Part shown: positions 1-19,467 of the stretch, one piece after another
Layout of the letters: each line of letters opens with the position of its first letter
Position numbering within the stretch: position 1 is the stretch's first letter
Source of the DNA: Candidatus Bathyarchaeia archaeon
GTDB lineage: Archaea; Thermoproteota; Bathyarchaeia; Bathyarchaeales; Bathycorpusculaceae
Direction of reading: 5' to 3'
Assembly: GCA_038883795.1 (NCBI GenBank)
Contig: JAVZLK010000017.1
Coordinates: forward strand, 1-19,467
Length of the DNA stretch: 19,467 nt
The notes under the pieces: model-generated
The model's input: only the letters and a program-made list of their open reading frames with translations
Databases searched by the model: none
What the model was told of the DNA's origin: nothing
Made by a program: the position numbers and the translations under genes

Positions 1-254
1 TGATCGGCCGCGGCCCCATCCATGGGCAGCGCTTAGAAGCATGGTCTAAACGCCCTTTCGGCGAAGACCCATTCCAGGAGTCTTCACCTATCGGAAATTA
101 GCCCCAGTTTCCCGGGGTTGTTTCCGTCCCAAGGGTAGGTTAGCCACGTGTTACTGAGCTGTGCGCCGCGCCTCCACCATGGCTTGGAAGCGCACGACTA
201 GCATGTCTTAGTCCCATCCCGATAGCAGTAGGGTCCGGCAGGATCAACCGGAGT
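1..254 (-). rRNA. rrs: 16S rRNA, 5' portion (continues beyond window start)
   Basis: Reverse complement begins ACTCCGGTTGATCCTGCCGGACCC...AGACATGCTAGTCG...CTCAGTAACACGTGGCTAACCTACC...GGGAAACTGGGGCTAAT, the canonical archaeal 16S 5' end. TACK/Bathyarchaeia-like by eye. Mature 5' end uncertain by 1-2 nt. Confidence 0.98.
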
Positions 255-505
255 TGGAAGCTCCAGGCTGACCGCAGCCAGAGACGTTTATTGCGGTACA
301 GCCGCAATGCCGACTGGATTTGGAGGGATTAGCCCACAAACGTCAAAGCCCATTTCAGACCTAACGCGTGTAAGCATGTCAGGTCCACATTTTTGTCCCC
401 GCAATTGGAGGTCAACCGTCCTCATCCTTTAGGGCGTTGAACGCCTTTGTAGTTGGGGTTGAGCCGCCGCCGTTTAATTGCGGGGCCGGCTTTCATTCGC
501 CAAAA
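255..505 (-). other. pre-rRNA 5' external transcribed spacer (leader)
   Basis: GC-rich non-coding stretch with several hairpins (266-279 GGCTG/CAGCC, 290-308 ATTGCGG/CCGCAAT, 358-385 GACCT/AGGTC) between the promoter and the 16S. Upstream boundary inferred from TATA spacing. Confidence 0.8.
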
Positions 506-527
506 TGAATTTGAAGGCGTCTCAGCA

Positions 528-545
528 AATATAAATGTTTCTTTA
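528..545 (-). promoter_or_regulatory. rRNA operon promoter (BRE + TATA)
   Basis: Minus strand reads TAAAGAAACA-TTTATATT: a purine-rich BRE followed by TTTATA (535-530), about 25-30 nt upstream of the GC-rich leader. Confidence 0.75.
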
Positions 546-566
546 CCGCTTAATATGCATTGTTAT

Positions 567-1322
567 TTAACAATCTTCAAGGAGCATGGGTAATTCCTTT
601 AGACTTTCAATGACAGCATCTGGTTTAATGCGTAATTCTTCTTTAGGCTTCCACGCCAAGGATTGTGGAGTATCCGTGGCTGAATGTTTCCTTTCTATGA
701 GGATGGCTTTGATTCCAAGGGCTTTTGGACCCGCAACATCCATGCTTGGTGTATCACCCACAAAAACAACTTCCGAAGCATTAACATCTAAAGCTTCTAA
801 AGCCTTTTCATAAATTTTGGGACAAGGCTTGCGTTTGTTAATGGCTCCCGATACCAAAACAGCGTCGAAGAACCTTTTCAGGTCAAATTTTTCTAGCAAA
901 TTGTAAACGCATTCTGGTATGGCGAAATTTGAGACTATTCCAAGCTTATAATTTTCATGGAGCTTTTGCAGTACATGGGGAGCATCTTCATCTAAAGAGA
1001 CAAAACGCATGAACTCTTCAGCAAAAGCCATAGTAGCTCCCACAACGATTGGATGTGAGGCTTCAAAATTGTATCCCAACCGCTGAAGCGTATGGAAAAT
1101 TCGAACATTAAAGTGGGGTTCCTCAAAGTTTTTGGATGCTTCGGCATATAATTCATCTCGAACTTTAAAATAGACACGCCTAAAATCTTCAAAATCAACA
1201 TTAACGCCATTATGGACTAAAAATTCGTGAAGCTTTCGCAAGGAGGGTGTATAAAATGCTTCGCCATCTCTAATTAGCAGTAAAGTATCAAATAAATCAA
1301 AGAGCACAGCCTTAACCCGCAC
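567..1322 (-). CDS. HAD-superfamily hydrolase (subfamily IA)
   Basis: Motif I FDLFDTL, motif II IVSN, motif III RKP, motif IV VGDTPSMDV. Start moved to GTG at 1322 (GAGGAG upstream; typical KAVLFD N-terminus) instead of TTG at 1385. Confidence 0.9.
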   Translation of the reverse strand: MRVKAVLFDLFDTLLLIRDGEAFYTPSLRKLHEFLVHNGVNVDFEDFRRVYFKVRDELYAEASKNFEEPHFNVRIFHTLQRLGYNFEASHPIVVGATMAFAEEFMRFVSLDEDAPHVLQKLHENYKLGIVSNFAIPECVYNLLEKFDLKRFFDAVLVSGAINKRKPCPKIYEKALEALDVNASEVVFVGDTPSMDVAGPKALGIKAILIERKHSATDTPQSLAWKPKEELRIKPDAVIESLKELPMLLEDC

Positions 1323-1385
1323 CTTAACGCTCTCCTCAAAATCAAAAAGGGTTGTGGCTTTAAAAACAGTTTTTGCATCAAACAA

Positions 1386-2768
1386 TTAAAATTTACATTT
1401 AGTTTTTGAGTGCCAGTTGCCATGGTCTCCGAGGAAATATTTGAAGGAGCTTGTTAAGCGGGCAATTATGTTAATTAGCCTCAAAATTGGATAAAACGGC
1501 GTATAGAAGAGTAGGGTTCTGTAGTTGTGTTGGTTGTAGGCGTATTTTAGGGCTATGGCTTGGTTTACGACGCCTATGAGCAAGCCGTATGATGCGAAAA
1601 CTAGCAAGTTAAGGATGAAGAAGATGCGGTCTGGTGCAAACCAGAAAAGAAATGGAAAAGCGAATAAGGCAACTATGTCAATGAAGGCTCCGCCATATTC
1701 GAAAATGTAGCAATACCATAAAAGCAGGGTCAACCAACTCTTTTTTAAGAGCAAGTCTTTATGGATGTTTAAGGTGTTGTGAAGCCATCCGGTGAACCAT
1801 CTTAGGCGTTGACTCCATAGTATGTTAAAGGATGTGGGAGCAAGGGTTAGGCTTGCGGCTGTGCTAACATAACCAACCTTTGCATCCCTCTTATGCATTT
1901 CTAAAGTAATCTCCAAATCCTCAGTTACAGAGCGCACGCTCTTATCATAGAGAATTTCTCGCAAAACATGAGCATCATATAAGCCAACGGCTCCGGAAAC
2001 AACCAAAACTTTATCGCCTAAAGATTGAGCGCATCTGGCTACGCCTAAGCCTTGACTGTATTCAAGTTGCTGCAAAACGATGTAAGGATTGATTTCAGCA
2101 TCTCCATCAGAAGGATGCACATAACCCGTAACAGCCTTTTTCCCATTCGAAAACATATAATCAACAAGGCTAACGAGGGTGTCTGGCATCCAACATGTGT
2201 CCGCATCAACAACAGCTATTAGGCTGCCCAAAGCCTTGTCCAAGCCGGTTTTGATGGCTTCAATCTTACCGAGATTCGTAGAGTGTCTAACAACCTTTCC
2301 CCGCACTTGCGGATATTTTCTTTGGTAAAGTTTTATGGTTGACCATGCAATCTCGTAGGTGTAATCCCTACTGCCATCATCCACAACAATTATCTCACAT
2401 AAACCGTGATATCTTTCAGCGCATTTAAACAAACTTTTAATGCAACGAGAAACGCTTCTTTCTTCGTTGTAGGCTGGAACGATGAAGGAAACCATTGGAT
2501 AATAAAGCCGCTTGACTTTACCCTTCTTAATTTTCGCAAATTTTGCAGCCAAAGCCCATACTCCGGCAACGCCTATAGCCAAAAAAGTATACCAAGAATA
2601 GAAGAATTGGACAAGGCTATACCAAAGCCAGTTCGCTGGCTGCGTTACTTCATACTGGAAAGTTTGGGTTATGAGGAAATTGGCGAAAACTGGAAAGAAT
2701 CGCCAGGAAAGGTAGGCTAAGATGAAGGGTATGCAAAACGCCAAATAGAGAACCTTATAAAACTTCAT
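1386..2768 (-). CDS. processive GT2 glycosyltransferase (cellulose/PNAG/hyaluronan synthase-like), membrane-bound
   Basis: IVPAYNEE, VDDGS, GK, DAD, TED and QRLRW (QxxRW) motifs; hydrophobic segments at both the N- and C-termini. Confidence 0.92.
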   Translation of the reverse strand: MKFYKVLYLAFCIPFILAYLSWRFFPVFANFLITQTFQYEVTQPANWLWYSLVQFFYSWYTFLAIGVAGVWALAAKFAKIKKGKVKRLYYPMVSFIVPAYNEERSVSRCIKSLFKCAERYHGLCEIIVVDDGSRDYTYEIAWSTIKLYQRKYPQVRGKVVRHSTNLGKIEAIKTGLDKALGSLIAVVDADTCWMPDTLVSLVDYMFSNGKKAVTGYVHPSDGDAEINPYIVLQQLEYSQGLGVARCAQSLGDKVLVVSGAVGLYDAHVLREILYDKSVRSVTEDLEITLEMHKRDAKVGYVSTAASLTLAPTSFNILWSQRLRWFTGWLHNTLNIHKDLLLKKSWLTLLLWYCYIFEYGGAFIDIVALFAFPFLFWFAPDRIFFILNLLVFASYGLLIGVVNQAIALKYAYNQHNYRTLLFYTPFYPILRLINIIARLTSSFKYFLGDHGNWHSKTKCKF

Positions 2769-2973
2769 AGATGAGCCTATCTCCTAAACTTTGTAAAGTG
2801 GGGCACTTCTCCTTTCTCTATCAGAAAGCAAGCCTTTTACAGAATAAAGCAACTATTCCCGCAGGGATAATATTCTCAAAGCAGAACCATAAACTGCAAA
2901 TACGTATCAGCTCTTAAAAATGCATAAATAGCCAGTTCAAAACAAAATTTTAAGAACCTTGAGGAACAGCCCA

Positions 2974-3792
2974 ATGGAAGACCTATCACGCTATTACACG
3001 TTGCTTAGGGACCCAGCCCGCAGAAAAATAATCGAAATCTTGGGCACACAAGAAAAGATTGGATTTAAGGAGTTGAGGGAAACTTTAGGCTTAGGCGTAG
3101 GCACAGTTTACTATCACCTAGACATGCTCTCAGACTTCATAACACAAGACAAACAACGCAAATATAGGCTGAACGACCGCGGACAAATGCTGTACAGAGT
3201 TTTAAAGGAAGGAACAGTTCCACCCGCAATGGAGCTTGGTGGCGTTTCGACTCATGGATTTGTTAGATGGATTTTCTTGTCTCCAATTTTCGCTAAAACA
3301 ACCAAGCCCTTAAAGTTCTTGCCACTTTCAACAATCATGCTTTTTGTTGGAGCGCTTGGTGCAGCTTATGTCAAGCTAACTCCAGCACTCTTTTTCTATT
3401 CGCCAATTTTCACATATAGTGAAACAGGCATTATCGTTCGGTACTTTTTAGGATGGATTGGGCTTTTCTTTTTTGGAGAAGCCTTGAGCTATGCCTTTTA
3501 TAAGCGTGTGGGGAATAGCCTTCAATTTTTGACATGTCTCGGCATAGCGTCTTTTCCGCTTATGATATATCCATATATTTATTGGATACTTCCCATGCTC
3601 TTTTCAAACTTTCAATTTTTAGATTTAACCATGCAAGCAATTCTTGTAGCGCTACAAATTTGGGGTATATTGCTAGTATCTTCTGCTATCTGTTTTGGAA
3701 AGGGACTGAGGCTTGATAAAGCAATTGTTATAAGCTTAACAGCCATGTACCTAAACATTACAATACTATACCTTATGGGATGGTTCACTTAA
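2974..3792 (+). CDS. membrane-anchored transcriptional regulator: ArsR-like wHTH plus about 5 TM helices
   Basis: N-terminal LRDPARRKIIEIL...FKELRETLGLGVGTVYYHLDML...YRLNDRG is a wHTH; the C-terminal half has about 5 hydrophobic helices. ATG at 2974 follows GAGG; TTG at 2959 is an alternative start. Confidence 0.8.
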   Translation: MEDLSRYYTLLRDPARRKIIEILGTQEKIGFKELRETLGLGVGTVYYHLDMLSDFITQDKQRKYRLNDRGQMLYRVLKEGTVPPAMELGGVSTHGFVRWIFLSPIFAKTTKPLKFLPLSTIMLFVGALGAAYVKLTPALFFYSPIFTYSETGIIVRYFLGWIGLFFFGEALSYAFYKRVGNSLQFLTCLGIASFPLMIYPYIYWILPMLFSNFQFLDLTMQAILVALQIWGILLVSSAICFGKGLRLDKAIVISLTAMYLNITILYLMGWFT

Positions 3793-3806
3793 GTTTCTAC
3801 ATAGAG

Positions 3807-3854
3807 TTCGGGACTTCTAGAACTTATAATAAGCAATATTCGAGTTTTTTCGAA
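3807..3854 (+). promoter_or_regulatory. putative promoter flanked by two TTCG-N8-(A/C)GAA boxes
   Basis: TTCG-GGACTTCT-AGAA (3807-3822) and TTCG-AGTTTTTT-CGAA (3839-3854) flank CTTATAAT (3823-3830). Confidence 0.45.
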
Positions 3855-3903
3855 GCGATTCTCTTAATAAGCCGTTTATTAAAGTTATTTTCGGTGAAAA
3901 ACC

Positions 3904-5226
3904 GTGAAAAACGCCGGAAAAATGTTGGTGACAAGTTTTCTAGCGATATTATTACTTGCCGTGACACCACCGCTGATTGCGGTAAATCCGGTGTCTGCAG
4001 AAGAAACCTCTGTGGCAGTTACGTTGCCTGGTGATGAAAACTGGTATTATATACAAAATGACGTTGTAACTATAGTTTTCCCAAGAAACGGCACCAAACC
4101 CATGTTCCTATGGTGGTACACAAACGATCCAAGCAATATTAGTGTAGTAAAATTCAAAGGGCTAATTGAATACTTCACCTACGAACAACCATACTTTCTA
4201 TGGAGATGCCAGGCAGAAGCATGGAGAATACGAGAACGTATAGAAGTGCATTATTATGGTCCGAAACAGCATATGCTCCAAGAGATGCTTAGACTTAGAG
4301 CCCTACAAATATTGGAACGAATTGGAAGCTATATAGGTCTTCATGCGCCCTACCTACCATTCAGCGGCTGCAAGTGGCGATTGGATGGACCTGAAAACGT
4401 GACTAAGGGCGATGTAAAATATTTAAGTTTCAATTTTACTTTAGAAGACGTCCCTGGATACAGACCTAACCTACAATTTGCAGAAAACAACATTATACTT
4501 CGATGCAGGTTCTACTACACGCCAGCAACAGAAGATGTCTATGGAAAATACAGTTACACAGTGGATGCTGGTGAACTCAAAATCGACATAATCATCAAAA
4601 AATGGGAGTGGAACATTGACAAACTTGAGCCAATAATAGATGAGCTCAGAGAGCTCGGTTTAGAAATACCAGAAGGCAAGGCTGGTCTCGCTTTATGGGT
4701 TAACTTGGCATCGATCAATTTAACGAAAATCCCAATCGCTGAAACCGATGCAAAAACCGCAGAAGATGTCGATTTAACCGAGGGAGCATCTACTGCTCAA
4801 AACATGTATGTTGAAGGCGCGAGAGTTTCGGTGGTTCAAAATAATAGTGGAAATGCTGATGAGATACCGCTGCAAAGCCGATGGAGGGAACGTTTCAAAA
4901 TACGCTTTGAAAGAGGCAATGCCACCTTTGCGGGCTTCTTCAAATTTGTCCCACAAGCCATAATCACAGATGGAGTCACATACAACACAACAGATGTAAC
5001 TGCAGCATACATTTCTGCTGGTGCACACATGCGATTATTCATCGGCTATCCATATTTTGGTAACGCTACTTTAGAGCATGACCCATCTCTTGGAGTGGAA
5101 AACATTGTTCCATGGATACCGATTCCACTCTTACTCGTCCTGATGGGTGCTACTGTCATAATTGCTGTTGCTGTGGCTGCTGTTAAGATGCACAAGAGAC
5201 CAATTAACATTGTGAATGTCCATTAG
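3904..5226 (+). CDS. putative cell-surface glycoprotein (signal peptide, C-terminal TM anchor), function unknown
   Basis: Basic then hydrophobic N-terminus ending in PVSA; nine N-X-S/T sequons; HDPSLGV followed by a TM helix and basic tail KMHKR. Confidence 0.8.
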   Translation: MKNAGKMLVTSFLAILLLAVTPPLIAVNPVSAEETSVAVTLPGDENWYYIQNDVVTIVFPRNGTKPMFLWWYTNDPSNISVVKFKGLIEYFTYEQPYFLWRCQAEAWRIRERIEVHYYGPKQHMLQEMLRLRALQILERIGSYIGLHAPYLPFSGCKWRLDGPENVTKGDVKYLSFNFTLEDVPGYRPNLQFAENNIILRCRFYYTPATEDVYGKYSYTVDAGELKIDIIIKKWEWNIDKLEPIIDELRELGLEIPEGKAGLALWVNLASINLTKIPIAETDAKTAEDVDLTEGASTAQNMYVEGARVSVVQNNSGNADEIPLQSRWRERFKIRFERGNATFAGFFKFVPQAIITDGVTYNTTDVTAAYISAGAHMRLFIGYPYFGNATLEHDPSLGVENIVPWIPIPLLLVLMGATVIIAVAVAAVKMHKRPINIVNVH

Positions 5227-5250
5227 TTTCCCCTTTTTCTTTTTTGTTTG
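5227..5250 (+). terminator. oligo-T archaeal terminator
   Basis: TTTCCCCTTTTTCTTTTTTGTTT directly after the stop codon. Confidence 0.65.
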
Positions 5251-5326
5251 CTGTTAGTGATGTATCGTTTTTGGGAATAAAAGCTTATATTGTATATTGC
5301 TATACACTATTTAGGCGGCTTTGAAA

Positions 5327-5446
5327 ATGGGCAAAACTTCAAAGACGGATGAAATCCGCTGGCAAGTAATAAAAGCCATGCTTGAAGAGTTTCCAACATT
5401 GAAGGAAAGAGTCAAGAACTATCTGAAAGAACAAAAACACAACTAA
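5327..5446 (+). CDS. small hypothetical protein, 39 aa (not in ORF track)
   Basis: MGKTSKTDEIRWQVIKAMLEEFPTLKERVKNYLKEQKHN*; AGGCGG RBS at 5313-5318; CTTATATT TATA-like element at 5284-5291 behind an A-rich BRE; fills an otherwise empty gap. Confidence 0.7.
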   Translation: MGKTSKTDEIRWQVIKAMLEEFPTLKERVKNYLKEQKHN

Positions 5447-5480
5447 GCTCACAAACGCTCATTTTATAACTGAAATTTGT

Positions 5481-5825
5481 TTAATTCCTCTTTAACAAGT
5501 GTGGTGGAGGAATCTTAACATCATTCTTATAATTCTCGCTTTCAGTTTTAAGAAGTTCTGTAATCTCCCGATACCGCGTTAGAAAGCTTAAGCCTTTGTC
5601 GGTTGCCTTATAAATTTCTTTATCGTTCTCCACAATTTTATCTAACAATTTTATTCTTAACATAAACCTAAGATAATCGTTCAACTGTGTGAAGCTTAAA
5701 TTTGCCCTATACATGATTTGGGTTTTCAAAGTTCCCTCCTTGGCTATTTCTAAAATTTCAGCAATAATGTAAAGCTTATCCCTCCTTTTGGAAGCGGGGT
5801 TCACGCCCCAATCATTCATTTCCAA
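5481..5825 (-). CDS. small archaeal winged-helix DNA-binding protein (HTH_45/ArnR1-like family)
   Basis: RRDKLYIIAEILEIAKEGTLKTQIMYRANLSFTQLNDYL...YKATDKG matches the R.R..II..IL...KT.IMY.ANLS...Y..T.KG pattern. Confidence 0.85.
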   Translation of the reverse strand: MEMNDWGVNPASKRRDKLYIIAEILEIAKEGTLKTQIMYRANLSFTQLNDYLRFMLRIKLLDKIVENDKEIYKATDKGLSFLTRYREITELLKTESENYKNDVKIPPPHLLKRN

Positions 5826-5996
5826 TATTCCTCTTTTAAAACAGTTTTCTATACAAAAAGTGGAAGTGGAGCGTTTTAAGGGGTGTTTCGCCCGCTTGAG
5901 TATTTCAAATATCGAAATATTCTCTAGAACAAACTTCTATAAGAAACACTTAACTTCTATGAAAGAGAAAATGTTAGAAAGGCATTGGTGAGAGAA

Positions 5997-6494
5997 ATGC
6001 TGGTTGGTTTAATGGCGGATACGCATGACAATTTGCCCATGGTTGATAAAGCCATAAAAAAGTTGAACGAGGAAAATGTTGAGCTTGTGCTTCATGCTGG
6101 AGATTATGTGGCGCCCTTCGTTATTCCAAAATTTAAAGGGTTAAAGGCAAAATTAATCGGCGTTTTCGGCAACAATGACGGAGACCGCGAACTCTTGAAG
6201 AAAAGATTCAGCGAACATGAAGGTTTAGAAATACGGGGAAACTTTGCCGAAATAAAGGTTGATGGCTTAAGAATAGCCTTATTACATGGAACGGATGAAG
6301 AACTTCTAAAGGCTTTAATTGAAAGCGAAACCTTCGATGCCGTAGTTCACGGGCATACACATAAAGCAGAAATTTATCGAAAGGGCAAAACATTAGTCGT
6401 AAATCCAGGCGAAGTTTGCGGATATTTAAGTGGCAAATCGACAATAGCCTTGTTAGAAACGGCTAAACGTGAAGCAAGGCTAGTGAATTTATGA
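5997..6494 (+). CDS. metallophosphoesterase, MJ0936/YfcE family
   Basis: DTHDN, HAGD, GNND, LLHG, HGHTH and NPGE motifs; ATG at 5997 follows GGTGA. Confidence 0.93.
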   Translation: MLVGLMADTHDNLPMVDKAIKKLNEENVELVLHAGDYVAPFVIPKFKGLKAKLIGVFGNNDGDRELLKKRFSEHEGLEIRGNFAEIKVDGLRIALLHGTDEELLKALIESETFDAVVHGHTHKAEIYRKGKTLVVNPGEVCGYLSGKSTIALLETAKREARLVNL

Positions 6495-6511
6495 AGTTTA
6501 TTTGCTAAAAT

Positions 6512-7078
6512 TTAACCCTTATTTTTAATGTGTGAAGTTTCTAGCACCTTTGGTTCTTTCCATTCTTCCCTTAAAATGCTATAAAGGTGACCGTCTGCCC
6601 ACTTTCCCTTCGCATCCCAAAGCGCCTTTCGCAATGCCCCCTCTTTTTTAAAGCCTACCTTCTCCAAAACTCTTCGGGAAGCTTTATCTTGCGTGTTGAT
6701 GACTGCTTGGATTCTAATGATTTCTCTTGTAAGAAATAGATAATCTACAAGCATTTGTACAGCTTCCGTTCCATAGCCTTTATTTCTTTCGCTTGGAATG
6801 ATTGCGTAGCCAATTTCTGTCCAGCCAAAATTTGGAGCGCTGATGTAGTGGCAAGTCCATCCGATTTTGGTTCCATCCTTTTTCTCTATTATGAAGTCTA
6901 TCCATTCTGTTTGGTAGAGCTTATGCTCCAATATTCGTTTTTCAAGTTCAGCTTTAGAAAGTTGGTCAGGAAAATGCTGATAGCCCCCTGCAAATTCAAC
7001 ATCGTTAAGCCACTCCACTAATAAAGGGACATCTTCCCTTTCAGCTAATCTGAGGTTGATTCTTTTTCCTTCAAGCAT
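6512..7078 (-). CDS. GNAT N-acetyltransferase, RimJ/RimL family
   Basis: MLEGKRINLR, EIGYAI, RNKGYGTEA, ASRRVLEKVGFKKEG, YSILREEW. Start placed at ATG 7078. Confidence 0.9.
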   Translation of the reverse strand: MLEGKRINLRLAEREDVPLLVEWLNDVEFAGGYQHFPDQLSKAELEKRILEHKLYQTEWIDFIIEKKDGTKIGWTCHYISAPNFGWTEIGYAIIPSERNKGYGTEAVQMLVDYLFLTREIIRIQAVINTQDKASRRVLEKVGFKKEGALRKALWDAKGKWADGHLYSILREEWKEPKVLETSHIKNKG

Positions 7079-7101
7079 AACAATAGAAGTATAATACAAG
7101 A

Positions 7102-8034
7102 TTATTTAATTTTGTTATATGGCTGCCTTTTCTGGTTTGCGAGTTCAAACAACCTTATTAACTCTTGGTCGCTTGCTCCATTCCGCATGGGCGTTAAAAC
7201 ATCGATTAAGTTGTCGTTTCTCATGAGGCATGTTTTGAGTTTTCCATTGCTTGTCACACGCAAGCGTGTGCAGTGCATGCAAAACTCTGTATTCTCTGTT
7301 GGATGTATAACCTCGACTTTCACGTTTGGCAAGTAGTATATGCGCCGATTTTGCATATAATGTCTAGTTTCAACTTTCACCGCTTTTTGCTCCAGCATGA
7401 CTTCATATTCAATTAAGGGTTTAAAGTTTGCACGATAGTATGCTTCACTTATGTTTAGTGGTTCAAGTTCTATTAACTGCAAAATTGCACCCGTTTCCCT
7501 TGCAAATTCAATCATTTCCAAAACTTCATTATCGTTTATGCCTTTCAAGACAAGCATGTTAAGCTTAACCGGGGAAAAGCCAACCTTAACAGCAGCTTCA
7601 ACACCTTCTAAAACATCTTTTAAATTGCCGCCAGTCAACTCGCCATAAACTTTAGCATTTAATGTTGGAAAGTTTACGTTTACACGCTTCAAACCATCGG
7701 CATATAACTCTTCAGCCAAGGCAGCAAGCCTTGTTCCATTAGTTGTCATTGAAAGGTCGGTTAAGCCAGATATTGCTGCTATTCCTTTGACAATTTCTGG
7801 AATATCCTTGCGCAAGAGGGGTTCTCCGCCCGTAAGTTTCACTTTGGACATGCCCAAGCTAACGGCTATTCTCACAATGCGCACAATTTCGTCAACTGTC
7901 ATTTCTTTTTCAAAATTTTCTCTTTGTTTTTCTTCGCCTTCCATGTGACAGTATTGGCAGTGCAAATTACAATTGTGTGTTACTGCTACTCGCAAGTTTA
8001 GAAGTGGACGGCCGAAACTGTCTATCAGCACCAT
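7102..8034 (-). CDS. moaA: GTP 3',8-cyclase (radical SAM)
   Basis: DSFGRP..NLRVAVT, CNLHCQYC, KLTGGEP, C-terminal cluster motif FCMHCTRLRVT...KTCL; adjacent to other moa genes. Confidence 0.96.
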   Translation of the reverse strand: MVLIDSFGRPLLNLRVAVTHNCNLHCQYCHMEGEEKQRENFEKEMTVDEIVRIVRIAVSLGMSKVKLTGGEPLLRKDIPEIVKGIAAISGLTDLSMTTNGTRLAALAEELYADGLKRVNVNFPTLNAKVYGELTGGNLKDVLEGVEAAVKVGFSPVKLNMLVLKGINDNEVLEMIEFARETGAILQLIELEPLNISEAYYRANFKPLIEYEVMLEQKAVKVETRHYMQNRRIYYLPNVKVEVIHPTENTEFCMHCTRLRVTSNGKLKTCLMRNDNLIDVLTPMRNGASDQELIRLFELANQKRQPYNKIK

Positions 8035-8036
8035 CG

Positions 8037-8570
8037 TTATTCCCGAGCATGCTTAACGATGTGAGATGCTTCGGGCAATATAAGCTTTTCAAAACAAAGC
8101 CTCACAGCATCAGGTGAACCAGGAATACAGAAGAAGACTTTACCCTTAGCTACACCAGCCAAAGCCCGAGACAAAACAGCAGCAGAACCAATCTCATCAT
8201 AACTTAAACGCCTAAAAATCTCACCAAATCCAGGCAAAACCTTCTCCAAAAACGGCGAAAGGGCTTCAATTGTTATATCCGATGGGGCTATGCCTGTACC
8301 ACCGCAAAATATAACGGCATCCAAATCAGCATCGGCTAAAGCTTGTTTTATGCCTTCTTCAATTAGGGCTTTATCGTCTGGAATAAGCCTTCGCAAAATC
8401 ACCCTGTGCCCAGCCTTTTTCAAAAACGCTTCAATCAAATCTCCAGAGATATCTGTCACCTTTTCGCCCCTTTTTAGTTGTTGATAGCGGGATGTGCTGC
8501 ACGTGAAAATGGCAAATTTCAATTTTCTAGGCGCTTCAGCCTTGTGTTTTTTTGCGCTTTTGCTCATCAC
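8037..8570 (-). CDS. moaB: molybdopterin adenylyltransferase, MoaB/MogA family
   Basis: DISG, IPDD, GGTGIAPSDITIEA, LPGFGEIFR, LSRALAG, PGSPDAV. Confidence 0.93.
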   Translation of the reverse strand: MMSKSAKKHKAEAPRKLKFAIFTCSTSRYQQLKRGEKVTDISGDLIEAFLKKAGHRVILRRLIPDDKALIEEGIKQALADADLDAVIFCGGTGIAPSDITIEALSPFLEKVLPGFGEIFRRLSYDEIGSAAVLSRALAGVAKGKVFFCIPGSPDAVRLCFEKLILPEASHIVKHARE

Positions 8571-8597
8571 TAACTCCTTCCTCGTTTTCTGACAATT

Positions 8598-8605
8598 TAT
8601 TTAAA
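8598..8605 (-). promoter_or_regulatory. putative TATA box for moaB-moaA
   Basis: TTTAAATA on the minus strand about 28 nt upstream of the moaB start. Confidence 0.5.
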
Positions 8606-8624
8606 GGGCTTATTGTTATTATTT

Positions 8625-9608
8625 TTAACTTCCAAGTAAAAATCGAATAATAAATGGGCGACTCCTCCACTTGGCTTTTAAAACTCTCAATCCATATGCT
8701 ACAGCTATCATGAAGAACGACATAACAATATAAATAAGCAAGAATGTTTGGAGATCCACCTCTAACCATATGCCTGCAATGATCCATCGAATTAAAAAGA
8801 GATGCAGTATATACATAAAAAGGGAAGACTCGCCCAGAACCTGAAGCGGCTTATATATGATAAGGGAAGGTTTGTAGTCCACTATAGAAAATAAGATAAG
8901 AATTACCCCAATGGCGCTAATTACAAATCCAATGGATGGCCAACTGTAATAGTAAAAAGTAAGCCACCATGTAATGCCACCCAAAGTTAAGATGGTGACG
9001 CCTATTAAGAAGGTGACATTTCTTTTCAGCATAATAGGCGATTTATATTTCCAGCGTAGATTAGCAAGGTTTACGCCTAGTAAAGAAAATCCTAACCATG
9101 GAAATATAGGAAACCAACCGTCAACAATCAAGCGGTGGACAACATAATCTGTGTACTTTAAAAATTCTTGAAGCAAAGGCGTAAACGAAAAAAGGGAAAT
9201 CACAGTAAGCCACTGGGAAAAAGCGTTTAAACGCGAGAAAAGATATGCTATGGGCAATGAGGTACCGATTAGATAAAGTATCTGAAAAAACATGAAGGGA
9301 TTACTTTTAAATATAATCACTTCAATAAGTGCTCCAACAATTATAAGTAAGATTCCGCGAGCCAAGAAGTATTTTAACTTGTGACCTTTCGTTTGAGTTG
9401 TAAAAGCAACCATCATCCCAGCGATTACAATAAATAATGGAGCAGCCCATGCATTATAAAGAACAAGCCAAAAAGGATAAGGTTCAACCGATAACACGGT
9501 AGGTAAATTACCGCAAACCATAAAAAGAACAGCCAATCCTCGCAAAATATCTATTGTTACATCTCTTTTATAATTTTGCAAAAATATGCGCCTTTTTCGA
9601 TTCATCAC
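8625..9608 (-). CDS. DUF1624 / heparan-alpha-glucosaminide N-acetyltransferase-like polytopic membrane protein
   Basis: RDVTIDILRGLAVLFM, APLF..IAG, FPIFPWLGF, LGESSLFMYILH; about 9-10 hydrophobic helices. Confidence 0.85.
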   Translation of the reverse strand: MMNRKRRIFLQNYKRDVTIDILRGLAVLFMVCGNLPTVLSVEPYPFWLVLYNAWAAPLFIVIAGMMVAFTTQTKGHKLKYFLARGILLIIVGALIEVIIFKSNPFMFFQILYLIGTSLPIAYLFSRLNAFSQWLTVISLFSFTPLLQEFLKYTDYVVHRLIVDGWFPIFPWLGFSLLGVNLANLRWKYKSPIMLKRNVTFLIGVTILTLGGITWWLTFYYYSWPSIGFVISAIGVILILFSIVDYKPSLIIYKPLQVLGESSLFMYILHLFLIRWIIAGIWLEVDLQTFLLIYIVMSFFMIAVAYGLRVLKAKWRSRPFIIRFLLGS

Positions 9609-9646
9609 TTCTTTCTAGAGTGCATACTGTAAGTAGTAACTGACCA

Positions 9647-10090
9647 TCACAGAACCTTATTTTTCATCTTTCTCAATACACGAATGTCCTCAATAACTGT
9701 TGACGGATATTGTCCCAACTCATCTTTCTCATACTGCTTCACCATATCCCAAATTGTTAAGAGACTAACGGCAGTAGCCACCAAGGCTTCCATTTCAACC
9801 CCTGTCTGTGCTTTCGTTTTAACTGTGGAGACAACGCGCACTTTTGAATTTTTCAAAATCTCTATTTCAACTTCCACATTGGTTAGTGGTAGCGGATGGC
9901 ATAGGGGGATTAGGCCGCTCGTCTTTTTTGCAGCCAAAATCCCAGCAATTTTAGCCGTGTATAAAGGGTCTCCCTTCGCTATTTTACCCTCCTTAATTAG
10001 GCGTATAGTTTCAGTTTTTAGCTTGATTGTGCCTGTGGCGGTTGCTTCACGAAAGACTTCCGGTTTAGTGGAAACATCAATCATCGCCAT
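9647..10090 (-). CDS. moaC: cyclic pyranopterin monophosphate synthase
   Basis: MIDVSTK, AGILAAKKTSGLIPLCHP, TGVEMEAL, TIWDMVK. Confidence 0.97.
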   Translation of the reverse strand: MAMIDVSTKPEVFREATATGTIKLKTETIRLIKEGKIAKGDPLYTAKIAGILAAKKTSGLIPLCHPLPLTNVEVEIEILKNSKVRVVSTVKTKAQTGVEMEALVATAVSLLTIWDMVKQYEKDELGQYPSTVIEDIRVLRKMKNKVL

Positions 10091-10099
10091 ATTTTCGCC

Positions 10100-10792
10100 T
10101 CACGTTTCTTCAGTTTTAAAGTTTGAGAGGGAAAGCTGCCTCTTTTCCGTTATGTTTTCTACCGTGGCTGGTTGCTGAGGAGCTTTCCCAGAAAGAATCT
10201 TTAGGCTTTCTTCTTGAAGTTCTCGCAGAATCTGGCGCATCTCATCAACCTTCTTTTCCAAACCAATTAAAGCGGCTCGAAAATCATCTACGCGTCCTAA
10301 AACATATTTGATGAGGGGTTCAATATCCTCCTTTGCTTTTATGCTTATAACTGAGCTTTTGGCTTCGGAAGCCCTCTTGAAATTTATTATCGCATCTATA
10401 AGCGGGGAAGGATTATCCCTAACTTCTCGCATGAGAAAAAGGAAATCCGAACCATCAGTTAGGGCTCTTCTTAAATGCTCAAAGGCTAAGCGAGAATTTG
10501 CCATGGGGTCTGGCGTGTTTTGGAGGAGAATATCCTTGTATGTTGTTAGGGCTTGGGTTAGGTTTTTACTTTTAGATTTTATGGTGTAAGCCCTTTCTGG
10601 TTTGAGAATGAGCATAAGCGCTTCGCTGTTTGCCACCAAATCCTTTAAGCGGTTAATATAGTTTTCAGTTTTTCCTAGCAATTCTGATGGCGCAAGTTTT
10701 TCGGAAAGAATGCCGCTGGCTATGTCGCTTGCAATCTTCTGCAAAATTCCTTCAAACTCACCTATTTTCCCGCCAAACTCTTCTTTAATCAC
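10100..10792 (-). CDS. hypothetical alpha-helical/coiled-coil protein with C-terminal PIP-box-like motif
   Basis: 230-aa ORF tightly packed in the operon; heptad pattern at about aa 160-200; C-terminus KRQLSLSNFKTEET. Confidence 0.8.
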   Translation of the reverse strand: MIKEEFGGKIGEFEGILQKIASDIASGILSEKLAPSELLGKTENYINRLKDLVANSEALMLILKPERAYTIKSKSKNLTQALTTYKDILLQNTPDPMANSRLAFEHLRRALTDGSDFLFLMREVRDNPSPLIDAIINFKRASEAKSSVISIKAKEDIEPLIKYVLGRVDDFRAALIGLEKKVDEMRQILRELQEESLKILSGKAPQQPATVENITEKRQLSLSNFKTEET

Positions 10793-10823
10793 CTTTCACA
10801 CCACTTAGAAAATAGTTAAGGGC

Positions 10824-11096
10824 TTATGGTTTATTTGTGTGTTCCCAGATATCCAAGAGGTTTTGAATTGCTTTAGCCTTAGGCGAGTTTTCATTAACCC
10901 TATAAAGGCGGATTCTTCCAAAAATTTTGTGACGAACAATACCTTCTTCCTCTAAAATCTTTAGATGCTTAATTGTAGCGTTGTAGTTCACATTTAATCG
11001 GCGGGCAATTTCAGAAACATTAAGCTCGCCCATCTGCACTAAAATTTTCAAAATTTTCATTCTAAGCCTTGAAGAGAAAAAATTCTCCACATTCAT
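10824..11096 (-). CDS. ArsR-like winged-helix protein
   Basis: FSSRLRMKILKIL...ELNVSEIARRLNVNYNATIKHLKILEEEGIV...GRIRLY; 6 nt downstream of cdc6. Confidence 0.88.
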   Translation of the reverse strand: MNVENFFSSRLRMKILKILVQMGELNVSEIARRLNVNYNATIKHLKILEEEGIVRHKIFGRIRLYRVNENSPKAKAIQNLLDIWEHTNKP

Positions 11097-11102
11097 AACC
11101 TT

Positions 11103-12293
11103 TCACGCTTCTTTTCCTTCTAAGAGAAAACTTAATTCTTTTTCCATTTCATGAGCTGGGATTCGTGGCAAATAAATAATTGTAGACCGTCCACGCGAAC
11201 CTGCAGCAGAAACTTCTGTGGTTACTATGCCTAAAGCAGAGAGGAGTTGCAGATACTTCCATAACTGTGTGTGGCTATGTGGCGGTTCACGAAATTCTTC
11301 GCAAACAATTTTGTAGGCTTTTTCTGCTTCTCCCAGCGAAACAAAAGCCCTTTCGCTTTCTTTCAAAAGTCTCGCTATGCCAAGCAAGAAAAGTTTTTCA
11401 TGAAAACCTAAAGGAGCCAAATCGCTTTTGCGCATGGTTGGAATTATGCTTGAAACAGCCTTTCGAATGCATTCCGGCGTAACTTCGCCTAAATCTTCAG
11501 CATCAGCATATTTTCCAGCCCTCCAAAGCAGTTCAATGGCGAAACGGGCGTTTCCACCCTCTGAATAGGCAAGTTCAGCTATCAAATCTACAGAATCTTC
11601 GCTTACCATTAATGGCTTAAAGGCTAGGGAAATACGGTCATTAAGAATGTCTATTAACTGGGACTTGGAGTATTTTTCAAGCCGAATTAGGTTAGACTGC
11701 AAAGTGCTTCTGGTGCTGGCATCTAAACGTTCAATTACGCCTAAGTTTCTCAAAATGCATATTAGCGAAAGCCTCTGGGGCTTATTTTGCCTAATTTCTT
11801 GTAACCGCGTAAGCTTGTAAACAGCTTCGGAACCTTCCCTTTCAACTAAACTCTCAAACTCATCGAGGGTTAAAATTACATAAGCATTTTCATCATCCAA
11901 AACTTGCAAGAAAATGCGGAGAAGCTCCTCTGCCGAGTAGCCGCGCCTTGGAAAGTTTGGATGAAAAGAGGAAATTGCATGATGAAGGATTAGAAGGAGG
12001 TTTCCCCGATATTCACGACAATTAACATGCACGTAACGTAGGTTTATCCCACGTTCCTTCGCTTCTCTGGTTATATCGGCTCCGAAACGTTGGGAAAGAA
12101 CCGTTTTGCCAGTGCCAATATCGCCGGCTATCATGACTCTTTGAGCCATACTCCATGGAGACTGCCATATAAAACTGAAAAACTCCTTGAGTAGGCGGAG
12201 TTCTTTATCTCTGTGTGGAAGCCTATAAGGAACATAGTTTATGTCAAGCTTTGTCTCGTCTCTGAATACGCTGCGGCGATACGACACTAACAA
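11103..12293 (-). CDS. cdc6: ORC1-type DNA replication protein Cdc6/Orc1
   Basis: YVPYRLPHRD, Walker A GDIGTGKT, VHVNC, Walker B LTLDEFE, sensor II GNARFAIELL, C-terminal winged helix HTQLWKYLQLL...GSRGRST. GTG at 12287 is an alternative start. Confidence 0.96.
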   Translation of the reverse strand: MLVSYRRSVFRDETKLDINYVPYRLPHRDKELRLLKEFFSFIWQSPWSMAQRVMIAGDIGTGKTVLSQRFGADITREAKERGINLRYVHVNCREYRGNLLLILHHAISSFHPNFPRRGYSAEELLRIFLQVLDDENAYVILTLDEFESLVEREGSEAVYKLTRLQEIRQNKPQRLSLICILRNLGVIERLDASTRSTLQSNLIRLEKYSKSQLIDILNDRISLAFKPLMVSEDSVDLIAELAYSEGGNARFAIELLWRAGKYADAEDLGEVTPECIRKAVSSIIPTMRKSDLAPLGFHEKLFLLGIARLLKESERAFVSLGEAEKAYKIVCEEFREPPHSHTQLWKYLQLLSALGIVTTEVSAAGSRGRSTIIYLPRIPAHEMEKELSFLLEGKEA

Positions 12294-12405
12294 GACCTCA
12301 AAACTAATTATGCATAAAGCTTTGTTATTCTTTTCCCCAGATTCGCATAAAATCTAACAAAAAACTAATAAACGCATTTTATTAATTCTATTGCGAAAAA
12401 GCAAA

Positions 12406-12960
12406 ATGATTCCCAAATATTTGTTTTTAACAAAAGGCGTCGGCAAACACAAGGAGCAACTGCAATCCTTCGAATTAGCCCTAAGAAATGCAGGAATACA
12501 GCATTGCAACATAGTAAACGTTTCAAGCATAATACCGCCAGGCTGCAAACTCATCAGCAGGGAAAGAGGCCTAAAAATGCTGAAACCAGGCGAAATAACA
12601 TTTGTTGTCATAGCTAGAAACTCAACTAATGAGCCGCATAGGCTTATTGCCGCTTCTATAGGAGTAGCCATCCCCTCGGGCAAAAGCCAATATGGATATC
12701 TCTCTGAACACCACTCTTTTGGACAAACGGATGAGGCAGCTGGAGATTACGCGGAGGATTTGGCTGCAACCATGTTGGCTACAACCATGGGAATACCCTT
12801 TGACCCGCAAACCGCTTGGGATGAGAGAAAACAGCTTTTCAAAACCACAGGACTAATAATTAAGACCACCAACGTAACGCAGTCGGCAACTGGCGACAAA
12901 AATGGTTTATGGACAACGGTTATTGCGGCGGCGGTCTTTGTTCCAGAAAAAAGACGTTAA
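12406..12960 (+). CDS. pdaD: pyruvoyl-dependent arginine decarboxylase
   Basis: [35 protein letters not shown] self-cleavage site, [11 protein letters not shown] at 12406 lies about 21 nt downstream of TTTATTAA (probably leaderless). Confidence 0.93.
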
Positions 12961-13041
12961 CGCGCTTAGCAGCTTAATTACAATAAGTATCCAATTTTTT
13001 ATTCTAAAACAATATTAAGAGTTAACGTTAACGCTAGATAG

Positions 13042-13737
<696 letters not shown>

Positions 13738-13750
13738 GAGCGAAACGGCA

Positions 13751-14632
13751 TTGAAGGTTGAAGCCGAATGCGCCGCATGCGTAATCAGCAGAGCAGCAGC
13801 GGAAGCCATGGAAGCCACAACAAACCCTGCCCTACGCTTTAGAGCAATGGCAGAAGTAATTAGATTTCTAAACAAGGAGTTCAAACCAAACGCCGTTCCA
13901 GCAGACCTCGGTACAAAAAGGGACCGCATTATAAAATGGGTTTCTGGAAACGAAGACCCATACGAGAGAAATAAACGGATAAGCAACGAAAAAGCCCTAA
14001 AAATTCTGCCTTTCGCCAAAAAAATTGTAGAAGAAGGCTATGCACAGGAAGATAGATTTAAGAGGGCAGTTTTATGCAGCATCGTCGGCAATGTTATTGA
14101 ATTTGACATTCCCGGCCACAAGTTCACTTTTGGTAGCATCAGAAAGCTTTTCAGAAATGCTGCTAAAGATTTAGCCATTGATGATACGGGTAAAATTTAT
14201 GAATTGGCAAAAAAGGCCACAAAAATCCTTTACTTGACAGACAATGCAGGCGAAATTGTCTTTGACACATTGCTTGTTGAACAGTTGAAGAACATGGGCG
14301 TTAACGTGATCGTGGCTGTTAAAGATAAACCAGTAATTAATGATGCAACATTGGAGGATGCAGAAGTTTCTGGAATGAAAAAAATTGCTGACAAAGTAAT
14401 TACTACAGGAACAGACGCGGTGGGCTTAGCCATAAACGAAGTCTCGAAAGAATTTCTGGAAGCCTACAATAGTGTGGATTTAGTTTTCGCCAAGGGCATG
14501 GGATATGCCGAAACATTAACAGAATATAAGCTAAAAAAGCCCCACGCATTATTTTTCAGAACCAAATGTAACCCAGTTGCAAACTTTTTTGCAGTAGCAA
14601 GGGAGAAAAACGTTGCAAAATTGATGATGTAA
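13751..14632 (+). CDS. DUF89/ARMT1-like damage-control metabolite phosphatase
   Basis: N-terminal CxxC (ECAAC), DPY..K, GNVIEF, DNAGEIVFD, INDAT, KGMG, C-terminal KC. Start placed at TTG 13751 after AGGAG. Confidence 0.9.
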   Translation: MKVEAECAACVISRAAAEAMEATTNPALRFRAMAEVIRFLNKEFKPNAVPADLGTKRDRIIKWVSGNEDPYERNKRISNEKALKILPFAKKIVEEGYAQEDRFKRAVLCSIVGNVIEFDIPGHKFTFGSIRKLFRNAAKDLAIDDTGKIYELAKKATKILYLTDNAGEIVFDTLLVEQLKNMGVNVIVAVKDKPVINDATLEDAEVSGMKKIADKVITTGTDAVGLAINEVSKEFLEAYNSVDLVFAKGMGYAETLTEYKLKKPHALFFRTKCNPVANFFAVAREKNVAKLMM

Positions 14633-16717
14633 ATGAAGCTGCCATCGATAAGCCTAAACAGCGAAAAACTTTCGCGTTTTGAAGAGGCAATAAAGCAAGA
14701 ATGGATTATAACAAATGGTTTAGGCGGATATGCTTCTTCCACGGTTTTGGGCATAAACACGAGAAAATATCACGGGTTGCTCGTAGCTGCTTTTAGTCCG
14801 CCGGGAGACCGCAGAGTGTGCCTAGAAAAACTGGATGAGGAATTAACCATTGGAAACAGCATTTATCCATTGGGCGCCAACGAGTTTAAGAACGGAATTT
14901 TTCCGAAAGGATATTTGTTCTTGAAGGAGTTTTCTGTTTTGCCATTCCCAAAATATGTTTATGCTGTGCAAAATGTTGAAATTCAAAAAGCAATTTTTAT
15001 GCCATATAAGAAAAATGCAGTTTTAATACTTTATAAAATTTTGAATGGAAGTGGTTCAAACGTTAAAATTAGGGTTTTTCCGCTTGTAAACTTTAGGCAC
15101 ATGCACGCTGTGACGGATAGATGGAAAATTTTTGGAAAATTCACCCAGAAACAAGAAGGCAAAGAAGTGGAACTATGCTTCAGCAATTCCCAGTCTGTGC
15201 TTATGATGAAAACAACAAGCGGTCATTATTGTGCCGATGAAAAGTGGATTGAAAAAATCTTTTACCGTGAAGAAGCACTTCGAGGAGAAACATGCATAGA
15301 CGACTGTTTTCAACCGGGATATGTGGAAGTGGAGACAAAGGCTGGTGCAAGTGGGAAGTTTGCAATAATTTTTGTTGCAAGCGAAAACGAAACTGAGGTT
15401 AAAAAGTGCGTTGATGAGATGCCATGTTCAGTATATGATGCAGAAGCCCTATGTGAAAGAGAAATGGAGCGCCGCGAAAATTTTCTGGCAAAATTTTACG
15501 AAGAACACGTAGGAATTCATGAAAATGAATGGTTGAATTGGGTTCTTTTGGCAACAGACGCTTTCATAGTTAAAGGAATAAGCGAATCGGAGAGAGCTGT
15601 TATTGCGGGTTACCACTGGTTTGAAGCTTGGGGAAGAGACACTTTCATTGCCATGCCGGGCTTGATGCTCGTGACTGGAAGGTTTGAGGATGCAAGGAAA
15701 ACTTTCACAACTTTCCAAAAATATTGTAAAGATGGTTTAATCCCAAACTTTTTGCCAGAATATTCAAAAGAACCCGCCTATAATACGGTTGATGCAACTT
15801 TATGGTTTGTTAACGCTGTACTACAATATTTGAAGTACACAAGCGATTTCAAATTCGTTCAAGAACAGTTGTGGAACACCTTAAAATTAATCATGGAAAA
15901 CCACATCAAGGGAACAGTTTTGGGCATACGCTTAGATGCTGACGGATTGCTCTTTCATAATCCACAATTGACATGGATGGACGCTGTTGTGGATGGTCAA
16001 CCAGTAACCCCAAGAGGCGGAAAAGCCGTTGAAGTTCAAGCCTTATGGTATAATGCGCTGAGGGTTATGGAAATTTTGGCAAACAAGTTTAAAGAAAAGG
16101 GTGAAGCGGAAAAATACGCAAATATTGCTGAGAAAGCGAAAAAAAGTTTTGTTGAAAAGTTTTGGAATGCCGAAAAGAACTGCTTGTTCGATGTTGTAGG
16201 CGAGAATGGGAAGGATGCCTCTTTAAGGCCTAATCAAATAATTGCTGTAGCCCTAGACTTTACAATGCTTGACAAAGCAAAAAGCGAGAAAATAGTGGAT
16301 GTTGTGCAACGGGAACTTTTAACGCCCTATGGCTTAAGAACCCTGGCAAGAAATGACCCAAAATATGTGGGAGTTTACAGTGGCGACAGAAGAAGCAGAG
16401 ACGAAGCCTATCACAACGGTACTGTTTGGCCTTGGCTATTGGGTCCATTCACAAAAGCCTATTTGAAAGCAAAGGGTTACGGAGATTTTGGGCGAGAATA
16501 CGCCTTAAAGAATTTCCTCTTACCCTTATTTACTCATCAGCCTTTTATGGCTGGACTTGGCGCAATAAGCGAAATTTTTGACGGAGAACCGCCTCACACG
16601 CCGAGGGGGTGCATAGCCCAAGCGTGGAGCATAGCAGAACCATTAAGAGCTTACATAGAAGATATAATGCAAATCAGACCAAAATATGAAATGGAAATCT
16701 TGCAAATGTCAAGTTAA
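14633..16717 (+). CDS. glycogen debranching enzyme / amylo-alpha-1,6-glucosidase (archaeal type)
   Basis: EWIITNGLGGYAS, TRKYHGLL, IAGYHWFEAWGRDTFI, NTVDATLWF, LTWMDA, RPNQ, YHNGTVWPWL, SEIFDG, AQAWS. Confidence 0.95.
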   Translation: MKLPSISLNSEKLSRFEEAIKQEWIITNGLGGYASSTVLGINTRKYHGLLVAAFSPPGDRRVCLEKLDEELTIGNSIYPLGANEFKNGIFPKGYLFLKEFSVLPFPKYVYAVQNVEIQKAIFMPYKKNAVLILYKILNGSGSNVKIRVFPLVNFRHMHAVTDRWKIFGKFTQKQEGKEVELCFSNSQSVLMMKTTSGHYCADEKWIEKIFYREEALRGETCIDDCFQPGYVEVETKAGASGKFAIIFVASENETEVKKCVDEMPCSVYDAEALCEREMERRENFLAKFYEEHVGIHENEWLNWVLLATDAFIVKGISESERAVIAGYHWFEAWGRDTFIAMPGLMLVTGRFEDARKTFTTFQKYCKDGLIPNFLPEYSKEPAYNTVDATLWFVNAVLQYLKYTSDFKFVQEQLWNTLKLIMENHIKGTVLGIRLDADGLLFHNPQLTWMDAVVDGQPVTPRGGKAVEVQALWYNALRVMEILANKFKEKGEAEKYANIAEKAKKSFVEKFWNAEKNCLFDVVGENGKDASLRPNQIIAVALDFTMLDKAKSEKIVDVVQRELLTPYGLRTLARNDPKYVGVYSGDRRSRDEAYHNGTVWPWLLGPFTKAYLKAKGYGDFGREYALKNFLLPLFTHQPFMAGLGAISEIFDGEPPHTPRGCIAQAWSIAEPLRAYIEDIMQIRPKYEMEILQMSS

Positions 16718-17746
16718 AATTGTTTTTCTTAGGCTTTCTGCTGCAACTTCTGGCGTGACGGTGTTTATGTAGACTCCTGTGCTTTTCTCGAATCCAGCCC
16801 AAATAGCCAATTGCGGATAAACTTCTAAATGCCAATGATAATGCTGTTTTGCGTTTTTGTTTATTGCCAAATGAAAACCATAATTGTATGGCGGGTCATT
16901 AACTAAATATTTCAGCCCTTTAAGGCATGTTTTTAATGTTTCAGCAAAAATTTCCACCTCATTTTTTGACATTTCAAGCAGTGTGGCTTCATGTTTTTTT
17001 GGAAATATCCAAAGCTCCATTGGGTTTATACTTGCATATGGAGTGAAAACCAAAAAGTTGGCGTTTTCAAGAACAAGCCGCGGTCCATCCCTTTCCTTTT
17101 CTATGATATTGCAGAATACGCATTTTCCGTTTTGCTTCCAGAATTTTTTGCTTTCTCTCATTTCATCAGCAACAATTTTTGGAATAAAAGGTGTAGCAAT
17201 TATTTGGCTGTGGGCATGAGAAAGCGAAGCTCCAGCTTCTAAGCCGTGGTTTCTGAATATGGAAACATATTTCACGTAGGGTTTTGTTGAAAACTCGCGA
17301 AGTCTGTCAATGTAACCGTTAATGACATGTATTAGTTGTGAAGTTTCTGCGTCTGATGGATGTTCATCATGGTTTGGAGATTCAACCAAAACTTCATGAT
17401 GCCCCACAGCCACACCCAAATCCGGAGTTTTCAAAAACTGTTTTAGGCTTGTCCCTTCTTTTGGCGGGGTAAAGGCTGGATAAAGGTTTGGAACGCATCG
17501 AATAAGCCAATTTTTATGGCGAAAACCATTCTCATCCTTAACTTTTTTTATGCCCTTGCCAGATTTTAGGTAGACAAGAACGGCTGGAGGAGTCATGTTT
17601 TCGTTACCTGGACACATTGGGCAAACTCCAGCCTTAGCCTTCTGTCTCTCTTTTTTGGCGAAGTCTGTGGGGCGGCGACCACGTTCTGTGGCGATGACAA
17701 CCCAGCGGTCAAGCAAATAATCCTTACGAACTTCGTTATGAGTCAT
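16709..17746 (-). CDS. galT: galactose-1-phosphate uridylyltransferase family protein
   Basis: WVVIATERGRRP, CPMCPGNE, PNLYPA, GHHEVLVE, FRNHG..AGASLSHAHSQ, CVFC, HWHLE, AGFE. Confidence 0.9.
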   Translation of the reverse strand: MTHNEVRKDYLLDRWVVIATERGRRPTDFAKKERQKAKAGVCPMCPGNENMTPPAVLVYLKSGKGIKKVKDENGFRHKNWLIRCVPNLYPAFTPPKEGTSLKQFLKTPDLGVAVGHHEVLVESPNHDEHPSDAETSQLIHVINGYIDRLREFSTKPYVKYVSIFRNHGLEAGASLSHAHSQIIATPFIPKIVADEMRESKKFWKQNGKCVFCNIIEKERDGPRLVLENANFLVFTPYASINPMELWIFPKKHEATLLEMSKNEVEIFAETLKTCLKGLKYLVNDPPYNYGFHLAINKNAKQHYHWHLEVYPQLAIWAGFEKSTGVYINTVTPEVAAESLRKTILT

Positions 17747-17836
17747 GTCGAATTCCAGCAGTGTTAGGTTATGGTTCTAAAATGGATTTAGCATTTTCCA
17801 AAGTTCTCCGTTTTGTGCATACTTTTGGCGCAAAAA

Positions 17837-19366
17837 TCAACCAATAGGGACCCTACCCTCTATTATTTTCTTGTACGCTTTTGCGCTTTTTCGCATCTTT
17901 CGCTTTTTAGTTTTTAGGTCAACAGAAAACAAGCCGAACTTCATTTTGAAACCTTTAGCCCACTCATAATTGTCAGTTAAAGACCAGTGGAAATAGCCCC
18001 GAACATCAATTTTCTCATCCAGCGCCCTTTCAAGCATTTTTAAGTGGTCAGAAATGAATTTTGGTCGGAGCTCGTCTTTTTCGTCCGCTATTCCCTTCTC
18101 CGTCACATAAAGCGGGCACCCATATTTTTGCATCATTTTTAACGCTTCAAGCATGCCCTCTGGAAAGACTTCCCATCCAAGGTCTGATGTGGGCATACCG
18201 TCGGCTGATTTGCTGTTTGGTTGACATGCAAAACCATAATTCTGTGCTATGTCTGGAATGGCTGGAATTCCAGCGAAAACCTTTGCTAAAAGCGATTTTC
18301 TTCCCTTAATGACAAATCTTGTGTAATAGTTTATGCCAAGCCAGTCAAGACGCTGCCCCAAATAATTTTTAATTTCTCTCTTTTCTTTTATTCCATTGAA
18401 GTTTTCATCCAGCCAACCATGGGCAACGGCTTGGGGAAAGAAGTGATTATGCAGGTTATTCATAAATTTAGCCGCCTTCACATGAAGCGCATCTTTTTCA
18501 TCGAAAGGTTTTGCTGGTATCACGTTATGTATCAAACCCACATTCGCTGGGCTTGGGCTATCCCCGTCCGCTTTAACAGTATCAACCTTTTTTATGATAT
18601 CGTAGGCTCTGGCATAAGCAACAACCATGTTTTTAGCAGCCTTTTTGACAGCTTTGAAACTGCGTGTTCCAGGCGGAAAACCAGACTCTGGAATCATATA
18701 GCCAGCTTCGCACACAGCCATAGGCTCGTTGAAGATTGCCCAATTGTCCACAATGTCACCTAAATTCCATGCCACGTAAGCTGCATATTTGGCAAACTCG
18801 ATTATGTTTGGTTTGTCAAGCCATCCCCTTGCGCCCTTTTTTAGCTTGGTGTTGCGAACGGTTATAGGGTCATGAATCCACAAGGGAAGCGTAAAATGGT
18901 TTAAGCAAACAAAAACCTCGAAGCCTTTCTCCCTCAAGTCGCTTATCATAGCCCTATAATGGTTTAACGCTTCCTTATTCGACAACTTTTCAAGCTCTTC
19001 CAATGCCTTAGCATCAACATCCACCCTAGAAAAATTGCCATCAGAAGCATACTCAACGCCAACCTCAATCGCTTTTGTACTCTTTGGAAAGATTCTACTC
19101 CACTCAATCCCAACTCTATAAGCATTCAACCCTAGGCTCTTGGCTAACTCATGATCCTTCTCGTACAAGCTCCAGTAATCTACTCCATTTTCTGGCAAGT
19201 CACCGCTTACCAAGCCTTTCTCTATGTTTTGGGCATCATGCACCCAAACATACCAATCCGTATTAGGGTCTATATTTTTCCCAGCAGCATCCCCCATCTC
19301 AAATTGGAAACCGCTAATGGATACGCCCCAAAGAAACCTTTCTGGAAAGCCCATATCAATCCACAT
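17837..19366 (-). CDS. glycoside hydrolase family 1 beta-glycosidase/beta-galactosidase (archaeal type)
   Basis: FPERFLWGVSISGFQFEMG, RVGIEWSRIFP, LNHFTLPLWIHDP, NEP acid/base, GINYY, TEKG at the nucleophile position, WSLTDNYEWAKGF. ATG at 19354 is an alternative start. Confidence 0.95.
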   Translation of the reverse strand: MWIDMGFPERFLWGVSISGFQFEMGDAAGKNIDPNTDWYVWVHDAQNIEKGLVSGDLPENGVDYWSLYEKDHELAKSLGLNAYRVGIEWSRIFPKSTKAIEVGVEYASDGNFSRVDVDAKALEELEKLSNKEALNHYRAMISDLREKGFEVFVCLNHFTLPLWIHDPITVRNTKLKKGARGWLDKPNIIEFAKYAAYVAWNLGDIVDNWAIFNEPMAVCEAGYMIPESGFPPGTRSFKAVKKAAKNMVVAYARAYDIIKKVDTVKADGDSPSPANVGLIHNVIPAKPFDEKDALHVKAAKFMNNLHNHFFPQAVAHGWLDENFNGIKEKREIKNYLGQRLDWLGINYYTRFVIKGRKSLLAKVFAGIPAIPDIAQNYGFACQPNSKSADGMPTSDLGWEVFPEGMLEALKMMQKYGCPLYVTEKGIADEKDELRPKFISDHLKMLERALDEKIDVRGYFHWSLTDNYEWAKGFKMKFGLFSVDLKTKKRKMRKSAKAYKKIIEGRVPIG

Positions 19367-19386
19367 TGTTATAGATGGTTATACCA

Positions 19387-19394
19387 TATTTAAA
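19387..19394 (-). promoter_or_regulatory. TATA box for the GH1(-galT) transcript
   Basis: TTTAAATA on the minus strand ending 21 nt upstream of ATG 19366, consistent with a leaderless or short-leader mRNA. Confidence 0.6.
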
Positions 19395-19395
19395 A

Positions 19396-19467
19396 GGCGG
19401 TGGGTCACTGAGGTTCGACATCCAGAATCCGCCCAACCCCTCAAACCTACACTCGTACCCGCACCCC
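19396..19467 (-). ncRNA. probable 3' end of SRP (7S) RNA, truncated by window edge
   Basis: GC-rich non-coding segment reading GGGGTGCGGGTACGAG...ATGTCGAACCTCAGTGACCCACCGCC followed by TTTT. Resembles, from memory, the 3' strand of helix 5 and the terminal helices of archaeal SRP RNA. The diagnostic helix 8 is outside the window. Confidence 0.55.

What the first reader, a model, noticed from the sequence alone, without database searches (positions are those of the whole stretch)
10100..12293. cdc6/orc1 - wHTH - coiled-coil protein trio: candidate undescribed replication or DNA-damage control module
Seen: cdc6 is followed after 6 nt by a 90-aa wHTH gene and after 31 nt by a 230-aa helical protein I cannot assign to a family, which ends in a PIP-like motif. 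Knowledge: the Cdc6 C-terminal domain (HTQLWKYL...GSRGRST) looks by eye like the Pyrobaculum Cdc6 / Aeropyrum ORC2 / Sulfolobus Orc1-2 type. Sulfolobus Orc1-2 acts in the DNA-damage response rather than in origin firing. Inference: the three genes could link an initiator-like ATPase and a DNA-binding partner to the PCNA clamp, for example for replication-coupled regulation of initiator activity.
Basis: partly seen in the sequence, partly recalled or inferred. Interest (0 to 1): 0.72.

Follow-up and report, generated by a model that had tools for sequence, protein, structure and literature searches.

The report
Orc1-2 gene pair plus PCNA-docking orphan
A non-origin copy of the archaeal replication-initiator gene lies in one tight gene row with a small DNA-binding gene that follows it across a whole archaeal phylum and with a lineage-restricted helical protein whose tail is predicted to dock on the sliding clamp PCNA; the row likely ties a damage/replication regulator to the fork, but binding among the three proteins is untested.

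Summary
Three minus-strand genes of 396, 90 and 230 aa lie 6 and 31 nt apart, and moaC follows after 9 nt.

- **Cdc6.** It is the non-Orc1-1 paralog. Its best solved relative is Pyrobaculum Cdc6 (1FNN). The genome has a separate Orc1-1 beside an origin-like spacer.
- **wHTH.** The 90-aa ArsR-fold gene is an old partner. A family-specific HMM finds it directly downstream of this Cdc6 type in 13 of 20 families sampled outside the class. It follows 0 of 11 genes of the Orc1-1 clade.
- **P230.** The 230-aa protein belongs to a small orphan family, with 92 hits among 1.84 billion representatives. It is a four-helix bundle, a long helix and a disordered tail. It is optional: 5 of 5 same-family genomes without it keep cdc6-wHTH-moaC-moaB.
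- **Gene context.** P230 keeps Cdc6, moaCB or RFC as neighbour in different lineages. All of these belong to one ancestral gene order, so context does not fix its function.
- **Tail motif.** The Q-x-S-L-x-x-F tail occurs only in the window's subclade. A complex prediction places it in the PCNA PIP pocket (score 0.79, best control 0.44).

Binding among the three proteins was not tested.

The parts
11103..12293 (-). Orc1-2-type Orc1/Cdc6 paralog, 396 aa. The true start may be the GTG two codons further in.
   Evidence: Pfam gives Cdc6_lid, Cdc6_C and AAA_22. NCBIfam NF001623 scores 333.5 bits against a cut-off of 311. The best PDB relative is 1FNN at 187 bits. Walker A (GDIGTGKT), Walker B (LDEFE) and sensor 2 (GNAR) are present. 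In the quick tree it lies outside the Orc1-1 clade.
10824..11096 (-). Small ArsR-fold winged-helix protein (90 aa, no cysteine). It is the conserved downstream partner of the Orc1-2-type gene.
   Evidence: Pfam HTH_5 scores 40.1 bits. An HMM built from class members finds it directly downstream of the Cdc6 ortholog in 13 of 20 families outside the class and after 0 of 11 genes of the Orc1-1 clade. dN/dS is 0.07-0.17.
10100..10792 (-). P230, an orphan helical protein. It has a four-helix bundle (about residues 1-126), a short helix, a long helix (158-200) and a disordered tail (204-230).
   Evidence: No Pfam or NCBIfam family matches. The AlphaFold2 model has pLDDT 83.8. Fold searches return only generic bundles. 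There are 92 hits among 1.84 billion representatives. dN/dS is 0.09-0.15.
10118..10138 (-). PIP-like box Q219-L-S-L222-S-N-F225 in the disordered tail of P230.
   Evidence: Q219 and F225 are invariant in 15 of 15 subclade sequences. In the predicted complex, residues 217-228 contact PCNA 40, 43-47, 124-128, 200, 226-227, 243 and 245-249. The score is 0.79 against a best control of 0.44.
12294..12390 (.). Short divergent spacer shared with pdaD. It holds a TATA-like TTTATGCATAAT (12307-12318) about 14-25 nt upstream of the first start codon. It has no origin-like features.
   Evidence: The sequence was read. The block GAAAAGAATAACAA..TTTA..CATAAT is conserved in the window and 5 of the own-family loci shown (L019, L021, L022, L024, L025) and looser or absent in the rest. 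The only repeat is one imperfect 21-nt inverted repeat. That this is the promoter is inferred.
9647..10090 (-). moaC, the next gene in the same row. It is part of the ancestral gene order and not shown to be part of the function.
   Evidence: Pfam MoaC, E 1.5e-50. It follows the Cdc6-wHTH pair with or without P230.

Best explanation
The locus is a tight row of an Orc1-2-type (non-origin) Orc1/Cdc6 paralog, its old small winged-helix partner gene, and a lineage-restricted helical protein (P230) whose disordered tail is predicted to dock on PCNA. P230 is likely a clamp-bound accessory factor made together with the Orc1-2/wHTH regulatory pair.

**Shown**
- The gene order and the gaps.
- The paralog type of the Cdc6.
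- Phylum-wide conservation of the Cdc6-wHTH pair.
- The narrow and patchy distribution of P230.
- The conserved tail motif in the window's subclade.

**Predicted**
- The fold of P230.
- The docking of residues 217-228 in the PIP pocket of PCNA.

**Inferred**
- Co-transcription. The gaps are 6, 31 and 9 nt. GGTG, AAGGT and GAGG sit before the internal genes, and a TATA-like box lies only before cdc6.
- A regulatory rather than origin-firing role for this Cdc6, by analogy with Saccharolobus Orc1-2.
- A shared pathway for the three genes.

The position next to moaCBA, and next to RFC in other lineages, is most simply inherited gene order.
For: **Paralog type**
- The window Cdc6 scores 187 bits to 1FNN and 117 to S. 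solfataricus Orc1-1.
- The genome's other Cdc6 (L001) scores 377 bits to Orc1-1. It lies beside a PolD small-subunit-like ORF (named by eye) and a 750-nt spacer.
- In the quick tree the Orc1-1 clade (11 rows, aLRT 100) is separate from the window's clade (34 rows, aLRT 90).
- Raymann 2014 (PMC3914693, passages read) says Thermoproteales lost Orc1-1 and that Orc1-2 does not coincide with origins.

**The pair**
- A wHTH lies directly downstream in 13 of 20 families outside the class. It does so in 27 of 34 rows of the window's clade and after 0 of 11 genes of the Orc1-1 clade.
- Three of 3 family-f24 genomes keep the pair without P230 or moa.

**P230**
- Cdc6 lies upstream in 11 of the 16 families that have P230, including a second class (f68).
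- Purifying selection acts on it.
- The tail motif is invariant at Q219 and F225 in 15 of 15 subclade sequences.
- The complex prediction scores 0.79 against a best control of 0.44. That mark was reached by 116 of 157 solved complexes and 2 of 215 mismatched pairs. The three runs agree in at least 60% of contacts, and the partner's pLDDT is at least 47. The contacts lie on the interdomain loop, the hydrophobic pocket and the C-terminal tail of PCNA.
Against: - P230 is dispensable. Five of 5 same-family genomes without it keep cdc6-wHTH-moaC-moaB. It was found in only 4 of 48 other genomes of its own family in the class sample.
- In families f5 and f11 (16 loci), P230 heads P230-moaC-moaB with no Cdc6 nearby.
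- In f24, P230 has neither neighbour, while the Cdc6-wHTH pair sits elsewhere.
- All of its neighbours (Cdc6-wHTH, moaCB, RFC) belong to one ancestral gene order that is also seen without P230. Context therefore cannot show a functional link.
- The tail motif is missing from 38 of the 54 loci listed (absent, or only a chance match inside the last helix), including the trio-bearing L027 (f8), L070 (f33), L072 (f19) and L084 (f15), and from both f68 sequences. It also lacks the second aromatic residue of the canonical PIP box.
- PIP-PCNA is a textbook interface, so the pass may reflect likeness to solved complexes. The partner's pLDDT is below 50 in one run.
- No Sulfolobus-type ANTTTC element is present in the window's cdc6 promoter or conserved upstream of P230.
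Confidence: 0.5

Rival explanations
1. The three proteins form one physical module in which P230 tethers the Orc1-2/wHTH pair to loaded PCNA. This would allow replication-coupled or damage-coupled control of the initiator-like ATPase.
For: The three genes lie in a tight row. The trio recurs in 9 of the 16 families with P230, including another class. PCNA docking is predicted.
Against: No P230-Cdc6 or P230-wHTH contact was tested. The pair exists widely without P230. P230 exists without the pair nearby (f5, f11, f24). Trio-bearing families f8, f15, f19, f33 and f68 lack the tail motif.
Confidence: 0.15
2. P230 belongs functionally with molybdenum-cofactor synthesis, for example as a helper or regulator of MoaC/MoaB. 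Its place behind cdc6-wHTH would then be accidental.
For: MoaC and/or MoaB lie within 900 nt downstream on the same strand in 36 of 55 loci and 10 of 16 families. Where MoaC is the next gene, the measured distance is -13 to 64 nt. In f5 and f11, P230 is the first gene of P230-moaC-moaB.
Against: moaC follows cdc6-wHTH without P230 in 5 of 5 same-family genomes and in 5 of 20 families outside the class (L109, L111, L116, L117, L118). So the moa linkage predates P230 or is independent of it. P230 persists without moa genes in f15, f18, f24, f33 and f68. The tail is PIP-like and docks on PCNA in silico. No fold or family link to any Moco protein was found.
Confidence: 0.12
3. P230 is an unrelated lineage-specific structural or coiled-coil protein that happened to arise in this spacer. 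The PIP-like tail would be a short linear motif without clamp function, and all neighbour links would be inherited order.
For: P230 is patchy and dispensable. Its fold is generic. The motif is absent from most branches. Short PIP-like strings are common, and the co-fold may pass from memory.
Against: Q219 and F225 are invariant behind a variable linker in 15 of 15 sequences. The same motif sits at the very C-terminus in f5 (KQSSLSEF, KQSALPEF). The controls scored 0.44, 0.00 and 0.00.
Confidence: 0.2

Closest known systems
Saccharolobus/Sulfolobus islandicus Orc1-2, the global DNA-damage-response regulator (Sun et al. 2018, PMC6061795; abstract and passages read)
   Same: Both are Orc1/Cdc6 paralogs outside the Orc1-1 clade and not beside an origin. 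Both have AAA+ and C-terminal winged-helix domains. In the phylum sample the same type of gene sits next to moaC and RFC (L123). From memory only, this matches the S. solfataricus order rfcS-rfcL-moaC-cdc6-2.
   Different: Here a small wHTH gene and P230 follow the Cdc6. The L123-type locus shows no wHTH. The window's promoter has no ANTTTC element. No functional data exist for this lineage.
Pyrobaculum aerophilum Cdc6 (PDB 1FNN)
   Same: It is the best solved relative, at 187.4 bits over residues 11-391. The single-Cdc6 family f48 in the phylum sample also carries the wHTH partner (L124).
   Different: In an organism with only this paralog it probably serves as the origin initiator. The window's genome has a separate Orc1-1.
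Archaeal C-terminal PIP-box proteins such as FEN1, RFC large subunit and PolB (motif consensus recalled from memory, not from a call)
   Same: Q-x-x-L-x-x-F at the end of a disordered tail. Predicted contacts lie on the PCNA interdomain loop, hydrophobic pocket and C-terminal tail.
   Different: There is no second aromatic residue (K or R, or the protein ends there). The globular part is a family-less four-helix bundle with no enzyme fold.
E. coli Hda with the beta clamp (RIDA). This is a functional analogy only, recalled from memory.
   Same: In the boldest reading, a clamp-bound factor would control an initiator-type AAA+ protein.
   Different: Hda is itself an AAA+ protein and P230 is not. 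There is no sequence or fold relation, and no P230-Cdc6 contact was tested.
ArsR/SmtB-family winged-helix regulators
   Same: Pfam HTH_5 scores 40.1 bits against a cut-off of 22. NCBIfam HTH_metalloreg scores 51.2 bits, just under its cut-off of 55. PDB matches are ArsR-family only.
   Different: At 90 aa it has no cysteine, so the usual thiolate metal sites are missing (sequence). Its defining trait is its fixed place behind Orc1-2-type genes.

Membership tests
Orc1/Cdc6 (TIGR02928; Pfam Cdc6_lid + Cdc6_C) | AAA+ domain with Walker A, Walker B and sensor 2, a lid, and a C-terminal winged helix | tested here: met
   TIGR02928 scores 258.2 bits against a cut-off of 181.3. Cdc6_lid scores 66.8 and Cdc6_C 60.2 bits. 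GDIGTGKT, LDEFE and GNAR are present.
Orc1-2 cluster (Raymann 2014) | Phylogenetic placement apart from Orc1-1 | tested here: inconclusive
   The quick ML tree places it outside the Orc1-1 clade (aLRT 100) and inside a 34-row clade (aLRT 90). No named reference sequences were in the tree and the careful search did not finish. PDB scores favour 1FNN.
Orc1-2 cluster (Raymann 2014) | Not located at a replication origin | tested here: inconclusive
   Only a 97-nt spacer lies upstream, with one imperfect inverted repeat. The Orc1-1 gene has a 750-nt spacer with an inverted 19-nt pair.
Orc1-2 DNA-damage regulator (Sun 2018) | Binds ANTTTC elements and drives damage-induced genes | not testable with these tools
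   The window's own promoter has no ANTTTC. A CACTTTCA-type block (exact CACTTTCAC in 3 of the 5) occurs upstream of the orthologs in families f24, f19 and f15. This is a lead only.
ArsR/SmtB wHTH | HTH_5 domain | tested here: met
   40.1 bits against a cut-off of 22.
ArsR/SmtB wHTH | Cysteine-based metal or metalloid sensing site | tested here: not met
   The 90-aa sequence has no cysteine.
PIP-box PCNA-binding proteins | Q at position 1, an aliphatic residue at 4 and an aromatic at 7 | tested here: met
   Q219 and F225 are invariant in 15 of 15 sequences. Position 222 is L or M in 14 of 15 and P in one.
PIP-box PCNA-binding proteins | A second aromatic residue at position 8 | tested here: not met
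   Position 226 is K or R, or the protein ends there.
PIP-box PCNA-binding proteins | Docks on the interdomain connecting loop and hydrophobic pocket of PCNA | tested here: inconclusive
   This is a prediction only. The score is 0.79 against a best control of 0.44. The contacts are PCNA 40, 43-47, 124-128, 200, 226-227, 243 and 245-249. No binding was measured.
Any known protein family, for P230 | A significant profile or fold match | tested here: inconclusive
   Pfam and NCBIfam give none. A member-wise Pfam scan gives only scattered coiled-coil noise. The best Foldseek E-value is 0.054. The VIA top Z is 12.8, on generic four-helix bundles and within the range quoted for helical models.

The most novel reading that the evidence does not exclude
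Orc1-2, its winged-helix partner and P230 form a clamp-coupled checkpoint. P230 parks the Orc1-2/wHTH regulator on loaded PCNA, so that fork state or DNA damage sets the activity of an initiator-type ATPase. This would be an archaeal counterpart, built from unrelated parts, of clamp-dependent initiator control in bacteria (Hda-RIDA) and eukaryotes (PCNA-dependent Cdt1 control).
Probability: 0.12. Interest if true: 0.85.

Novelty: new variant of a known kind. Interest (0 to 1): 0.55.

Why it matters
Orc1-2 is the only known master regulator of the archaeal DNA-damage response. It has been studied only in Sulfolobales, where the matching locus in my sample (L123) shows no partner gene.

A small winged-helix gene follows Orc1-2-type genes in 13 of 20 sampled families outside this class. 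This suggests that in most Thermoproteota the regulator works with a second DNA-binding protein. My five literature searches found no paper describing this.

P230 adds a candidate new PCNA client in Bathyarchaeia, a group with no genetic system. Both ideas can be tested with recombinant proteins.

Tried and rejected
- **Fold search of P230.** Foldseek against the PDB gave no match at E <= 0.001. VIA wide gave only generic four-helix bundles such as FAT, PsbQ and designed proteins, with Z <= 12.8.
- **Family scans of P230.** The member-wise Pfam scan of A1 at E <= 1 gave inconsistent coiled-coil hits. The ESM Atlas returned only the protein's own cluster, named 'hypothetical protein'.
- **DDRE motif.** No conserved ANTTTC lies upstream of P230 in lineages where it has its own promoter. 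The window's ATTTTC at -21 is not kept in relatives.
- **Expression.** No RNA holder was listed. The two runs labelled metatranscriptomic and one DNA run gave only short mixed-strain contigs, which say nothing on transcripts.
- **Tree.** The careful tree search did not finish in two 300-s calls, so the quick tree is used.
- **Literature.** The search for S. solfataricus locus tags found nothing, so that gene order is recalled only. The Thermofilum 3C preprint mentions ArsR and Cdc6 in an unrelated way.
- **Earlier notes of this scan.** None covers this locus or this protein.
- **Metal-sensing ArsR.** Considered for the wHTH and rejected, because it has no cysteine.
- **wHTH as regulator of moa.** Rejected, because it stays with Cdc6 where moa genes are gone (L095-L097, L106-L108, L110).
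Full report
**Observation.** One search shows three minus-strand ORFs: 11103-12293 (396 aa), 10824-11096 (90 aa) and 10100-10792 (230 aa). They are separated by 6 and 31 nt. moaC (9647-10090) follows after 9 nt, then a membrane acyltransferase, moaB and moaA. pdaD, a TIM gene and an ARMT1-like gene diverge upstream. Pfam and NCBIfam name the first ORF an Orc1/Cdc6 protein and the second an ArsR-type winged helix. They give nothing for the third. Both small genes are under purifying selection: dN/dS is 0.09-0.15 for P230 and 0.07-0.17 for the wHTH.

**The Cdc6.**
- The genome (81 contigs, 87% complete) has a second full-length Orc1/Cdc6 on contig C1.
- That copy scores 377 bits to S. solfataricus Orc1-1 and 371 to A. 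pernix ORC1. It lies next to an ORF that by eye looks like the PolD small subunit, and next to a 750-nt spacer with an inverted 19-nt pair 516 nt apart. That spacer is the likely origin.
- The window's copy scores best to Pyrobaculum Cdc6 1FNN (187 bits). It scores 117 to Orc1-1 and 95 to A. pernix ORC2.
- Raymann et al. 2014 (PMC3914693, passages read) describe two ancient clusters, Orc1-1 and Orc1-2. They infer loss of Orc1-1 in Thermoproteales and note that Orc1-2 does not coincide with origins in Sulfolobus or Haloferax. Pyrobaculum belongs to Thermoproteales (my own knowledge), so 1FNN would be of the Orc1-2 type.
The window's gene falls in a separate clade of 34 rows (aLRT 90) that spans the phylum. 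The careful search did not finish and no named references were in the tree.
- Walker A, Walker B and sensor 2 are intact.
- Upstream there is only a 97-nt spacer shared with pdaD.

I read this gene as an Orc1-2-type paralog, not the origin initiator. In Saccharolobus, Orc1-2 is the global DNA-damage regulator and binds ANTTTC elements (Sun 2018, PMC6061795; passages read).

**The wHTH is the real partner.**
- I built an HMM from 21 wHTH sequences of this class.
- In 20 families sampled outside the class, a gene matching it lies directly downstream of the best Cdc6 match in 13.
- In the tree, 27 of 34 rows of the window's clade have it. None of the 11 genes of the Orc1-1 clade does.
- Inside the class, 3 of 3 f24 genomes keep Cdc6-wHTH with overlapping ends and with neither P230 nor moa nearby.
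- The protein has no cysteine, so it is not a thiolate metal sensor.
- PDB matches are generic ArsR-family ones.
- Five literature searches found no paper on a winged-helix partner of Orc1-2.

**P230.**
- AlphaFold2 on a 16-row alignment gives pLDDT 83.8. The model has helices at 2-26, 35-63, 65-90, 96-126, 130-143 and 158-200, and a disordered tail at 204-230.
- Fold searches return only generic up-down four-helix bundles.
- A profile search of 1.84 billion representative proteins finds 92 hits at E <= 0.001. All but a few weak matches in proteins of 319-1790 aa are at most 268 aa, many are fragments, and none is fused to a known domain.
- P230 was found in 19 of 41 relatives. It was found in 44 of 301 genomes of the class, three of these weak partial hits.
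- In a phylum sample it was found in 21 of 301 genomes. Of these, 12 are in the class, two solid hits are in one other family (f68), and seven are weak partial hits on the long helix.

**Gene context of P230.** I classified 55 loci and added two f68 loci.
- Cdc6 lies upstream on the same strand in 25 of 57 loci. The wHTH lies between them in 21 (19, two). One further locus is cut by a run of N.
- MoaC and/or MoaB lie downstream on the same strand in 36 of 55. The RFC large subunit lies tail-to-tail within 300 nt in 13 of 55.
- Counted by family (16 families): Cdc6 in 11, wHTH in 9, moaC/B in 10.
- Families f5 and f11 have P230-moaC-moaB without Cdc6. Family f24 has P230 facing RFC without either.
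- Five of 5 same-family genomes that lack P230 have cdc6-wHTH-moaC-moaB.
- Outside the class, moa genes lie within 2 kb of the Cdc6 ortholog in 6 of 20 families and RFC in 10 of 20.

The simplest reading is one old gene order: cdc6 - wHTH - (moaC-moaB-moaA), facing rfcL - rfcS. P230 was added to it between the wHTH and moaC. Different lineages later kept different neighbours.

**The tail.** The motif K-Q-L-S-L-S-N-F-K sits behind a variable linker.
- Q219 and F225 are invariant in the 15 subclade sequences aligned.
- In f5 the same motif ends the protein.
- It is absent from f11, f24, f15, f19, f33, f10, f4 and f8, and from f68.
- I co-folded the genome's PCNA (17-row alignment) with P230 residues 186-230 (15-row alignment). 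The score was 0.79 and the best of three controls was 0.44. That mark was reached by 116 of 157 solved complexes and 2 of 215 mismatched pairs.
- The runs agree in at least 60% of contacts. The partner's pLDDT is at least 47 and falls below 50 in one run.
- Residues 217-228 touch PCNA 40, 43-47, 124-128, 200, 226-227, 243 and 245-249. I recognise these from general knowledge as the interdomain loop, the hydrophobic pocket and the C-terminal tail, which together form the classical PIP site.
- Because PIP-PCNA complexes are well represented among solved structures, the pass shows likeness, not binding.

**Mechanism, committed.**
- The Orc1-2-type ATPase and its wHTH partner are a regulatory DNA-binding pair (inferred).
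- In this subclade they are made from one transcript together with P230. This is inferred from the gaps and from Shine-Dalgarno-like GGTG, AAGGT and GAGG strings before the internal genes. A TATA-like box lies only before cdc6.
- P230 is predicted to sit on PCNA through its tail and to present a four-helix bundle and a long helix there.
- Whether that bundle binds Cdc6, the wHTH or something else is open.

I give this reading 0.5. The full tethering model gets 0.15, a Moco role 0.12, and an unrelated orphan with a non-functional motif 0.2.

**Novelty.** Orc1-2 and PIP clients are known kinds. The phylum-wide wHTH partner and the P230 family appear undescribed, within the limits of my searches and of what the paper library holds.

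Noticed in passing
L106-L125 (20 families of the phylum outside the class), L026, L028, L031, L035, L036, L072: There is an old gene order around the Orc1-2-type gene: cdc6 - wHTH - (moaC/B/A), facing rfcL - rfcS. RFC lies within the 2-kb flank in 10 of 20 outside families. In 8 of them it is convergent and downstream. moa genes are present in 6 of 20. Why moaC keeps this place is unexplained.
   Followed up: partly
L168:3845-4684 and L169:3845-4672 (family f68, another class): These are the only solid P230 relatives found outside the class. They are 275-279 aa long, with a longer coiled-coil end and no PIP-like tail. They again lie behind Cdc6-wHTH and face RFC-S.
   Followed up: partly
L095, L096, L097, L072, L084: about 45 nt upstream of the TATA box of the Cdc6 orthologs: A conserved CACTTTCA-type block (exact CACTTTCAC in L095, L096 and L072) fits the Sulfolobus Orc1-2 element ANTTTC. 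This hints at autoregulation in families f24, f19 and f15. It is not present in the window's family.
   Followed up: partly
window 8625-9608 (-): A 327-aa membrane acyltransferase (HGSNAT_cat, Acyl_transf_3) sits between moaC and moaB in the window. In nearly all other loci that show both genes, moaC and moaB are adjacent (L071, f36, shows MoaB without a MoaC match).
   Followed up: no
L001:2635-3388 (own genome, contig C1): This 750-nt spacer lies next to the Orc1-1 gene and a PolD small-subunit-like ORF. It carries an inverted 19-nt pair 516 nt apart and is a candidate chromosomal origin. A small wHTH-like ORF lies at its far side.
   Followed up: partly
own genome C40:6-653 and C59:5111-5933: Two further partial Orc1/Cdc6-like matches score 148 and 140 bits to TIGR02928. 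One is at a contig end and one is split over two frames. They may be extra or mobile-element copies.
   Followed up: no
L036, L058 versus L156, L157 (family f10): These genomes have two non-Orc1-1 Cdc6 genes. One has the wHTH. The other, fast-evolving, lies directly before P230 without a wHTH.
   Followed up: partly
window 9647-12400: Near-identical DNA is held by hot-spring metagenome runs from several studies. The laid contigs show many strain variants.
   Followed up: no
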